From: Candidatus Anderseniibacteriota bacterium
GTDB lineage: Bacteria; Patescibacteriota; JAUYIX01
Length of the DNA: 64,000 bases
Reading direction: 5' to 3'
Assembly (NCBI GenBank): GCA_046350855.1
Contig: JAXLZM010000003.1
Location: 12,311 to 76,310 of the forward strand
The notes below the pieces were generated by a model that worked only from the letters and a program-made list of their open reading frames with translations, was not told the origin of the DNA and did not search any database. A program made the position numbers and the translations under genes. Shown piece by piece: positions 1 through 64,000 of this stretch. The stretch's first letter is position 1; each line of letters begins with the position of its first letter.

Positions 1-1755
1 TTTCCGGAAGTAGCCGACGTCGGGAGCGGATTAGCAGCCCGACAAGCGGTGGTGGATGGCGAGATCGTGGCACTCGACACCAAAGGTCGTTCACGTTTTG
101 AGGGCCTCAAAACCGGTGGCAAGCGCAGCCTGCTGTATTACGTGTTTGATCTCCTCTATCTCGATGGCTACGACTTACGCAACGTCCCGCTGCTTGAGCG
201 TAAGGCACTCTTGCGCGCCATCACACGACCACATCCGCACCTCAAGTACACCGATCACATCGAGGGTGCGGGTGCGCAATTTTTTAGAGAGGTTACCAAG
301 GCGGGTCAAGAGGGCATGGTCGCCAAAGAACAAACAAGCCGCTATGAATCTGGCAAGCGCACCCGCACCTGGCTCAAGATCAAACAGGGATTAGGCCAAG
401 AGTTTGTCATCGGTGGCTGGCAAACGGGGCAAGGGACCCGCGAGTCGGTGGTCGGTAGTCTGCTCTTGGGTGTCTACCAGGACAAAAAGCTGATCCCAGT
501 CGGTCGAGTCGGCAGCGGGTTTGCGCAGCAGGAGTTGGTCCAACTCACCAAGCGGCTCAAAAGGCTGCGGGTGACCCGCTCCCCCTTTACTACGCCCGTC
601 GGGTTTAGAGCGGTGCACTTTGTGCGGCCTACCCTCGTCGCCCAAGTAAAATTTGAGGAGTGGACCTCGGACGGTCAGCTGCGTCAACCCGTTTTTTTGG
701 GCTTACGCGCGGATAAAAAGGCCAGGGAAGTGCTGCGTGAGACCCCCCAACACGTCTCGATCGAGCCGGCTGAACCCACTGCGACTCAAAAACAGCGCTC
801 ACAAGCGGACCCTGCGCTCAACCCAGTACTGCTCAGTGGTACAGAAAAAAATCTCGAAATGCCGGTTAATGGCAAAACCCTGGCCCTCACCAACCTCTCC
901 AAACCCTTTTGGAGCCGGCCACACCTCACTAAACGCGATGTCCTCAACTATTACTACCAGATCGCGCCGGTGGTTCTGCCTTATCTCAAAGATCGACCGC
1001 TGACCCTCAAGCGCTACCCCAACGGAGCAAATGGCGGATTTTTTTATCAAAAGAACGTCCCTGAGGCACACCCGCGTTTTGTGGAGACGGTACGCGTCCT
1101 CCATAGCGAAGGACCGACCCGTTACGTGGTCTGCAACGACGTGGAGACGTTGGTCTGGCTGGCCAACTTGGCCGATCTGGAGCTCCACCCTTGGTACTCG
1201 CGCCGTGGCTCACTCAACCATCCTGATTTTGTAGTATTTGACCTGGACCCGTCCGAGCCAAACGACCTCAAGAGCGTGCGGTCGATCGCCTTGGTTATTA
1301 AAGATGTCCTGGACCACTACGGCTTGGAGAGTTTTGCTAAATCTTCTGGCTCGCGTGGGATTCATATCTACGTCCCGATCAAACCGCATTTTACCTACGA
1401 TCAAACTAAACGGTTTGCTAAGCGCGTGACCGAGGTCGTGCACCACCTGGCTCCCAAACAAACGACCCTGGAGTTCCGCAAAGCAAAACGCCGCGGAGTC
1501 TACATTGACTACCTACAAAACATCAAAGGCAAAACACTCGCGAGTGCTTACAGTGTACGTGCTCGGCCGTTTGCCTCGGTCTCGGCCCCGCTCACCTGGC
1601 AGGAGGTCAAACGCGGCTTCAAAATTAAAGATTTTACGCTTACCACTATGCCCGCGCGCATCCGCACCTTGGGCGATCCATTTGCGCCAACTCTTGCCGG
1701 GGGCCAAGATCTCGGGCCGGCTCTCAAAAAAATTACAGCACTGCCACTGCCGTAA
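1..1755 (+). CDS. ligD: ATP-dependent DNA ligase LigD, C-terminal part of ligase/OB domain fused to primase-polymerase (LigD-Pol) domain; 5' partial, frame open to window start
   Basis: Frame of ORF 49..1755 has no stop back to nt 1. EGMVAK and WLKIKQ ligase motifs are followed by a LigD-Pol-like region (HPDFVVFDLDP, SSGSRGIHIYVPI). Confidence 0.8.
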   Translation, partial: FPEVADVGSGLAARQAVVDGEIVALDTKGRSRFEGLKTGGKRSLLYYVFDLLYLDGYDLRNVPLLERKALLRAITRPHPHLKYTDHIEGAGAQFFREVTKAGQEGMVAKEQTSRYESGKRTRTWLKIKQGLGQEFVIGGWQTGQGTRESVVGSLLLGVYQDKKLIPVGRVGSGFAQQELVQLTKRLKRLRVTRSPFTTPVGFRAVHFVRPTLVAQVKFEEWTSDGQLRQPVFLGLRADKKAREVLRETPQHVSIEPAEPTATQKQRSQADPALNPVLLSGTEKNLEMPVNGKTLALTNLSKPFWSRPHLTKRDVLNYYYQIAPVVLPYLKDRPLTLKRYPNGANGGFFYQKNVPEAHPRFVETVRVLHSEGPTRYVVCNDVETLVWLANLADLELHPWYSRRGSLNHPDFVVFDLDPSEPNDLKSVRSIALVIKDVLDHYGLESFAKSSGSRGIHIYVPIKPHFTYDQTKRFAKRVTEVVHHLAPKQTTLEFRKAKRRGVYIDYLQNIKGKTLASAYSVRARPFASVSAPLTWQEVKRGFKIKDFTLTTMPARIRTLGDPFAPTLAGGQDLGPALKKITALPLP

Positions 1756-3460
1756 CGGCCAGGCCACTGGCCAAAAGACTGACCAGCGGAGTGAGCCACC
1801 ACAGCCGCTCTAGCCGCCGCAATCGACGCAAAAGCCAGGGTAGCTCGGAGAGCAGCGTTGAGCGGATCAAGATCTGCAGCGCGGGTTCACGCAAGGCCGG
1901 CCCTGCTCCCAAAAAACCCACCCCCAAACCGGATTGGGTCAACATAGCGTGGTCCGAACGCGGGTCACCAAGCGCCAAAACCTCGAGATTAGGCAGTTGT
2001 GCGACGTGCGCTTTTTTACGCTCGGCCGAAGTGTGTGCAAAAGCGTGACTAGAGGCGATCCCAAGACTGGCCGCCATAGCGCGCACAACTAGGGGTGAGT
2101 CACCCGAGACGAGATGCACCTGCTGAACCCCGGCAGCTCGCAATCCCGCCACCAACGCTTGGGCCGAGGGGCGCGGTACGTCTTTAAGAATCAGTGCACC
2201 CAAGACCTGGCGATCGCTCAAAACATAAATGACGGTAGCACCTTGCGACTCTTGGAGTTTAGCGCGCCGCTGCATGGCCTCGTCCAACGAAAGATGCCAA
2301 TGGGTCAGGAGCTGCAGGTTACCGACCGCAAAGCGCTCGCCCTCAATCTCACCCTCGACCCCGTTACCGGACTTGAGCACGACGTGCTCGGCCGCAGGGA
2401 TGGTGAGATGTTCGGCCGCAACGGTTTGCTTGATAGTACGGGCAATCGGGTGATCAATGGTGAACTCCAAAGCCGCCGCCACCCGTAAAACATCCTCGCG
2501 GGCTAAGTTATTTGCCGTCATGACCTGCAAGACCCCCGGAGCACCGCTCGTGAGAGTCCCCGTTTTGTCGAGTACCGCCGTTTTAATCTGTCGAGCACGT
2601 CGGACGGCCTGCCAAGTAGTGAGCAGCAAAAAACGTTTGCCACTCTCAACTAGGAGCCGCACCCAAGCCACGCGACTGAGAAGTGAGCCGAGCCACCAGA
2701 CTCCCCCGAGAGCCAGCCAGGCCACTTGCGTCCGATCTGCGGCAAAAAACCACCAGGCTATGACGGTCGCACTCCAGACGAGCTGGGTGCCAAACAAGAG
2801 GAGTTCCATGCGTTGTACATAGGGTGGCAACTGTCGAATTACCCGATTGGCAATCTGATTGAGAATAGCCATGCTGGTCTCTTGGCCCACGTAGACCGCA
2901 TCGACCAGCAGGCGTGAGACGGCGAGCGTGCCGGCTATGAGCATTTCGCCGGCTACTTTGCGCTCGTGCTGCGGAGCTCCGGGGAGCAGCACGCGAGCCG
3001 AAGTACTGATTAGACGACCATCCACTGGGATATGTTCACCCGGCAACACTAAGACACGATCGTGTAGTTGGATCGCACTGGCAGGAATACGTTCTTCGCG
3101 GCTCAAGCGTTCTACCCGTACCAAGCTGGCCGGTGGCGGAAAGGTCGCCAAAAAACGCGCGGTACGTGTGCGTAACGCAACATCGAGGAGCAAGATAAAG
3201 GCCGCTCCGATCAGGGCAACCAAGGCAGCACTCTGCTGCGCCCCTGCTCCAAGTAAAAGGGCGGTCGCAATTACAATAGTCTGGCCGATGCTGGGGGTAC
3301 GCCGCAGCGCCGCGCGGGTTGCCAAAGCCAAGAGGGGCAAGAGGGTAAGCAGGATAAACACCACTTGCAGACCACCGTGCACAAAAAGCGCAACAACACC
3401 GAGGATAAGACTCGCGGTTAGCCAGGCGATAAAACGAGAAGGTGCGCGCAAAACCTGCAT
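1733..3460 (-). CDS. Cation-transporting P-type ATPase, short form (DKTGTLT phosphorylation motif; no CPx metal motif found)
   Basis: LDKTGTLT motif, multiple TM segments and HAD-like C-terminal region. Start moved to MQVL (ATG 3458-3460), which abuts the stop of the upstream ORF. Confidence 0.65.
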   Translation of the reverse strand: MQVLRAPSRFIAWLTASLILGVVALFVHGGLQVVFILLTLLPLLALATRAALRRTPSIGQTIVIATALLLGAGAQQSAALVALIGAAFILLLDVALRTRTARFLATFPPPASLVRVERLSREERIPASAIQLHDRVLVLPGEHIPVDGRLISTSARVLLPGAPQHERKVAGEMLIAGTLAVSRLLVDAVYVGQETSMAILNQIANRVIRQLPPYVQRMELLLFGTQLVWSATVIAWWFFAADRTQVAWLALGGVWWLGSLLSRVAWVRLLVESGKRFLLLTTWQAVRRARQIKTAVLDKTGTLTSGAPGVLQVMTANNLAREDVLRVAAALEFTIDHPIARTIKQTVAAEHLTIPAAEHVVLKSGNGVEGEIEGERFAVGNLQLLTHWHLSLDEAMQRRAKLQESQGATVIYVLSDRQVLGALILKDVPRPSAQALVAGLRAAGVQQVHLVSGDSPLVVRAMAASLGIASSHAFAHTSAERKKAHVAQLPNLEVLALGDPRSDHAMLTQSGLGVGFLGAGPALREPALQILIRSTLLSELPWLLRRLRRLERLWWLTPLVSLLASGLAVTAVAVL

Positions 3461-3461
3461 A

Positions 3462-3860
3462 TCAAATGTAGATGATCGGCAGATACACAAACACCAAAAT
3501 AGTGACGATACCGATCAACGCCAGAGCGATAATGCCGGTCACGGTAACGCGGTTAGAGACCACAAAATCATTGTAGGAGTCGATCCAACTGCCGTGTTCA
3601 TCCTTACGGGCAAAAGCGGTAAAGGTTTTAAAGGGACCGAGCAGCAAAAAGTGCGGTGAGATGATCAACTGGATCAAAACGCGATAGCCACTGTAGCTAA
3701 GGTAATAGCGAGGGTTGGAGATAGTATGTGCCGCATGCCGCTCGCGCAGTCGATCGAGACGGGCCTTGAGTACCCGGTAGATTTTGACAAGCATGGTCAA
3801 ATTGTACCATTCAAAGGGGTTATTTTGGCGCGGCGAACCGGTTTTCCCCATGCTACACAC
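3462..3860 (-). CDS. Hypothetical small membrane protein, translationally coupled to the P-type ATPase
   Basis: 132-aa ORF with a C-terminal hydrophobic segment. Its stop overlaps the ATPase start region (stop 3462-3464, ATG 3458-3460). Confidence 0.4.
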   Translation of the reverse strand: MCSMGKTGSPRQNNPFEWYNLTMLVKIYRVLKARLDRLRERHAAHTISNPRYYLSYSGYRVLIQLIISPHFLLLGPFKTFTAFARKDEHGSWIDSYNDFVVSNRVTVTGIIALALIGIVTILVFVYLPIIYI

Positions 3861-3924
3861 AGTTCGCCGGCAGAACTTGCAATAGTTTCACAGCTATTTA
3901 AGGATTGCAGTGTACGGTACTGCC

Positions 3925-4602
3925 ATGAAAATCCTCGTTGTCGAAGATGAGCCGGAGATCTCCCGCTACCTCGAACGCGGGCTCAACCGTCGCAATTACT
4001 CGGTGGATGTGGTCGACGATGGACGGTTGGGGTTGTTTAACGCCGCGGTCAACCGCTACGACATTATTTTGTGCGATTACATGCTCCCCCACCGGGATGG
4101 GATCAGTTTGACACGCGAGTTACGGGAGCGCTCGGTCGGGACCCCCCTGCTCATGCTGACCGTGGTGGACGATTTACAGACTAAAATCCGAGCGTTGGAT
4201 GCGGGCGTGGATGATTTTTTATGTAAACCCTTTGCTTTTGATGAACTGTTGGCCCGCATGCGCGCTTTGCTGCGACGACAGCAATCCTGGCAGGGCGACA
4301 TAGTGCGCGCGGGGGACCTGGCACTCAACGTCAAAGCCCACGAGGCGGTGCGGGATGGCAAAACGATTTCGCTCTCGCGCAAAGAGTTTATGTTGCTGGA
4401 ATACTTAATGCGTAACCAAGGCCGGGTAGTAACCCGTAGTGAACTACTCGAGCACGTCTGGGACAGCGCAACCGATCAGTTCACCAACTCGATTGAGGTG
4501 CACATTTTGTACCTACGTAAAAAAATCGATGTGCCGTTTGGGCCGGCGCGTAAGTTACTCCATACCGTGCACGGCCTGGGCTACAAGCTCTGTCCGGCGT
4601 AG
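3925..4602 (+). CDS. OmpR-family two-component response regulator (receiver plus winged-helix DNA-binding domain)
   Basis: MKILVVEDEPEI receiver N-terminus with a conserved Asp in ILCDYMLP, and a C-terminal winged helix (LTRKEFMLLEYLM). The ATG at 3925 is preferred over the GTG at 3910. Confidence 0.85.
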   Translation: MKILVVEDEPEISRYLERGLNRRNYSVDVVDDGRLGLFNAAVNRYDIILCDYMLPHRDGISLTRELRERSVGTPLLMLTVVDDLQTKIRALDAGVDDFLCKPFAFDELLARMRALLRRQQSWQGDIVRAGDLALNVKAHEAVRDGKTISLSRKEFMLLEYLMRNQGRVVTRSELLEHVWDSATDQFTNSIEVHILYLRKKIDVPFGPARKLLHTVHGLGYKLCPA

Positions 4603-4609
4603 CGTATCT

Positions 4610-5779
4610 TTAGGCAAAAGCACCAAAGACACCGTCGTCCTGGGGTTGAAGTTCGGTTTGGCGCGGGGCCTTAATGACGCGTTCAAAGAGTTGCAAATAC
4701 TGCGGGATGACCGTACTCCAATCAAAGCGCGCTTTGACGTAGGCCCGGCCGTTGCGCCCAAACTGCGCGCGACGCTCGGGGTTTGCTAGGAGCTCACGGA
4801 CCTGTTGGGCAAGCTGGAGATGGTCACGCGGATCTTGGTAGAGCTGGCCCGAAAAACCCGAGATGACCGCCTCAGAGATACCGCCGACGTCGGGCGCAAC
4901 GGCCGGCAACTGACAGGCCAAAGCTTCGAGCAACACGATTCCGAGCGCCTCACTGCGGGCCGCGTGCACAAAAAGATCGGCGGCATTATAGAGTTCTGGC
5001 AAACGTTCGTTCGCAACCGTGCCCAAAAACTGTACTCGCGCTGCGACTCCGAGGGTCTGTGCTAAGTCTTTGTAGACTTTTTCTTTGGTGGTGCTGCCGC
5101 TGCCGACTAACAGTAGTTCGGCCTCCGGTAACTCTTGGAGGGCGCGCAAAAGGGTCGCGATGTTTTTGTGGGCGGCGAGCTTGCCATTGGCAAACAAAAC
5201 CTGCGGCTGGCGAACCCCAAGACGCTGACGGACCAAAGCTTTGTCATGGGGAGTGCGCTGAGTAAAACGCTCTGTATCAACACCCGGGTAAATCACCTGG
5301 ATCCGCTCGGGTTCGCTATACGTGGCGAGATGCGATTTGACGTAATTACTGACCGCCACGATCGCATCGGCTTGGGCCAGTAAAATGTGGCCGACCGCTT
5401 GCATGTAGCTGTTCACCAAAAAACGAGTGGTGGGACTATAGAGTGACCAGCCGTGCTGCACCACCACAAACTTGGCTTTAGTCTCACGCTTGAGCCAAGG
5501 TAAGGCGCGGGTCTCGGGGTAGCCGACACCTTGAAACACAACCAAGTCGTACTGACCGACGGTAATAAAATCACGTACCTCGCGGTAAATACTTGAGGCC
5601 GGCCGAACGATGCGCCAGTACTGCTGCTGCACCAACGCCTTATCCTGATCCTCACGCCAGGGCATGATCTCCGCTACATGGCCACGGGCCCGCAGGGCCC
5701 GGACCAGTTCGGTCTCAACCCTAATAATGCCGCTCACCAGGTGGCGAGAGTATCCGCTATGAATAAATGCAACGCGCAT
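4610..5779 (-). CDS. Glycosyltransferase family 1 (GT4-like)
   Basis: The C-terminal half has the GT1 EX7E-like region (LLLVGSG...LPELYNAADLFV...EALGIVLLEALACQLPAVA). Confidence 0.75.
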   Translation of the reverse strand: MRVAFIHSGYSRHLVSGIIRVETELVRALRARGHVAEIMPWREDQDKALVQQQYWRIVRPASSIYREVRDFITVGQYDLVVFQGVGYPETRALPWLKRETKAKFVVVQHGWSLYSPTTRFLVNSYMQAVGHILLAQADAIVAVSNYVKSHLATYSEPERIQVIYPGVDTERFTQRTPHDKALVRQRLGVRQPQVLFANGKLAAHKNIATLLRALQELPEAELLLVGSGSTTKEKVYKDLAQTLGVAARVQFLGTVANERLPELYNAADLFVHAARSEALGIVLLEALACQLPAVAPDVGGISEAVISGFSGQLYQDPRDHLQLAQQVRELLANPERRAQFGRNGRAYVKARFDWSTVIPQYLQLFERVIKAPRQTELQPQDDGVFGAFA

Positions 5780-5782
5780 TGG

Positions 5783-6367
5783 TTATGCGCTTTTTCTACT
5801 CCGCCTCCCGGGCTTACGCAAGACCATACTGGCAGCAAGGCCGGAGACACCCAAACTTGCGATCCCCGACAAGACCAAGACCTCGGCGCCCGTTGTAGGT
5901 GAGCTACCTGGTAGTGCGCTGCCTGAGGAGAGCGAGGTCGAACTTGCCGAGGTCACACTGGGCCGATTGAGAAAATCGTTAGGTGTGTTACCCGCTTGCA
6001 AGAGCTGATTGACCGGGGCCGGATTGACACTGACCGGAGTGTTGACGCTGTTTGTCTGGGGTTGCGAGCTCACAGGGGTACTGACCGGCGTCACGTTGGC
6101 GCTGGGGGTCTGCGTAGTGGGTGTGGTCGCTACCGGAGTGGTTGAGACCGCGTTACTACCGCTCCCACCCGAGGAGTTACTAACGATATCGACCAAGGAT
6201 TGTGTCTGAACCGCACCCGGGGTCGTTTGAGTAGCTACGTCGGCGAGCGAAGTACCATTTTGTTGGCCGCTGACAAAAAAGTAGGCCAAGGCAGCCCCGC
6301 CACCGACGGCAACGACCAGGATCAAAATCCAATACACGACCTTTTCTCGGGAAGTAATCTCTGCCAT
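5783..6367 (-). CDS. Thr/Ser/Pro-rich surface protein with N-terminal TM anchor and a C-terminal sorting-signal-like end (LPGSS, hydrophobic stretch, RKPGRRSRKSA)
   Basis: Low-complexity T/S/P/V repeats. The C-terminus has the tripartite architecture of a cell-wall sorting signal. Confidence 0.5.
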   Translation of the reverse strand: MAEITSREKVVYWILILVVAVGGGAALAYFFVSGQQNGTSLADVATQTTPGAVQTQSLVDIVSNSSGGSGSNAVSTTPVATTPTTQTPSANVTPVSTPVSSQPQTNSVNTPVSVNPAPVNQLLQAGNTPNDFLNRPSVTSASSTSLSSGSALPGSSPTTGAEVLVLSGIASLGVSGLAASMVLRKPGRRSRKSA

Positions 6368-6426
6368 AAGACCGGCCTAGTATACCATTGCGATAGGCCG
6401 CTAACTAGGGTACTATCCCGCCGCTC

Positions 6427-6502
6427 GGGTCGGTAGCTCAATCGGTAGAGCAGGGGCCTCTTAAGCCCAAGGTTGAGAGTTCGATCCTCTCCCGACCCAC
6501 CA
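6427..6502 (+). tRNA. tRNA-Lys (anticodon CTT), CCA encoded
   Basis: Acceptor GGGTCGG/CCGACCC, anticodon loop cTCTTAAg, T-arm GTTCGATCC. Confidence 0.85.
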
Positions 6503-6507
6503 GATGG

Positions 6508-8322
6508 ATGCGCTACACTTTGCGCATGTCTTTTGGCGTTGGCCGAACCACAAAAATCGGAGTCGCAAAACTCGGCACGTTACTCGCGATTGGAGCACTC
6601 TTGGTCACTCTGGGGAGTGCCGCCTTGGTACGTCCGCACGTAACATCGCCAGAGGTGGCGCAGCTACCCCGTCCGTACTTTAGTCAAAGTGAGTCGTGGT
6701 TCGGCCGGGGGAATCTTATTAACCTTGATACTGCACCGGATGCAACGGATACCAGCTCGAGCACTACTACGTCGGACGAACAACCCTTGGTTCCACCCGA
6801 ACAACTCTGGACCGTGGCTGGGACCAACACGGTCTCACTCAACTGGACACGCCAAGCGGGAGCAAGCGGCTATCACGTGCACTATCGACCGGCCAGCCAG
6901 GCCAGTGACCTGACGGCCGAGGTCGCCGCGCCCTTTTTTACCGTCCGCAATGCCAAACCCAACACCAGCTACGAATTTGCGGTGGCAAGTGTAGACGAGA
7001 AGGGCATTGAGAGTCCGTTTAGTGCCCGGATGGCGGTGACCCCGACCTCGTTGACCTCGACCACACGTATCGAGCGCGCCGACCTCACCGTGGGAGCGTG
7101 GCTCCCCCCCGGCTGGGAGAACAGCGACGTGCAAGCCTCCTTTGAGCGAGCAAGTGGTACGCTCAGTGTGGTCAATCCTTTTTGGTACAACTTTTCGAGT
7201 AGCGGGCAGCTCGAGGCCAAGGGTTCTGCCAAAAATCCGGAGGTGGTAGCCCGGGCGCACCAAGCCGGCATGCGCGTGATCGTGACGGTGACCAATAACT
7301 ACGATCCAGAGCGGGTCAGTGCGTTTTTAAAAAATTCTGAGTTGCAGGAGCGGTTCATCCAAGACGTCGCAACCGAGCTCGGGATTTATAACTACGATGG
7401 GATCGATCTTGATTTTGAAAACGTACACACGAGCGATAAAGAAGCCTTTACCGATTTTGTCTTGCGTCTGGCGGCGGCGGTCCACAAGCAGGGCAAAGTG
7501 ATCGAGCTGACCGCCCAGGCCAAAAAAAGTGATACGGATACTTGGGATGGACCGGGCGCACTCGACCTCGAGCGGTTGCGCGAGGAGATCGATCGTTTTA
7601 AGCCTATGCTGTATGACTTTGCGCGGCCGGATACCGAACCAGGCGCGCTGGCACCACTCGCTTGGATCCGCGAGGTGTTGGGGTACTGGAAGAGCAAAGT
7701 CCCGGCCGAAAAAATTCAGGCCGCCCTCCCCCTCTATGGCTACGATTGGTCCCTCAGTAGCGAGGATGACATTGGGATTCAGTATGTGGATGTGCAGCAC
7801 ATTAAAAGTAAGTACAAAGTGAGTGAGGCCCTGGATCCCGCCAGTGGTGAGGTCAAACTCTCCTACTCGGACGAGCACGGTCCACGCACGGTTTTTTACC
7901 AAAATGCCGCGAGTGTCCAACAAAAAGTCGCGACGGTGCGGGCGGCAGGTATCTCGGCCGTAACGTTTTGGCTCTTGGGTGGCGAGGATCCGCAGACGTT
8001 TGAGGCCTTACGCGCTGCAACCAGTAAAACGACGGTCAGCTTGCAAAAACCGCTTAACATTGGACTCAAGCTTAAAGGGTCTGAGCTGGCGGTCTCGGTT
8101 TCTAAGTTTCCGGAGATTGATCACGTGACGGTGCTCTACGGCGCAGCACCCGATGCGCTCAACAAAAAACTGGAAAAACAAACTACTAGCTTGATCACGC
8201 TACCCGCCTTGCAACCGGGCGAGACCCGTTACATCCAAGCCATCGCCTACGACAAAAAAGGCGCCGAGATAAAAAAGAGCGGAATCGCTTTTATCGATAG
8301 TAGCCAGCAAAAAAAGCTATAA
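6508..8322 (+). CDS. Secreted protein with signal peptide, fibronectin type III domain and GH18 (chitinase-like) glycoside hydrolase domain
   Basis: N-terminal hydrophobic signal, an FN3-like segment (VSLNWTRQAGASGYHVHYRP) and the GH18 catalytic motif YDGIDLDFE. The start could instead be the downstream ATG at 6526. Confidence 0.7.
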   Translation: MRYTLRMSFGVGRTTKIGVAKLGTLLAIGALLVTLGSAALVRPHVTSPEVAQLPRPYFSQSESWFGRGNLINLDTAPDATDTSSSTTTSDEQPLVPPEQLWTVAGTNTVSLNWTRQAGASGYHVHYRPASQASDLTAEVAAPFFTVRNAKPNTSYEFAVASVDEKGIESPFSARMAVTPTSLTSTTRIERADLTVGAWLPPGWENSDVQASFERASGTLSVVNPFWYNFSSSGQLEAKGSAKNPEVVARAHQAGMRVIVTVTNNYDPERVSAFLKNSELQERFIQDVATELGIYNYDGIDLDFENVHTSDKEAFTDFVLRLAAAVHKQGKVIELTAQAKKSDTDTWDGPGALDLERLREEIDRFKPMLYDFARPDTEPGALAPLAWIREVLGYWKSKVPAEKIQAALPLYGYDWSLSSEDDIGIQYVDVQHIKSKYKVSEALDPASGEVKLSYSDEHGPRTVFYQNAASVQQKVATVRAAGISAVTFWLLGGEDPQTFEALRAATSKTTVSLQKPLNIGLKLKGSELAVSVSKFPEIDHVTVLYGAAPDALNKKLEKQTTSLITLPALQPGETRYIQAIAYDKKGAEIKKSGIAFIDSSQQKKL

Positions 8323-8365
8323 AAAAAGAGGCTCCAGCATTTTTTTACTGGAGCCATAGTTTTTA
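8321..8365. terminator. Bidirectional intrinsic terminator between convergent genes
   Basis: A-run, then stem GGCTCCAG/CTGGAGCC with a T-rich loop, then T-run. Confidence 0.6.
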
Positions 8366-9517
8366 TGCGAGAACCATCTCGGAAGCAACCGCGCTGTTTT
8401 CCCTGAACTGCTTTGCAAGTCGCAGTGCGTTGACCGTGCGATAGTTGCAGTCGGCCAACTGACCATAGTGCAAGTCCGGTGGAACCGTCATACGCTCGTA
8501 CTTGAGCTTGGCGATCGGCTGCCCGTGACGCAGGATTACCTTCTTGATTGGAGTGACCTCCATGACCAGCGGCTGACCTGTGCCTTGGCCCTGTTCGTCC
8601 AGTCCCCAACCAGGATCGATGTAGCCAGCCTGGTGCGAAATAAAGTGGCCCGTGCGCGAATCGAGCTGCACCATCTCACAGGCCAGATCTGGCGGAACCA
8701 CGACGAGCTCTCGAGAAGCAAGAACGTAGAAGCCACCCGGATGCAGGATGATCTGGCCTTGCACTGGTCGCATCTCGTTGAACCAAAAGCCTGGTTCGTA
8801 GTGTTTGACCTTGGCGAGATCAATGATGTCATCCGCTCCACGACACTCGTAGCCGACCACGGGCCCCTTGAGATCGACGGTCAGGTGTAGCGAACCATCG
8901 TTGTCCGTGATCTTGATGTCACGATACGCGATGGGTTGATGGTCTCGACCATAGAGTAAGCAGTGTTTGAGATATTCCACCTCCTGCTCGCTCTCGGTCA
9001 TACGCGTGTCAGCGTTGAACACCCGCATCTGGATAAGCGACTGCTCGGGTCCAAGCAACACGGGATACGAACCTGGCTGGATCAAAACCCACAGCTCGCC
9101 TGAGAAACCACGGGGCACGGTGTCGAAACGCGGCACCCCGTCGGCGATGAGCCGGGTGAGGATGTCGTTGCGTCCGGTCGTGGACTTGGGGTTGGTATAC
9201 CCGTAGAGCGAGTGCGGCATGGAGACCCGCTGCGCGATACGAGCAACGTAAGCACTCCCCCGAGAAAGAGGCGTGTCATAGCGATGTCTTGTCGCACCCA
9301 TCTGCGCAAGCACCTCGCGAACGGTCTCTCCGCACTGTGGCTGAAAGTCGCCGCGGACGAAGTAGAGCTCGTCCGGCTCGATGGTCAGATCGAGGGAGCT
9401 TGGTCGCACCGTCGGGTAGCACTTACGCTTGTCATCGTAGGGAACACCGGTGATGCACTTGGCCGCGATGAGACGGCTGATTTCACTGTCCGGAAAAGCT
9501 CCAACACGGGTTGGCAT
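8363..9517 (-). CDS. 2'-deoxycytidine 5'-triphosphate deaminase (DCD)-family / dUTPase-superfamily protein, two-barrel form
   Basis: AGYIDPGWG resembles the Dcd/dUTPase GxIDPGxxG motif. The length of about 380 aa is consistent with tandem dUTPase-like barrels. Confidence 0.45.
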   Translation of the reverse strand: MPTRVGAFPDSEISRLIAAKCITGVPYDDKRKCYPTVRPSSLDLTIEPDELYFVRGDFQPQCGETVREVLAQMGATRHRYDTPLSRGSAYVARIAQRVSMPHSLYGYTNPKSTTGRNDILTRLIADGVPRFDTVPRGFSGELWVLIQPGSYPVLLGPEQSLIQMRVFNADTRMTESEQEVEYLKHCLLYGRDHQPIAYRDIKITDNDGSLHLTVDLKGPVVGYECRGADDIIDLAKVKHYEPGFWFNEMRPVQGQIILHPGGFYVLASRELVVVPPDLACEMVQLDSRTGHFISHQAGYIDPGWGLDEQGQGTGQPLVMEVTPIKKVILRHGQPIAKLKYERMTVPPDLHYGQLADCNYRTVNALRLAKQFRENSAVASEMVLA

Positions 9518-9641
9518 TTGTTGTACTCCTTTCGCGGCCTGGTAATGAGCTCAAGGAACTCGAGACTAGATGTACCTGGTTTGCTGGATGAGTGCAAGAC
9601 GTTGACTAAAGCATGCTGCAACTCTAAGGTTGGTTGAGCTG

Positions 9642-9715
9642 GGCGACGTGACCGAGCGGCCAGGTAGGGGTCTGCAAAACCCCGTACGGCGGTTCAACTC
9701 CGCCCGTCGCCTCCA
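9642..9715 (+). tRNA. tRNA-Cys (anticodon GCA), U73 discriminator, CCA encoded
   Basis: Acceptor GGCGACG/CGTCGCC, anticodon stem GGGGT/ACCCC with loop CTGCAAA, T-arm GGCGGTTCAACTCCGCC. Confidence 0.8.
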
Positions 9716-9736
9716 CTACAATTGCAAGCAGCTGGA

Positions 9737-10345
9737 TTACTGCCCGGTGTTGTACTGCTGGATGACTTGGGGATACTTGGTCTTGAACTCCGCCGAAAAC
9801 GTACACTGATCCAGACAGCTCGGAACCCACCAGTCGAGCGGTTCTCCCTTGCTACCAAAAATCGAACCCTCAGAGCCACCATCGTCGTAAATGGCCGTGT
9901 AGATAAACTCCTCGCCATCGTTTTCTGGGATTTCGATGTTGAGCGTGAGCAGGGTATGACCGTTATCCAGTGCCCAGTCCCGCAAGGGCCCAACAAGTTT
10001 TTGGTCGAACTCAGCAAACAGCGCATCATTCCCCAGTCCGGCTCGCTCATACGTCACGACCGGGAGGTTTTTGATCGGGACACTCTCGGTATCACTCGTT
10101 TTGGCGGAGTCAGTCTTAGCCGCCGCTAGGTCTTTTTTGAGTTGCGCGTTTTGATCGGTTAACTCGCGGGCTTTAGTCTCCCAGCTAGAAACTTCATCAG
10201 AAATCGGCGGCACCTCGATAGGTGTCTCGCGCAACAATGCCCAGACAAAAAGACCAGCCATGAGGAGCGTCAAAAACCCAAAGACCACGATGAGCGTGAC
10301 CCAGAGACCTTTTGTATGTGTAGGAGTAATGCTTTGATCTGGCAC
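9737..10345 (-). CDS. Hypothetical membrane-anchored protein (N-terminal TM, coiled-coil, C-terminal globular domain)
   Basis: 202-aa ORF with a TM segment (LWVTLIVVFGFLTLLMAGLFVWALL). No recognised domain. Confidence 0.45.
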   Translation of the reverse strand: MPDQSITPTHTKGLWVTLIVVFGFLTLLMAGLFVWALLRETPIEVPPISDEVSSWETKARELTDQNAQLKKDLAAAKTDSAKTSDTESVPIKNLPVVTYERAGLGNDALFAEFDQKLVGPLRDWALDNGHTLLTLNIEIPENDGEEFIYTAIYDDGGSEGSIFGSKGEPLDWWVPSCLDQCTFSAEFKTKYPQVIQQYNTGQ

Positions 10346-10371
10346 GAGAAGATGATACCACGCTGACCTGG

Positions 10372-10632
10372 TTACTCTTTTGTACCTTGAACCGGTTCGT
10401 CCATTAGTGCTGGAGTTTGAGCAGCAAGTTCACGTTTACTAAAGACAAAGAGATAGAGAATCTCAAGTAACCCAAAGGTATTTACAAGCAAGAGCACGAT
10501 AAACCAGACCTTGTCGCGACGTGTGGCGGCGCGCCAAAGCGCAAAGCCTTTCCAGATGAGGGACCAGATCAGCAGCGGAACAATAATCGCCAGGCTACGG
10601 CCGATAAATGAAACAAAATCGTTAACTGTCAT
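10372..10632 (-). CDS. Hypothetical small membrane protein (two TM helices)
   Basis: 86-aa ORF with two hydrophobic helices. Confidence 0.4.
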   Translation of the reverse strand: MTVNDFVSFIGRSLAIIVPLLIWSLIWKGFALWRAATRRDKVWFIVLLLVNTFGLLEILYLFVFSKRELAAQTPALMDEPVQGTKE

Positions 10633-10657
10633 ACCTATAGACTATTAAAAAGTAAGC

Positions 10658-10745
10658 TGGTACCCGGGGTGGGATTTGAACCCACATGAGCTTTCGCTCG
10701 ACAGATCTTAAGTCTGTTGTGTCTAGCCAGTTGCACCACCCGGGC
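10658..10745 (-). tRNA. tRNA-Leu (anticodon TAA), long variable arm, CCA encoded
   Basis: The reverse complement gives GCCCGGG-TG-GTGCAACTGGCTAGAC, anticodon stem ACAGA/TCTGT with loop CTTAAGA, a long variable arm and T-arm GGGTTCAAATCCCAC. Confidence 0.85.
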
Positions 10746-11241
10746 CCGATTTTTTATTTCTACCACGATGCGTCGGTTTAAGGCTGTGGCAGTTTGGACA
10801 AAGAATTCTAAGGTTCTCTAGCCGGTTATCATGCCTATCTCCGTTGATATGATCAAGTTCCAAGGGTAAATATCCGGTACTTGATCTGCGGGCCCAACCA
10901 CACTCCTCACACCAAGGACTCTTGAGTCCCGCAGCTATAAGTCGTTTTTTTAATTTATAGCTTTGATAGTGGACATTTTGTCTCAGAATCTTGCTCAAAG
11001 GAATCAATGGTTTAGTGCCAAGTTTGCATCCTTTACTCCAGAGCCTCCCAGAAAAATGCTTGGTTGATAGTCCAAATTCAAGAACGTATTTCTTAATTTG
11101 ATCATAATTTCCTCCAGCTGCAATCAAGTTGAGCTTATTGAGCACTTGCCGGTAACTTCTTGAAGTTTTGACGGCTAGCCTGAGCTGTTGCTCGGTCCAA
11201 CTTCGTTTTCGCGTTTTTCCTGGCGTATGCAAAATTGGCAT
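10723..11241 (-). CDS. HNH homing-type endonuclease; C-terminal 23 nt overlap the 5' end of tRNA-Leu(TAA), stop is the TAG of the tRNA D-loop
   Basis: HNH motif CEECGWARR...LELDHINGDRHDNRLENLRILCPNCH. The last codons (GPGGATG, stop) are read from GCCCGGGTGGTGCAACTGGCTAG of the tRNA. Looks AT-richer than the neighbours by eye. Confidence 0.8.
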   Translation of the reverse strand: MPILHTPGKTRKRSWTEQQLRLAVKTSRSYRQVLNKLNLIAAGGNYDQIKKYVLEFGLSTKHFSGRLWSKGCKLGTKPLIPLSKILRQNVHYQSYKLKKRLIAAGLKSPWCEECGWARRSSTGYLPLELDHINGDRHDNRLENLRILCPNCHSLKPTHRGRNKKSGPGGATG

Positions 11242-11264
11242 ACTCCAAAGGGTACCGTCCTCAC

Positions 11265-11282
11265 CTTAAGAAAAGATTAAAT
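11265..11282. repeat. 18-nt intergenic motif CTTAAGAAAAGATTAAAT (copy 1 of 3), 23 nt upstream of the HNH start on the gene strand
   Basis: Identical to 18876..18893 and 17/18 identical to 50048..50065. Confidence 0.7.
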
Positions 11283-11286
11283 GCTA

Positions 11287-11727
11287 CTAGAGTTTTGCCG
11301 CAGCCGGTTTGGCCGACGTAGGAGTTGCCGCTGTCGCTTTTTTGATTTCTTGATCGCGATGCACTGCTGCACGACCGGCTAAGCCACGCATGTAGTACAA
11401 CTTAGCGCGACGCACCTTAGCCTGCTTTTTGATCTCAACTTTTTCGATCAAGGGCGAGTGCATAAAAAAAGTGCGCTCGACTCCGATCCCGTTAGCTACC
11501 TTGCGCACCAAAATACTGGCACCCAACTTACCGCGGCGCACCGACTTGAGCACCAAGCCCTCAAAAATCTGGATGCGAACTTTGCCTTTTTCCAAAATGC
11601 GCTGGTGCACGGCAACCGTTGCCCCGGGACGAACCTCGGGCAGATCTGCCCTAAGCTGACCCGCTTCTACGCTGGCCACCAGAGATTCGAGTGATTTTGT
11701 GTTTGTTGAGCCTTCCATAGCGGGCAC
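11287..11727 (-). CDS. rplS: 50S ribosomal protein L19 with Ala/Lys-rich C-terminal tail
   Basis: FMHSPLIEKVEIKKQAKVRRAKLYYMRGL is L19-typical. Confidence 0.85.
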   Translation of the reverse strand: MPAMEGSTNTKSLESLVASVEAGQLRADLPEVRPGATVAVHQRILEKGKVRIQIFEGLVLKSVRRGKLGASILVRKVANGIGVERTFFMHSPLIEKVEIKKQAKVRRAKLYYMRGLAGRAAVHRDQEIKKATAATPTSAKPAAAKL

Positions 11728-11730
11728 ACC

Positions 11731-12321
11731 CTACCCCGTGGCCAAACACTTGTCAATGCTTTTTTGGATAGTCGCAACGGTTTGGCCAAGGTGGCCCTCC
11801 TCGTTATAGATGACGCTGTCGTACTCACGGATATGTTTGAGCTCCCGTCGAGCAGTCTGTAAACGCTCTCGCACTTTGGCCACAGAGATATCTGGCTCAC
11901 GACGAATGATGCGTTTTTTGAGGGTCACCAGCTTTTTGGTGGTAATAAAAAAAGAACAAATGCGATAGTGGTGCAAGCGCCGGATCTTAGCGAATCCTTT
12001 TACATCGATAATCTTGACCGGGATTTTGCCCAAACGTATGACACGTTCCAGATCGGCCCATAGAGTGCCAAAGGAGTAGCCATGTACGCGTGCGGTCTCG
12101 ACAAATTTACCGGCCTTACGCCACGCTCCAAAACGTTTGGGCGTGACGCGGCGATACTCCAGATCTTGTCGTTTACGATGCCCTGCCGGTCGCGTCGTTG
12201 TGCTCAGTACCGTAGCGTAGCGTCGCGATTTTTTAAGCAGGCGTTCTAAGACGACGCTCTTGCCGGCCCCACTCGGTCCAGAAATCACCACTAGTAGTCT
12301 TTGTCGCTGCTCCGTCCCCAT
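11731..12321 (-). CDS. gmk: Guanylate kinase
   Basis: P-loop ISGPSGAGKS and the TTR motif. Confidence 0.75.
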   Translation of the reverse strand: MGTEQRQRLLVVISGPSGAGKSVVLERLLKKSRRYATVLSTTTRPAGHRKRQDLEYRRVTPKRFGAWRKAGKFVETARVHGYSFGTLWADLERVIRLGKIPVKIIDVKGFAKIRRLHHYRICSFFITTKKLVTLKKRIIRREPDISVAKVRERLQTARRELKHIREYDSVIYNEEGHLGQTVATIQKSIDKCLATG

Positions 12322-12330
12322 ACATCCAGT

Positions 12331-13098
12331 CTACTTGATCTGTGCCAAAAAGTTTTTTAGCTCCAGGGGCAGTGGTGCGATAAAGGTTACTCCCCTACCG
12401 CTCACCGGATGAACAAAATTGAGTTGCGCCGCGTGTAAAAAGTGGCGCGTGAGTCCTTGTTGGGCACTTGCCGCGACCAACTTTTTTGGCGCGTAGAGCT
12501 GGTCACCCACAACCGGGTACCCAAGTGCCTTGAGGTGCACCCGAATCTGATGGGTGCGGCCGGTTTTAGGGTGGGCCTCGAGCAAGGTGGTGTCCGCAAA
12601 GCGTTTTTGCACGACAAAATCGGTCCGGGCCGGACGGTATAGCGTCTGGTCGGCCAGCGTAGCTACATCGTTAGGATGACGGGCGCCAAAGGTCCCCGAA
12701 CCGGTACGGCGGATAGAAAGTTCTGCCGTTGTATGCTCCCACGGGACCCGACCATACACGAGTGTGAGGTACTTTTTTTGTACGTGTCGATCTTTAAAGG
12801 CCGCCTTAAGTTTTGTAAATGCCGTCGGCGTACGGGCCACGACCAGCACACCTGAGGTATCCCGGTCGAGTCGATGCACAATCCCGGGTCGATCGGGGTC
12901 CTCGCCCACACCCCGTAGCTCTGGGTAGCGCTCGAGGAGCCAGTCCACCAAGTTCGCCTCGTGTTTTTTCTCGGTTGGAGCGCGGTGCACGGCCAAACCT
13001 GCGGGCTTGTCGAGCACGATGAGCTGTTCATCCGTAAAAATGAGGCGCGGGGCAGGTTTATTTTGTTTTTTGGCACTCATTGCCGGCCAGTGTAGCAT
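12331..13098 (-). CDS. RluA-family pseudouridine synthase
   Basis: Catalytic motif HRLDRDTSGVLVVA. Confidence 0.8.
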   Translation of the reverse strand: MLHWPAMSAKKQNKPAPRLIFTDEQLIVLDKPAGLAVHRAPTEKKHEANLVDWLLERYPELRGVGEDPDRPGIVHRLDRDTSGVLVVARTPTAFTKLKAAFKDRHVQKKYLTLVYGRVPWEHTTAELSIRRTGSGTFGARHPNDVATLADQTLYRPARTDFVVQKRFADTTLLEAHPKTGRTHQIRVHLKALGYPVVGDQLYAPKKLVAASAQQGLTRHFLHAAQLNFVHPVSGRGVTFIAPLPLELKNFLAQIK

Positions 13099-13119
13099 GC
13101 AGCTAGGTACTATAAGCTG

Positions 13120-13195
13120 GGGCCTGTAGCTCAGTGGTCAGAGCAGGCGGCTCATAACCGCTTGGTCGTTGGTTCGATCCCAACCGGGCCCACCA
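13120..13195 (+). tRNA. tRNA-Met (anticodon CAT; elongator-type or tRNA-Ile2 precursor), CCA encoded
   Basis: GGGCCTG acceptor with a G-U pair, anticodon loop cTCATAAc, T-arm GTTGGTTCGATCCCAAC. Confidence 0.8.
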
Positions 13196-13215
13196 AAAAA
13201 TACGTCCGCGGCGGA

Positions 13216-14370
13216 TCAAACTACCGTTCGGCGGAGATGCTGTGCGATGTGCACGAGCAAATCATACGGGATGGTCTTGCAACGCACGGCCGCTTGCGCG
13301 ATCGAGTTGGGAGCACTGGGATTTTGACTAAAGACGATGACCGGATCGCCCGCTTTGGCCTCGGGTAGATCGGTGATGTCGATCGAGGCGATGTTCATAC
13401 TGATGCGACCGATGATCAGCGCTGGTTTGCCGTGCACGCTGACGCTGCCGTTGCCGGAGAGGCGACGGTCGAGGCCCTCAAAATAGCCGATTGGGAGGGT
13501 GGCGACGCGGGTCGGACGCGTGGCGGTAAAGGTGGTGTTGTAGCCGACGTGCTCCCCCGGTTGAATGGTGCGTACAGCGGTAATCTGCGTCACAACTTGG
13601 AGAGCAGGCTTGAGATCGAGCGACCGAGCGGCGGCGGGGTCAATGCCATAGAGTCCGAGTCCAACCCTGGCACTGTTTGCCCGGATCTCTGTGGCAAATT
13701 GGGTGCCTGCTGAGTTGGCCACGTGTACTTGGCTGAGCTGCGGAAACACTGCATGTAGCCGCTCAACGACACGGTTCCAGACTTTGATTTGCATTCTCGT
13801 AAAATCCGGTACTGGTCCATCGGCATCAGCGAGGTGCGTACAGACCCCCGTGATACGGACGTTGGGGTTGCGCTTGAGCAGCTTGATGGTCTCATCAAGT
13901 TGGCTCACTAAAATTCCCTGTCGATGCATGCCCGTGTCGATCTTGAGATGAAAGGCTTGCGGAACGGTGAGTCTCGCGACGACTTCGCGCACGTGCTCGA
14001 TCCCGATTAGAGCAAAACTAACCCCGCTAAACTTTTGGCGTGCAATGTTGTGGGCGCTGGTGTAGCCCAAGACCAGTACGGGAGTACGGATGTGCTCATT
14101 TTGTAAGACCAACGCTTCGTAAAACGAATCGACCACCATAAAAGGTGGGTTGAGTCGATCAAACAGTTTAGCCACCGGGATTAAACCGTGTCCGTAGGCG
14201 TTACTTTTGAGAACAGGTGCCACGGCGCGATCGCCGAGTAGACGTACAAACTGAGCAAAATTGTGCTCGAGACGTGCTCGGCTAATTCGCACCGAGATCA
14301 ACGGTTGATACGTAAAGCGTGCCCGACGTAGCCACCTAAAGAATGCTCGCATACCGGCCGATCCTAACAC
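13216..14370 (-). CDS. alr: Alanine racemase
   Basis: PLP-lysine region VLKSNAYGHG and overall Alr length and organisation. GTG start. Confidence 0.8.
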   Translation of the reverse strand: MLGSAGMRAFFRWLRRARFTYQPLISVRISRARLEHNFAQFVRLLGDRAVAPVLKSNAYGHGLIPVAKLFDRLNPPFMVVDSFYEALVLQNEHIRTPVLVLGYTSAHNIARQKFSGVSFALIGIEHVREVVARLTVPQAFHLKIDTGMHRQGILVSQLDETIKLLKRNPNVRITGVCTHLADADGPVPDFTRMQIKVWNRVVERLHAVFPQLSQVHVANSAGTQFATEIRANSARVGLGLYGIDPAAARSLDLKPALQVVTQITAVRTIQPGEHVGYNTTFTATRPTRVATLPIGYFEGLDRRLSGNGSVSVHGKPALIIGRISMNIASIDITDLPEAKAGDPVIVFSQNPSAPNSIAQAAVRCKTIPYDLLVHIAQHLRRTVV

Positions 14371-14433
14371 ACGAGTTACGCATTGCGAATTAGTATAGAA
14401 ATCGAACCAAAGATGGTAGTATTGTACTACTAT

Positions 14434-15120
14434 ATGGTCTATCTAAAAGAAGAGTATAAACGAGCTATTTTTTTACGTTCTAAGGGCAAAACTTTTACTG
14501 AGATTAAAAAACAAGTACTCGTTTCTAAAGGTACCTTAAGCCTGTGGCTTAGAGATGTACCGATGGCCTCTAGATTCGAAAAAAAGATTTCTTCAAGAAA
14601 AAGAAAGGCTCTTCATTTTGCAAGAGTAAAAGCAGCTGCGTGGCATAGGAGACAAAAAGAGCTACGTCTAATGGTTGCGGATGAACAAGCTAAGGCAACA
14701 CTGAATCAAATTGATTTAACGCATGTACCAACACTGGAGTTGGCCCTGGCACTACTCTATTTGGGCGAGGGCTTCAAAAAGGTTCCCCAGACGGGTCTTG
14801 GCAACACTGATGTCAGTGTACTAAGAATATTTGTTCAGCTTCTTAAAAGCTGTTATGGAATTCTTCCCGCAGAACTGAATTGTCAATTGCATCTTCGCTA
14901 TGACCAAAACGAGTTACGAGAAAAGAAATATTGGTCAAAAGCATTGGGAATTCCGTTAGTCAAATTTAAATTTACTGCTTTTGATAAGAGAACCAAAAAT
15001 TCAAAAACGTACAAAGGCTATCATGGTGTATGTGCAATTCGAGTACGCGATATTGCAATCCAACGTAGACTGGTTAGTATTGGAAAACAGTTTGCCGGAT
15101 TAGCAAACACGCGCGCATAG
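14434..15120 (+). CDS. Putative homing endonuclease-like protein: N-terminal HTH plus single LAGLIDADG-like motif (LALALLYLGEGFK); paralog of 48051..48719; last 10 nt overlap tRNA-Val(GAC), stop is TAG of the tRNA D-stem
   Basis: Alignable with 48051..48719 (LRSKG..T...SLW.RDV; L.L.LLY.GEG.K; YWSK..GIPL). AT-rich by eye. The ORF track starts at TTG 14383, but alignment with the paralog favours ATG 14434. Confidence 0.5.
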   Translation: MVYLKEEYKRAIFLRSKGKTFTEIKKQVLVSKGTLSLWLRDVPMASRFEKKISSRKRKALHFARVKAAAWHRRQKELRLMVADEQAKATLNQIDLTHVPTLELALALLYLGEGFKKVPQTGLGNTDVSVLRIFVQLLKSCYGILPAELNCQLHLRYDQNELREKKYWSKALGIPLVKFKFTAFDKRTKNSKTYKGYHGVCAIRVRDIAIQRRLVSIGKQFAGLANTRA

Positions 15121-15187
15121 CTCAGCCTGGTTAGAGCGTACCCTTGACATGGGTAAGGCCCCAAGTTCAAATCTTGGTGCGCGCACC
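15111..15187 (+). tRNA. tRNA-Val (anticodon GAC), CCA encoded
   Basis: GCGCGCA-TAGCTCAGCCTGGTTAGAGC, anticodon stem TACCC/GGGTA with loop TTGACAT, T-arm CCAAGTTCAAATCTTGG. Confidence 0.85.
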
Positions 15188-15209
15188 ATAAAACCTAAAA
15201 AAGGGTAAA

Positions 15210-16820
15210 CTAAGACTGGCGCGCTTTGTGCTCCTTGAGTTCGGCGTTCTCTTGCTCCAAGGCAACCACTTTGCGCTCTTGGTCAACGATAAACTCGTTG
15301 GTCTCTTTGAGCTGGGATTTGAGAGTGTTGAGTTTTGCCAACAATTTAGTACGCTCGGAGATCGGTCGAAATATCTTTTGGACGGCTACGACTTTTCCAT
15401 CGTGTAGCATGGGGTGGGCGCGTAGTTCAAACATCTGGGTCGAACCATCTTTTTGCCGTAACAGGACCGTGTAGGCCGGATGTGTTTTACCAGAGAGTGA
15501 GTCAGAAAAATTCTTGAGCAAAATCGGCAGCGATGAGGGCGGCACGATCCCACTATCGGCAAAAAACGTGCCGGCGAGCTCATCGCGCGAGTAGCCCAGG
15601 GTGTCTTCAAAAGCATGGTTAACCGTCCGAACACGCCCCTCTGGATCAAGCACCAAAATAGGATCGAGTGAGCCCTCTACGATCTCATCGTGGTCCTGCT
15701 GTATCGAGCGCAGACGCCTAATCATGTCCTGAGCGGTACCGAGTGCTCGGCTGCGCGCGTTGAGCAGGTCTCGTACCGAGAGTGCAATGAGCGAACTCAA
15801 AAACAGACCGATCAACAAAACGATACTTGAGGTCCACCCACCCAGGGGATTATTTTTTTTGAGCTGACTGATGCGTACGGTCCAGGGTTGGTCCGCAACG
15901 GTTACTTCTGCATCACGTGTAAAGGCGGGGTCGGGAGAGTTTTCGGCAAGTTTAGTTCGTTCATAAAACGGATCAGCGGTATCGGGTGAACCCTCATAGA
16001 GCTGCACGTTGATGTTAGGTGAGAGCTCTAGCTCGTTGAGCGCCTTATCAAAAAAGGTCTCGGCAATAAAACTCACCGAGAGTATTCCAGCAAAAGCTGC
16101 CCGACGCTGATCCACCGTCGTCAGCGCTGCCCCCTTTTTGTAAAGCGGGGCCATAAATAAAAAGGCGGGTTGGTTGGTGATGACCGAGTCGATCTCTTTA
16201 GTGACCGTAATTGAGCCGCTGTCGCGCGCTTTTTCGGCGGCCGCTTTGCGATTAGGCTCAGAAAAATAATCAAAGCCCTGGCCGGGGGCAATGTTGCCGT
16301 CGTAGGGTTCGTAATAGGTTACGGGCAAATAAGCACTGCGCTGGCCGGGCGGGTCGATGGAGAAACTCGGGAACCCCTCTGGCCGCAAACTCTTATCTGT
16401 CCTGACTTCTTCTTCAAAAGCTTGCTTGTTGGCATCCGGCACGTAGACCGCAAACGCGCTACTGGTGATGCCGCTGATCTTTTTGCTCGCACTGAGGATC
16501 TGATGGGCCCGGTCGTACTCACCAAAGGTGACTTTTTGACTAGCTTCAAATAAAATTTGGAAAGAATCGATGTAGCTTGTCGCCTCGGAGACCGAGTCCG
16601 CGACGAGCCGCTCAACACGGGCCGCATCCCGCAAAAAAACTTGCTGTTCGGCTCGGATCACGAGGGCATGCACGATCTGCCAGACGGCGATCGTACCGAG
16701 CATCAAAATAAAAAAGATCGCTAATACAAAGCCAAAGGCCCGGCCGCGATCCACTTGCGTTGATTTTTCTTTTTCTCCTTTATGCATAAAAGGGCCAAAG
16801 GCTAATAATAGCATAGACAT
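15210..16820 (-). CDS. Membrane sensor protein with extracytoplasmic CHASE-like domain, TM segment, cytoplasmic PAS domain and C-terminal coiled coil; no kinase or other output domain
   Basis: N-terminal TM, a periplasmic domain of about 270 aa with CHASE-like features, a second TM, a PAS-like segment (ILVLDPEGRVRTVNHAFEDTLGYSRDELAG) and a heptad-rich tail. Confidence 0.55.
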   Translation of the reverse strand: MSMLLLAFGPFMHKGEKEKSTQVDRGRAFGFVLAIFFILMLGTIAVWQIVHALVIRAEQQVFLRDAARVERLVADSVSEATSYIDSFQILFEASQKVTFGEYDRAHQILSASKKISGITSSAFAVYVPDANKQAFEEEVRTDKSLRPEGFPSFSIDPPGQRSAYLPVTYYEPYDGNIAPGQGFDYFSEPNRKAAAEKARDSGSITVTKEIDSVITNQPAFLFMAPLYKKGAALTTVDQRRAAFAGILSVSFIAETFFDKALNELELSPNINVQLYEGSPDTADPFYERTKLAENSPDPAFTRDAEVTVADQPWTVRISQLKKNNPLGGWTSSIVLLIGLFLSSLIALSVRDLLNARSRALGTAQDMIRRLRSIQQDHDEIVEGSLDPILVLDPEGRVRTVNHAFEDTLGYSRDELAGTFFADSGIVPPSSLPILLKNFSDSLSGKTHPAYTVLLRQKDGSTQMFELRAHPMLHDGKVVAVQKIFRPISERTKLLAKLNTLKSQLKETNEFIVDQERKVVALEQENAELKEHKARQS

Positions 16821-16854
16821 AGCAGCCCATTTTGGTATAGGTTAGTCAATGCTT

Positions 16855-16940
16855 GGGCGCGTGGCGGAATGGCAGACGCGCTGGCTTCAGGAGCCAGTGG
16901 CCGCAAGGCCGTGGAGGTTCAAGTCCTCTCGCGCCCACCA
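16855..16940 (+). tRNA. tRNA-Leu (anticodon CAG), long variable arm, CCA encoded
   Basis: GGGCGCG acceptor, anticodon stem CTGGC/GCCAG with loop TTCAGGA, T-arm GGAGGTTCAAGTCCTCT. Confidence 0.85.
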
Positions 16941-17006
16941 AGCAAAAACGCCCCATGGGGCGTTTTTGCGTTGCGCCTTCTGAAGCGCCTTGGTCTGGCC
17001 CTCTTA

Positions 17007-17414
17007 TTACTGAACCGTAATCGTGCCTTTCATTCCGAGCGCCTCGTGGCCCGGCATGGTGCACCTGACCGTGTAGGAACCCGCTTTGGGCGCTGCGACC
17101 GTCACCGTCTCAGCTCCACCCGCTGGCACCGTTACGTTGATGCCGAGGTCGTTAGCCGTGTACGTATGGCTCAAGCTCCCCTCATTTTTTACCGTAATCG
17201 TATTAGTCACACCGGCCTTGAGCGTGAGCGCGCTCGGTGAGATGGCATACTCTGAGAGCGAGACCGTTACGCCGTTTTCTCCAACAGCAGTTGAGCCGGA
17301 GCTCGTGCTCGTAGCTTGGTTAGTCGTAGTGCTAGTGTTGGTGGTTGCCGATTTTGCACACCCGCCCAAAAGAGCGAGGCTGGCAAGTCCAACGACGACG
17401 TGTGTGAGTTTCAT
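17007..17414 (-). CDS. Cupredoxin-like (blue copper) lipoprotein
   Basis: Lipobox LALLGGC and a type-1 copper ligand pattern (H...C..H....M in SHTYT...CTMPGHEALGM). The start was moved to MKLTHVV, because the longer ORF to 17624 overlaps the helicase. Confidence 0.6.
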   Translation of the reverse strand: MKLTHVVVGLASLALLGGCAKSATTNTSTTTNQATSTSSGSTAVGENGVTVSLSEYAISPSALTLKAGVTNTITVKNEGSLSHTYTANDLGINVTVPAGGAETVTVAAPKAGSYTVRCTMPGHEALGMKGTITVQ

Positions 17415-17425
17415 GGTTGAACAAG

Positions 17426-18853
17426 TTACGGATAAGTACTCGCCAGTGTAACACGCCTCACTACCCGCCTCGTAAACCCGGTCGTAAAGGGAGTGGGTTC
17501 TCCCTGCGGAACACAAATGACCAAGCGATCCCGGGCCCGGGTCAACGCGACGTAAAAAATGTTGCGCTCTTCGCGCACTCGATCGTACCCGGCCAGTTGG
17601 TCTATCGCAGAGAGAGGTCCGCACGGACCTGCGGAGTATGCCTCTCCCGAGGCCCGTGCCGGAAAACCAAACCGATTTTGGGCGACGTTGAGAAGTATCA
17701 CTACCCGCGCCTCTAATCCTTTAAAGGCGTGGACCGTTAGTGCGCGGACTTTTGGGTAACGGATCCGCGCGCGCTTGAGTTGCGCAAGCGGCAGATGTGC
17801 GCGCGCCAGAAGTACGATCTCGTTTTGGGCAAAGCCTTTGGCCAGCAGTTCTGCCAATACGCGTAGGCAGAGCAGGTCCTCCCCGTAACGCGGATAGGTA
17901 ATGCACTCCGGCACCACACCCTCGCCCCGCGTCGGCAAAATCGGCAGGCCCTCGACTCGTTGCAAAAAACGATTGACCAGTGCGATGATCGTTGCACTCG
18001 AGCGGTAGTTAGTGCGCAAGACCAGTTGCTGCCAGAGCCGTGTGGTCCCCTCTCCGTATCCGTTAGGGACCGTTCCGGCAGAACCGCGCCAACCATACAG
18101 CGATTGGTTGGGGTCACCGACCCACGTTTGGGTGTCGGCCATCTTGCAATATGTGTCGATCAGCTGTAATTCTGCGGCGGCAGCATCTTGCGCTTCATCG
18201 ATCAAAACGTGCTGAGGCTGGCATGTCTTGAACGGCCCGTGTTGCTGCGCGGCCTGGATCAGGTGGGTAAAATCGGTCACCCCGTGGTGCTCGAGAACCG
18301 TTTGGTAGACCTGCATGAGGTGCACGACCAACCAGGCGAACGAATCTTGCTGCGCGATAGTCTTGAGTTTGTTACAAGCAGCCGTGAGCCCTACCTGGGT
18401 GAGCCGTTGGTGACTCTCCAACAGTTGCCGAACCAAAAAAGGGTGCGACCAGTTTTGTTGAACGCACAACTCACGCGCGTGACGCGTGGTCCGAGGTGCC
18501 GTCAGTATGCGACAAGCAATTTTCCAAAGTAATCGTCTGCGCTCTGCCTCTAGTATGAGCCGACCCGAGACGACATGAGAGCCCTGCAGTAAGCGGAGCG
18601 CCCAGGCATGAAACGTCCGCACGGCTACCGCTGGATAGCCGGCGTCTACCAAGCGACGCCGTAGTTCGTGGGCCGCTTTACGGGCAAAGGTCACGACCAG
18701 GATCTGGTGTGCGGCCGCGCGTCGAGCTTGTACGAGCCAAGCAATCCGCTGGATCAATACACTGGTTTTGCCGGAGCCGGCCGGCGCCACGATCGAGAGA
18801 CGCGCGGCCGCACTCGTAACGGCAGCTTGTTGCACTGAGTCGAGTCTCGGCAT
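17426..18853 (-). CDS. UvrD/Rep-family ATP-dependent DNA helicase, short form of 475 aa
   Basis: Walker A APAGSGKTSV near the N-terminus and UvrD-like helicase motifs (TFARKAAHELRRRL, DEAQD). Confidence 0.7.
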   Translation of the reverse strand: MPRLDSVQQAAVTSAAARLSIVAPAGSGKTSVLIQRIAWLVQARRAAAHQILVVTFARKAAHELRRRLVDAGYPAVAVRTFHAWALRLLQGSHVVSGRLILEAERRRLLWKIACRILTAPRTTRHARELCVQQNWSHPFLVRQLLESHQRLTQVGLTAACNKLKTIAQQDSFAWLVVHLMQVYQTVLEHHGVTDFTHLIQAAQQHGPFKTCQPQHVLIDEAQDAAAAELQLIDTYCKMADTQTWVGDPNQSLYGWRGSAGTVPNGYGEGTTRLWQQLVLRTNYRSSATIIALVNRFLQRVEGLPILPTRGEGVVPECITYPRYGEDLLCLRVLAELLAKGFAQNEIVLLARAHLPLAQLKRARIRYPKVRALTVHAFKGLEARVVILLNVAQNRFGFPARASGEAYSAGPCGPLSAIDQLAGYDRVREERNIFYVALTRARDRLVICVPQGEPTPFTTGFTRRVVRRVTLASTYP

Positions 18854-18875
18854 ACTGCCGGACTAGCACACTTAG

Positions 18876-18893
18876 CTTAAGAAAAGATTAAAT
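18876..18893. repeat. 18-nt intergenic motif CTTAAGAAAAGATTAAAT (copy 2 of 3), 22 nt upstream of the helicase start
   Basis: Exact match to copy 1. Confidence 0.7.
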
Positions 18894-18923
18894 TACGCCT
18901 GCGACGTGGGTCGATCTACAGAC

Positions 18924-20927
18924 CTAGGCGGGAGTTTGCGACTCACGGGGACGGTCGAGCGGTGCGGGCGTTGGTTCAGCCTCAGTTGACTCGTCTGCGT
19001 CGGATACCGACTCACTGTGGCCGATCTCGTTTTGGGGTTCACCCGTGGGAGCCTCGGGGTCGTGCTTTTTGGGCGTCTCGGGAATATCGTCAAAGAGCTT
19101 AATAAAGGCAGCGCGCTCGATGGTCTCAACCTCGATCAACTTTTTGGCGATCTGGTCGAGCTTGGCACGATACTTTTTGACCAAGCCGAGTGCGACCTGG
19201 TACTGCTGGTCAATAAAGCGCTTGATCTCGCCATCGATTTTAGCGGCAATCGCCTCGGAGTAGTTGCGTTGTTCGCCAATCTCACGACCCAAAAAGACCA
19301 TCTCGTCTTTGTCACCGTAGGTAATAGGCCCGAGCGCCTCCGACATACCAAAATCGATCACTAGGCGGCGTGCCAGCTCGGTCGCATTACGTAAATCATT
19401 AGAGGCACCGGTCGTGACCTCACCAAAAACTTCTTTTTCGGTAATATAGCCGGCCAACATAACGGAGATGTCTTCCAAAAACTCAGCGCGGCCATGCATG
19501 TGACGATCCTCGGTCGGAACCTTAAGCGTGTAGCCGCCTGCCATCCCGCGTGAGATCAAAGAGACCTTATGCACCGGATCGGTATGTGGCAGCATGGTCG
19601 CGACTAGGGCGTGACCAGCCTCGTGGTAAGCCGTGATTTCTTTTTCTTTGGGCGACAAGATGTGGCTCTTGCGCTCGGGGCCGAGCATGACTTTTTCGAT
19701 CGAGCTCAAGATCTCAACCTGTCGGATCTTTTTGAGATTGCGGCGAGCGGCCAAAATGGCTGCCTCATTGAGTAAGTTCTCCAGATCTGCCCCAGTAAAG
19801 CCTGGCGTACGCTGCGCGGTCTCGTGTAAATCAACATCGCCCGCAAAGACCTTGTTGCGACCATGCACCGCAAGGATCGCCTCACGATCTTTGATGTCAG
19901 GGCGATCGATCACCACGCGGCGATCAAAACGACCCGGGCGCAGCAAAGCCGGATCTAAGACGTCCGGTCGGTTAGTCGCGGCCACCACGATCACATTGGT
20001 ATCGGTATCAAATCCATCCATCTCGACCAAAATCTGGTTGAGGGTTTGTTCGCGCTCATCGTGACTGCCGCCCAAACCAGCTCCGCGCTGCCGACCAACC
20101 GCATCGATTTCATCAATAAACACCAGCGACGGTGCCGTCTTTTTAGCTTTGCGAAACAAATCCCGCACGCGTGAGGCACCCACCCCCACAAACATCTCCA
20201 CAAACTCTGAGCCCGACAAATGGAAGAACGGCACATTGGCCTCCCCCGCTACCGCCCGTGCCAAAAGCGTCTTGCCGGTACCTGGGGCCCCAACCAAGAG
20301 CGCTCCTTTAGGAATCCGCGCGCCGAGATCCGTAAATTTAGCCGGGTGTTTTAAAAAGCTCACGATCTCTTTAAGTTCTTCCTTGGCCTCACGCATCCCC
20401 GCCACATCCTTAAACTTAATTTTTTTGCGGGTTGTCTCGGGTGTAGTCTCCCGCGCGCGCGTCTGGCCAAATGACAAGGCTCGTCGGTTGCCACTCTGGA
20501 CCGAGCGCAAGGTAAACCAGATAAATCCAGCAATCAGCAAAAACGGAATCAAAAACGGGAGGATCGTGTTGATAAAAAAGGTCCAACCCTCATTGTTGTT
20601 GACGTCGAGTTCTACCTTGGCGAGCTTGTCTTTGTTTACGCCCAAGCTGGTCAACTGCTCGGACAAGGCTGAACTCTGCTCTTTTTCGGCCTTTTGTTTG
20701 ACGCCGTCGGTGCGTTCGATGCGGAGTTCGTCCACGCGCACCTCAATTTTTTTGACCTTCTCGTCTTGGATCTCACTGACCAACTTTGAGAGCGTAATCT
20801 CCTCAGCAGAACTACCTGAGGTTTGGGTCATGGCAAAGGCCGCTGCCACGATCAAAAAAAGCACCACACTAATGAGGAGGTTTTTGACAAGGGAACGTGT
20901 CGGCGGTCGCAACTGTATTTGTGCCAT
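18924..20927 (-). CDS. ftsH: ATP-dependent zinc metalloprotease FtsH
   Basis: AAA+ Walker [12 protein letters not shown] region and zinc motif HEAGHA. Confidence 0.95.
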
Positions 20928-20931
20928 CGTG

Positions 20932-21945
20932 CTAAAACGTGAGGCGCACGGTACCCTGCGAGCGGTGCAAAGTCAAGCGGCCACCCAGCGGAAATTTCAC
21001 ACCGCGCTCGTCTTGCGCGAGTCCGCGCAGGGCTTGTTCGAGCGCGCGTGAGTGACCGAGGCGCTGCCGAGGGGCCAGTCGATGCGTCATAGCCCGGACC
21101 AGACGTCGTTGCAGAGCGCGAGGTAGCTGCATGAGCTCTTGCGAGGCGATCGAGGCTTGGAGTACGGCTTGACCGGCGGGGCCAGACGTCTCGGTAGCCC
21201 GCTGCTCTTTGACGAGCTTACGATAGAGCGTGTCGGTCAGTTCTTGTAAAAAATGTTCATCCTCGGTGATTAACTGAGCGGACTCGACCAGTGTTTGGCC
21301 GAGGTTAGGATTAAAGTACTGATGCAGCATCGGCAGTAACACGTGACGCACCCGGTTACGCGCAAAGCGGAGGTCACGGTTGCTGGCGTCCTCTCGGTGG
21401 GGAATTCCCCGAGCGTGCGCATAGGCTCGCACCGTCTGCCGGCTCGCCCCGAGGAGCGGGCGAACAAACATACCCTCGCGGACCTGCATAGCGCTTAGTC
21501 CCGTTAGTCCACTGCCCCGTAGCAAACGCAGGAGTACTGTCTCAACCTGATCGTCTTGGGTATGCCCCAGCACGATCGCGTTGGCTTTGATCTCCGCCGC
21601 GGTCTCGCGCAAAAAACGGTAGCGGATCTCGCGCGCACGTTCTTCTAAATTGGGACTGGTCGGCTGCAGTGCGTTGGTCTGTTCAATATGCACAAACAAG
21701 CCGAGTTCCTTAGCCCGACGCCGTACCAGCCGCTCGTCCCGCTGACTGGCGAGACCTCGTAACCCGTAGTTGACGTGCGCCACGTGGAGCGTGAGCTCGC
21801 GGCTAGTCCGTAAGCAAGCCAAGAGCTCGAGCAGCACCATTGAGTCGGCCCCACCGGAGACCGCCACCACCAACGTCTCGCCATGCCGCAGGGACTCGTC
21901 CGCAAAGACGAGTTCGAGCGGGGTAGTGTGCGGGGCCTGAGCCAT
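20932..21945 (-). CDS. tilS: tRNA(Ile)-lysidine synthetase
   Basis: PP-loop [10 protein letters not shown]. The start was trimmed to MAQAPHTT, because the longer ORF overlaps rpsA. Confidence 0.85.
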
Positions 21946-21949
21946 TGGG

Positions 21950-23542
21950 TTAGGCCGCGGCCTTGTCCGACGTACCTGTCTTGGGCGCTTTAGCAGCCTT
22001 ACCGGCACGGGGCAACTTGGTGCGCTGCTTGTGCTTTTTCTCATCAAGCAAGGCTTTCTCGGATTTTTCTCCCATGACCTCCGGTATAACCACGTCCTCG
22101 GTTTTTTCTTCCTTAGCTTCTTTTTCGGCTTTCTTGGCGGCCATCTGCTCCATCTCCTCAATCGAGACTTTTTTGTGCTCCTTGGGCAGTTCTACCTTAA
22201 TGCCTGCGCGCTCGGCTTCGATGGCCTTGAGGGACAAACCCAGGCGGTGTTCACCCGGCTCGATGGACAAAATCTTGAACTCTTTTTTGTCACCCACAGC
22301 TACCACCTCAGCCGGATCTTTGATTTGCTTGAGAGAGAGCTCGCTGATGTGCACCAACCCGTGAATATCGTCGTCAAGTTGCACAAAGGCACCAAAGGGC
22401 GTGACCTTAGTGATACTACCGGTGACATTTTGACCGACCGAGTAGCGCTTGATGGCATCCAGCCACGGATCGCGCTGGAGCTTTTTCATGGACAAGCTGA
22501 TGCGCGAGCCGTCCAGACCGATAATCATGGCCTGCACTTTTTGACCGACCTTGAGCAGATCGCGTGGATCGTCGATGCGCTGCCAAGCCATCTCCGAGAT
22601 GTGCACCAAGCCCTCCAAATCATCAAACTGCACAAAGGCACCAAAGTCGACGATGCCCGTGACTTGTCCCTCGACGATGTCGCCGACGTGTAGCTTGTCA
22701 AAGAGTTCTTTCTTTTGCTCAAGTTGCGCAGCTTTCTCCGAGAAAATTAGTTTTTCCTCGGCCGGATCAGCATCCAAAATCTTAAGCATAAAGGTTTGAC
22801 CAATGTAGCTCTGGAGTCGCTCCAAAATACGCTGCTTATCACCGTCCTCAACACGCGGATAATGCTCGATAGTCAATTGCGAGACCGGGATAAAGCCCTG
22901 GACACCGGAGTAGACCACGATCAAGCCACCTTTGTTTGCATCCAAAATTTTAACCGGCAGAACTTCGCTTGCGGCTAGCTTCTCGAGGATCGTTTTCCAG
23001 ACCCGCTCGCGACCAGCACGGCGGAAGGACAGTTCCATGTCGCCGTTTTCGTTTTCGAGTTCGACCACCGAGGCTTCGATCGTGTCACCCGGTTGCAACT
23101 TAGAGTACTCGTCGAGTTCATCAAACAACTCACGGCCGCGCACCACACCGGTACCGTAGCCCTCGATCGAGAGACGGACCTCATTGGCCCCGCGGTCGAT
23201 CACTTTGGCTTTGACGGTGTCACCCGGTTGCGGGACAGCAAAAGCGGTCTGCTCTTTTTGGAACAGATCACGCATCGAATCTTTTTCTTTGGGCAGTTCT
23301 ACCTTTACCAAAGGCAACTCTGGCAGAACCCGCGCGCGCATAGCAGGATCTTCTTCGAGCGAGGCGCTAAAGCCGCGTCCACGACCACCACCCCGGCGAT
23401 TACCACGCATAAACGGCCGCGCGCGCGAAGGTTTTACGACCGCGCCGAGTGCTCCCGCACCGGCGGAGTCGGCGCCACCCGGGATCGTGCCCTTATCGAT
23501 GGAGGTTTGGAGTTTTTGTTCTGATGGATTTGGACGAGCCAT
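21950..23542 (-). CDS. rpsA: 30S ribosomal protein S1 with RGG-rich N-terminus and Lys/Ala/Glu-rich C-terminal tail
   Basis: Several S1 (OB) repeats (GDIVEGQVTGIVDFGAFV, GQNVTGSITKVTPFGAFV and others). Confidence 0.85.
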   Translation of the reverse strand: MARPNPSEQKLQTSIDKGTIPGGADSAGAGALGAVVKPSRARPFMRGNRRGGGRGRGFSASLEEDPAMRARVLPELPLVKVELPKEKDSMRDLFQKEQTAFAVPQPGDTVKAKVIDRGANEVRLSIEGYGTGVVRGRELFDELDEYSKLQPGDTIEASVVELENENGDMELSFRRAGRERVWKTILEKLAASEVLPVKILDANKGGLIVVYSGVQGFIPVSQLTIEHYPRVEDGDKQRILERLQSYIGQTFMLKILDADPAEEKLIFSEKAAQLEQKKELFDKLHVGDIVEGQVTGIVDFGAFVQFDDLEGLVHISEMAWQRIDDPRDLLKVGQKVQAMIIGLDGSRISLSMKKLQRDPWLDAIKRYSVGQNVTGSITKVTPFGAFVQLDDDIHGLVHISELSLKQIKDPAEVVAVGDKKEFKILSIEPGEHRLGLSLKAIEAERAGIKVELPKEHKKVSIEEMEQMAAKKAEKEAKEEKTEDVVIPEVMGEKSEKALLDEKKHKQRTKLPRAGKAAKAPKTGTSDKAAA

Positions 23543-23692
23543 AATAATAAACAGGCCAGGTTAGTGGTAAAGCGCCGTCTTGAGTCGTTTGGCCGTCCGT
23601 ACTCGAGCCGTGGCCTACGCAGTCCGTAGGCAATAAGTTGTAGGCGCACCCTACCCAAGTGTGTAGCCTACGTCAAGGGCGGATCAGGTTCT

Positions 23693-24628
23693 CTATATAA
23701 TGCTAACCGTGGTCAAAAACAAACAGCCGACGATGTTGGGCTGCGTGCTCTGATCCGAGTCGCAGGCACTGGTCAAATAGGTATTGCTAAATTTGTTCTC
23801 CAAAAGATACCCGGTGTAGGTCGAGCCACCCGGGGTCTGGGTCGTTTTGGAGCCTTCTTGCGCACTGAGTTGGATTCCGTCCGTACCGTTGAGGATGATA
23901 GATTGTTCGGCCACTGTATTAATGAGGCCAGCACCGGCACTCTCCTGCAACACTTGAGTAGGTAGGTGCGAGACAAAGCGGTTGCGCTGTAAATCGCTGT
24001 GGGTCGGCCCCGCGCCGCGCGACCCGACCGAACCCTCCGGCGTATAGAGGTACACCATGCCTGCCGGCTGCGCTTCGCCTTTTTTAAAGATACCGACCCC
24101 CAGATAGGTCTTGTCGTCATTGAGCTGCGCCAAGTCTCCGCTGTTCTCAAAAACTTTTACCTCGTAATCGATCGGGTACCTAAAGGACAGATGGTGCTCG
24201 GTGTCGGTATAGACCTGCCAATCGGCCGTTTTAGGATCAGGCGTAATGCCGGAGATGCTGGGTGCCGTACCGGTCCCCGGGGTGGTCTTACTGCTTGACC
24301 CGCCGCTCGTGCCACTCTGTTGCAACTGCGCCAATTGATTTTCGAGAACCGCTACGCGTGACTCAAGCTGACCGCGGGCCGTCTCAGACTCGTTGAGGCG
24401 CGGTGTAAAAACCAATAGGTCGCCCACAAAATAGCCGGCTAGACCCCCCAGCAACAGTCCGATCAACAAAAAAACAATGCACAAGAGCCAGTTGGTGCGC
24501 GTTTTAGGTGGCTCCGAAAACTGCGACGGTTTAGTGGAGCTTGGAGGGGCAAACGTGGGAGTCGACAGTGGGGCCGGGTTGCCTGGCATCGTAAAGGGGC
24601 TCGGTACCTGCGGGGAAGTGGGTTCCAT
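23693..24628 (-). CDS. Hypothetical membrane-anchored protein (Pro-rich N-terminus, TM, coiled coil, extracytoplasmic domain)
   Basis: Start set to MEPTSPQ (24628) to avoid a divergent overlap with the gene at 24660. No domain recognised. Confidence 0.45.
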   Translation of the reverse strand: MEPTSPQVPSPFTMPGNPAPLSTPTFAPPSSTKPSQFSEPPKTRTNWLLCIVFLLIGLLLGGLAGYFVGDLLVFTPRLNESETARGQLESRVAVLENQLAQLQQSGTSGGSSSKTTPGTGTAPSISGITPDPKTADWQVYTDTEHHLSFRYPIDYEVKVFENSGDLAQLNDDKTYLGVGIFKKGEAQPAGMVYLYTPEGSVGSRGAGPTHSDLQRNRFVSHLPTQVLQESAGAGLINTVAEQSIILNGTDGIQLSAQEGSKTTQTPGGSTYTGYLLENKFSNTYLTSACDSDQSTQPNIVGCLFLTTVSII

Positions 24629-24659
24629 GGGGCGAGTATAGCATGCTAAACTACGCCCC

Positions 24660-25310
24660 ATGAACATCACCTGGCACGGCGAAGGCATGATTAAGGTGGT
24701 CGGCAAAACCGATCAGCCGGTTACGATCGTGATCGACCCATTCTCCGAAAAAGAAACCGGACTCCGCCCTCCCCGCCCGGAGGCCGATCTCGTTTTAGTC
24801 AGTAGCAACCGTCCCGAATCTGGCAACGTCGAGACCATCCAAGGTCAACCCGTCGTGATCAACTCGGCCGGCGAGTACGACGTCAAAGGCATTACCATCC
24901 GGGGGATACCTTCGTTTCATGACGGGGTTCAAGGTAAAAAGTATGGGGAGAACACGATCTACGTGGTGCAATTGGAGGGCATTACTCTCTGCCACTTGGG
25001 CTGCCTCGGCCACGCTCTGACCGAGCGTCAGGTCTCGGACATCGGTGACTGTGATGTATTGTTTGTTCCGATTGGAGGCGACCGCACCATGGACACCAAG
25101 ACGGCCGTCGAGGTGATCAACGAAATCGAGCCGCGTGTCGTGGTGCCCACCCACTTTGCGCTGCCCAAGCTTAAGTACAAACTTAGTCCGGCAGAACCGT
25201 TTCTTAAAGAAATGGGAGCTTCAAAAGTGGCGGCCGAACCGCGGTTCAAACTAAAGAAGAGTGACTTACCCAAAGAGGAGACGCACGTCGTACTCCTCGC
25301 TAAAGAATAA
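24660..25310 (+). CDS. MBL-fold metallo-hydrolase (UPF0173/Lactamase_B_3-like)
   Basis: Typical length and beta-lactamase-fold motifs (HLGCLGH, VVVPTHF). Confidence 0.6.
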   Translation: MNITWHGEGMIKVVGKTDQPVTIVIDPFSEKETGLRPPRPEADLVLVSSNRPESGNVETIQGQPVVINSAGEYDVKGITIRGIPSFHDGVQGKKYGENTIYVVQLEGITLCHLGCLGHALTERQVSDIGDCDVLFVPIGGDRTMDTKTAVEVINEIEPRVVVPTHFALPKLKYKLSPAEPFLKEMGASKVAAEPRFKLKKSDLPKEETHVVLLAKE

Positions 25311-25322
25311 CTAATAAGGACC

Positions 25323-25949
25323 ATGCCCACACTATCTGCGATCAACCCGGTCGCACCCCGCGCACAAATTTTAATCCCAACCGTGATCGAAAAATCACAG
25401 TTTGGCGAGCGTGCCTACGATATTTACTCCCGCTTGCTCAAGGAGCGCATCATTTTTTTGGGAACCCAAGTGGATGACACGGTGGCCAACTTGATCATCG
25501 CTCAAATGCTCTTTTTGGAGTCGGAGGATAAAGAAAAACCGATCAGCCTCTATATCAATAGCCCGGGCGGCAGCGTCACGGCGGGCCTCGCGATCTACGA
25601 CACGATGCAGTACATCAAACCCGAGGTGCACACGATTTGCGTTGGAATGGCTGCCTCGATGGCGGCGGTCTTGCTCTGCTCGGGTCAAGCCGGTAAGCGC
25701 TACGCGTTGCCCAACTCGGAGGTCATGATCCACCAAGTCATGGGGGGTGCGCAGGGACAAGCCACGGATATTCAGATTCACGCTAAAGAGATTTTGCGCA
25801 TCAAAGAGCTAACCAATCGGATTATCGCCAAACACTCCGGTCAAAAACTGGACAAAGTCACACAGGACACCGAGCGCGATAACTTTATGACCGCTACGGA
25901 TGCCAAAAAGTACGGACTGATCGACAAGATCATTACGCAACACACCTAA
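25323..25949 (+). CDS. clpP: ATP-dependent Clp protease proteolytic subunit
   Basis: Catalytic Ser in GMAASMAA, His in MIHQ, and the [12 protein letters not shown] motif. Confidence 0.95.
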
Positions 25950-25971
25950 CTCCTCACGCTAACCTCCCCGG

Positions 25972-26922
25972 ATGAACCACTCCCCTACATCCCGCCGCCT
26001 GCTGACCCTCGCCTTAGGGGTGGTCTTAGGGGGGTTAGTGTTGTTCGCGGCGGCCGCACCAGCCCTGGCCCAAACCGAAGGTCGCACGACGAGTAACGGG
26101 TTAGTGCAATGTTCGTCCACTCTCTCGCAAGAGGCAGGGCAACTCAAACCGTGTGATCTATGTGATCTCTTTAAACTAATTAACAACGGCACTTTTTACG
26201 CGGTCTCATTTTTGTTGGCGATCGCCACGGTAATAGCCTTGGTATCCGGATTTTTGTACGTAACAGCTGCGGGTGACGAGCACCGTATTACGCAAGCCAA
26301 AACCAGCCTCAAGTTTGCGATCGTTGGATTTATTTTTGCCATGCTGGCGGGAATCATCGTCAAAACGGTCGTAGTCAACGTGTTTCCCGGAGAGAGCCCC
26401 GGCCTTGGCACGTTTACCTGCCAAATCACAGAGGCCAGTGACGCCCCGGGTTCTGGCGGGAACACGGGCGGTGGTGGAGGTAGTCCCGGGACCGGGAACA
26501 ATCCTCCTCCACCCGGTGGTGGTTTTTCGGGCACCTTGACCGATGCCGAGGCGCGTAAGCAGCTGGCCGGCAGTGGCATTGATATAAAGAGCGGCGCCTC
26601 GCTGGAGGGGATCCGGCAGAGCACGATCGATGGCATTAAACGCCTAAAGGCTGAGTGTCCGACCTGCAAAATCACCATTACGAGCGGCACCGACGGTACC
26701 CATGACACTGGGACTTACAGCCACGGTAACGGCTACAAGCTAGACCTGCGGCTCGACCAATCTCTGACGTCCTATATCCGAACCAACTACACCGGTATTG
26801 GGGTCAGAAAAGGCGATAATGCACCGCTCTATCGGGACTCGCTCGGTAACGTGTACGCCTACGAGGGTGACCATTGGGATGTGGTCTACTGTTACGGCTC
26901 GTGCTCCGGCGGCGTTAAATAA
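25972..26922 (+). CDS. Secreted/membrane protein: signal peptide, two-TM pilin-like (VirB2/TrbC-like) segment, Gly/Pro-rich linker, C-terminal domain with possible LAS/M15-like metal motif
   Basis: Signal peptide plus two hydrophobic helices, GGGGGSPGTGNNPPPPGGG linker, and C-terminal SHGNGYKLDL...EGDHWD. The assignment is weak. Confidence 0.35.
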   Translation: MNHSPTSRRLLTLALGVVLGGLVLFAAAAPALAQTEGRTTSNGLVQCSSTLSQEAGQLKPCDLCDLFKLINNGTFYAVSFLLAIATVIALVSGFLYVTAAGDEHRITQAKTSLKFAIVGFIFAMLAGIIVKTVVVNVFPGESPGLGTFTCQITEASDAPGSGGNTGGGGGSPGTGNNPPPPGGGFSGTLTDAEARKQLAGSGIDIKSGASLEGIRQSTIDGIKRLKAECPTCKITITSGTDGTHDTGTYSHGNGYKLDLRLDQSLTSYIRTNYTGIGVRKGDNAPLYRDSLGNVYAYEGDHWDVVYCYGSCSGGVK

Positions 26923-26950
26923 AAGGTAGCAGGATCGTAAAAAAGAGGTC

Positions 26951-26979
26951 TTGATTTACAAAGCGAGCCGTGGTATGAC
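26951..26979 (+). promoter_or_regulatory. Candidate sigma70-like promoter (TTGATT, 17 nt, TATGAC) upstream of rny; shares the 14-mer CTTGATTnACAAAG with 57582..57595
   Basis: Hexamer spacing of 17 nt. Motif shared with a second site upstream of the gene at 57692. Confidence 0.3.
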
Positions 26980-27205
26980 CCAGGGAGTGTTTTGGTTGTT
27001 CCGCAAACTATCTAACTACTAAATGACTACGAGACGACTCAAAAATCTGACGCGCTTTCTCCCCGCCACCACCTTTCTAAGTGGGTTACACATTCGTTTG
27101 GCAGAACTGGGAAAGATTTTGTTTAGGGGCGAGTGAGCAGCGGGCAGTAGCGGTTCTACCGGCTACTGCGGCGCTGTAACTGGCAAAAGAGCGTCGGGCT
27201 AAAAG

Positions 27206-28771
27206 TTGCTCGATACACAAATGGAAATACTCATTGGGATTATCGGAGTAGCGGTCGGTGTGGGCGCAGGTTTTGTCGTGCGCCAGCAGCTGGCCAGTAA
27301 AAAAGCGAGTGGCGCGGAGCAGCGCGCCAACAAGATGCTCGAGCAAGCTAAGCAGCAGGAGCACGAGCTGCTGCTCAAGGCCAAGGAGCAGGCACTCAAA
27401 GTGAGCGAGGGCGCTAAGCACGAAGAAGCTGCGCGTCGCGACAAGATTACGCAGCTCGAAGCGCGTCTCGAAAAACGCGAGGGGGCCTTGGAGCAAAAAA
27501 TCGAGCTGACCGAAAAAGAGCGTCAGCAGTTGCAAGAGACCAAAAAGCAGTTACAAGAGGTGCAAGATACAGTACTGGCCGAACAAAAGCAGGCTTTGGC
27601 CAAAGTGGATGAGGTTAAGGCACAGCAACTCGAGCGTCTCGAGAAGATCGCCTCGTTGCCTAAAGATCGCGCTGAGCAGCTGGTAATGGAGTTGACCGAG
27701 CAGCGTATGAAAGACCGCGTTTTATCTGCAATCAAGCGCTCCGAGAACTACTACGAGCAAGAAAAAGAACGTCTGGCTAAGCGCATCATCGCCATGGCGA
27801 TCTGGCGCATGGCCAGCGAGGTCACGACCGAGCACTCGACTAGTACGATTCAGCTACCGAGTGAGGACATGAAAGGCCGCATCATCGGTCGCGAAGGCCG
27901 CAACATCAAGCACCTCGAAAATCTAACCGGGGTCGAGTTGCTTGTCGACGAGACACCCAATGCAATCGTAATCTCCGGGTTCTCGGCGATTCGTCGTTAC
28001 GTAGCCAAACTGGCTATCGAGCGTTTGATGGCTGACGGTCGTATTCATCCAGGACATATTGAAGACGCGGTCAAACAGGCTAAGCGCGATGTACAAAAGC
28101 GGATCAACGATGCAGGACAGGCCGCGCTCACCGAGGTTGGTATGCAGCACGTGCATCCTAAGTTGGCTGAGGTTGCTGGACGATTACTGTTCCGCACCAG
28201 CTACGGGCAGAACCAGCTCAAGCACGCCGTGGAGGTAGCCCACTTGGCACGTCTGATGGCGACCGAGCTCGGTGCGGATGTGACGGTTTGTACGCAGGCC
28301 GGCTTTTTGCACGATATCGGTAAGGCCATTGACCATGAGGTCCAAGGTACGCACATCGAGATCGGTAAACAGCTCATGAAGAAATTTGGTTTCTCGGATG
28401 CGACGATTGCTGCCGCCGGTACCCACGACAAAGATCATGAGATGAAGACTCCCGAGGAGTGGATTGTAGCCGCCGCAGATGCCATCTCGGCCGCGCGTCC
28501 AGGCGCACGCCGCAACACCGTGACCGAGTACATCAAGCGCGTGAGCGAGCTCGAGAAGTTGGCAGCAGCGTTTGAAGGTGTCGACAACGTCTTTGCCATC
28601 GAAGCTGGACGCGAGGTACGCGTAATGGTTAAGCCCGAGTTGATCGATGACCTCAAGGCCAAAAAGTTGGCCCAGGCCATTAGCGATCGCATCGAGCAAG
28701 AGCTCACCTACCCAGGCGAGATTAAGGTCAGCGTGATCCGCGAGACGCGCGCGGTTGATTACGCCCGTTAA
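27206..28771 (+). CDS. rny: Ribonuclease Y
   Basis: N-terminal TM, coiled coil, KH domain (GRIIGREGRNIK) and HD domain (HDIGKA...). Confidence 0.9.
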   Translation: MLDTQMEILIGIIGVAVGVGAGFVVRQQLASKKASGAEQRANKMLEQAKQQEHELLLKAKEQALKVSEGAKHEEAARRDKITQLEARLEKREGALEQKIELTEKERQQLQETKKQLQEVQDTVLAEQKQALAKVDEVKAQQLERLEKIASLPKDRAEQLVMELTEQRMKDRVLSAIKRSENYYEQEKERLAKRIIAMAIWRMASEVTTEHSTSTIQLPSEDMKGRIIGREGRNIKHLENLTGVELLVDETPNAIVISGFSAIRRYVAKLAIERLMADGRIHPGHIEDAVKQAKRDVQKRINDAGQAALTEVGMQHVHPKLAEVAGRLLFRTSYGQNQLKHAVEVAHLARLMATELGADVTVCTQAGFLHDIGKAIDHEVQGTHIEIGKQLMKKFGFSDATIAAAGTHDKDHEMKTPEEWIVAAADAISAARPGARRNTVTEYIKRVSELEKLAAAFEGVDNVFAIEAGREVRVMVKPELIDDLKAKKLAQAISDRIEQELTYPGEIKVSVIRETRAVDYAR

Positions 28772-28819
28772 TTTCCGGATGAACCACCGGGTCGCCTACA
28801 TGCGGCCCATCCTGACCTC

Positions 28820-29632
28820 ATGAAAATCTTGTTCATCGGAGACATCGTTGGTAAGCCTGGGCGACGCGCCGTCGCCCAGGCTTTGCCAGAGTTACGCAAA
28901 AAAAATGACATCGATCTGGTCATCGCTAACGGGGAAAACAGTGCCCACGGTCGAGGTGTCACCAAATCAACACTCAACGAACTCTTTGCAGCTGGTGTTG
29001 ACCTTGTGACCAGCGGTAACCATTGGTTTGACCAACCAGAGGCTAAAGCAATCGTGGCGGATACCACGATCCCCTTTATACGACCGGCCAACTATCCGGC
29101 CGGTACGATCGGGAGTGGCTACCGCCTGGTAACGGTTCGAACTAAAAAAGTCTTGGTGATCAATTTGATGGGCCAAGTTTTTATGCACCAGGGTCTCGAC
29201 AACCCGTTTAAAAAGCTAGATGCACTTTTGCAAGAGACCGCGGCGCAAAAACCGGACGCGATTATCGTGGATTTTCATGCCGATGCAACGTCAGAGGCCA
29301 TGGCCTTTAGTTTTTATGCAGATGGCCGCATCAGTGCCGCCCTTGGCACCCACACGCACGTCCCCACCGATGACGCCATGCTCTTGCCCAAAGGCACGGG
29401 TCATGTCGCCGATGTCGGCATGGTCGGTCCACGTCTCTCGGTCCTCGGCATCGCGCCGCAGCAAATCATCAACCACTTTTTACACGACCAGCCTTTTAAA
29501 TGGGAGATTCCGGAGACGGGTGAGATCGTGCTCAACTATGCACTGGTAGAACTCGACGATAAACGTAACGACGTCGGTGTGCAGCTCTGCAAAAAAATCG
29601 AGCGCCACACCCAGATCATCACGCTCAAATAA
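28820..29632 (+). CDS. ymdB: YmdB-like metallophosphoesterase (2',3'-cyclic-nucleotide phosphodiesterase family, TIGR00282)
   Basis: MKILFIGDIVGKPGR...GENSAHGRG, with conserved synteny downstream of rny. Confidence 0.85.
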   Translation: MKILFIGDIVGKPGRRAVAQALPELRKKNDIDLVIANGENSAHGRGVTKSTLNELFAAGVDLVTSGNHWFDQPEAKAIVADTTIPFIRPANYPAGTIGSGYRLVTVRTKKVLVINLMGQVFMHQGLDNPFKKLDALLQETAAQKPDAIIVDFHADATSEAMAFSFYADGRISAALGTHTHVPTDDAMLLPKGTGHVADVGMVGPRLSVLGIAPQQIINHFLHDQPFKWEIPETGEIVLNYALVELDDKRNDVGVQLCKKIERHTQIITLK

Positions 29633-29706
29633 CTCTTGGCAAGCCACAAAATTGTGCTAGGCTAAGCCACGTTTGATTCTCAATAGATAAAAACCACCTC
29701 ACTCAC

Positions 29707-29982
29707 ATGAACAAAAAAGAACTTATCGATGCCATCGCCGAAAAACTCAACGGCAACCGCAAAACGATCAGCGACACCCTCGACACCATGGAGAGCGTCG
29801 TGATGGATCAGCTGCGCGCGGGTAATGAGGTGAGCCTGACGGGGTTTGGGATTTTTCATGTGGCGGTCCGCAAGGCCCGCGCCGGGGTGAACCCACGCAA
29901 CCCACAGCAAAAGATTCAGATCCCAGAGGTTAAGGTGCCTAAGTTCCGCCCAGGCAAGACCCTCAAAGAGGCGGTTCGCTAG
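29707..29982 (+). CDS. hup: DNA-binding protein HU
   Basis: MNKKELIDAIAEK...GFGIFHVAVRKARAGVNPRNPQQKIQIP. Confidence 0.9.
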   Translation: MNKKELIDAIAEKLNGNRKTISDTLDTMESVVMDQLRAGNEVSLTGFGIFHVAVRKARAGVNPRNPQQKIQIPEVKVPKFRPGKTLKEAVR

Positions 29983-30029
29983 AGCAACTGCTAGGCGCAA
30001 CGCAGCGAACCTGTTAGCCTAGCCACTAA

Positions 30030-30106
30030 CGGGGTGTAGCTCAGTTGGCCAGAGCGTCCGGTTTGGGACCGGAAGGTCCGCGGTTCAAGTCCGCGCACCC
30101 CGACCA
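30030..30106 (+). tRNA. tRNA-Pro (anticodon TGG), CCA encoded
   Basis: CGGGGTG acceptor, anticodon stem TCCGG/CCGGA with loop TTTGGGA, T-arm CGCGGTTCAAGTCCGCG. Confidence 0.85.
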
Positions 30107-30115
30107 GAAAATTTA

Positions 30116-30904
30116 TTATCGCTTGGCGCTAACGCTCTCCTCCAACTGACGCAGGAGGTGTTCAACGTGCGTACGCTCACGCGTAACTTTGACCGGCTTG
30201 ATGCGTTCGCCTTTTGCCTTGCGCTTAACGAGCGCCAGCACGCGCGCACGGTGGGTATCTTTGTACTTGGTCGGCTTAAATGAGCCCGACAATTGCTTAA
30301 TCAAACGCTCGGCGAGTTGTTTTTCTTTTGCGGTGGGCTTGCTACCGGCAGAACCTTTACCGCCCGGCAAAATCTCATCGGCGTAGAGCATGGTGGTCAG
30401 TAAGATTGAATTGCCAAGAGGGCGTAAAGCGGCGATATATTGATTTTGCCGCATTACAAAGCTAACGATGGCAACTTTACCGGTCTCGCGCATGGCATCC
30501 CTAAAAAGCGCAAAGGATTTGCGGGCGTCTGCATCCGGTTCGACATAATACGTAGTCTGGTAGTACATCGGATCGATGCTCTCAAGATCCACAAAGTCAT
30601 GAATACTCAAAGTCCGGCTGGCCTTGGGATCGGCAGCGTCTAGTTCTGCCTGGGTAATCATGACGATTTTAGATTTGGAAAGTTGGTAGCCTTTGGCGAC
30701 GTGTGCGTAGGACACCTCGCGATCATCTTGCTCGCAGACGCGTTTTTCTCGGATGCGACCGCCATCTTTGTCGTGCACGTTATGGAAGTGCACCTCGCGA
30801 TGTCGTATCGCGCTAAACAATTTGACTGGGATATACACCAAGCCAAAGCTAATCGATCCGCTCCAGAGTGAGCGCGCCATCTTACCGTTTAGTTGTGGCC
30901 TCAA
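30116..30904 (-). CDS. ku: Non-homologous end joining protein Ku
   Basis: WSGSISFGLVYIPVKLFSA Ku core N-terminus, length 262 aa. Confidence 0.9.
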   Translation of the reverse strand: MRPQLNGKMARSLWSGSISFGLVYIPVKLFSAIRHREVHFHNVHDKDGGRIREKRVCEQDDREVSYAHVAKGYQLSKSKIVMITQAELDAADPKASRTLSIHDFVDLESIDPMYYQTTYYVEPDADARKSFALFRDAMRETGKVAIVSFVMRQNQYIAALRPLGNSILLTTMLYADEILPGGKGSAGSKPTAKEKQLAERLIKQLSGSFKPTKYKDTHRARVLALVKRKAKGERIKPVKVTRERTHVEHLLRQLEESVSAKR

Positions 30905-31211
30905 CCGTCACCGGCGCAACTCGCATACCTGCCACGCTGCTGCGCTTGATTGCTGCAATGAGAATGAGTTCGGTCAGGAGTATAATTGCGAGATAGCTAC
31001 CAATTCGGGCACAAAACGAGAGGACGGATGCCTGCGAAACATAGGAGAGCACGGCACCGCTCACGATTTGATAGACACCAGCAATGGCCAGCGTTTTGGC
31101 GAGCGGCTTAAAGAGGCGGCTGCGTCGAGCGAGTAGTGCGACGATGGTCGCGAGTACCAAAAGAGCGCTCGCAAGGGCACCGGCAAGATGAAAGATGAGT
31201 GGGAGGTTCAT
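30882..31211 (-). CDS. Hypothetical small membrane protein (three TM helices)
   Basis: Hydrophobic 109-aa ORF adjacent to ku. Weak. Confidence 0.3.
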   Translation of the reverse strand: MNLPLIFHLAGALASALLVLATIVALLARRSRLFKPLAKTLAIAGVYQIVSGAVLSYVSQASVLSFCARIGSYLAIILLTELILIAAIKRSSVAGMRVAPVTVEATTKR

Positions 31212-31223
31212 GCGGATATGCTA

Positions 31224-32573
31224 TCAAATCCGCTCGAGTACCACGAGCGACTCTACGTGCGGAGTGCGGGGGAAAAAATTGAACAACCGTGCAGTAGCAA
31301 TGCGATAGTGTGGCATGAGCACGGCCAGATCACGGGCTTGCGTGCTTACATTGCAGGACAGATACACGATCGTCTTGGGCCTAACGGCCGCCAGACGCTG
31401 TGCCACTTTGGCATGCAGACCGACTCGAGGCGGATCTACCACGACCGTGGCCTCGGGGGTAACCGCGTGGAGCGCTTGTTCGCTAGCAGCCGCCAGCACC
31501 GTCGTACCGAGCAACCCGGCTGCTTGGATATTCTGCTTAGCAAACGCTATCGCCTCAGGATGATTCTCGACCAAGGTCAACCGTTGCCCCGGATGAACCA
31601 AACTAATCCCGATCGACCCAACCCCGCTGTACAAATCAACCAAGGGAGCGCGCGGATCAATAAACGTACGCATCAGCTCGAGAGCTTGTTCAAAAACAGG
31701 CACGGTAACTTGAAAAAAACTCTCGAGTCCGTAGTGGAGCGTGTGACCAGCGATTTTTTGGGCCAACTCAAGTGACCCAACCTTGGCCAGCACGTCGTCT
31801 ACACGTGAGATCGGACTACGCGGATCGGAGTACAGTACCGCAAAACCAGCGAGACCTACTTTTTTAAGCTCCGGCAGCGACAACGGTAGATCGCGGTCCA
31901 TGACAAATAACCCTGCCACCACCCGCTCCCCGTCTGATCGCACTACGAGGCTCTTGAGTTGTTCAGCGGAGGCCGCCGACTCACGTAACCAGGCCAAAAT
32001 CGCCGTTGTGGCATGCGCAATTTCTGGGCGCGCTAAGGCACAGCCCTCGATGGCGAGGCGCCGATGCGTACCACGTTCAAAAAAAGCTAAGCTCAACTGC
32101 TTGGTACCCTCCACCCCAATCCTGTCGGCAAAGCTGAACTCCATTTTATTGCGGTAGCCATACGCCGCGGGGGCGTCGGTCAGCTCCAAATCCGATACCT
32201 CGAGATGGCCAATACGGGCAAAGGCTTCTTGGGCCGTTTTGATTTTCCAGTCGTGTTCGGCCGTTGCAGACAAACATTGCCAGGGCGCGCATGACAGATA
32301 ATGCGGCTCGCGTGGTTCGACCCGCTCAGCAGACGCATGTACCACTCGCACCGCTCGCGCCTCGGTCACCCCTCCGCGGCGACGCACACTCTCTGCGTCA
32401 ACCGTCTCTCCGGCCAGAGCGCCCCACACAAAAATGGTTCGGCCTGAATCCGCCCCCGACGCGGGTGCACAATGCGCCAACCCCTGGCCTCCAAAGACCA
32501 GTTTTTCGATTGTGAGTTCCCGCAGAATCTGACGAGGTTGCTGGTTCATCCCGGCACGATATACTAGACACAC
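31224..32573 (-). CDS. rlmD: 23S rRNA (uracil-5-)-methyltransferase RlmD/RumA-like (TRAM plus SAM-dependent methyltransferase)
   Basis: N-terminal TRAM-like region (LTIEKLVFGGQGLA) and a C-terminal class I SAM methyltransferase fold (DLYSGVGSIG...VDPPRVG). Confidence 0.75.
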   Translation of the reverse strand: MCLVYRAGMNQQPRQILRELTIEKLVFGGQGLAHCAPASGADSGRTIFVWGALAGETVDAESVRRRGGVTEARAVRVVHASAERVEPREPHYLSCAPWQCLSATAEHDWKIKTAQEAFARIGHLEVSDLELTDAPAAYGYRNKMEFSFADRIGVEGTKQLSLAFFERGTHRRLAIEGCALARPEIAHATTAILAWLRESAASAEQLKSLVVRSDGERVVAGLFVMDRDLPLSLPELKKVGLAGFAVLYSDPRSPISRVDDVLAKVGSLELAQKIAGHTLHYGLESFFQVTVPVFEQALELMRTFIDPRAPLVDLYSGVGSIGISLVHPGQRLTLVENHPEAIAFAKQNIQAAGLLGTTVLAAASEQALHAVTPEATVVVDPPRVGLHAKVAQRLAAVRPKTIVYLSCNVSTQARDLAVLMPHYRIATARLFNFFPRTPHVESLVVLERI

Positions 32574-32593
32574 TTACTTTTAAACCTACGCAC

Positions 32594-33022
32594 ATGCCAA
32601 CGATTGAACTTAACTACTGGGCCATCTTAGTCGCAACCGCCGCCGCCATGGTGATCGGCACGATTTGGTATGCTCGTCCCGTTTTTGGCCGAACCTGGAT
32701 GTCGCTCGTCAACCTCACCCCAGAAAAAGCCAAAAAAGGCGCAGCCCTTGGACTCCTCGGCATGTTGGTGTTTGCTTTTGTGCAGGCCTACATCTTGGCC
32801 CACTTTATTACCATCGCGATCGGTTCGCCCTTCTTTACTACTACGACCGATTTGATGCAGGGCATCTACACCGCCTTTTGGGGATGGCTCGGGTTTGTCG
32901 TCCCGGTTTTGATCGCCGGTCCCCTCTTTGCGCGCACCAGCTGGAAGCTCTTCTTTATCGGGGCCGGTAATCAGTTCGTGACTCTCATCGCCATGGGTGC
33001 CATTTTGGGCGCCTGGCGTTAA
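32594..33022 (+). CDS. DUF1761-family membrane protein
   Basis: Four TM helices and the WY...FG..W signature. Confidence 0.5.
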   Translation: MPTIELNYWAILVATAAAMVIGTIWYARPVFGRTWMSLVNLTPEKAKKGAALGLLGMLVFAFVQAYILAHFITIAIGSPFFTTTTDLMQGIYTAFWGWLGFVVPVLIAGPLFARTSWKLFFIGAGNQFVTLIAMGAILGAWR

Positions 33023-33030
33023 GTTACGTT

Positions 33031-34233
33031 TTGGTCGCACCGGTGGAACCACACACCAAAAAAATCTGGCTGACCACTGCAATCGTTGTGGTCGTGCTGG
33101 CCGCCCTCGGTGTGATTCTCTTTTTTGTACTGCGTGCTCGGTCGGATACAACCGCTACGACAAACACTGCCGTCGTTACTCAAACGCAGACACCCACGGC
33201 CACCCCGGTGGTTCCGCCAGCTACTAGCAAAGCGACCGAGACGGTGGTCAGCAACCTAGAAATTCCCTGGGAACTTGTCTTTGTTCTAGACAATCACATG
33301 CTCGTCACCGAGCGAGCCGGTACCCTCCTCCATATCAGTGACAAAAAAACGGCGCTCCCCATCGCAGGTGTCGAGCACCTCGGTGAGAGTGGCCTCTTAG
33401 GGCTCGAACTCCATCCTGATTTTGCCACCAATCATCAGCTCTATCTGTACCTGACGACGCGCACGGGTGACAAAATTACCAACCGGGTCGACCGCTACGA
33501 ATTTGATGGGGTGAGTCTGAGTAACAAAAAGACGATTATCGAAAACATCCCAGGCGAGGCCAACCATGACGGTGGACGAATCAAATTTGGTCCGGATGGC
33601 AAGCTCTACATCGCAACTGGCGACGGACAGGATCAGTTTCAGGCGCAAAACACCAAGGTACTGCACGGCAAAATTCTGCGCGTCAACGAAGATGGCTCCA
33701 TCCCGAGCGACAACCCCTTTGGTAACGCAGTCTGGAGCATCGGCCATCGCAACGTACAGGGACTGGCTTGGGACGACCAGGGTCGACTCTGGGCGACCGA
33801 GCACGGCCCGTCCGCCGACTGTCCGCTTTGTGGCCAGGACGAACTCAACCTGATCGAAAAAGGTAAAAATTATGGCTGGCCGACCATCGTGGGTGACCAA
33901 AAACAGGATGGCCTCGTATCGCCAATCTTGCATTCGGGAGCGGACAAGGACACCTGGGCGCCCTCCGGTATGGTCTTTTACAAAAAGCCAGGAGCTAAGC
34001 AGGGTAGCTTCTTTTTTGCGGGGCTGCGAGGTGAGACTCTCTACGAGGCCAAGCTGACCGGTGACCGATCGGTTAAGCTGGTCGAACACTTTAAAGGACA
34101 GTTTGGCCGACTACGCACGGTGGTCATCGGGCCGGATGGGTTCTTTTATCTGCTGACCAATAACACCGATGGTCGCGGCACACCCAAAGAAGGCGACGAC
34201 AAAATCATCAAGATTGACCCGACCCAGCTCTAG
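33031..34233 (+). CDS. PQQ-dependent sugar dehydrogenase (soluble glucose/sorbosone dehydrogenase family), membrane-anchored
   Basis: N-terminal TM, then a beta-propeller GSDH signature (HDGGRIKFGPDGKLY, GHRNVQGLAWD). Confidence 0.75.
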   Translation: MVAPVEPHTKKIWLTTAIVVVVLAALGVILFFVLRARSDTTATTNTAVVTQTQTPTATPVVPPATSKATETVVSNLEIPWELVFVLDNHMLVTERAGTLLHISDKKTALPIAGVEHLGESGLLGLELHPDFATNHQLYLYLTTRTGDKITNRVDRYEFDGVSLSNKKTIIENIPGEANHDGGRIKFGPDGKLYIATGDGQDQFQAQNTKVLHGKILRVNEDGSIPSDNPFGNAVWSIGHRNVQGLAWDDQGRLWATEHGPSADCPLCGQDELNLIEKGKNYGWPTIVGDQKQDGLVSPILHSGADKDTWAPSGMVFYKKPGAKQGSFFFAGLRGETLYEAKLTGDRSVKLVEHFKGQFGRLRTVVIGPDGFFYLLTNNTDGRGTPKEGDDKIIKIDPTQL

Positions 34234-34254
34234 CGGCTAGGCTAGCGGTTACTA

Positions 34255-34329
34255 GCGGGTATCGTATAACGGCTAGTACGCGGGTTTTCCAAACCTGCAG
34301 CGCGGGTTCAACTCCCGCTACCCGCTCCA
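34255..34329 (+). tRNA. tRNA-Gly (anticodon TCC), CCA encoded
   Basis: GCGGGTA acceptor, anticodon loop tTTCCAa, T-arm GCGGGTTCAACTCCCGC. Confidence 0.85.
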
Positions 34330-34400
34330 CGTAAAAAAGAAGCCCCGTTGAAGAACGCTGGTTATAACATGGCCACCTCGACTGTGCTATCTATAGAGTC

Positions 34401-36842
34401 ATGTACACCTGTCCCATGCATCCCCAAATCCGGCAGAACCATCCGGGCACTTGTCCAATTTGCGGCATGGCGCTGGTACGTGAGGGGGCTGCGCAGACCA
34501 AACGCACGATCAAGGATTTTTTGCCGCTCATCGTGATTTTTGCGGTGATATTTGGGTTGACGGCACTGTTTTCTGGGCTGCATGAAGGCAACTCGGCGGC
34601 CGGTTTTGACTGGCTCTACGCCATGCGCTTTTTTGAAGCCTTTTTCTTTATTACCTTTAGCGCGTTTAAACTGCTTAATCTCAAAGGCTTTGTGGAGGCC
34701 TATCAAACGTATGACTTGCTCGCCAAGCGTAGCCGCGCGTACGCCTATGCCTACCCTTTTATCGAACTGCTCCTTGGTGCAGCATATTTATTTAACCAAT
34801 TTGTGCCGGTGGTGGCAGCTATCACACTGCTGCTCATGCTGATCGGGGCGATTGGAGTGGCTCGGGAGCTACGCAAAAAGCGTCAGATTAACTGCGCCTG
34901 CCTTGGTGTAGTATTTAAGTTACCAATGACCTGGGTGACCTTTATTGAAGACATCGTGATGGCCGTTATGGCAGCGATCATGCTGGTCGCGAGTATCGCG
35001 CCGACCCCGCGCGCCAGTGCCCAAACGGTCGAGGATCTGGTACGCGTGGCGGGCGCCAACCGCTACGAGACTTCGGTCGCGGTCTCTCAGCAGCTTTTTC
35101 CGGCGGCGGACTCGACCGATGGAGTGGTACTCAGTACTGGCCTCAACTTCGCGGACGCACTTGCCGGCGTCACACTCGCCCACCGGATCGATGCGCCACT
35201 GATGCTGATTGAGCCGCACCAAATCCCCGCTACCGTCTGGGATGAACTGCAACGGGTTCTGCCAGAAGACACCGAGCGCGTGGTGTATTTGCTGGGCGGT
35301 ACAAACGCAATCGATGCCAACCAAGAGGCGGTCATCCAAGACCACGGCTACGACGTGGTACGCATTGAGGGCTCGGATCGGATTAGCACGGCTCTTGCGC
35401 TCGCTGATGTTGAAAAAGCACAACGCGGCTCGGCGCCCGAGACGTACTACTTGGTCAATGGCTATCGTTTTCCGGATGCCCTCTCGATTGCACCGCGTGC
35501 CGCTATCGATGGTGATCAAGTCTTGCTAACCGGCTCGAGTAGCCTGGATAGTCGTACCCTCTCGTACCTCCTCAACAACCGTCCTCTCTCCGGCGTGGTC
35601 ACGATCATCGGCGGTGATGCCGTGGTGCCAGAGACCTTTGCCACGCAGTTGCGCGCCCAGGGCTTTACGGTAAATCGGATCTATGGCCCGACGCGCTACG
35701 CCACCTCCCGCGCGGTGGCTGACACGTTTGTGGACGTCAACGCGGGAGAACCCAGCACAATCGGTGTCGCCAGCGGTGAGAATTTTCCCGATGCGTTAGC
35801 GGCGGCGGTTCATCTAGCGGAGCAAAACGCGCCACTCCTGCTCGAGAAAAAAGATTTGTTCTTTACGGGCTGCATCGAGACCAGTGATTACATCCAGGAT
35901 CATGAGGCCACCATCGCCGACGGCTTTTTGTACGGCGGAACGGCGGTCTTTACGACCGAGGACGAGGACATGCTGGATGGCGCGATCCAAGGCACGGTTC
36001 CGTTTAACTGCGAGACGACTATTGCGGGCTGCCAAATCTTTCCCAGTGACAGCGTTTGGAACAGCAACATAAGCGCGTATCCTGTTCATCCGAACTCGGC
36101 TAATTACATCAACAGCATCATGTCCGGTCGGCAGTTTTTACATGCGGACTTTGGATCCAATCCTGACTATGGGATTCCGATCACGGTCGTGCCGAGCAGC
36201 CAGCCCCTCGTCCCGATGAGTTTTGATGTACCGAGCGAGAGCGATCCAGGTCCGTACCCGTTCCCGGCCAATGCTAAGGTAGAAGTGGGGAGCGACCATC
36301 ATGTCTTGGTGGTACAACAAGGCGCCTGTGATTTGTACGAAACCTTTGACTCAACCTTTACCAACCCAGGTTGGCATGCCTTCGCTGGTGCTAAATTTGA
36401 TTTGACCACGGGAACGCAGCGACCGGACTACTGGACTTCGGCCGACGCGGCGGGTCTGCCGATTATGCCGGGCCTGGTGCGTTATGACGAGGTTGCGAGT
36501 GGCTCGATCAATCACGCTCTGCGCTTTACGGTTAGCGAGAGCCAGCGCGCGTTTATTCACCCGGCTACGCACTATGCCAGTAGCGATACCAGTTCAAACG
36601 TACCGCCGATGGGGTTACGCCTCCGGCTCAAGGCCAGCTTTGATACCTCACCCTACTATGGCCAAGCCCGCGTGATCCTTGAGGCCCTCAAGAAGCACGG
36701 CATGTTTGTGGCCGACAATGGCAGCGACTGGTTTATTAGCGGCGAGACCGACAGCCGTTGGAACGATACCGATCTCGATCAACTCAAGGGTATCTCAGGC
36801 AACAATTTTGAGGCCATCGACACCGGGCCGCTGATTTTTTAG
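34401..36842 (+). CDS. Multidomain envelope protein: N-terminal heavy-metal-binding motif (YTCPMHP...PGTCPICGM), MauE/DoxX-like multi-TM domain, three or four CWB2 cell-wall-binding repeats, about 300-aa C-terminal domain of unknown function
   Basis: CPMHP/CPICGM twin motif as in copper-ATPase and CusB-associated HMBD, 4-5 TM helices, repeated GxNRYETS...ADAL modules of CWB2, and a C-terminal domain with no match. Confidence 0.6.
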   Translation: MYTCPMHPQIRQNHPGTCPICGMALVREGAAQTKRTIKDFLPLIVIFAVIFGLTALFSGLHEGNSAAGFDWLYAMRFFEAFFFITFSAFKLLNLKGFVEAYQTYDLLAKRSRAYAYAYPFIELLLGAAYLFNQFVPVVAAITLLLMLIGAIGVARELRKKRQINCACLGVVFKLPMTWVTFIEDIVMAVMAAIMLVASIAPTPRASAQTVEDLVRVAGANRYETSVAVSQQLFPAADSTDGVVLSTGLNFADALAGVTLAHRIDAPLMLIEPHQIPATVWDELQRVLPEDTERVVYLLGGTNAIDANQEAVIQDHGYDVVRIEGSDRISTALALADVEKAQRGSAPETYYLVNGYRFPDALSIAPRAAIDGDQVLLTGSSSLDSRTLSYLLNNRPLSGVVTIIGGDAVVPETFATQLRAQGFTVNRIYGPTRYATSRAVADTFVDVNAGEPSTIGVASGENFPDALAAAVHLAEQNAPLLLEKKDLFFTGCIETSDYIQDHEATIADGFLYGGTAVFTTEDEDMLDGAIQGTVPFNCETTIAGCQIFPSDSVWNSNISAYPVHPNSANYINSIMSGRQFLHADFGSNPDYGIPITVVPSSQPLVPMSFDVPSESDPGPYPFPANAKVEVGSDHHVLVVQQGACDLYETFDSTFTNPGWHAFAGAKFDLTTGTQRPDYWTSADAAGLPIMPGLVRYDEVASGSINHALRFTVSESQRAFIHPATHYASSDTSSNVPPMGLRLRLKASFDTSPYYGQARVILEALKKHGMFVADNGSDWFISGETDSRWNDTDLDQLKGISGNNFEAIDTGPLIF

Positions 36843-36896
36843 ATACGGAAAAAGGGCCACCAACGGTGATGGCCCTGCGCTCTCAGTTTAGAGCGG

Positions 36897-37826
36897 CTAG
36901 TGTTGCTCGATCGGATGAACCCGGACGACGTACCCATAGGTCGTGTTGTCGACCAGGATGGACGTCGGCTCGATCGCCTCGATGACGTGCGTCTTACTCA
37001 GCTCGGCAAGTCCCTCCGACAGAACAGTTGGGTACTCGCTGTGTTGTATCCACATGCGGAGAGTGTGCTCGTTATCCCAGTGCCACCAGTACTCGTTGAT
37101 TCGAACGATGTACAGATAGTCGGCTTGAACGGGGTCGATGACGTACCGCTGACCCGGGTCGCCTGCATCTTCGCTGGCTTGGAGCTTGTCATCGACGACC
37201 GCTGCAGGGTTCTTGCCCGCGGCCGCGGTCTCATAGCGGTTGCGCCCATTGATCGGAACACGCGCCACATCTTTGAGTCCGGCATGCGCTGGTACGTACA
37301 AGTGCGCGGCTTCCCACTTGCCCAAGGTGGCGCGACTGGCAAAACCCCAATAGACCCAGGGTGAACTTACGAACCCGCCCTTACGCACGGCAAAATGCAG
37401 ATGGGTCTTCCAGTGGCCATTATGATTTGAGTCGCCAACCCTACCGATGGTCTGTCCGCGATTAACCATTTGTCCTGGCCGAACCGCAAACGAGCGTGCA
37501 TCAATGTGTCCGTACAAACTCACTACGGCAGAGCCCGTTACATTTTTGTGTGCAATCAAAATCAAACCACCCCAATCGTGGTAGCCCGGAAAGTTTGCCG
37601 TTAAAACGACGGTGCCGTTAGCAGCCGCATGCACGGGGGTACCGGCAGGAGCCTCAACGTCTTCGCCCAAGTGCACCTCGCCCCCATACGGACTCCCAAA
37701 CTGAAACTCCGGATCAATGATCCAGCTTTGATCCAGTGGAAACTGCCAAACCCCAGCCAACGAGGCACTCGCCGTCAGCGCAAAAAACAAAAAAGCGAGC
37801 AGCAACAAAGGAAGTTTAGTTCTCAC
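36897..37826 (-). CDS. Secreted M23-family (LytM-like) peptidase
   Basis: Signal peptide, HxxxD (HLGEDV) and HxH (HLHF) M23 motifs. Confidence 0.7.
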   Translation of the reverse strand: MRTKLPLLLLAFLFFALTASASLAGVWQFPLDQSWIIDPEFQFGSPYGGEVHLGEDVEAPAGTPVHAAANGTVVLTANFPGYHDWGGLILIAHKNVTGSAVVSLYGHIDARSFAVRPGQMVNRGQTIGRVGDSNHNGHWKTHLHFAVRKGGFVSSPWVYWGFASRATLGKWEAAHLYVPAHAGLKDVARVPINGRNRYETAAAGKNPAAVVDDKLQASEDAGDPGQRYVIDPVQADYLYIVRINEYWWHWDNEHTLRMWIQHSEYPTVLSEGLAELSKTHVIEAIEPTSILVDNTTYGYVVRVHPIEQH

Positions 37827-37913
37827 AGCCAGTAGTATAGCGCAAAAAACGCCAAAAAACTTGACAAAGGCCTAAATTCGCGCTATTATGGTGATGTTCG
37901 CAAAAATACTTCT

Positions 37914-38648
37914 ATGCGCGTGACCTCAGACCAGCTCCACTCCCAAACGTCACGCGGTTTTGCGTTTGGATACCGCCTCGCCGTCATCGCAGTGGCGCTC
38001 TTTGGTATCGGCACGCTCCTCACCTGGACGAACCACTCTGCCAAAGCAGCCTTACTCCCCGCAGTCTCTGCAAAACAAGCCGGACACGACCAGCTCGAGC
38101 GACCAACCGTGCAGAGCGTCGCTAGTTCTGCCAAAAAAACAGAACTTGCTCAAGGTGCCGTTGCTACCGCCACCCTCAAAGCACGTGCGGTCACGGTTCA
38201 GTCAGAATTGGGTGTCCCAGAAGAACTCAAAGAAGGCATCGACGTCGACAAACCAGGCAACCCCGCTCCGCGCCAGCTGTTGCCCCACCGCAATGCCTAT
38301 AAATACATCGTGGTTGACCTCTCCGAACAACGTGTCTATGCAAAAATTGATGGGGTCACAGTCTTTACCGACTTAGTTTCTACCGGTTTAACCGGTCCAA
38401 CACTCATTGGACATTACAAGGTTATGACCAAGATCCCAGTCGGCTGTATGTCCGGCCCAGGGTATAGCCTCTGCAACATCCATTACATTATGTACTACGA
38501 TGGCGCAGGTCGTAGCTTGCATGAGGCCTGGTGGCACAATAACTTTGGACACCCTATGAGTCACGGCTGCGTCAACATGCGCTATGCCACCGCCAAGTGG
38601 TTCTACGAGTTTGCGCGGGTCGGTACGGACATCTACATCAAGCAGTAG
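37914..38648 (+). CDS. L,D-transpeptidase (YkuD domain), membrane-anchored
   Basis: Catalytic HGCVNM motif and YkuD fold features. Confidence 0.8.
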   Translation: MRVTSDQLHSQTSRGFAFGYRLAVIAVALFGIGTLLTWTNHSAKAALLPAVSAKQAGHDQLERPTVQSVASSAKKTELAQGAVATATLKARAVTVQSELGVPEELKEGIDVDKPGNPAPRQLLPHRNAYKYIVVDLSEQRVYAKIDGVTVFTDLVSTGLTGPTLIGHYKVMTKIPVGCMSGPGYSLCNIHYIMYYDGAGRSLHEAWWHNNFGHPMSHGCVNMRYATAKWFYEFARVGTDIYIKQ

Positions 38649-38683
38649 CACCAACCGCGCGAGGTACGCTACACTGTGGGCAT

Positions 38684-40108
38684 ATGAAACTTCCCACACG
38701 TTTTTTAGTTAGTGCGCTTTTGGCGCTTGCACTCGTTGTTGTCGCCCAACCGGCAGCTGCAGCACAAACCAAGACCGTCAAAGTTGCGGCAGATACCACT
38801 GCGCCTGGTTCACCCGTGGACATTGGGGCCTTTCCGACAACTAAAACCGCGAGTGACCAGTTCACCATTTTTTGGGAGAACCCGACCGACCCCTCGGACA
38901 TTGAGGCGGCCTGGTACAAGCTCGACAGCGCCCCCACCTCCAATAGCGACGGTACGCGCGTGGCGGATGTGACCGATCCCTCGACCCCAACTATCGGTTT
39001 GATCCCCGCTCTCACCACCGGTGGCCGAACCACCCGCACCCTCTACCTCTGGCTCGAGGATGGAGCCGCCAACCTGGACTACACCACCAATGTGAGCGTG
39101 ACCCTGCGACCCGAGGGCACGACCGACAAGATTATCCGCGTGGCAGGAAATGACCGCTACGAAACCGCCGTCGCGACCAGTAAAAAAATCTTTCCGGTAA
39201 ATCAGACGGCCGATGCGGTGTTGCTTGCCAACGGTACCTCGACGGCTGACGCCCTGGCTGGGGTCCCACTCGGCTTTACCGCCAACGGCCCAATCTTATT
39301 GATCAAGGCAGGCGAGATTCCAAGTGCGGTCTACGCGGAGTTACAACGCGTTTTGCCCGCGGCCGGTCGAGTCTACATTTTGGGCGGTACGGCCGTGATC
39401 AATCAGGCCCAGGAGGATTTTTTGGTCAACGCCGGCTACAACGTCAAACGGCTGGCGGGAGCCAACCGCATGATCACCTCGGTCCAAATCATGGATGAAC
39501 TCGATCTCCTGCGTGGGACCAACCCGGATCATATCTATCTAGTCAACGGCTTTGCCCCAGCGGATGCCCTCTCGATCGCGCCGCTAGCAGCCTACCTCCA
39601 AGATGGTATCGCCCTGACCGAGTCAGGTGATCTAACTCAGGTGGTGCGTGACTACGCCAATACGCACCTGAGCAGCCTCACGAGCGTGACGCTGATTGGC
39701 GGTACCGCGGTACTCCCTAGTTCGATCTCTACCCTCTTTAGCAGTGCCGGCTATACGGTCGATCGCATCGGCGGAGTCAACCGGTATGACACCTCGCGTC
39801 TTATTGCTGACAAATACGTGGATGATGTTCCCCTGGCACCCCCCGGTGTGGCGATCGCGAGTGGCACCGCTCTCGCGGATGCTTTACCCGCCGGAGTACA
39901 CGCCGCGGCGCAGCTCTACCCAATGCTCCTGGTGCCTAAAGATGTTACGTCGGCAACGTGTGGTCGCACGGTCGACTTTTTACAGGACTACGCCAGTCGT
40001 ATCCAGGGTGGCTATCTCTACGGTGGTGACGCGGTCGTGACCGGAACGAGCGAGAGCCTGATGGAGCAAATGATCGACGGATCACTCAACTTTGGCTGTC
40101 CCGTCTAA
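38684..40108 (+). CDS. Secreted protein with three CWB2 cell-wall-binding repeats
   Basis: Signal peptide plus three GNDRYETA...ADALAG repeats. Start set at MKLPTRF. Confidence 0.65.
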   Translation: MKLPTRFLVSALLALALVVVAQPAAAAQTKTVKVAADTTAPGSPVDIGAFPTTKTASDQFTIFWENPTDPSDIEAAWYKLDSAPTSNSDGTRVADVTDPSTPTIGLIPALTTGGRTTRTLYLWLEDGAANLDYTTNVSVTLRPEGTTDKIIRVAGNDRYETAVATSKKIFPVNQTADAVLLANGTSTADALAGVPLGFTANGPILLIKAGEIPSAVYAELQRVLPAAGRVYILGGTAVINQAQEDFLVNAGYNVKRLAGANRMITSVQIMDELDLLRGTNPDHIYLVNGFAPADALSIAPLAAYLQDGIALTESGDLTQVVRDYANTHLSSLTSVTLIGGTAVLPSSISTLFSSAGYTVDRIGGVNRYDTSRLIADKYVDDVPLAPPGVAIASGTALADALPAGVHAAAQLYPMLLVPKDVTSATCGRTVDFLQDYASRIQGGYLYGGDAVVTGTSESLMEQMIDGSLNFGCPV

Positions 40109-40129
40109 GGCTTAGCTGCTCCGGACTCC

Positions 40130-41176
40130 ATGCAGCGCTCAGTCAGGTTACCTCGGGATGAACACGCCCACCGTGTCCAGTATGAGTGGTGGTACGCGCA
40201 TGGCTACCTAGAAAACGAGGCTGGTCGGCGCTACGGCTTTATGCTGTGCTTTTTTAAATTTGATGCGGCCACGATCAAGCGGTTTTTTCCGCAGTTCAAA
40301 CCGTATCCGGCAAAGATGCTCTACCAAATGACGCTCGGGCTCACCGACGTGACGGGGCAAACCCACCATTTTGACGAACATACCTTTGTGCCCTGGCCGG
40401 GACATGTCGGGGCCAGGCGTTTTGGCAAGCTCAACGTTTTCTTTGGACACAATCACCTCCGGCGTGTGGCACCCAACCGTTTTAGTTTGAGCATGCAGCA
40501 TCACCACCGCCACCTACGACTGCATTTTTATGATCGTAAAGGACCGGTGCTGCATGGGACCCGAGGCGTCTTAAGCTTTCCTAAATCAGGTTCGACCGTC
40601 TACTACTCCCATCCCCGCCTAACGGTGCATGGCGCTTTTGAAGCAGCAGGACCGGAGGGCAAAAAAGAAGCTGAGTTTGTGCGCGGCTCGGGCTGGATCG
40701 ATCACCAGTGGGGTGACTTTGCGGCCGACCAGCCTTTTTCGTTTTGGAACTGGACGGGTATCCAACTCGATGACGGCAGCGAGCTGATGGTCTACGAGCC
40801 ATTTTTGCCAGACGGCACAAGTGCTGGTTGTAAAGTGACCTGGTTTGGCCCTAAGGGCGAGCGCAAAGTCACCAAGGGGATCTGGAAGCCCGGCAGCCAT
40901 TGGACCAGTCCCAAATCAAAAATCACCTACCCCATCGACCACCAGATCAGTGTGCCAGCCCTTGATCTCGAGCTGACCCTCCGTGCGGACGTGCGCGATC
41001 AGGAGATGTATTCGTCCTTCTTTAAATACTGGGAGGGCAGCTGCTCCGTGATCGGTAAACGCGCCCACAAACACATAACCGGTAAGTCCTATGTGGAGCT
41101 TACCGGTTATGATCGGTTGTCGCCTCAGGGGCGACGCAACCGTTTGGGCCTTAAGCGGCAGGCAGTTAGGCCTTAG
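40130..41176 (+). CDS. AttH/CrtC-like lipocalin-domain protein (predicted secreted hydrolase family)
   Basis: N-terminal P.DEHAH....EWWY..G.L motif typical of CrtC/AttH. Confidence 0.55.
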   Translation: MQRSVRLPRDEHAHRVQYEWWYAHGYLENEAGRRYGFMLCFFKFDAATIKRFFPQFKPYPAKMLYQMTLGLTDVTGQTHHFDEHTFVPWPGHVGARRFGKLNVFFGHNHLRRVAPNRFSLSMQHHHRHLRLHFYDRKGPVLHGTRGVLSFPKSGSTVYYSHPRLTVHGAFEAAGPEGKKEAEFVRGSGWIDHQWGDFAADQPFSFWNWTGIQLDDGSELMVYEPFLPDGTSAGCKVTWFGPKGERKVTKGIWKPGSHWTSPKSKITYPIDHQISVPALDLELTLRADVRDQEMYSSFFKYWEGSCSVIGKRAHKHITGKSYVELTGYDRLSPQGRRNRLGLKRQAVRP

Positions 41177-41724
41177 CCGAGGACCTCGATGGTTGCCGTG
41201 CGGCGACCAAACTGGATGGCGTCATGGTAGTGACGAAACCAGATGTCGACGTGACCCGAGGGAGTCGCGCTACGGTCGTGGACCGTAAAGATGCGATCTC
41301 CAAACAGCGACGGGATGCGGAACTTAGTACCAAAGGGCAGGGCGTATGGGCCAGCTGCAACACCTTCTGTACACCACGTACCGTCAGCCGTGTACCAGGG
41401 TGAACCGTCGGTTTGGCCAACTTCACTGTTGTAGCCAGTAACCTGGACGTTCAAGGTGAACTTCACACGGAACTTGGGAGCCTGCTTAGGCAGGGCTTTG
41501 CGCACCTTACCCGCTTGCGAAGCCTGGATCGTAGCGATCGACTTCTGCAGCGGAAAGAGTTGGGCCTGAGCCGGAGGGAGCGACTTAACGAGAGAGGCTG
41601 AGAGTTCAGCCTTACCGTTGATCGCAAAGAGTCCGGTCCAAGCGGCAGAGATGGCAATGAGCAATGCAAGCAGACGAGTCTGAGTACCCTGAGTGATTTT
41701 GAGTGTTTTTGAGGTGAGTTTCAT
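41173..41724 (-). CDS. 3D-domain (RlpA-like double-psi beta-barrel) cell-wall protein, membrane-anchored
   Basis: VTGYNSEVGQTDGSPWYTADGT...TVHDRSATPSGHVDIWF matches the 3D domain. Confidence 0.65.
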   Translation of the reverse strand: MKLTSKTLKITQGTQTRLLALLIAISAAWTGLFAINGKAELSASLVKSLPPAQAQLFPLQKSIATIQASQAGKVRKALPKQAPKFRVKFTLNVQVTGYNSEVGQTDGSPWYTADGTWCTEGVAAGPYALPFGTKFRIPSLFGDRIFTVHDRSATPSGHVDIWFRHYHDAIQFGRRTATIEVLG

Positions 41725-42033
41725 TGGTTTTGTTAGGGCCCCGGGTCACCCGTGGATGCGGGCTAGCACGATCAAGGCATTGAGGTTGTTTAGACCCCAT
41801 GCCTCGTTACGTACGAGGCAAATAAAAAATGCCCTCTAGCAGGGCACTTCTTGTCGCTGTTTTCTCGACAAGACGGATACCCTAGCAGATTTTAGGCTCC
41901 GAGTCAATCCACCCGGTTGAACCGCCTTTTTTGTGGCTCTATAAAGCCACTTTAAGCTATTTGCCAAATCTAAAAAATCATCAAAAATAGACATTTTCGA
42001 CCTCAAAAAGTGGTCAAAAACACGTCAAGTCCA

Positions 42034-42070
42034 AGCTTAAAAAAACCTAAAAACCGGCCTTTTAGCCGGT
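42034..42070 (-). terminator. Intrinsic terminator downstream of tRNA-Gly(GCC) and the DUF1704 gene
   Basis: On the minus strand ACCGGCUAAAAGGCCGGU is followed by UUUUUAGGUUUUUUU. Confidence 0.6.
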
Positions 42071-42099
42071 ACTTGCGTTACGTTATATGGCTAAATCCC

Positions 42100-42174
42100 T
42101 GGAGCGGGAGACGGGATTCGCACCCGCGACCTCTTCCTTGGCAAGGAAGCGTTCTGCTCCTGAACTACTCCCGC
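42100..42174 (-). tRNA. tRNA-Gly (anticodon GCC), CCA encoded
   Basis: The reverse complement gives GCGGGAG acceptor, anticodon stem CTTCC/GGAAG with loop TTGCCAA, T-arm GCGGGTGCGAATCCCGTC. Confidence 0.85.
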
Positions 42175-42243
42175 AAAAAGCTCGCTGTCGAGCTGGATTC
42201 TGTCCAGTTCGCCCAGTCTAAACTGCAAAAAGAGGCTTGTCTA

Positions 42244-43785
42244 CTAGTCTTTCTCAAGATCTTTTAGATCGGTGTCGGTGATCTCAAGTTGGTCCAAAAC
42301 CCATACATGGCGCTCGTTAGTTGGGTCAAATTTACCCAGGTTGAACCGATGTGCCTCTTCTGGCTTTTTGCCGATTAACTGCCAAATAGCCATGTTGCCT
42401 TCTCGATAAATGTAATCGCGGGTAAAGACCGCACCGGGGGTTTTGCCGTCGGTTCCTCTAAAGGTACGGACGGTGTTATCCCAGCCAACATTGGTGCCCA
42501 TTTCTGTGGCTTTGCGTATTTCCATTCCTTGGCTGATCCGGCGCAAAGTTGCATAGCGCTTGTTGATTTCGAAGAGCTCTCTAAAGTTTCTGGGCTTTCC
42601 GTCTATGCCAAGCGCCATACCAACCCCAAGATGGCCTGACGGAATTCCAAAGTCGACCCGGCCTTCATAGGCTTGTTCTGCTGCAATTGCGCCGCCCTCT
42701 TCTCCGCGAATATACCGATCAAGACCCGCTACTCCGAGCAGGCGCAATCTGCTGCGCTCACCACGCTCTCTGCGTAAGGGATGGGTAATAACTTCATGCA
42801 ATACGTAGGGCACTAAATCATTTATTTTTACGGGGTCGGAGGCCTGCTCAGGAACATAGACCTCTTTTTTATCCTGGCTGACTGCATAGCCTTTTCTGTT
42901 TGGATCGATAACGACTTTCCAACCAACTTTATCTAGACTAATGGTTTTAAGCGCGCTCTCGAACTCCTGGGCGACTTGCTCTGAGGTTAAGTCAAGTTGT
43001 TCTGGATGTTGCTTATTTCGCGGCAATTTAGTCTTCTCTACCCCGTATTTTTGCTCAATAGTCTCGATTGTTTCCTTAAACTGCGTACGATTTACTTTTT
43101 CGTAGTAGTCAATGGTCTCTTTAGGTGGGTACAAAAATTGCGTCTCACTCTGGCTTTCACTTGGGAGAAGTGCAAAAAACTCATCAGCCATTTTTTGAAC
43201 TTCTGGATTGTCAGGATGCAATTCACGTGCTTTTTCGGCTTCTTGTCTCACACCGTTAACGGTTGCAAAAAACATATCCTTATCTGGTTTACCAAAAACA
43301 TATTCGGAATAGCGCATAAACCGTCGGCTTTTACCTTCAGCCGTTGCACGAAGCATGCGGATGCTGGCGATCGATTCATTAATGCGCCAAAGATACGCCA
43401 TACGCATAACTAACTCTGGATCCTGCCTAGTCTCTTTTTTCCAAAGATCCGCCATCTTTCTACCAATATCTTTTTCGTTGAGTTGTAGCTCCTTCTTAAG
43501 GCTGAGCAACGTGTCTTCTTGTTGTTGTAATTGAGTCAGCTTCTCTGGAGTCAATTTGGGATAGTCGAGTTCTGGACTCTCGATTTCACCCTTTAAGAAA
43601 GCCTCCCGCTGGGAAGCGATTTTTTGCGGCGTATTCTCGATTGAGCTAATTACTTCAACCCCAAGATAGGGCTGAACACGATCATAGAGCTCCTTATCTA
43701 GCTGAGTTTTTTCCTGCTTTGGAGACTCCGCTGGAAGACCCAGCTCGTACGGTGAAGGACCGCGTTCAACGGAAAACATGGGCAA
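42244..43785 (-). CDS. DUF1704 / QEGLA-motif family protein (MATCAP-like putative HExxxH metallopeptidase), paralog A, AT-richer
   Basis: AYLWRINES, FGKPD, LHEVITHPLRRE, LDRYIRGEEGGAIAAEQAY and GKFDPTNERHVWVLD, all shared with the neighbouring paralog. Confidence 0.5.
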   Translation of the reverse strand: MPMFSVERGPSPYELGLPAESPKQEKTQLDKELYDRVQPYLGVEVISSIENTPQKIASQREAFLKGEIESPELDYPKLTPEKLTQLQQQEDTLLSLKKELQLNEKDIGRKMADLWKKETRQDPELVMRMAYLWRINESIASIRMLRATAEGKSRRFMRYSEYVFGKPDKDMFFATVNGVRQEAEKARELHPDNPEVQKMADEFFALLPSESQSETQFLYPPKETIDYYEKVNRTQFKETIETIEQKYGVEKTKLPRNKQHPEQLDLTSEQVAQEFESALKTISLDKVGWKVVIDPNRKGYAVSQDKKEVYVPEQASDPVKINDLVPYVLHEVITHPLRRERGERSRLRLLGVAGLDRYIRGEEGGAIAAEQAYEGRVDFGIPSGHLGVGMALGIDGKPRNFRELFEINKRYATLRRISQGMEIRKATEMGTNVGWDNTVRTFRGTDGKTPGAVFTRDYIYREGNMAIWQLIGKKPEEAHRFNLGKFDPTNERHVWVLDQLEITDTDLKDLEKD

Positions 43786-43911
43786 AGTATACCGTACCAG
43801 CCAGGTTGACCAAATGACATTTTTATGCTATTTTGCGGGGCTCTTTTGCCCTTCGACAATCCGTAAAAATCGTATTCAATCTGGTACGCAACCCATGAGG
43901 ACAAGCAAGAT

Positions 43912-45354
43912 ATGAGTGAACCAACGCACGTGGACTCAGAACTGTACGATCGGCTCAAGGAGCCCTTCGAGATGGACGCTCTTACCTATATCCAGGTCGA
44001 CGCAAAGTTGTTCCTGGCACAACGCCAGGACTTTTACGACGGCAACCTGCGCAACCCCGTCTTTACGTACAGCGGCTTGACCAAGGAAGTCTTGGCCAAG
44101 ATGAACCAGTTCGAGATGTTGCTTTTGGAAGCTCGCAAGGAACTGCGTGGAACGGATCGTTCCTACGCCCGCATCATGCAGGGCGGCTGGAACTCCATCA
44201 CGCGATCTCTGGAGACTGGTCGTCGTTTTGCCTACCTCTGGCGTATCAATGAGGCGCTCGCCAAGGTGCGACTGATCAAGGCCTGCGCCTCTGGCAAAAC
44301 CAAGCGCGCTCAACGCTACTCGATCTTCATGTTCGGCAAACCGGACTACAAGATGTATCGCGCAAGCGTGGCCGAGGTTCGTGCTGAGGTGCGTCGCTGG
44401 CAAGAGGCGCAGCCGGAGAACGAGGATCTCAAGCGCGTTGGCAACGAGTTGCTGACTCTCCTGCCCGATATCGGGCCGGAGGAACAGTACGAGTTGCCCA
44501 AGCCCAACCTGATCGCCAAACTCACGCAGTACGTGCGTGAGCAGTTCAAGTCGGTCATCGAATTCTATGAGAACCGCTACGGTGCGGACAAGACGCAGCG
44601 CGGTCTCGAGAACCTCGGCGACCTACCGTTTGTGACTAAGGAGGAAGCAATCGTCGGGTTCCAGTTCGCCATGCAGGTCTTCGCTCTGTTCAAGTTCGGG
44701 TTCAACCTTATCGTGACCTGGGCCAAGCGCGGCTATTCCGTCTCCCAAAAGGAGCTGGCAGTGTTCATTCCGGCCGATCCTGACTGCGGCAAAATCAAGT
44801 GCAACGAACTGGTGCGCTGGACGCTCCATGAGGTCTGCGTACACCCGCTTAGACGGTTGCGCGGACATCTCAGCAAGCTGCGACTTATGGAGTTTGGCCT
44901 CGATCGTTACGAGGCTGGAGAGGAAGGTTCGGCAATTGCAATCGAAGATGCCTACACCGGAGAAGTGCTGGGCTATGGTTTTGCGACCGGACCAGTCGCT
45001 GTCTCTCTCGCTCTCGGACTGGATGGTACGCCGCGCGACTTTCGGGACTTGTTCGAGATCATGTCGTTGTACGCGATCTGTCGTCGACTAGGGCCTCAAA
45101 AGCTCCCGCTTGAGAAGGCCACTCATGATGGCAAAGTCCTTGCCTTCGACAACACGATGCGGACCTTCCGGAGCGGTGACCCCTCCATTCCTGGTCGCGT
45201 CTTTACCAGGGACATCATCTACCGGAGAAGCAACCGTGCTTTTTGGGAGACGATGGAGTCGCATCCGGAGCGACTCGAGCACTTACTGGACGGCAAGTAC
45301 GATCTCGCCAATGAGCGACACATGTGGATTCTCGAATGCATCGAGGCTGCATGA
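43912..45354 (+). CDS. DUF1704 / QEGLA-motif family protein (MATCAP-like putative HExxxH metallopeptidase), paralog B, GC-richer
   Basis: FAYLWRINEA, FGKPD, LHEVCVHPLRR, LDRYEAGEEGSAIAIEDAY and GKYDLANERHMWILE. Confidence 0.5.
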   Translation: MSEPTHVDSELYDRLKEPFEMDALTYIQVDAKLFLAQRQDFYDGNLRNPVFTYSGLTKEVLAKMNQFEMLLLEARKELRGTDRSYARIMQGGWNSITRSLETGRRFAYLWRINEALAKVRLIKACASGKTKRAQRYSIFMFGKPDYKMYRASVAEVRAEVRRWQEAQPENEDLKRVGNELLTLLPDIGPEEQYELPKPNLIAKLTQYVREQFKSVIEFYENRYGADKTQRGLENLGDLPFVTKEEAIVGFQFAMQVFALFKFGFNLIVTWAKRGYSVSQKELAVFIPADPDCGKIKCNELVRWTLHEVCVHPLRRLRGHLSKLRLMEFGLDRYEAGEEGSAIAIEDAYTGEVLGYGFATGPVAVSLALGLDGTPRDFRDLFEIMSLYAICRRLGPQKLPLEKATHDGKVLAFDNTMRTFRSGDPSIPGRVFTRDIIYRRSNRAFWETMESHPERLEHLLDGKYDLANERHMWILECIEAA

Positions 45355-45425
45355 ACTACAACGGCCCCACTCTTCGAAAGAAGAGTCGGGGCCTTTTTCT
45401 TTTGGGGCACTTTGTTAGCCCCTAT

Positions 45426-46892
45426 TTATGCTAGCCGGTAAATCTCGAACGCATCCCCCACGCCCTTAAGCGAGACGGTGTCTTTTTTGGCCTTGAGTTT
45501 GGCGTCGGACATAACATCCCGTACACGCGGAGCAACATAGACTTGCGGTGAGACGACGATCTCGCCCGCGTTAGCCGCGTTTTGGACGCGAGCCGCGATG
45601 TTGACGGTCTGACCAAAGTAATCCAGGCGCTCATTGAGTTCGACCGCGATACAGGGACCAGTATGAATACCGATTTTGAGGACGAGGTCCTCGTCCATCC
45701 CCACACTTTGGATTTCGCGGTTCATCCGAGCAGCGGCCTCCAGAGCGGCAGCGGGATCCGAGAAGCTGGCCATAATGGCATCGCCGATAGTTTTGACCAC
45801 GGCTCCACCGGACATTTTGACGATCTTGCGTAGGAGGGCAAAGTGCTCACGGACGATCCCGTAGGCTTTAAAGTCGCCAATACGACGGTACATCTCGGTC
45901 GACCCCTTAAGGTCAGTAAATAAGAGGGTCAGGTTTTTGAACTCCAACCCATTACCGGACGGGATACTCTCCGAGCGAAACAGGTCCCGAAAAGTCTGGG
46001 TCGTGACCAGGCGCTTACCATTGAGATAGGGCAAAAAATCGGGCTTGGGTTTTTTACCGGGCTTACCAAAGCTGTCTTCCATTAACTTTTGTGGATCGCG
46101 GATCAGGCCGTAGGCGCGATCGCGACCGACGCGGTTACGGATGGTGAAGTGTTGTTGGCCCGGAGCCAACTTGACCTCATCGGGGATAAAGGCGCCATCG
46201 ACATGCTCCACCACTACCGCATGCTGCTCACTCTTAGGCGTCACATCGATCTCCAGATTAGCGTGCTCCAAGGGAGAACCGAGCGAGTAGTGGCCGGGGG
46301 TGAGCTTGGTGTCGATGGCAGTGGCACCGGGTTTGAGCTTACCGGTCAGGATGGCGCCTTGTTCGATAATCTCTTTTTTGCGCTCGAGATCGGTGACGCT
46401 GGTCGAAAAAAAGACCGTCATGACGTCGCGGATGGTGGTCAGCTCGGTCGGAGTATGAAAACGAATGTGACGCACGGAGGGCGAGACGGTAAAGGCCACC
46501 TCCACGTTATCGTCGATGTTGCTCTGCACCGGCAAGCGGCAGAGGCCACAGTTCATGTTTTGGTTGAGGGCTTTGAGACCACCGGCCGTGGTGATAAAGC
46601 CGCCACAGAGCGGACAGAGTACGCCCCAGTTAAAGTCGAGAAGTCCGGCGTGCGCGGCGTGCAAAAAAAGATCGATCCCGACCGACTCGGGGATCTTGTG
46701 GGCCGCGGCATAGCGCAGTGGGCTCATCCTAAAGAGCTCTTCGTCTGAGGCGTTATCTAAAAACTCGGCAAAGTCGTCGATGACCCGAGACTCAAATCCA
46801 CCGTTGGCTCGGACCGCGTCCAAGCGGGCCATGCGCGCAGAGAGCGCCATAGCCTCGGCAACGCGTTCTCGATAGTTGGCAGGTTTTGGCAT
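45426..46892 (-). CDS. Class III adenylate/guanylate cyclase with N-terminal Cys-rich (zinc-ribbon-like) sensor domain
   Basis: C-terminal cyclase core (FTDLKGSTEMYRR...VKTIGDAIMASF), N-terminal CPLCGG...CGLC. Confidence 0.75.
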   Translation of the reverse strand: MPKPANYRERVAEAMALSARMARLDAVRANGGFESRVIDDFAEFLDNASDEELFRMSPLRYAAAHKIPESVGIDLFLHAAHAGLLDFNWGVLCPLCGGFITTAGGLKALNQNMNCGLCRLPVQSNIDDNVEVAFTVSPSVRHIRFHTPTELTTIRDVMTVFFSTSVTDLERKKEIIEQGAILTGKLKPGATAIDTKLTPGHYSLGSPLEHANLEIDVTPKSEQHAVVVEHVDGAFIPDEVKLAPGQQHFTIRNRVGRDRAYGLIRDPQKLMEDSFGKPGKKPKPDFLPYLNGKRLVTTQTFRDLFRSESIPSGNGLEFKNLTLLFTDLKGSTEMYRRIGDFKAYGIVREHFALLRKIVKMSGGAVVKTIGDAIMASFSDPAAALEAAARMNREIQSVGMDEDLVLKIGIHTGPCIAVELNERLDYFGQTVNIAARVQNAANAGEIVVSPQVYVAPRVRDVMSDAKLKAKKDTVSLKGVGDAFEIYRLA

Positions 46893-47037
46893 AACCGATT
46901 AGTTGTACAGCATTTTGAGCAACTATTCAACCGGTGCGGCTCACATTGTTGTTACGCCAGATACAAAAAGGCCCCGGTTTACACCGGGGCCTTTAGTTCA
47001 CCCTGCCTTAGGTGGGACAGAGTGGCAGACTAGACGC

Positions 47038-47430
47038 TTACGCGCTTACCGCCGAGGACGAACCATTCTTACCCAAGAAAGCGGCAAGAAGTGCCCAGAT
47101 ACCGATCGCCAAGTGCAGGATCGAGTCGGCTGGGTTCTCAAGGTTTGCACCCAAGAACGCCGGGGTAAAGATCGAGTAGATACCGACCAATACGCCGATA
47201 ATTCCGAGCAAGACCACGACCCACTTTTGGACCATTGCTGGTACTGCAAAAGCGAGGATCAAGGCGACAACACCCAAAATGGTGTGGGCCCAGTTCTCAC
47301 CGTTATCAAACCACCAGGCATCGCCAAAGATGGATTGATCTGGGGTGGGACCAATGATCCCAAAGAACCCGATGACTCCGACCAACAGCAATACGATGCC
47401 GCCGATCAGGAGGAACTGTTTAGCGTTCAT
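47038..47430 (-). CDS. Hypothetical membrane protein (four TM helices)
   Basis: 130-aa hydrophobic ORF. Confidence 0.4.
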   Translation of the reverse strand: MNAKQFLLIGGIVLLLVGVIGFFGIIGPTPDQSIFGDAWWFDNGENWAHTILGVVALILAFAVPAMVQKWVVVLLGIIGVLVGIYSIFTPAFLGANLENPADSILHLAIGIWALLAAFLGKNGSSSAVSA

Positions 47431-47559
47431 ATAGGTAGAAAGCTTAATGGATTAGGGGCCAAGGCGGCCGTTAGGGCATTTATAGCACATCGCTTCCACA
47501 AATGGAGTGGCCTTTTCCACATCAGCTGCCGGTTGAACCGGGGCCGTCGGACAGCCCCG

Positions 47560-47634
47560 TGGAGCGGGAGACGGGATTCGAACCCGCGACCTTCTCCTTG
47601 GGAAGGAGACATTCTACCCCTGAACTACTCCCGC
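47560..47634 (-). tRNA. tRNA-Gly (anticodon CCC), CCA encoded
   Basis: Near-duplicate of tRNA-Gly(GCC). Anticodon stem TCTCC/GGAGA with loop TTCCCAA. Confidence 0.85.
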
Positions 47635-47647
47635 CAGTTTCTCCCTA

Positions 47648-47939
47648 TGGTGCCGAGGGCCAGGATCGAACTGGCGACGCCAGCCTCTTCCATACTTGGA
47701 CTATCTCATCATCCTTGCCTATTTGTTCAGACAAGGAGCTGGGCGCTTGTGTAGGAGTATTGTTGGGACTCACCTACTAGTCTCTACGCCTTCCGGTGGA
47801 ATTTAACCCGTACCGGCTTGGTTCGGGATTGGCAAACTTACGCTTGCTTTTCCCCGAGTTCACCCAGTTTTTAAAGATTCATTACTGAACCATGCCCCAA
47901 AGAGTCTAGGGCTGCGCTCTACCACTGAGCTACCTCGGC
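47648..47939 (-). tRNA. tRNA-Phe (anticodon GAA) interrupted in the anticodon loop, after U33, by a 217-nt group I intron; exons 47908..47939 and 47648..47690
   Basis: 5' exon GCCGAGGTAGCTCAGTGGTAGAGCGCAGCCCT, 3' exon GAAGAGGCTGGCGTCGCCAGTTCGATCCTGGCCCTCGGCACCA. The spliced product folds into a canonical cloverleaf with loop CUGAAGA. Confidence 0.8.
47691..47907 (-). mobile_element. Group I self-splicing intron (subgroup IC3-like, no ORF) in tRNA-Phe
   Basis: P1 pairs exon GCCCU with intron GGGGC, with a U.G wobble at the 5' splice site. P10 pairs intron UCUUU with 3' exon GAAGA. The R element GUAGAGACUAGUAGG and S element GAUGAGAUAGUCC (P7) resemble the Azoarcus and Anabaena tRNA introns. 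Omega-G comes before the 3' splice site. Confidence 0.8.
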
Positions 47940-47983
47940 ACGGCTGGCATACTAACAGCTCATCCTGCCTCAATCAACTCATG

Positions 47984-48060
47984 TGGTGGGCACTGTAGGG
48001 ATCGAACCTACGACCTCGTCAGTGTAAATGACGCGCTCTAACCAGCTGAGCTAAGTGCCC
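47984..48060 (-). tRNA. tRNA-Val (anticodon TAC), CCA encoded
   Basis: The reverse complement gives GGGCACT-TAGCTCAGCTGGTTAGAGC, anticodon stem CGTCA/TGACG with loop TTTACAC, T-arm GTAGGTTCGATCCCTAC. Confidence 0.85.
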
Positions 48061-48719
48061 AAAGATGCTTTAGTTACACCCTCTATCCAACCAAGAATAG
48101 ACAATAATAGCCGAGTGTCACAGATAACGATATCGAAGGTACCATATGGTAACGAATCTCGCTTACCCTTGCTGTTGCGGTTGCGTTTTCGATATGTTTT
48201 GTAAAACTGTTTTAGCGGAATACCAGAAACTTTTGACCAGTAGTGTTCTGCGAACCGATGGTCAAGGTGACCATGGATATGAATATGTCCTCTGAACTTT
48301 TTTTCTGGAACAGCACAAATCTCTTTAAAAAACCGCATCATTATTTGAACACTTTTTGGATCTCCATTGGAGAACCCAACTAAACCGTGATTTGTCTTTC
48401 TGCCCTCTCCCCAATACAAACCAATGCCCAGAATCCACAGATCACGCCGCGAAATCCGCTTGATCGATGCTGCCGCTATACTAGTAGTAACCGCACGTTT
48501 TACCATTTCATGTCTGAGCCTCGTTTGACGCCTCGATTCAATAACCTCAATGCTTGTATGACGTGCTTTAAGCCTATTAACTTGTTTTGGAGTTAGAGAT
48601 ACGTCGCGGACCCAAAGACTTGCTGTACTTTTTGAAATAGCAAGGGCTCGCGTAATTTGTTTCAAGGAGTATCCCTTTGAGCGTAAAATTCTTGCCCTAC
48701 GTCGCTCGATAAGCTTCAT
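48051..48719 (-). CDS. Putative homing endonuclease-like protein (HTH plus single LAGLIDADG-like motif ILGIGLYWGEGRK), paralog of 14434..15120; last 10 nt overlap tRNA-Val(TAC), stop is TAG of the tRNA D-stem
   Basis: Paralogous to 14434..15120. AT-rich by eye. AT-rich promoter-like upstream region with TATTATGAT. Confidence 0.5.
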   Translation of the reverse strand: MKLIERRRARILRSKGYSLKQITRALAISKSTASLWVRDVSLTPKQVNRLKARHTSIEVIESRRQTRLRHEMVKRAVTTSIAAASIKRISRRDLWILGIGLYWGEGRKTNHGLVGFSNGDPKSVQIMMRFFKEICAVPEKKFRGHIHIHGHLDHRFAEHYWSKVSGIPLKQFYKTYRKRNRNSKGKRDSLPYGTFDIVICDTRLLLSILGWIEGVTKASLGT

Positions 48720-48756
48720 GGGACTATTTTATCATAATACACTATCCCAGGGTTCG

Positions 48757-48790
48757 ATTTTTTAAATTAAAAGCGCGGGAGTACCGCGCT
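48757..48790 (-). terminator. Intrinsic terminator downstream of small ORF 48853..49122
   Basis: On the minus strand AGCGCGGUACUCCCGCGCU is followed by UUUUAAUUUAAAAAAU. Confidence 0.55.
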
Positions 48791-48804
48791 CTATACAGTA
48801 GTTA

Positions 48805-48837
48805 GGGAGAGGGAGGATGAACCACGGTTCATCCTCC
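48805..48837. repeat. SD-containing hairpin element, copy A (AGAGGGAGGAUGAACC-AC-GGUUCAUCCUCC)
   Basis: 12-bp perfect stem. Shares the AGAGGGAGGA prefix and the ...CCUCC closing arm with the elements at 63150..63186 and 63557..63589. Confidence 0.6.
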
Positions 48838-48852
48838 GGGAGAACTAGGGAG

Positions 48853-49122
48853 CTAGGAAGCGACGTCGCTCGCGAAGGTGGTCTCGGCCAGCACAGCCAA
48901 GCCCGCCAGACTACCCTGGTCGAGCATCTCGAAGTGCTTGCAGATCGGGCAACCGTGTGCACCGGCCGGGTGGATGAGGAGACGCTGCGTTTGGTGGTTG
49001 GTCTTGGGATTGTCGGTCGAGCCGTTGGGGCAGAAAGGTGAACGATCGCTGAACTGCCAACCGAACGAGTACGCAATGGGGAGTTTGCGGAGCTGATCCT
49101 CGGTCAGATTCTCAAATGCCAT
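48853..49122 (-). CDS. Hypothetical 89-aa Cys/His-containing protein (CPNG...HGCPICKH), own RBS and terminator, flanked by 16-bp perfect inverted repeats
   Basis: Strong SD (AAGGAG, 5 nt, ATG). Terminator at 48757..48790. Inverted repeat TACAGTAGTTAGGGAG at 48794..48809 and its reverse complement at 49152..49167. Confidence 0.5.
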   Translation of the reverse strand: MAFENLTEDQLRKLPIAYSFGWQFSDRSPFCPNGSTDNPKTNHQTQRLLIHPAGAHGCPICKHFEMLDQGSLAGLAVLAETTFASDVAS

Positions 49123-49287
49123 CCTTCTCCTTATGGGGCGTATCCGAAGCCCTCCCTAACTACTGTATGTGGTTCATACTGAACAAATCCCCTGAGGGGA
49201 CAAACAATGAGCTTATAGTAGTTGTGAGGTCGCGTCAAGCCTGGGCCTTTTTGGATTGGTCCGTCGGCTTGTATCTGAATATGTTCT

Positions 49288-49373
49288 TGGTGCGCGAGGG
49301 GGGATTCGAACCCCCAAGCCTTGCGGCACATGCACCTCAAGCATGCGTGTCTAGCCAGTTGCACCACTCGCGC
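49288..49373 (-). tRNA. tRNA-Leu (anticodon GAG), long variable arm, CCA encoded
   Basis: The reverse complement gives GCGCGAG-TG-GTGCAACTGGCTAGACAC, anticodon stem CATGC/GCATG with loop TTGAGGT, a long variable arm and T-arm GGGGGTTCGAATCCCCC. Confidence 0.8.
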
Positions 49374-50025
49374 AGTAACCAGCAGGGTACGGATCTTCCC
49401 AGAGTATTGCAAGCGCCTTCTGTTTTTTTCTTGCCAGATGAGGAGAGGCGCTATCTTGATAGAAAGCTGTCAGGATTTTGCGTGCCTCGTGTTTAGAAAA
49501 CTTGGCCTGATAGGCCCCCGAACCACTTGTAACATGGCCCTTGGCACCAATAGTTTGTTGTGTTGCTTTAACCAGCCACTTTGCAAATTGAGCACTAGCC
49601 GTTGCGAAAGCTACATAGAACATAAAACTGCTCCGCCAACGCGGGTCCCAATATGCATAGACAGTTCCATCACCGTCGAATAGGCCCCTTAAAAAGTCAG
49701 CAAAAAAGTTCGGTGGAATACTCAACTTACCTAGCGTTCTAGATTTTCTAGGAGTTAATCCAATCGAAAGTAGAAAACGATAAAAAGTAACATCTCCAAA
49801 CTGGAGCTGATAGCCATTGCTACGTCCTGTAAAACCACTTTTCTTTTTGCTTACCCGATTCTTAATCGCCAAACACTTTTTTAAGGTTTGGATAAGATCA
49901 AGATTATTAGATGTAAAAAATAGATGGCGACCGTCTGGAGAAAGACAACCATCGCTCGCCATAAGGCCAACGACATAGGCCATATTCGAGCTCCATTTAC
50001 AGTTTATCCGACCTAGTGGTCTCAT
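49351..50025 (-). CDS. LAGLIDADG homing endonuclease (two motifs: VVGLMASDGCL and LRGLFDGDGTV); last 23 nt overlap tRNA-Leu(GAG), stop is the TAG of the tRNA D-loop
   Basis: Classical double-motif LAGLIDADG. The C-terminal codons (ASGATG, stop) are read from the tRNA sequence GCGCGAGTGGTGCAACTGGCTAG. AT-rich by eye. Confidence 0.85.
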   Translation of the reverse strand: MRPLGRINCKWSSNMAYVVGLMASDGCLSPDGRHLFFTSNNLDLIQTLKKCLAIKNRVSKKKSGFTGRSNGYQLQFGDVTFYRFLLSIGLTPRKSRTLGKLSIPPNFFADFLRGLFDGDGTVYAYWDPRWRSSFMFYVAFATASAQFAKWLVKATQQTIGAKGHVTSGSGAYQAKFSKHEARKILTAFYQDSASPHLARKKQKALAILWEDPYPAGYCASGATG

Positions 50026-50047
50026 TAATTGACCATAGCAAATTCAT

Positions 50048-50065
50048 CTTAAAAAAAGATTAAAT
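50048..50065. repeat. 18-nt intergenic motif CTTAAAAAAAGATTAAAT (copy 3 of 3, one mismatch), 22 nt upstream of the LAGLIDADG start
   Basis: 17/18 identical to copies 1 and 2. Confidence 0.65.
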
Positions 50066-50089
50066 CCAGAGATCAACCTGGATAACCGC

Positions 50090-50734
50090 TTACCCTTGCA
50101 TCTCCCGCAAGAGCTTTTCTTTTTGGTGTTGCTCTTTGGCGGCTTTGAGCACGGCCGGAATCTTTTTAAAGTCTTCCATGAGGGTGCCGCGTAGACTGCC
50201 GTTATAGAGCGCCGCGGCGGGGTGGTAGAGCGGAAAGAACACTCGTCGGACCCCATCCGGTGCCAGCGCCCGCATAGGCTTGCCGTGACAGACCGAGATG
50301 CGCTTGTTTGGGATAAAGTGGCCCAGACTGTGACGACCGAGCAAGACGATTACGACGGGATCGATAAGTTTAACCTGCGGACCGAGCCAAGCAGAGGTAC
50401 ACGCCGCGACTTCGTCGGGCAGCGGGTCACGGTTATTAGGCGGCCGGGATTTAACGACATTGGTAATAAAGACGTCCTTACGGTCCATCCCGATCGACTC
50501 GAGCATCTCCTGCAAAAACTTCCCGGCCGCCCCGACAAAGGGTTTACCTTGGAGATCTTCGTTTTTACCGGGACCCTCACCAATAAACATCACCTCGGCG
50601 TGCGGATTGCCGTCCCCTGGCACGGCATTGGTGCGTCCTTGCGCCAAGCGACAGCGCGTACAGATTTTTACGGCAGCAGCAATCGCCTCCAAATCCTGTA
50701 TTTCTTGGGGTGATGGTGGCGCGGTCTCGGGCAT
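50090..50734 (-). CDS. Uracil-DNA glycosylase, family 4
   Basis: CTRCRL...GEGPG...FVGAAG motifs of UDG family 4. Confidence 0.85.
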   Translation of the reverse strand: MPETAPPSPQEIQDLEAIAAAVKICTRCRLAQGRTNAVPGDGNPHAEVMFIGEGPGKNEDLQGKPFVGAAGKFLQEMLESIGMDRKDVFITNVVKSRPPNNRDPLPDEVAACTSAWLGPQVKLIDPVVIVLLGRHSLGHFIPNKRISVCHGKPMRALAPDGVRRVFFPLYHPAAALYNGSLRGTLMEDFKKIPAVLKAAKEQHQKEKLLREMQG

Positions 50735-50738
50735 ACGG

Positions 50739-51827
50739 TCAGTCTAGTTGTTCAACCGTTTTTTTGAGCCAGGCCACGTCGGCAACTCGTCCCGACTCTT
50801 CCGTCTCGAGCACTAAGTCCTTACCCCGTACACAGGGTGAACCAATTACCGCCGCGAGCCCCTCGTACCCAATGTATCCCTTGCCGAGTGTGTGGTGCCG
50901 ATCGTGTCCGCCACCGAGCTTGGTCTTACTGTCATTAAAATGCAGCATGGGGATGCGCTTCCAGCCAATAAATTTGTCGATCTGACCAAAAACCTCGGCA
51001 ACTTTGTCGGGAGTACGGATGTCGTACCCCGCCGAGAACATATGACAGGTGTCCATGATAGCGCCGATGCGTTTTTCTCCTTTAAAGCGGCCTAGTATCT
51101 CGCCCATGTCCTCGAACTTGCCGCCCACATCGTTGCGCTGACCGGCCGTGTTCTCCAGGCAAATCACTACGTTTGAGTTTTTGGTCTTTTGCAGCACCTC
51201 GTCGAGCATCCGGGTCACACGGGCCTTGCCCTTTTTGACGCCCGAGCCCAAGTGGCTCCCCACGTGCATGACAAAATACTTTGCCTGGATGCGATCCATC
51301 AGTCCGACTTCGCGGATAATGTAGGTTTGCGAAAAATGCCACGTGCGATCGTCGGGCGAGGCTGCGTTTACATAATAGGGCGTGTGCACATAGACGTTAC
51401 GGATCGGCGACACGGTGCACGCCTGGATGAACTCCTTCTCTTCGGTCGGCGTCACGACCCGCCGCACCCGTGAGCGTGGGCTGGAAGTAAAAATCTGGAT
51501 GGCATCTAGTTCAAACTCGTTACCACGCTTGAGGGCCTCGCAGTAGCCACCTGCGATCGAGACGTGTGCACCAATCCCAACTTTGTGAGCGGCTTTACGC
51601 GCTCGTACACTACTCTGCCGGCTGAGCGGGTTGCTCAGGTTGGCCGTCTTGCGGCTCGCGTGGGATTGGTTTGCGGCTGACTTTGCCAAAGACTTTTGGC
51701 TTACCGTTTTTGACCGGCTTGTAGCCAATCGGTTTGGCAACCACGCTCGGCTGCCCCGTTCCCCCTGGGCCTTTTTGGGTTTTGCCGCTGGCGCTTTTAC
51801 CGTTTTTGCTGAGAGTCGCTTGCTCAC
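50739..51827 (-). CDS. nfo: Endonuclease IV (Nfo) with about 80-aa Lys/Ala/Ser-rich N-terminal extension; start uncertain (extension overlaps the CBS gene by 218 nt)
   Basis: GIGAHVSIAGG plus the AP-endonuclease 2 metal-binding pattern. No in-frame ATG or GTG lies between the 51827 ATG and the conserved core. Confidence 0.75.
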   Translation of the reverse strand: MSKRLSAKTVKAPAAKPKKAQGERGSRAWLPNRLATSRSKTVSQKSLAKSAANQSHASRKTANLSNPLSRQSSVRARKAAHKVGIGAHVSIAGGYCEALKRGNEFELDAIQIFTSSPRSRVRRVVTPTEEKEFIQACTVSPIRNVYVHTPYYVNAASPDDRTWHFSQTYIIREVGLMDRIQAKYFVMHVGSHLGSGVKKGKARVTRMLDEVLQKTKNSNVVICLENTAGQRNDVGGKFEDMGEILGRFKGEKRIGAIMDTCHMFSAGYDIRTPDKVAEVFGQIDKFIGWKRIPMLHFNDSKTKLGGGHDRHHTLGKGYIGYEGLAAVIGSPCVRGKDLVLETEESGRVADVAWLKKTVEQLD

Positions 51828-52275
51828 GTGCGATCAATTTAAGTAAATCGTGCCTACTCACAATACCAACCAATTTGCCGTTGTCGATGATCGGGATCGG
51901 GTTGGCCTTTGTTTCTACCATCTTGGTGGCCAGGCGGCTAATCGGATCGCTGGATTTAAGTGAGATCACGGGACTGGTCATGATGTGTTCGGCCTTGCTC
52001 CCCAGCAGCTTTTGGATCTCGGCCTCAACACTGGCGCTCGAACGCAACATAATAAAACTATGCAGCGCCGACAAAAATTGCGGCGGATGAATGTTAGATT
52101 TTTGAGAAACGAGATCGCTATCCGTTACGATTCCGACAACACTGTCCTTCTTGACCACAGGCACACCCGTGAGATTGTGTTGCACCATCAGCTGCGCTAC
52201 ACGCGCAACCGACGCCAGCGGCCCCACAGTCACAACCTGCGTTGTCATGATGTCTCGCACGTATTTCTCGTTCAT
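51610..52275 (-). CDS. CBS-domain pair protein with Lys/Pro-rich C-terminal tail
   Basis: Two CBS motifs (IMTTQVVTV...LTGVPVV; IMTSPVISL...IPIIDNGKLVGIVSRHD). Confidence 0.7.
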   Translation of the reverse strand: MNEKYVRDIMTTQVVTVGPLASVARVAQLMVQHNLTGVPVVKKDSVVGIVTDSDLVSQKSNIHPPQFLSALHSFIMLRSSASVEAEIQKLLGSKAEHIMTSPVISLKSSDPISRLATKMVETKANPIPIIDNGKLVGIVSRHDLLKLIAREQATLSKNGKSASGKTQKGPGGTGQPSVVAKPIGYKPVKNGKPKVFGKVSRKPIPREPQDGQPEQPAQPAE

Positions 52276-52293
52276 TTGCGTTTTGCATAGAGA

Positions 52294-53619
52294 TTAGTTT
52301 TTGCCGGTAGAACCGCTTGCAGGCTTGCTGCCGTCGGTAGAACCAGACGCAATAGATGATAGCAGCTTTATGGTTTTTCGGTTGCGAATAATTTCTGCAA
52401 CGTAGTCGCGGTAGGCGGGCGACTGCACGGTCCTGATCACCTCTTTATTACCGGGGTGCTGTTTAAGCGTAGCGTTGATTTCTGACTCGACCTCCGCGTC
52501 GCTGGCTTTGATGTCCTCTTGGTTAGCGATCTTACGGATCAAAAGGCCAATGGTAATACGTTTTTTGGCTTGTTCGACCCAACCTTTTTTGAGGTCGGTT
52601 AGCGATTTGTTGATGCTGGTGAGGTAGTCGTTAAAATTTGCGCCCTGCTGGACTAGACTCGACTCAAGTTCGCGTGCCATCTTGTCGAGTTCTCCCTGCA
52701 AGAGCACGTCCGGAATCTCGAGCGTAGTTTGTTCAGCTAGTTTGGTGAGAAGCTCGGACTCAAAGCGTTCATTTTCTTTAGCCTTGGCCTCGAGTTCGAG
52801 GTTTTTGCGGAGTTGCGACTTGAGATCGGCCAGATTTTTAAAATTACCAACCGATTTTGCAAACGCGTCATCCAACTTTGGCAGAACTCGTTCCTTAACG
52901 ACGTGTAACTTGATGTGCGCTTCGGCCGCCTTACCCGCCAAGTCTTTTTTGCCGTAATTCTTGGGGAACGTAATCGGGAAGTCTTTTTCTTGACCAGCGC
53001 TCATACCGATGAGTGCCTCCTCAAACCCTGGGATAAACATGCCATCGCCAATCACAAGTGGATGCTTGGTCCCCTGCCCGTGCTCGAGCGGGACCTTTTT
53101 TTGACTGATGTTAAAGTCAATCTCGACCGCGTCGCCTTTTTTGGCGGGGCGTTTGACTTCGGCCTCCTTAGCTCGGTCGCGGGCAAACATGCGCAGCATG
53201 CGCTCGATTTGCTCATCAGCTACTGACTCGGACTTTTTTTTGGGCGTAAGTTTTTTATACTCCGGCAGACTAAACTCTGGCAGAACCGCCGCGGTGGCCT
53301 TAAAAATGAGAGGATTCCCAGGGGCAAACTTAACAATATCGATCTTGGGTTGACCGATGACCTCCAGCTTTTTCTCGAGGACCGCTTTGCCATAGACCTC
53401 AGGGATTGCGAGATTGGCGCTCTCTTCTAGGAGGTGCAGTGGATCGATGTGCTTTTGGGCCAAACTGGTCGGTACTTTGCCCGGGCGGAATCCCGGCAGC
53501 GACAATTTAGCTGCCAAACGTGCAAGGGCGCGAGTTTTGTAGTTTTGCAGTTCTGCCTCAGAGACCTCGATAGTGAGCTCGACCGTAGACTGCGGTAGTT
53601 GCTTTATATCTAGCTTCAT
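52294..53619 (-). CDS. tig: Trigger factor
   Basis: N-terminal ribosome-binding region (GFRPGKVP), FKBP-type PPIase middle domain and C-terminal arm. Confidence 0.9.
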   Translation of the reverse strand: MKLDIKQLPQSTVELTIEVSEAELQNYKTRALARLAAKLSLPGFRPGKVPTSLAQKHIDPLHLLEESANLAIPEVYGKAVLEKKLEVIGQPKIDIVKFAPGNPLIFKATAAVLPEFSLPEYKKLTPKKKSESVADEQIERMLRMFARDRAKEAEVKRPAKKGDAVEIDFNISQKKVPLEHGQGTKHPLVIGDGMFIPGFEEALIGMSAGQEKDFPITFPKNYGKKDLAGKAAEAHIKLHVVKERVLPKLDDAFAKSVGNFKNLADLKSQLRKNLELEAKAKENERFESELLTKLAEQTTLEIPDVLLQGELDKMARELESSLVQQGANFNDYLTSINKSLTDLKKGWVEQAKKRITIGLLIRKIANQEDIKASDAEVESEINATLKQHPGNKEVIRTVQSPAYRDYVAEIIRNRKTIKLLSSIASGSTDGSKPASGSTGKN

Positions 53620-53704
53620 TGCGCAAAGAGGCTAACGTTTTATCGGTTTTAGCGCAACCAAAAAGCTATTTTGCTATGAAAACCGTAGTCACTAACAACA
53701 TGAG

Positions 53705-54049
53705 TTATAGACTGAGTAGCGCAACTCCGACGATTGCTAAGCCAACCCCAATTGCCTTGAGGAGAGTAAAGCGCTCATTAAAGAAGAGGATCCCACTACC
53801 TAGGACGATGAGAGCGAACAGCGCTGTTTGGACGATACCAACGGTGCCTAGTTCTGCCTTTTTGACAAAAACATAGAGAAAAATGAGGATCTGTAAAATG
53901 TAGAGTGCCACAACGATAAGCATCAGTGGATTACGGATGGCCTGCGCGTAACTATCAGTTCCAACAGAAACTTTCTTGGTGAGTACGTCTGCCACAGCAA
54001 CGGCCGTAACCGCTACAACAATAAAAAGTAACATCGTAAGTTTGTTCAT
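53705..54049 (-). CDS. Small four-TM membrane protein (SMR/DMT-like)
   Basis: 114 aa with four hydrophobic helices. Confidence 0.4.
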   Translation of the reverse strand: MNKLTMLLFIVVAVTAVAVADVLTKKVSVGTDSYAQAIRNPLMLIVVALYILQILIFLYVFVKKAELGTVGIVQTALFALIVLGSGILFFNERFTLLKAIGVGLAIVGVALLSL

Positions 54050-54123
54050 GGTTATATCCTAGCAAAAACCGGCCGCTAGGGCCGGTTTTGTTGAGGTTAC
54101 TTGGTTTAATTCAACCAAAAAAA

Positions 54124-56151
54124 TTAATGGAAGAACCGCTCGAGCCAGTGGCCGTACTGCAAAAAGAGAAACGCAAAGATAACGGCGAGCGTGTTGATGA
54201 CTTTGATGAGCGAGTTGAGGGCGGGACCGGCCGTGTCCTTGTAGGGATCGCCGACGGTGTCGCCAACCACGGCGGCCTTGTGGGCGTCGCTGCCCTTACC
54301 ACCAAACTTACCTGTCTCGATAAGCTTTTTGGCGTTGTCCCAAGCGGCTCCCCCGTTGGTCATCTGGATAGCCAGGAAGAACCCCGACAAAATCACACCG
54401 ATCAACATGGCACCTAGCGCCACGGGGCCCAGACCAAAGCCTACGAGGACCGTCACACCGATGGCAACGACCGCGGGCATGATCAGATACTTTTGAGCTT
54501 CTTTAGTAACGATATCAACCACCTGCGCGTAGTCCGGCTTGTCGTGGCCTTCCATAATCTTTTTGGTGCGGAATTGTTCGCGCACGGCTTCCACTACTTT
54601 ATTGGCGGCTTTGCCTACGGCGGTCATGAGCTGGCTTGCAAAAAAGAATGGCAGGGCCGCTCCGATAAAGAGGCCGGCGATGACGAGCGGGTTCTCAAGG
54701 CTGAGGCTCTTGCTGAGCGTCTCGTTGGAGATTGCCTCGCGGATCTCGTCTGTGTAGGCAGCAAAGAGTGCCAAGGTTGCCAGCGCGGCAGAACCAATCG
54801 CGTATCCCTTGGTGATCGCTTTAGTTGTGTTGCCAACCGCATCAAGCGCATCCGTTTTGGTGCGTACTTTAGCAGGCAGGTTGGACATTTCGGCGATTCC
54901 GCCAGCGTTGTCGGTGATTGGTCCGTACGCGTCGATGGCGACGATGATACCCATGGTCGAGAGCATCGAGACCGCAGCGATTGCGATTCCGTAGAGGCCG
55001 CTCAAGTAGTACGCGCCCAAGATTGCGGCCACGATCACAACCACCATTGGCCAGGTCGAGCGCAGTCCGACCGCGAGTCCGGCGATAACATTGGTACCCG
55101 GTCCGGTCTCGGAGGCTTTAGCGATTTCGTTAACCGGTTTGCGGTTGCGTGCCGTAAAGACATTAGTAATTGCGATGATGAGGACGGTTACGACGAGACC
55201 GATCAGCATGGTTCCGTACAAGCGCATGTCGTTGCCGGCGTACCAGCGGTTAATCAAGTAGAACCCGATGCCAGCTAACACAATCGTGACGCCTGCTCCT
55301 TTATAGAGGGCGCCGGTGATGTTCATCCCGCGGAGGCGAACAAAAAAGCTACCGATGATAGAAGCGACGATGGCGACCGCACCAAGCAGGAGCGGCAGTA
55401 GCACACCTCCGAGACCAGCAACGGTCGCGGTGGTGCCGAGAATCATAGCGGCGAGAAGCGTAACGACGTAGGTCTCAAAAAGATCCGCGCTCATGCCGGC
55501 TGTGTCGCCGACGTTGTCGCCCACGTTGTCGGCGATGACTGCGGGGTTGCGAGGATCGTCTTCTGGGATGCCTTTCTCGACTTTACCGACCAAGTCGGCG
55601 CCCACATCTGCTGCTTTGGTGTAGATTCCGCCACCCACGCGCGCAAAGAGCGAGACGAGGCTGGCGCCAAATCCAAAGCCGATCAAAAGCGCTGGGTCCT
55701 TAAACCAAGTATAAAATCCTGCCACGCCGAGCAGACCAAAGCCTACTACGACCATTCCGGTCACCGTGCCTGCGGTAAAGGCAACACGGAGCGCCTTAGA
55801 CAAAGTGTCCTTAGCGGCCTCAGCGGTTTTGACGTTAGCGCTGACGGCGATTCGCATACCGATATAGCCCGCCAAAGCGGAAGTCACCGCTCCGGCCGCA
55901 AAGCCGACGGCGGTTTGCCAGTTCACAAAGGCGTAAAAGAGTGCGGTAACCACGACCGTGAGCAGCCCGATCACGCGGTACTGACGTTTGAGGTAGGCAA
56001 GCGCCCCCTCTTTAATAGCGGTCGCGATTTCGACCATGTGGCGCTGGCCATTCGGGGTCGCACGCACGCGCAAGGCTAAAAACAAAGCAAACAAGAGCGC
56101 CAATCCGGCCACTCCTGCTGCAATGTACTCAACGGCAATGTTGTAGATCAT
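54124..56151 (-). CDS. hppA: Membrane-bound H+-translocating pyrophosphatase; K-type (likely K+-independent) GNTTKAITKG motif
   Basis: Multiple TM helices and PPase motifs (DNVGDNVGD, GNTTKA, DTVGDPYKD). Confidence 0.9.
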   Translation of the reverse strand: MIYNIAVEYIAAGVAGLALLFALFLALRVRATPNGQRHMVEIATAIKEGALAYLKRQYRVIGLLTVVVTALFYAFVNWQTAVGFAAGAVTSALAGYIGMRIAVSANVKTAEAAKDTLSKALRVAFTAGTVTGMVVVGFGLLGVAGFYTWFKDPALLIGFGFGASLVSLFARVGGGIYTKAADVGADLVGKVEKGIPEDDPRNPAVIADNVGDNVGDTAGMSADLFETYVVTLLAAMILGTTATVAGLGGVLLPLLLGAVAIVASIIGSFFVRLRGMNITGALYKGAGVTIVLAGIGFYLINRWYAGNDMRLYGTMLIGLVVTVLIIAITNVFTARNRKPVNEIAKASETGPGTNVIAGLAVGLRSTWPMVVVIVAAILGAYYLSGLYGIAIAAVSMLSTMGIIVAIDAYGPITDNAGGIAEMSNLPAKVRTKTDALDAVGNTTKAITKGYAIGSAALATLALFAAYTDEIREAISNETLSKSLSLENPLVIAGLFIGAALPFFFASQLMTAVGKAANKVVEAVREQFRTKKIMEGHDKPDYAQVVDIVTKEAQKYLIMPAVVAIGVTVLVGFGLGPVALGAMLIGVILSGFFLAIQMTNGGAAWDNAKKLIETGKFGGKGSDAHKAAVVGDTVGDPYKDTAGPALNSLIKVINTLAVIFAFLFLQYGHWLERFFH

Positions 56152-56168
56152 GAGGTGTTAGGTAAGGA

Positions 56169-57479
56169 CTATTTAGTTTCTTCCTTTTTCTCTTCTGCTT
56201 TAGGCTCTTCCTTTTTCTCTGGCTGAACAGCCTTCTCCTCAGCTTTCTTCTCCTCCGGTTTTACTTCGTCTGGTTTTTCAGCTTCTGGCTTTTTCTCGTC
56301 AGCCTTGGATTCACCTTCGGCTTTCTTGTCGTCGGTTTTAGCTTCATCCTTCTTCTCTTCTGGTTTGGCTCCATCCTTAATCGGTTCACCATCTTTTTTG
56401 GTGCCCTCGGACTCTGGTGAGACAACGTCGATCTTCCAACCGGTCAACTTGGCAGCCAGACGAACGTTTTGTCCGCCCTTACCGATTGCCAATGACAATT
56501 GATCCTCATCAACCACGACCTTGGCGCGCTTCTCTTTTTCGTTGAGTTCAACCTTGAGAACTTTTGCAGGCGACATGGCGTGGCGCAGGTATTGATCCTG
56601 ATCCTCATCAAACTGAATAATGTCAATTTTTTCACCACCAAGCTCGGCAATCACAGTCTGGACGCGCGTTCCGCGCTGACCAACCGCTGAACCGACTGGA
56701 TCAACACCCTCTTGCTCGGTTGCAACGGCGATCTTGGTGCGGCTGCCGGCTTCGCGAGCGATGCCTTTGATCAACACAACACCCGAGTAGATCTCAGGGA
56801 CTTCGAGTTCAAACAATTTAGCAACAAATTGTGGGTGCGAACGCGACAAAATAATCTCCGGACCACGGCTCGTATCCCGAACCTCCGCCACATAGACCTT
56901 GAGACGCATACCAACCGTGTAGGTCTCACCCGGAATCTGCTCATGCGGATACAAAACACCGGTGGCCTGGGCCAAATCGACGTAAACGTTGCGGCCTTCG
57001 ATGCGCTGCACCGAGCCGTTGATAATCTCGCCTTCTTTACCCTTAAACTCACGCGATACGATCTCGCGCTCGGCCTCGCGCAAGCGCTGGATGATGACCT
57101 GTTTAGCGGTTTGTGCTGCGATGCGGCCATAGGCAGCGGGCGGATCGAGCTTAGTCTCGATCACATCGCCAACCTTGGCGGATTTCTTCTTCTTTTTGGC
57201 GTCGGCTAGAGCGACATGCTCGCGCGGGTTGAGCTCTTTTTCTTTTTGTTCATCCGGATCCTCGGGGATCGACTCAACGACCGTCTTTACATCAAAAACC
57301 TGCGAGCTGCCGTCTTGCACACTAAATTTGACCTTGATGTTTTGGGTCGGCTCGCCAAAATCCTTGCGATACGCGGCGGCGAGTGCAGCCTCGATCGTCT
57401 CGACGATTTTTTCGACCGGAATGTTTTTCTCAGCGGCGATTTGTTCGATTGCGAGCTCAAATTCTTTCTTTTGTGCCAT
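56169..57479 (-). CDS. nusA: Transcription termination/antitermination factor NusA with Lys/Glu-rich C-terminal tail
   Basis: N-terminal domain, S1 and KH domains (KVELNEKEKRAKVVVDEDQLSLAIGKGGQNVRLA). Confidence 0.9.
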   Translation of the reverse strand: MAQKKEFELAIEQIAAEKNIPVEKIVETIEAALAAAYRKDFGEPTQNIKVKFSVQDGSSQVFDVKTVVESIPEDPDEQKEKELNPREHVALADAKKKKKSAKVGDVIETKLDPPAAYGRIAAQTAKQVIIQRLREAEREIVSREFKGKEGEIINGSVQRIEGRNVYVDLAQATGVLYPHEQIPGETYTVGMRLKVYVAEVRDTSRGPEIILSRSHPQFVAKLFELEVPEIYSGVVLIKGIAREAGSRTKIAVATEQEGVDPVGSAVGQRGTRVQTVIAELGGEKIDIIQFDEDQDQYLRHAMSPAKVLKVELNEKEKRAKVVVDEDQLSLAIGKGGQNVRLAAKLTGWKIDVVSPESEGTKKDGEPIKDGAKPEEKKDEAKTDDKKAEGESKADEKKPEAEKPDEVKPEEKKAEEKAVQPEKKEEPKAEEKKEETK

Positions 57480-57691
57480 GGTGGTTGGTTTAACTAAGTA
57501 TTTAGGTAGTACAAAAAAGGGCTAGCCTACTCAGCTAGCCTTATGGGGCAACCATATATGAGAATAAACCCACTGTCAACCCTTGATTGACAAAGTGCTA
57601 TTTTTGTGTTAGCAAGGACCGTCGTCCTTTGTCATACCGTGCCTCCCCGCTAGTGCTCTTATGACGAGAGCATTGCCAGGGAGGCAGGACA

Positions 57692-58027
57692 ATGAAAAAG
57701 TTTGGTTTTGATTTTCCGTGGCGGATGATAGGGATCGTAGTCGCATTAGTAGGGATAAGTACCTTCACGATCGATCTGTACTTCGGCCTCAGGAATGGTT
57801 GGGCAATCAGCACGGTCCCACCGGCCATTGCAGAGAAGTATCCCTTCATGACCTACCGCACCTGGTACCTCTATATCGAGGCGTTACTTGCGTTGATGGG
57901 TTGCACGCTCTTCTTGCTTTCCTGGATCAAGAATCCATTTGAGCGAATGGGGCACTGGCTTTCCGCAAATATCAAGGAAGGCTTTTTGTCTGGAGGCAAA
58001 AAGTCTGGCTCCAACAACGTAAATTAG
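57692..58027 (+). CDS. Hypothetical small membrane protein (three TM helices)
   Basis: GGGAGG SD 7 nt upstream of the ATG. Hydrophobic helices. Confidence 0.45.
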   Translation: MKKFGFDFPWRMIGIVVALVGISTFTIDLYFGLRNGWAISTVPPAIAEKYPFMTYRTWYLYIEALLALMGCTLFLLSWIKNPFERMGHWLSANIKEGFLSGGKKSGSNNVN

Positions 58028-58052
58028 CGATTCAGCAAAATGGAGAACACCA

Positions 58053-59168
58053 ATGATGCAAACCGCGATATGTGGAATCGGAATGCACATGAGCCTGCAC
58101 CTATCGCAGGCACTGACACAGCGTATGAATCTCGAGCAATCCCTCGAACAACGTCTCTCGGTCAAACAGTCTCTTAAGCTCGCGCTCAAGCTGTACCTCA
58201 AGCGCGAGGACGAGATCAAGAAGCTCTACGCCAAAGCGCTGCGTCTGGGCAAGGTGTATCGGTACAAGCGCTACGGCATGGAGTTCGAGTTTGCTTGCGT
58301 GTCCGTCAAAGACACGCCGCCCGAGATTTACAAGCACTCAGGACACGCGTTCTCGCACTGCTTGTTCAATCCCTGGGAGGCATTCTTTGGAGGCATCAAG
58401 TTCGCCCTGTCGCGCGGATCGTGGTTGCTCTTTGTGATCGAAGACATGTACGGAGAGCCGCTGCCTCAAGCCTGCATTGACTACGCGGCGGTACACGAGC
58501 GAGGAGAACAAGTCACCCTAGGCGATCACAACCTGGCCTCCAAGCTCGAGTTCGCTATCGCGGCCAAGGAGCAAAAGCTGCGCTGGTACATGGAGTGGAC
58601 CGAGGCGACCTGCCCAGTTAAGTTTGCCGATGTGTTTACCTACCAAGTGCACGTGGAGCTCCCACAAGGCGAGGAGGCTGCGGAGCTGGATGCCTGTCTA
58701 GAGGTGTTTCAAGCGAGTGCAGAGGCCCAAGCAGTACGCAGCATGATGGAGGAGTTCGAGTGGCCGATGTCGCTCCTGCGCAAACTCGAGCTGTACGCGG
58801 AGGCCAACGACACGATGGCAGGCCACGTGACACGTATGTTCGAGAGTTGCAGCGTAGTCGTCTCAGGGGCATCGACGCCGATCGGCATCATCAATGGCAA
58901 GATTGGAGAGCTGCTTACTAAAGAGCTCACCAAGATTGCCACGGGTGAACTACGCCGGTGCTTGAGTATCCCTCGTCTCTCGACGGTTTGGGAGCAGGGC
59001 TACAGGCAACTCTCAGCGGTCCACGCGGAGATGGTCATCAAACGCGGTGAACTCGTCGGCATGCTGGCCTTCGCGGATGAACTCAAGGATCTCGAGAACG
59101 GTGGCTCGCTGCCCAACAGAGGCGTTTTCTCGCCGCACTTTGAGGAGGCTCTCAAATGGGTCAGCTAG
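58053..59168 (+). CDS. Hypothetical protein (371 aa) with Gln/Leu-rich heptad N-terminus
   Basis: Long ORF with normal composition. No recognised catalytic motif. The N-terminus superficially resembles sigma-54 region I, but no sigma-54 core is present. Confidence 0.5.
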   Translation: MMQTAICGIGMHMSLHLSQALTQRMNLEQSLEQRLSVKQSLKLALKLYLKREDEIKKLYAKALRLGKVYRYKRYGMEFEFACVSVKDTPPEIYKHSGHAFSHCLFNPWEAFFGGIKFALSRGSWLLFVIEDMYGEPLPQACIDYAAVHERGEQVTLGDHNLASKLEFAIAAKEQKLRWYMEWTEATCPVKFADVFTYQVHVELPQGEEAAELDACLEVFQASAEAQAVRSMMEEFEWPMSLLRKLELYAEANDTMAGHVTRMFESCSVVVSGASTPIGIINGKIGELLTKELTKIATGELRRCLSIPRLSTVWEQGYRQLSAVHAEMVIKRGELVGMLAFADELKDLENGGSLPNRGVFSPHFEEALKWVS

Positions 59169-59348
59169 CAGCTAAACGTAGGGAGCAACGAATTTCGTTG
59201 CTCCTCTTTTTTTATTTCGACCTACCGAGCAGCAATCAAGCTCAAGATTGACAAACGGCAAAAAATATGCAATGATCTGTGGTCCTGATGGCTGCGAACG
59301 TTGTTTCCAATCGGCCATAGCGAGCCGCACCCAAGGAGGTAAATCGCG

Positions 59349-59792
59349 ATGTTCAAGAAGCATACGGTTTTCATTCATCCGTCGCTGCGCAAGATGCTGG
59401 AGGATCGAGGCTACGCTTACGAGATGCGGCTGGCACTGCACGCAGCACTGAGCTTCACCACTTTGCTCGTTAGTGAGCACCTACGCCGTGAGTACCAGGG
59501 TCCGTGGGAAGTGCACGAGGCTCACTTCAAAAAGCTCTTAGGCCTGGGCTGGAAGTACGCCGATGGTTTGCACGCTGAGTCCAACGATCTCACTGGGGCG
59601 CTAGAGAAGGCCTATCGTATCGAGTCGACCATCAGGCGCTACATGATGGACAAGATGCTGCGCGTCGATATGCGCTTCTACTGTCGCGGCGAAAAAGAGT
59701 CTTTCTGGGAGATCGACTTTGAGGTTAACCAAGAGGGGCAACTCGTTGGCTTCGGCTCAGGAAGTCTCTTTAGAAAGAAGGTCGCTGGCTGA
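59349..59792 (+). CDS. Hypothetical protein (147 aa)
   Basis: Co-oriented with its neighbours. No domain recognised. Confidence 0.4.
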   Translation: MFKKHTVFIHPSLRKMLEDRGYAYEMRLALHAALSFTTLLVSEHLRREYQGPWEVHEAHFKKLLGLGWKYADGLHAESNDLTGALEKAYRIESTIRRYMMDKMLRVDMRFYCRGEKESFWEIDFEVNQEGQLVGFGSGSLFRKKVAG

Positions 59793-59894
59793 ATCATCCA
59801 AGGGCACCAACGTCGTTACGTTAGTGCCCTTCTTTTTTCTCATACATTCTTCGACCAACTTGCCTGCGAACAAGCCATCACCCATGATGTACAC

Positions 59895-60956
59895 ATGGAA
59901 AAAGCGTATGAAATTTCAGGTGGACTCAATACTGGTCGGGAAGAATTATACAACGAACTCAAAATCCCTAGAGAAGAAGGCAAGCTACCCGTCGAGGGAG
60001 AACTTTCCAAAACACCAGATCACCTCGAGATCATCGAGATGAGCGACGCATTGATTCAAAAAGAGTTTCAAGAATTAGGCCTGTTGCAGCCGATGTTTTT
60101 AGCGCCGGAACGAGTTCATTACTTTTCTGAAAACGAATTCCAAAAACATTACGCGAAGCCAACCGGTAAACCGAATTACGAAGTTGGCGGATACGCAGAT
60201 ATACACCTTGGTGCGACATACATTTCCGTAGAAAATCCGAATGTCCAGGATTTCCTTGTGGAGTCACGCGGAGGCGTACGTTATGCCGCGGGGGACATTG
60301 CATTAGAAGAGTTCCCGCATGACGATCCAGAACGTGAGAAGAAAATTGATATTCGTGCCGACGAACTTGAAAGCAATTGGCACGCGCAGGTAAAAAAGCT
60401 CGCACTGCTTGCGCGCACCATGCATGAGGCCTTACACCTTGCCTCCTTTGAAAAATACTATAAAAACAGTAACGACGAGTACCGTGGCTCGCGGAGCGGA
60501 TACTATGCGTATTTGGATGGTAAGGGGTCATTTGCAAGTCTCAATGAAGCCATTACAGAAAAAATTGCCTGGGAGCTGGTCGACAAAAAGCTAGAAATGG
60601 TGCCCGAGGGCCCGATCGAATGGAAGAGAGACACCAAAGCGAGAACCGAATCGTACGATGATGATAGGTACATTCTTGACATAATTGTCGAAAAGATCGC
60701 CGCACAAAAACAGGAGTTGGGCGATGTCGTTTGGAGAAGATTCAAAATGGGTTACTTGAGTGGACGAGTTATGCATTTACGGGATATCGAACGTACATTT
60801 GGCAAAGGCGCGCTGCGTATGTATGCGGAGCTAACTCCTGAAACCGTCGAAAAAAATAAACGAGTACTCGTGACCTATTTTGAGAGCGATGACCCTAAAG
60901 AACGGGCTGAGCTTGAAAAAGAGATTCGCGAGAAAACAAAAAGTCCCGCACAGTAA
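59895..60956 (+). CDS. Hypothetical protein (353 aa) with HExxH motif (MHEALHLASFE); AT-richer than surrounding DNA
   Basis: HEALH plus a downstream Glu suggests a zincin-like metallopeptidase fold. Composition shift seen by eye. Confidence 0.45.
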   Translation: MEKAYEISGGLNTGREELYNELKIPREEGKLPVEGELSKTPDHLEIIEMSDALIQKEFQELGLLQPMFLAPERVHYFSENEFQKHYAKPTGKPNYEVGGYADIHLGATYISVENPNVQDFLVESRGGVRYAAGDIALEEFPHDDPEREKKIDIRADELESNWHAQVKKLALLARTMHEALHLASFEKYYKNSNDEYRGSRSGYYAYLDGKGSFASLNEAITEKIAWELVDKKLEMVPEGPIEWKRDTKARTESYDDDRYILDIIVEKIAAQKQELGDVVWRRFKMGYLSGRVMHLRDIERTFGKGALRMYAELTPETVEKNKRVLVTYFESDDPKERAELEKEIREKTKSPAQ

Positions 60957-61069
60957 TACTGTACGGGACTAGTCCAGCGGTCCCGCCCACCCTTATTGGT
61001 GATCTTGATGGCTAGCCAAGATCGGCTTTCGTGGTGGATCCCCGCACACCCAACCGTTCTGCAAGAGGC

Positions 61070-61540
61070 CTACTCCTTGTCGTTCGACAAGTAGCTACGA
61101 ATGATGTCGGCCAGCTCAATCACCCTTTGGGGCGAGAACTCGACCGTTTCTTCACCATCCTGCTCCCAACGGACAAAGAGCTTGCGATCCACTCCGAGCG
61201 CCTCGAGGTCAGCGATCTGCCTGGTCAGCAATGCCTTGTGGTCGTCTCGCGCCTGCACTTCTGGCGTGACTATTTCGACGTCATAGTAGTCGTGGTAGTC
61301 AAAGTTGATCGTATGGCCGGCCGCAAAGTGGCATATCAGGCCGTGGCTTTCGCCACTGAGCGTCTCCGTGAGTGCCTGCCGCAGCAGCTCACGAAGTTCG
61401 CCAGCCGTGCTGCGCCATTGGGTACTCTGACCCGAACTATGGCACATCGAGGAGATGTTGATCTCCTGGCTGTCTGGGACGCTCCCAAGGCGGTTAGACC
61501 ACTTGCAGGCCTTTTCGGTCAGTCGTTGACGATCGTCCAT
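61070..61540 (-). CDS. Hypothetical protein (156 aa)
   Basis: ORF convergent with the 59895..60956 gene. Confidence 0.4.
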   Translation of the reverse strand: MDDRQRLTEKACKWSNRLGSVPDSQEINISSMCHSSGQSTQWRSTAGELRELLRQALTETLSGESHGLICHFAAGHTINFDYHDYYDVEIVTPEVQARDDHKALLTRQIADLEALGVDRKLFVRWEQDGEETVEFSPQRVIELADIIRSYLSNDKE

Positions 61541-61753
61541 CGTTCACCTCCTTTTTACTGCGGGGCCAACCGCATTTGTAATGTACGAGAGCCAAAGGCT
61601 CTTTCGCAGGTTACGAGTTCTACCAGCTAGCTCTGGATGAACTCATCTTCTACGAGAGAGCTGCGAGTCAGTAGATACCGACTTGCGAGCTATGCGGGAA
61701 TTACGCGTCGCACTGCGCGTCCGTTGAACGTCGGCAACGGATCCGAGGCGTGA

Positions 61754-62416
61754 TCAGACTTCGAACCGAATCCCGCCTGCATGCACGATTGGTGCGAGCA
61801 GCGAATCCGTCACGGCCGCTCGCCGGAGGCGCTCATCCCGGATGACGATACAGTAGGGAACGCTCGCAATGTACGAGCGAGTCCGCCTGTCCGTCGCCGC
61901 AAGCGCTCTCTGGAGAGGTGCATCTCGACCTGACTGCGCCAGCACCCAGCGGATGCACTCGTTATCGTCCCGATCCTCGAGTAGCCAAGCGACATCCTGC
62001 ATCCATGCAGTGTCGAAAAGCGTCTGAGACTGGAGGTCCTGCAAGTGCTCGTGCAGGATGTCGCACCGAGCTAGCGCGAGCTGGACGAGCGCATCGGCCT
62101 GTTCACCGGTCAACGAGCGAGCCCACAGTGCTGGGATTCCAGCCTGCTCGCTTGCGAGCGTCATGATCTCATCCAGGCTCCGGAGTTTTCTCCCCGAGGG
62201 GAGCTCCTGGAGCCTTGCATACAGCGCAACCGCCACGGCCTCCGTGTATGCACTACCGATTTCGCTCAGCTCCGATACGTAATTCACTAACCACGTGTCG
62301 GTGCAGTCCTTCAGCCACTCTCTGATAGGAGAGTGGATCGCCGCCAATGGCGGCAAGGTCAGGTCCAACATTTCGTTTTTCCTTTGGTTGGCACTGTTTT
62401 GGTTGGATGCCGCCAC
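61754..62416 (-). CDS. Hypothetical protein (220 aa)
   Basis: Long ORF with no recognised domain. Confidence 0.4.
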   Translation of the reverse strand: MAASNQNSANQRKNEMLDLTLPPLAAIHSPIREWLKDCTDTWLVNYVSELSEIGSAYTEAVAVALYARLQELPSGRKLRSLDEIMTLASEQAGIPALWARSLTGEQADALVQLALARCDILHEHLQDLQSQTLFDTAWMQDVAWLLEDRDDNECIRWVLAQSGRDAPLQRALAATDRRTRSYIASVPYCIVIRDERLRRAAVTDSLLAPIVHAGGIRFEV

Positions 62417-62559
62417 GATATGTAGCGCTCCAGTAGTTTATAAAGGTACATTGAGTCAAAGACTCTTTTTTACAGGACGAAGTGCGTTTGTGCAGATTCA
62501 TCCGGTAGAAAAGAGGATCAAGTCGACGACACAACTTGATCACACGGTTTCACCAAGGG

Positions 62560-63072
62560 CTATGTGTTGCCCCGATGCCCCCGCTCACGAAACCGATCAA
62601 GCAGCGTCGAACGCCTTGGCCGTGAGATAGCTTTCGACGTTTCGGACGGGTTCGACGACGCGGATCGGTCACTGCCGTACTTGTGTTGGGCAAGCTTCGC
62701 TTCCATCTCGGCCCAACTTCGGCGATAGTTCCGCAACATGGTGCGGATCTTGGCATCAACCTCGTGAGGGTTTTTGTCGACCGTCCCGGTATAGTACGAG
62801 CCAAATCTACGGATGCCCTGCTGCTCGAGCACATGACGCAGCTTGCCGACTTGGCGATCGGCAATCTTGGCCGGCTGCAGAAGCGCTGGTACCAGGCCGA
62901 GGCACATGACGCAGTGTTTACCGTTCATCCCGTCGCAGCCGCAGTATGAGCAACCCGTAGGTCGTGCGACTTTGTGGCGACTGGTGATGCGGTAGACATG
63001 GCTATCCTCGAACCAGAGCACGAGCTCCTGGCGACGGAAAGTTACAACACGGTCGTAGTAGTCATTACCCAT
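62560..63072 (-). CDS. Hypothetical protein with Cys cluster CSYCGCDGMNGKHCVMC (SWIM-like or zinc-ribbon)
   Basis: Start set at MGNDYYD (ATG at 63070-63072), which has an AAGGGGG SD. C-terminal Arg/Ser-rich tail. Confidence 0.45.
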   Translation of the reverse strand: MGNDYYDRVVTFRRQELVLWFEDSHVYRITSRHKVARPTGCSYCGCDGMNGKHCVMCLGLVPALLQPAKIADRQVGKLRHVLEQQGIRRFGSYYTGTVDKNPHEVDAKIRTMLRNYRRSWAEMEAKLAQHKYGSDRSASSNPSETSKAISRPRRSTLLDRFRERGHRGNT

Positions 63073-63149
63073 GGGCGCCCCCTTTCTTTTTTGAATTTTG
63101 AAGAACGTGAGATTGACTCTCTCCAAAACGACCACGCGAATGATCAACT

Positions 63150-63186
63150 AGGAGAGAGGGAGGAACGAAGTATGCTTCGTTCCTCC
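63150..63186. repeat. SD-containing hairpin element, copy B (GAGAGGGAGGAACGAAG-UAUG-CUUCGUUCCUCC)
   Basis: 12-bp perfect stem, with an AUG in the loop on the plus strand. Confidence 0.6.
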
Positions 63187-63556
63187 AATACCCATGAGGG
63201 CGCCTAACGGCGACAAGTCTCATGAATCGTAGAAGTGCGCATTGGTCCGGCACTGAGTGTCCTGTCTACTCGACAAGGCCAGCCCTTACCGTCAGGTCGA
63301 GCTACCCATTGCTCTTCCCGCTACTTCCGACACACGGCTGGATTTGTCCTATCCACTTGGGTGATGGAATCGGTCTCCAGACGCTCTTTGTTTGCCTGTT
63401 TTGCTTGTCCGCCTGACCATCACTAACGGTCTTAAGCGGCAGGTCAAACAGCCGAGGCATGGATGGATGCGCGCCATCCGCCCGACACTTTGTAATGAAC
63501 AAGAGCTTGTTGCCCTTCTTGAGAGATTCTCTGTTAGGGCGCGAGAGAATCGCTCG

Positions 63557-63589
63557 AGAAGAGGGAGGAACGAGCGATATCGTTCCTCC
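63557..63589. repeat. SD-containing hairpin element, copy C (GAAGAGGGAGGAACGA-GCGAUA-UCGUUCCUCC)
   Basis: 10-bp perfect stem with the same arms as copy B. Confidence 0.6.
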
Positions 63590-63665
63590 GTTGTTCGTAT
63601 GTCCAACGTCGACCGAAGACCCAGATTTCCCTAACGACAACCGCCTGCGCACGGTCGCCAGATAC

Positions 63666-63989
63666 CTAGAACGCTTCGGGGAGCTGGCCGAGCACTTCGC
63701 CCAGCCAGCGCAGGGTGAACCACATCGGCGTGGTCCGGTCCTTGCAGAAGTCTCCCGTCTCCTTGTTGAGGAGCAGGTAGTTGGCCTCCCGACCAATGCG
63801 GTTGCGGTTCCAGGCCTCGTTAAAGGCCAGGATGAACTCGCCCGTCGGTATCCCGCACGCACCGGTGAGTTTGTGCAGGATGGCGGTCGCCTCGGTGGTG
63901 CCGATGAAGTGGGCCACCTCGTCCTGACCGGTGCAGCTGAGCAACTCCTTGTAGATCAGAGCGAGACGGGTCATGGGCTGGGACATCAC
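63666..63989 (-). CDS. Hypothetical protein (107 aa)
   Basis: Balanced composition. Preferred over the overlapping Arg/Ser-rich frame 63302..63862. Confidence 0.4.
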   Translation of the reverse strand: MMSQPMTRLALIYKELLSCTGQDEVAHFIGTTEATAILHKLTGACGIPTGEFILAFNEAWNRNRIGREANYLLLNKETGDFCKDRTTPMWFTLRWLGEVLGQLPEAF

Positions 63990-64000
63990 GTACCTCCTTG

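What the first reader, a model, noticed from the sequence alone, without database searches (positions are those of the whole stretch)
57692..63989. Island of seven consecutive hypothetical proteins (candidate undescribed system)
After nusA there are three co-oriented genes. They are a small membrane protein, a 371-aa protein with a Gln/Leu heptad N-terminus, and then a 147-aa and a 353-aa protein. The 353-aa protein has an HEALH zincin-like motif and visibly lower GC. Four convergent genes follow, of 156, 220, about 170 (Cys cluster CSYCGCDGMNGKHCVMC) and 107 aa. None has a recognisable housekeeping function. The compositional shift, the convergent operon layout and the nearby repeat hairpins suggest an accessory island, possibly defence- or toxin-related.
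Basis: inference. Interest (0 to 1): 0.55.

Follow-up and report, generated by a model that had tools for sequence, protein, structure and literature searches.

The report
Patchwork accessory gene region in CPR bacterium
The eight unknown genes next to nusA are real and lie in a 9-kb stretch missing from the closest relatives, but they are a patchwork of separately inherited rare genes, including a new zinc-protease-like protein, rather than one coordinated system.

Summary
The ORFs exist as described, but there are eight, not seven. None hits Pfam, NCBIfam, PHROGs or PADLOC. The genome is a Candidatus Andersenbacteria (CPR/Patescibacteria) MAG.

Synteny with the four nearest relatives shows that the yraN-to-nusA interval is a variable hotspot. 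It is 124 bp in one relative and holds unrelated genes in two others. It carries no integrase, att repeats or flanking tRNA, and its composition is mosaic.

The genes do not travel together:
- B belongs to a Patescibacteria family of about 54 clusters found in unrelated contexts. Its AF2 model is confident, it has no PDB relative, and it has an invariant HExxE-x6-H motif.
- C has about 9 relatives, and the one context examined is unrelated.
- Only E, F and G show recurring linkage, in one contig each (G-F, E-F).

"Accessory" is supported; "one undescribed defence or toxin system" is not. Side finds are a conserved tandem-hairpin element, a conserved 440-nt spacer and, beyond the window, an orphan structured-RNA candidate. 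Interest is modest.

The parts
57502..57542 (.). Conserved 42-nt hairpin element upstream of nusA. It is the last sequence shared with relatives and marks the left boundary of the variable segment (about 57543-57546).
   Evidence: blastn: 93% identity to L006 9880-9921, and L009 homology ends at 57545. The Logan contig break falls at 57517.
57692..58027 (+). Gene A: 111-aa basic protein (pI 9.6) with two hydrophobic spans, 25 nt upstream of B.
   Evidence: No family hits.
58053..59168 (+). Gene B: 359-371 aa, member of a Patescibacteria family of unknown function. It has a long Q/L-rich N-terminal helix, a small alpha/beta domain and a helical C-terminal half.
58491..58529 (+). Invariant B-family motif VHERGEQVTLGDH (H136, E137, E140, H147 in 359-aa numbering): candidate metal or catalytic site.
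   Evidence: Invariant columns in the 53-sequence alignment A2; position.
59181..59205 (+). Terminator-like hairpin with T-run after B, followed by a promoter-like site before C. This suggests A-B and C-D are separate transcription units.
   Evidence: L001 1665-1689; promoter-like site at L001 1732-1760.
59349..59792 (+). Gene C: 147 aa, rare family with about 9 relatives of 105-143 aa.
   Evidence: The one context seen (L096, next to rplU/rmuC) holds no other island gene.
59895..60956 (+). Gene D: 353-aa gluzincin-like metallopeptidase of an orphan family, with no signal peptide. Low GC points to recent acquisition.
60942..60970 (-). Hairpin with T-run between the convergent D and E genes (terminator-like).
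   Evidence: L001 3426-3454.
61070..61540 (-). Gene E: 156-aa acidic cytosolic protein.
   Evidence: One homolog (40% identity, E 1e-35) lies 0.7 kb upstream of the F homolog in L092. A JGI metagenome scan found no other.
61754..62371 (-). Gene F: 205 aa (the ORF extends to 62416), acidic, with a highly conserved N-terminus MLDLxLPPxAxIHSPIREWLKDCTD.
   Evidence: 2 homologs at 50-52% identity in two long CPR contigs, plus a partial one next to the G homolog in L094.
62560..63072 (-). Gene G: 170-aa basic protein with a conserved Cys cluster (C-x2-C-x-C-x7-C-x2-C), read as a probable zinc ribbon or knuckle.
   Evidence: One homolog (62% identity) keeps the cluster. The G-to-F adjacency is conserved in L094. 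A terminator-like hairpin follows G at 62516-62541.
63073..63513 (-). Conserved noncoding spacer between H and G: a possible long structured 5' leader or separate RNA. It includes one half-copy of the hairpin element at 63155-63188.
   Evidence: Aligns to the region upstream of the G homolog in L094 with near-identical blocks (the longest about 40 nt) and frame-breaking indels. 16 compensatory pairs, on two sequences only.
63510..63591 (-). Tandem-hairpin element of about 80 nt, copy 1 (downstream of H). Copy 2 lies just beyond the window, upstream of H (L001 6533-6612).
   Evidence: 58-nt direct repeat at 93% identity. The same element sits upstream of the H homolog in L095. Consensus fold has two compensatory pairs; MFE z = -4.6. 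It is absent from the rest of the window and, as an exact core pattern, from JGI metagenomes and IMG/VR.
63666..63986 (-). Gene H: 106 aa, GC3 0.89, which is atypical for this genome.
   Evidence: 3 relatives at 49-78% identity; composition.

Best explanation
The region is the larger part of a lineage-specific variable segment of about 9.0-9.6 kb. The segment fills a gene-content hotspot between yraN (plus a parDE-like toxin-antitoxin pair) and nusA in a Candidatus Andersenbacteria genome. It is not one system. It is a mosaic of at least four independently distributed units drawn from the rare accessory gene pool of Patescibacteria.

1. A-B. B is a Patescibacteria family with a conserved H-E-x-x-E-x6-H site. 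I infer, without proof, that it is a metal-dependent enzyme.
2. C-D. D is a cytoplasmic gluzincin-type zinc metallopeptidase of an orphan family. It was acquired recently, judging by its low GC.
3. E, F, G and H. These are small cytosolic proteins, each with its own long upstream spacer. G is a zinc-ribbon-like basic protein. G-F and E-F linkage recurs in the few relatives known. One relative's cluster contains a phage-family gene, so this part may derive from a mobile element or phage.
4. Beyond the window: a structured-RNA candidate, a TrmB-family regulator and a cupin.

The segment most likely accumulated by repeated recombination-driven gain and loss at this site, not by integration of a single element. 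Shown: the absence from relatives, the scattered distribution of the gene families, the mosaic composition and the zincin fold and motifs of D. Inferred: the mode of acquisition, any enzymatic activity of B or D, and any functional coupling of E, F, G and H.
For: - Organism: NCBI names the identical D protein as Candidatus Andersenbacteria.
- Synteny: in the nearest relatives, MTase-N281-yraN, or part of that block, lies upstream of nusA (NusA identity: L006 89%, L007 86%, L008 79%, L009 75%; in L008 the interval itself was not examined). The gap holds nothing in L009 (124 bp), parDE plus a His-phosphatase in L006, and pyrG plus a membrane protein plus a 180-aa protein in L007. No A-H, TrmB or cupin homolog occurs in any of the 80 nusA loci.
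- Boundaries: DNA homology stops at window 57542-57545 and resumes beyond about 66560-66848.
- Mobility: no integrase; no boundary repeats found over L001; the 12 tRNAs in the window are all upstream of 49.4 kb.
- Composition is mosaic: D 0.46, TrmB 0.47 and ParE/antitoxin 0.44, against a host mean of 0.555; H has GC3 0.89.
- Scattered families: B contexts, D contexts, C context.
- Recurring links: G-F in L094; E-F in L092.
- The gene between E and F in L092/L093 hits phrog_30542 at 3e-22.
- D as a zincin.
- B family and model.
Against: - Contexts could be examined for only a few homologs, and many contigs are 0.5-4 kb. Co-occurrence could therefore be missed, especially for D, G and H.
- A was never searched for homologs.
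- Weak thematic links exist between the variable clusters that hold B, D and F homologs. A shared receiver-like protein family lies next to a D homolog and in an F cluster (phmmer 1e-19). TrmB regulators recur nearby. A looser functional association therefore cannot be excluded.
- B, C, E, F and G have host-like composition, so they may be old residents rather than recent arrivals.
- No function was demonstrated for any gene.
Confidence: 0.65

Rival explanations
1. The E-F-G-H genes, with their conserved hairpin and leader RNA elements, form a genuine small functional module. It would derive from a phage or other mobile element, for example a moron-like, anti-defence or host-interaction cassette, and the shared structured RNA motif would regulate it post-transcriptionally. 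The A-D genes are unrelated neighbours.
For: - G-F adjacency and the upstream noncoding DNA are conserved in L094.
- E and F homologs lie 0.7 kb apart in L092 despite a rearranged order.
- The same tandem-hairpin element precedes the H homolog in L095, with compensatory changes.
- A PHROG-family gene sits between the E and F homologs.
Against: - Only 1-3 relatives exist per family.
- L093 keeps F without E.
- L092 and L093 lack G and H.
- No IMG/VR relatives for F, G or H.
- The L094 linkage may simply reflect shared ancestry of a related lineage.
- The long spacers, one with a terminator-like hairpin, argue against a single operon.
Confidence: 0.2
2. The whole block is a single undescribed defence or toxin system. 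One version would have D as a zincin toxin or effector, with the small proteins acting as immunity or regulatory partners.
For: - The segment is accessory and lies next to a ParE-like toxin-antitoxin pair.
- D is a predicted metallopeptidase.
- All genes are uncharacterised.
Against: - No PADLOC hits.
- B, C and D homologs occur alone in unrelated contexts.
- Mosaic composition.
- Separate transcription units.
- No secretion, toxin-delivery or nucleic-acid-targeting domains detected.
Confidence: 0.07
3. The region is a decayed prophage or integrative element that inserted once upstream of nusA and has since lost its integrase and structural genes.
For: - Insertion relative to relatives.
- Low-GC genes.
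- A phage-family gene in a related cluster.
- The assembly break at the junction in the public contig could reflect a presence/absence polymorphism.
Against: - No integrase, recombinase, capsid, terminase or other PHROG hits among A-H, and none among the genes called on L001.
- No boundary direct repeats or flanking tRNA.
- Different relatives carry different, non-phage content at the same site, which fits a hotspot better.
- Three distinct composition classes occur inside the segment.
Confidence: 0.1

Closest known systems
Genomic islands and variable-region hotspots of Patescibacteria (PMC12455944)
   Same: A multi-gene segment that is absent from the nearest relatives at a syntenic site. 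It is rich in hypothetical genes, partly atypical in composition, and adjacent to a toxin-antitoxin pair.
   Different: It has no integrase, tRNA or att signature. Its composition is mosaic rather than uniform. Different relatives hold different cargo at the same site, so it behaves as a recombination hotspot rather than a discrete mobile island.
Gluzincin metallopeptidases: the thermolysin-like catalytic domain of MEROPS clan MA(E), such as M1 aminopeptidases and M4 thermolysin
Patescibacteria-specific protein families of unknown function (family-content studies such as Meheust et al. 2019, cited from my own knowledge and listed as a reference in PMC12455944)
   Same: B belongs to a family found so far only in Patescibacteria MAGs and unassigned metagenome contigs. 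It has a consistent length of about 360 aa and no Pfam domain.
   Different: I could not check whether this particular family has been catalogued. Here it has a confident AF2 model with no PDB relative and an invariant HExxE-x6-H motif.
Sigma-54 region I (the activator-interacting domain, Pfam PF00309)
   Same: By eye, the conserved N-terminal L-x-L-x-x-S-Q-x-L-x-L-R-Q-x-L-E pattern of B resembles the Q/L-rich region I of sigma-54.
   Different: Only 1 of 53 family members gives even a weak hit (E 0.02) to Sigma54_AID, which is what chance predicts. The rest of B shares nothing with sigma-54. I treat this as a resemblance only.
Integron attC sites and REP/MITE-like hairpin repeats
   Same: An imperfect-palindrome element of about 80 nt flanks a single small gene (H) and recurs in another organism next to the homologous gene.
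   Different: Only 2.5 copies are present. No integron integrase is nearby. The element is absent from the rest of the window, and its exact core is absent from JGI metagenomes and IMG/VR. It has two tandem hairpins rather than the single attC architecture.

Membership tests
Horizontally acquired genomic island | Absent from closely related genomes at the syntenic position | tested here: met
   In L006, L007 and L009 the yraN-nusA interval lacks all island genes, and in L008 no island gene was found in the locus. No A-H homolog occurs in any of the 80 nusA loci.
Horizontally acquired genomic island | Uniformly atypical composition relative to the host | tested here: not met
   The composition is mosaic. 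D, TrmB and ParE/antitoxin are low in GC (z -3 to -4). H is high (GC3 z +5). B, C, E, F and G are host-like. Tetranucleotide deviation is only z 1-2.5, similar to other spots in the window.
Horizontally acquired genomic island | Mobility signature: integrase or transposase, flanking direct repeats, tRNA target | tested here: not met
   No such Pfam or PHROG hits. No boundary repeats over L001. No tRNA or tmRNA in L001, and none nearer than 49.4 kb in the window.
Known anti-phage defence systems (PADLOC-DB v2) | Component proteins match defence-system HMMs | tested here: not met
   0 hits at E no higher than 0.1 for all nine ORFs tested.
Multi-gene 'system' (any kind) | Components co-localise in other genomes | tested here: not met
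   B, C and D homologs occur without any other island gene. The only links are G-F, once, and E-F, in one of two genomes. The sample of contexts is small.
Gluzincin zinc metallopeptidase (protein D) | HExxH motif conserved in the family | tested here: met
   H177, E178 and H181 are invariant in all 4 members.
Gluzincin zinc metallopeptidase (protein D) | Downstream Glu as third zinc ligand on a separate helix | tested here: inconclusive
   N217-E218-A219-x-T221 is invariant and lies at the start of predicted helix 214-235. Its role as a ligand is inferred only; coordinates were not inspected.
Gluzincin zinc metallopeptidase (protein D) | Thermolysin-like catalytic fold | tested here: met
Gluzincin zinc metallopeptidase (protein D) | Membership of a described peptidase family (Pfam/NCBIfam model) | tested here: not met
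   No Pfam, NCBIfam or PDB-sequence hit at E no higher than 1-10.
Gluzincin zinc metallopeptidase (protein D) | Zinc binding and peptidase activity | not testable with these tools
   Needs biochemistry.
Sigma-54 region I-like (protein B N-terminus) | Match to the Sigma54_AID profile | tested here: not met
   1 of 53 members at E 0.02, and none for the window protein.
Zincin (protein B) | Profile or fold similarity to zincins | tested here: not met
Rfam RNA families (hairpin element, H-G spacer, RNA candidate beyond the window) | Match to a curated covariance model | tested here: not met
   Only tRNAs at the gathering threshold. Nothing credible at E no higher than 1-10.

The most novel reading that the evidence does not exclude
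Two readings remain open.

(a) B founds a Patescibacteria-specific enzyme family with a fold not represented in the PDB and a new H-E-x-x-E...H metal site.

(b) E, F, G and H, together with the conserved tandem-hairpin and leader RNA, form a previously undescribed mobile-element-derived module. It would act in the interaction of CPR cells with phage or with their host, and a new cis-regulatory RNA would control it.

The orphan structured RNA of about 440-490 nt next to TrmB, just beyond the window, could be a third new element.
Probability: 0.2. Interest if true: 0.6.

Novelty: new member of a known kind. Interest (0 to 1): 0.3.

Why it matters
As a whole, the region is an ordinary example of the gene-content hotspots that make up much of the unexplored accessory genome of CPR bacteria. 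It therefore does not open a new system. Three by-products have some value:
- a well-conserved Patescibacteria family (B) with a confident model, no structural relative in the PDB and a clear candidate active site, which makes a tractable target for structural or biochemical work;
- a new, very rare gluzincin-like family (D);
- conserved structured noncoding elements linked to rare small genes. CPR regulatory RNAs are, to my knowledge, little described, so these may be of interest.

Tried and rejected
**Family libraries**
- Pfam, NCBIfam, PHROGs and PADLOC scans of all ORFs gave nothing significant.
- The 186-aa ORF at 63302-63862 is rejected as spurious. The independent gene caller did not call it. 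Its partial matches to L094 come from conserved noncoding DNA with frame-breaking indels.

**Profiles and structures**
- PDB sequence-profile searches for the B, D, C, F and H families gave nothing.
- hhalign of B against D shows they are unrelated.
- The sigma-54 region I idea for B's N-terminus is not supported.

**Collection scans**
- IMG/VR scans for the G, B, D, F and H families found no viral relatives. The C alignment was too divergent to scan.
- A JGI metagenome scan for E found none.
- An exact-core search for the hairpin element in JGI metagenomes and IMG/VR found none.

**Context and boundaries**
- The neighbours of B homologs were compared with A and C, looking for a conserved partner of B. 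None was found.
- No att-like boundary repeats were found.

**RNA**
- Rfam and ARAGORN on the noncoding stretches gave nothing.

**A workaround that worked**
The hits mapped cleanly to the three segments.

Full report
**1. Observation**

- After nusA (56169-57479, minus strand) there are four co-oriented plus-strand genes:
  - A: 57692-58027, 111 aa, two hydrophobic spans.
  - B: 58053 or 58089 to 59168, 371 or 359 aa.
  - C: 59349-59792, 147 aa.
  - D: 59895-60956, 353 aa, HEALH at residues 177-181.
- Four convergent minus-strand genes follow:
  - E: 61070-61540, 156 aa.
  - F: 61754-62371, 205 aa from the conserved start; the ORF is 220 aa.
  - G: 62560-63072, 170 aa, with CSYCGCDGMNGKHCVMC.
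  - H: 63666-63986, 106 aa.

That makes eight genes, not seven. A public Logan contig (L001) is 99.985% identical over the shared 6,484 bases and was gene-called independently. It shows the same eight genes and extends 5.7 kb beyond the window. None of the eight has a meaningful hit in Pfam, NCBIfam, PHROGs or PADLOC. A ninth ORF (63302-63862) is spurious.

**2. Organism and setting**

NCBI labels the identical D protein 'Candidatus Andersenbacteria bacterium'. The window has 12 scattered tRNA genes and typical CPR housekeeping genes: trigger factor, H+-pyrophosphatase and NusA. Beyond H, L001 carries:
- 1.36 kb without a called gene;
- a TrmB-family regulator and a cupin;
- a ParE-like toxin with an 83-aa partner;
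- yraN (UPF0102), a 281-aa protein and a methyltransferase.

**3. The region is accessory**

I fetched 80 loci around NusA homologs from species-representative genomes and searched them with all the island proteins and the flanking proteins.
- The nearest relatives (NusA identity 89, 86, 79 and 75%) keep nusA-HPPase, followed by trigger factor and the CBS-domain gene where detected, on one side. On the other side they keep MTase-N281-yraN, or part of that block.
- None of the 80 loci encodes a homolog of A-H, TrmB or the cupin.
- The yraN-nusA interval differs in each relative examined:
  - L009: 124 bp.
  - L006: the ParE pair plus a histidine phosphatase.
  - L007: pyrG, a 534-aa membrane protein and a 180-aa protein.
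- DNA homology to L006 and L009 stops at window 57542-57545, just after a conserved 42-nt hairpin upstream of nusA. It resumes only beyond window-equivalent 66.56-66.85 kb.

I found no integrase or transposase, no boundary repeats over L001, and no adjacent tRNA or tmRNA.

Composition is mosaic:
- D (GC 0.461), TrmB (0.467) and the ParE pair (0.44) lie 3-4 SD below the window's genes (mean 0.555).
- H has GC3 0.89, 5 SD above.
- B, C, E, F and G are host-like or slightly higher.

This pattern fits several acquisitions of different ages better than one insertion. Genomic islands and transferred genes are reported to be common in Patescibacteria (PMC12455944).

**4. Do the genes travel together?**

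| Family | Relatives found | Contexts examined | Other island genes nearby? |
|---|---|---|---|
| B | 54 hits including the self-match; 35-53% identity, nearly all full length; all from Patescibacteria MAGs or unassigned metagenome contigs; no Pfam domain | 3 genomes: between small unknown genes and an ABC transporter; beside a copper ATPase and an amidase; downstream of nusA-HPPase-trigger factor | None |
| D | 3 homologs among 5.8 billion clusters | 3 short contigs, two of them near-duplicates of one locus | None |
| C | about 9 relatives among 1.84 billion representatives | 1 contig, beside rplU and rmuC | None |
| G | 1 relative | 1.2-kb contig L094 | G homolog followed by the N-terminus of an F homolog (E 1e-10) |
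| F | 2 relatives on long CPR contigs | L092 and L093 | E homolog 0.7 kb upstream in L092, absent in L093; no G or H in either |
| H | 3 relatives | 511-bp contig L095, too short to show neighbours | Same upstream hairpin element |

A loose E-F-G linkage survives.

Two further hints point to a shared accessory or mobile gene pool:
- The gene between the E and F homologs in L092 and L093 belongs to phage family phrog_30542 (E 3e-22).
- A receiver-like protein next to a D homolog is homologous to one in the F cluster of L093 (phmmer 1e-19).

IMG/VR scans for the B, D, F, G and H families found nothing.

**5. What the individual proteins look like**

*Protein D*
- In the four-member alignment, H177-E178-x-x-H181 and N217-E218-A-x-T221 are invariant, as is a C-terminal MHLRDIERTFGKG block.
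- The AF2 model has pLDDT 72 and pTM 0.74.
- HExxH followed by NEAxTE recalls thermolysin's HExxH...NExxSD. That comparison is from my own knowledge.
- D has no signal peptide and no match to any described peptidase family.
- I file it as gluzincin-like, in an orphan family, with activity untested.

*Protein B*
- The 53-sequence alignment has 25 invariant columns. They include H136, E137, E140 and H147 (AVHERGEQVTLGDHNLA) and D119; S89-H90-C91 is nearly invariant (at least 90% of sequences).
- The AF2 model is confident (pLDDT 87.5, pTM 0.80). It shows a long N-terminal helix, a four-stranded alpha/beta unit, two helices carrying the motif, and then a helical bundle.
- hhalign shows no relation to D.
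- The Q/L-rich N-terminus looks like sigma-54 region I by eye, but this is not supported statistically.
- I infer, with low confidence, a metal-dependent enzyme.

*The other proteins*
- G is basic (pI 10) with a conserved Cys cluster, probably a zinc ribbon.
- E, F and H are acidic or near-neutral cytosolic proteins.
- Nothing more could be learned about C, F or H from PDB profile searches.

**6. Transcription layout and noncoding elements**

- A terminator-like hairpin with a T-run follows B, and a promoter-like site precedes C.
- Another hairpin sits between the convergent D and E genes, and another follows G.
- The minus-strand genes are separated by 188-590 nt. This is not a tight operon.

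Around H there is a tandem-hairpin element of about 80 nt.
- One copy lies downstream of H (window 63510-63591).
- One lies upstream of H, just beyond the window (L001 6533-6612).
- A half copy lies at 63155-63188.
- The same element precedes the H homolog in L095, and its second hairpin precedes the G homolog in L094. Two base pairs change in a compensatory way. The fold is far more stable than shuffles (z -4.6).
- It occurs nowhere else in the window. Its exact core is absent from JGI metagenomes and IMG/VR.

The 440-nt H-G spacer aligns to L094 with near-identical blocks, the longest about 40 nt, and with frame-breaking indels. It is better conserved than G itself.

These features suggest structured RNA: a leader, a terminator or stabiliser, or a small RNA. 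With two or three sequences this stays a suggestion.

**7. Conclusion**

'Accessory island' is supported by synteny. 'One undescribed defence or toxin system' is not supported.

The best explanation is a mosaic variable segment at a hotspot upstream of nusA. It contains a member of a Patescibacteria-restricted family of unknown fold (B), an orphan gluzincin-like protein (D), and a loosely linked set of rare small genes (E-H) with conserved RNA-like elements. I give this a confidence of about 0.65.

The rivals are a genuine E-H module (0.2), a decayed integrative element (0.1) and a single system (0.07).

The whole is a new member of a known kind, a CPR genomic island or hotspot. Its interest is modest. 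The most useful follow-ups are the B family and the noncoding elements.

Noticed in passing
L001 7340-7835 (+ strand), about 0.9-1.35 kb beyond the window end (window-equivalent 64856-65351): A gene-free stretch between H and the TrmB gene folds far better than shuffles (441 nt; z -7.3 on the plus strand, -6.1 on the minus strand). It is preceded by a promoter-like TTTACA-18-TAAACT and ends in a GC-rich hairpin with a T-rich tail. It has no Rfam, tRNA or tmRNA hit, no ORF longer than 105 aa, and no homolog in any fetched locus. It is a candidate orphan structured RNA.
   Followed up: partly
window 63510-63591 and 63155-63188; L001 6533-6612; L095 1-95; L094 about 375-400: A tandem-hairpin element of about 80 nt flanks gene H. 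It recurs next to the homologous H and G genes in two other organisms, with compensatory base changes. It is absent elsewhere in the window, and its exact core is absent from JGI metagenomes and IMG/VR.
   Followed up: yes
window 63073-63513 (minus strand): The noncoding spacer between H and G is better conserved with contig L094 than the G coding sequence. It has near-identical blocks, the longest about 40 nt, and indels that break every reading frame. It may be a long structured leader or an independent RNA.
   Followed up: partly
window 57502-57542: A 42-nt hairpin-containing element upstream of nusA is 93% identical in relative L006. The public Logan contig breaks inside it, at 57517. The break could reflect strain-level presence/absence of the island in the sample.
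   Followed up: partly
window 42244-43785, and 3-kb windows within 41-45 kb and 47-51 kb: A 513-aa ORF has low GC (0.468; GC3 0.463). The tetranucleotide outliers around it (z up to 2.9) are as strong as those over the island. These may be other acquired patches in the window.
   Followed up: no
L004 252-1043, L093 11659-12165, L086 6018-6437: Receiver-like proteins ('MKILVIDD...HHDHP') with no significant Pfam receiver-domain match lie next to a D homolog and inside an F-homolog cluster; these two are related (phmmer 1e-19). A third protein with a similar-looking N-terminus in a B-homolog cluster shows no significant match (E about 0.3). This hints at a shared accessory gene pool among CPR variable regions.
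   Followed up: partly
L092 9462-9842 and L093 9462-9842: The 126-aa gene between the E and F homologs matches phage protein families phrog_30542 (E 3e-22) and phrog_21731 (E 8e-17), both of unknown function.
   Followed up: no
L001 9044-9564 (beyond the window): A ParE-like toxin (90 aa) with an overlapping 83-aa partner is shared with relative L006 but not with L009. It is very low in GC (0.44), so it looks like a separately acquired toxin-antitoxin pair at the same hotspot.
   Followed up: partly
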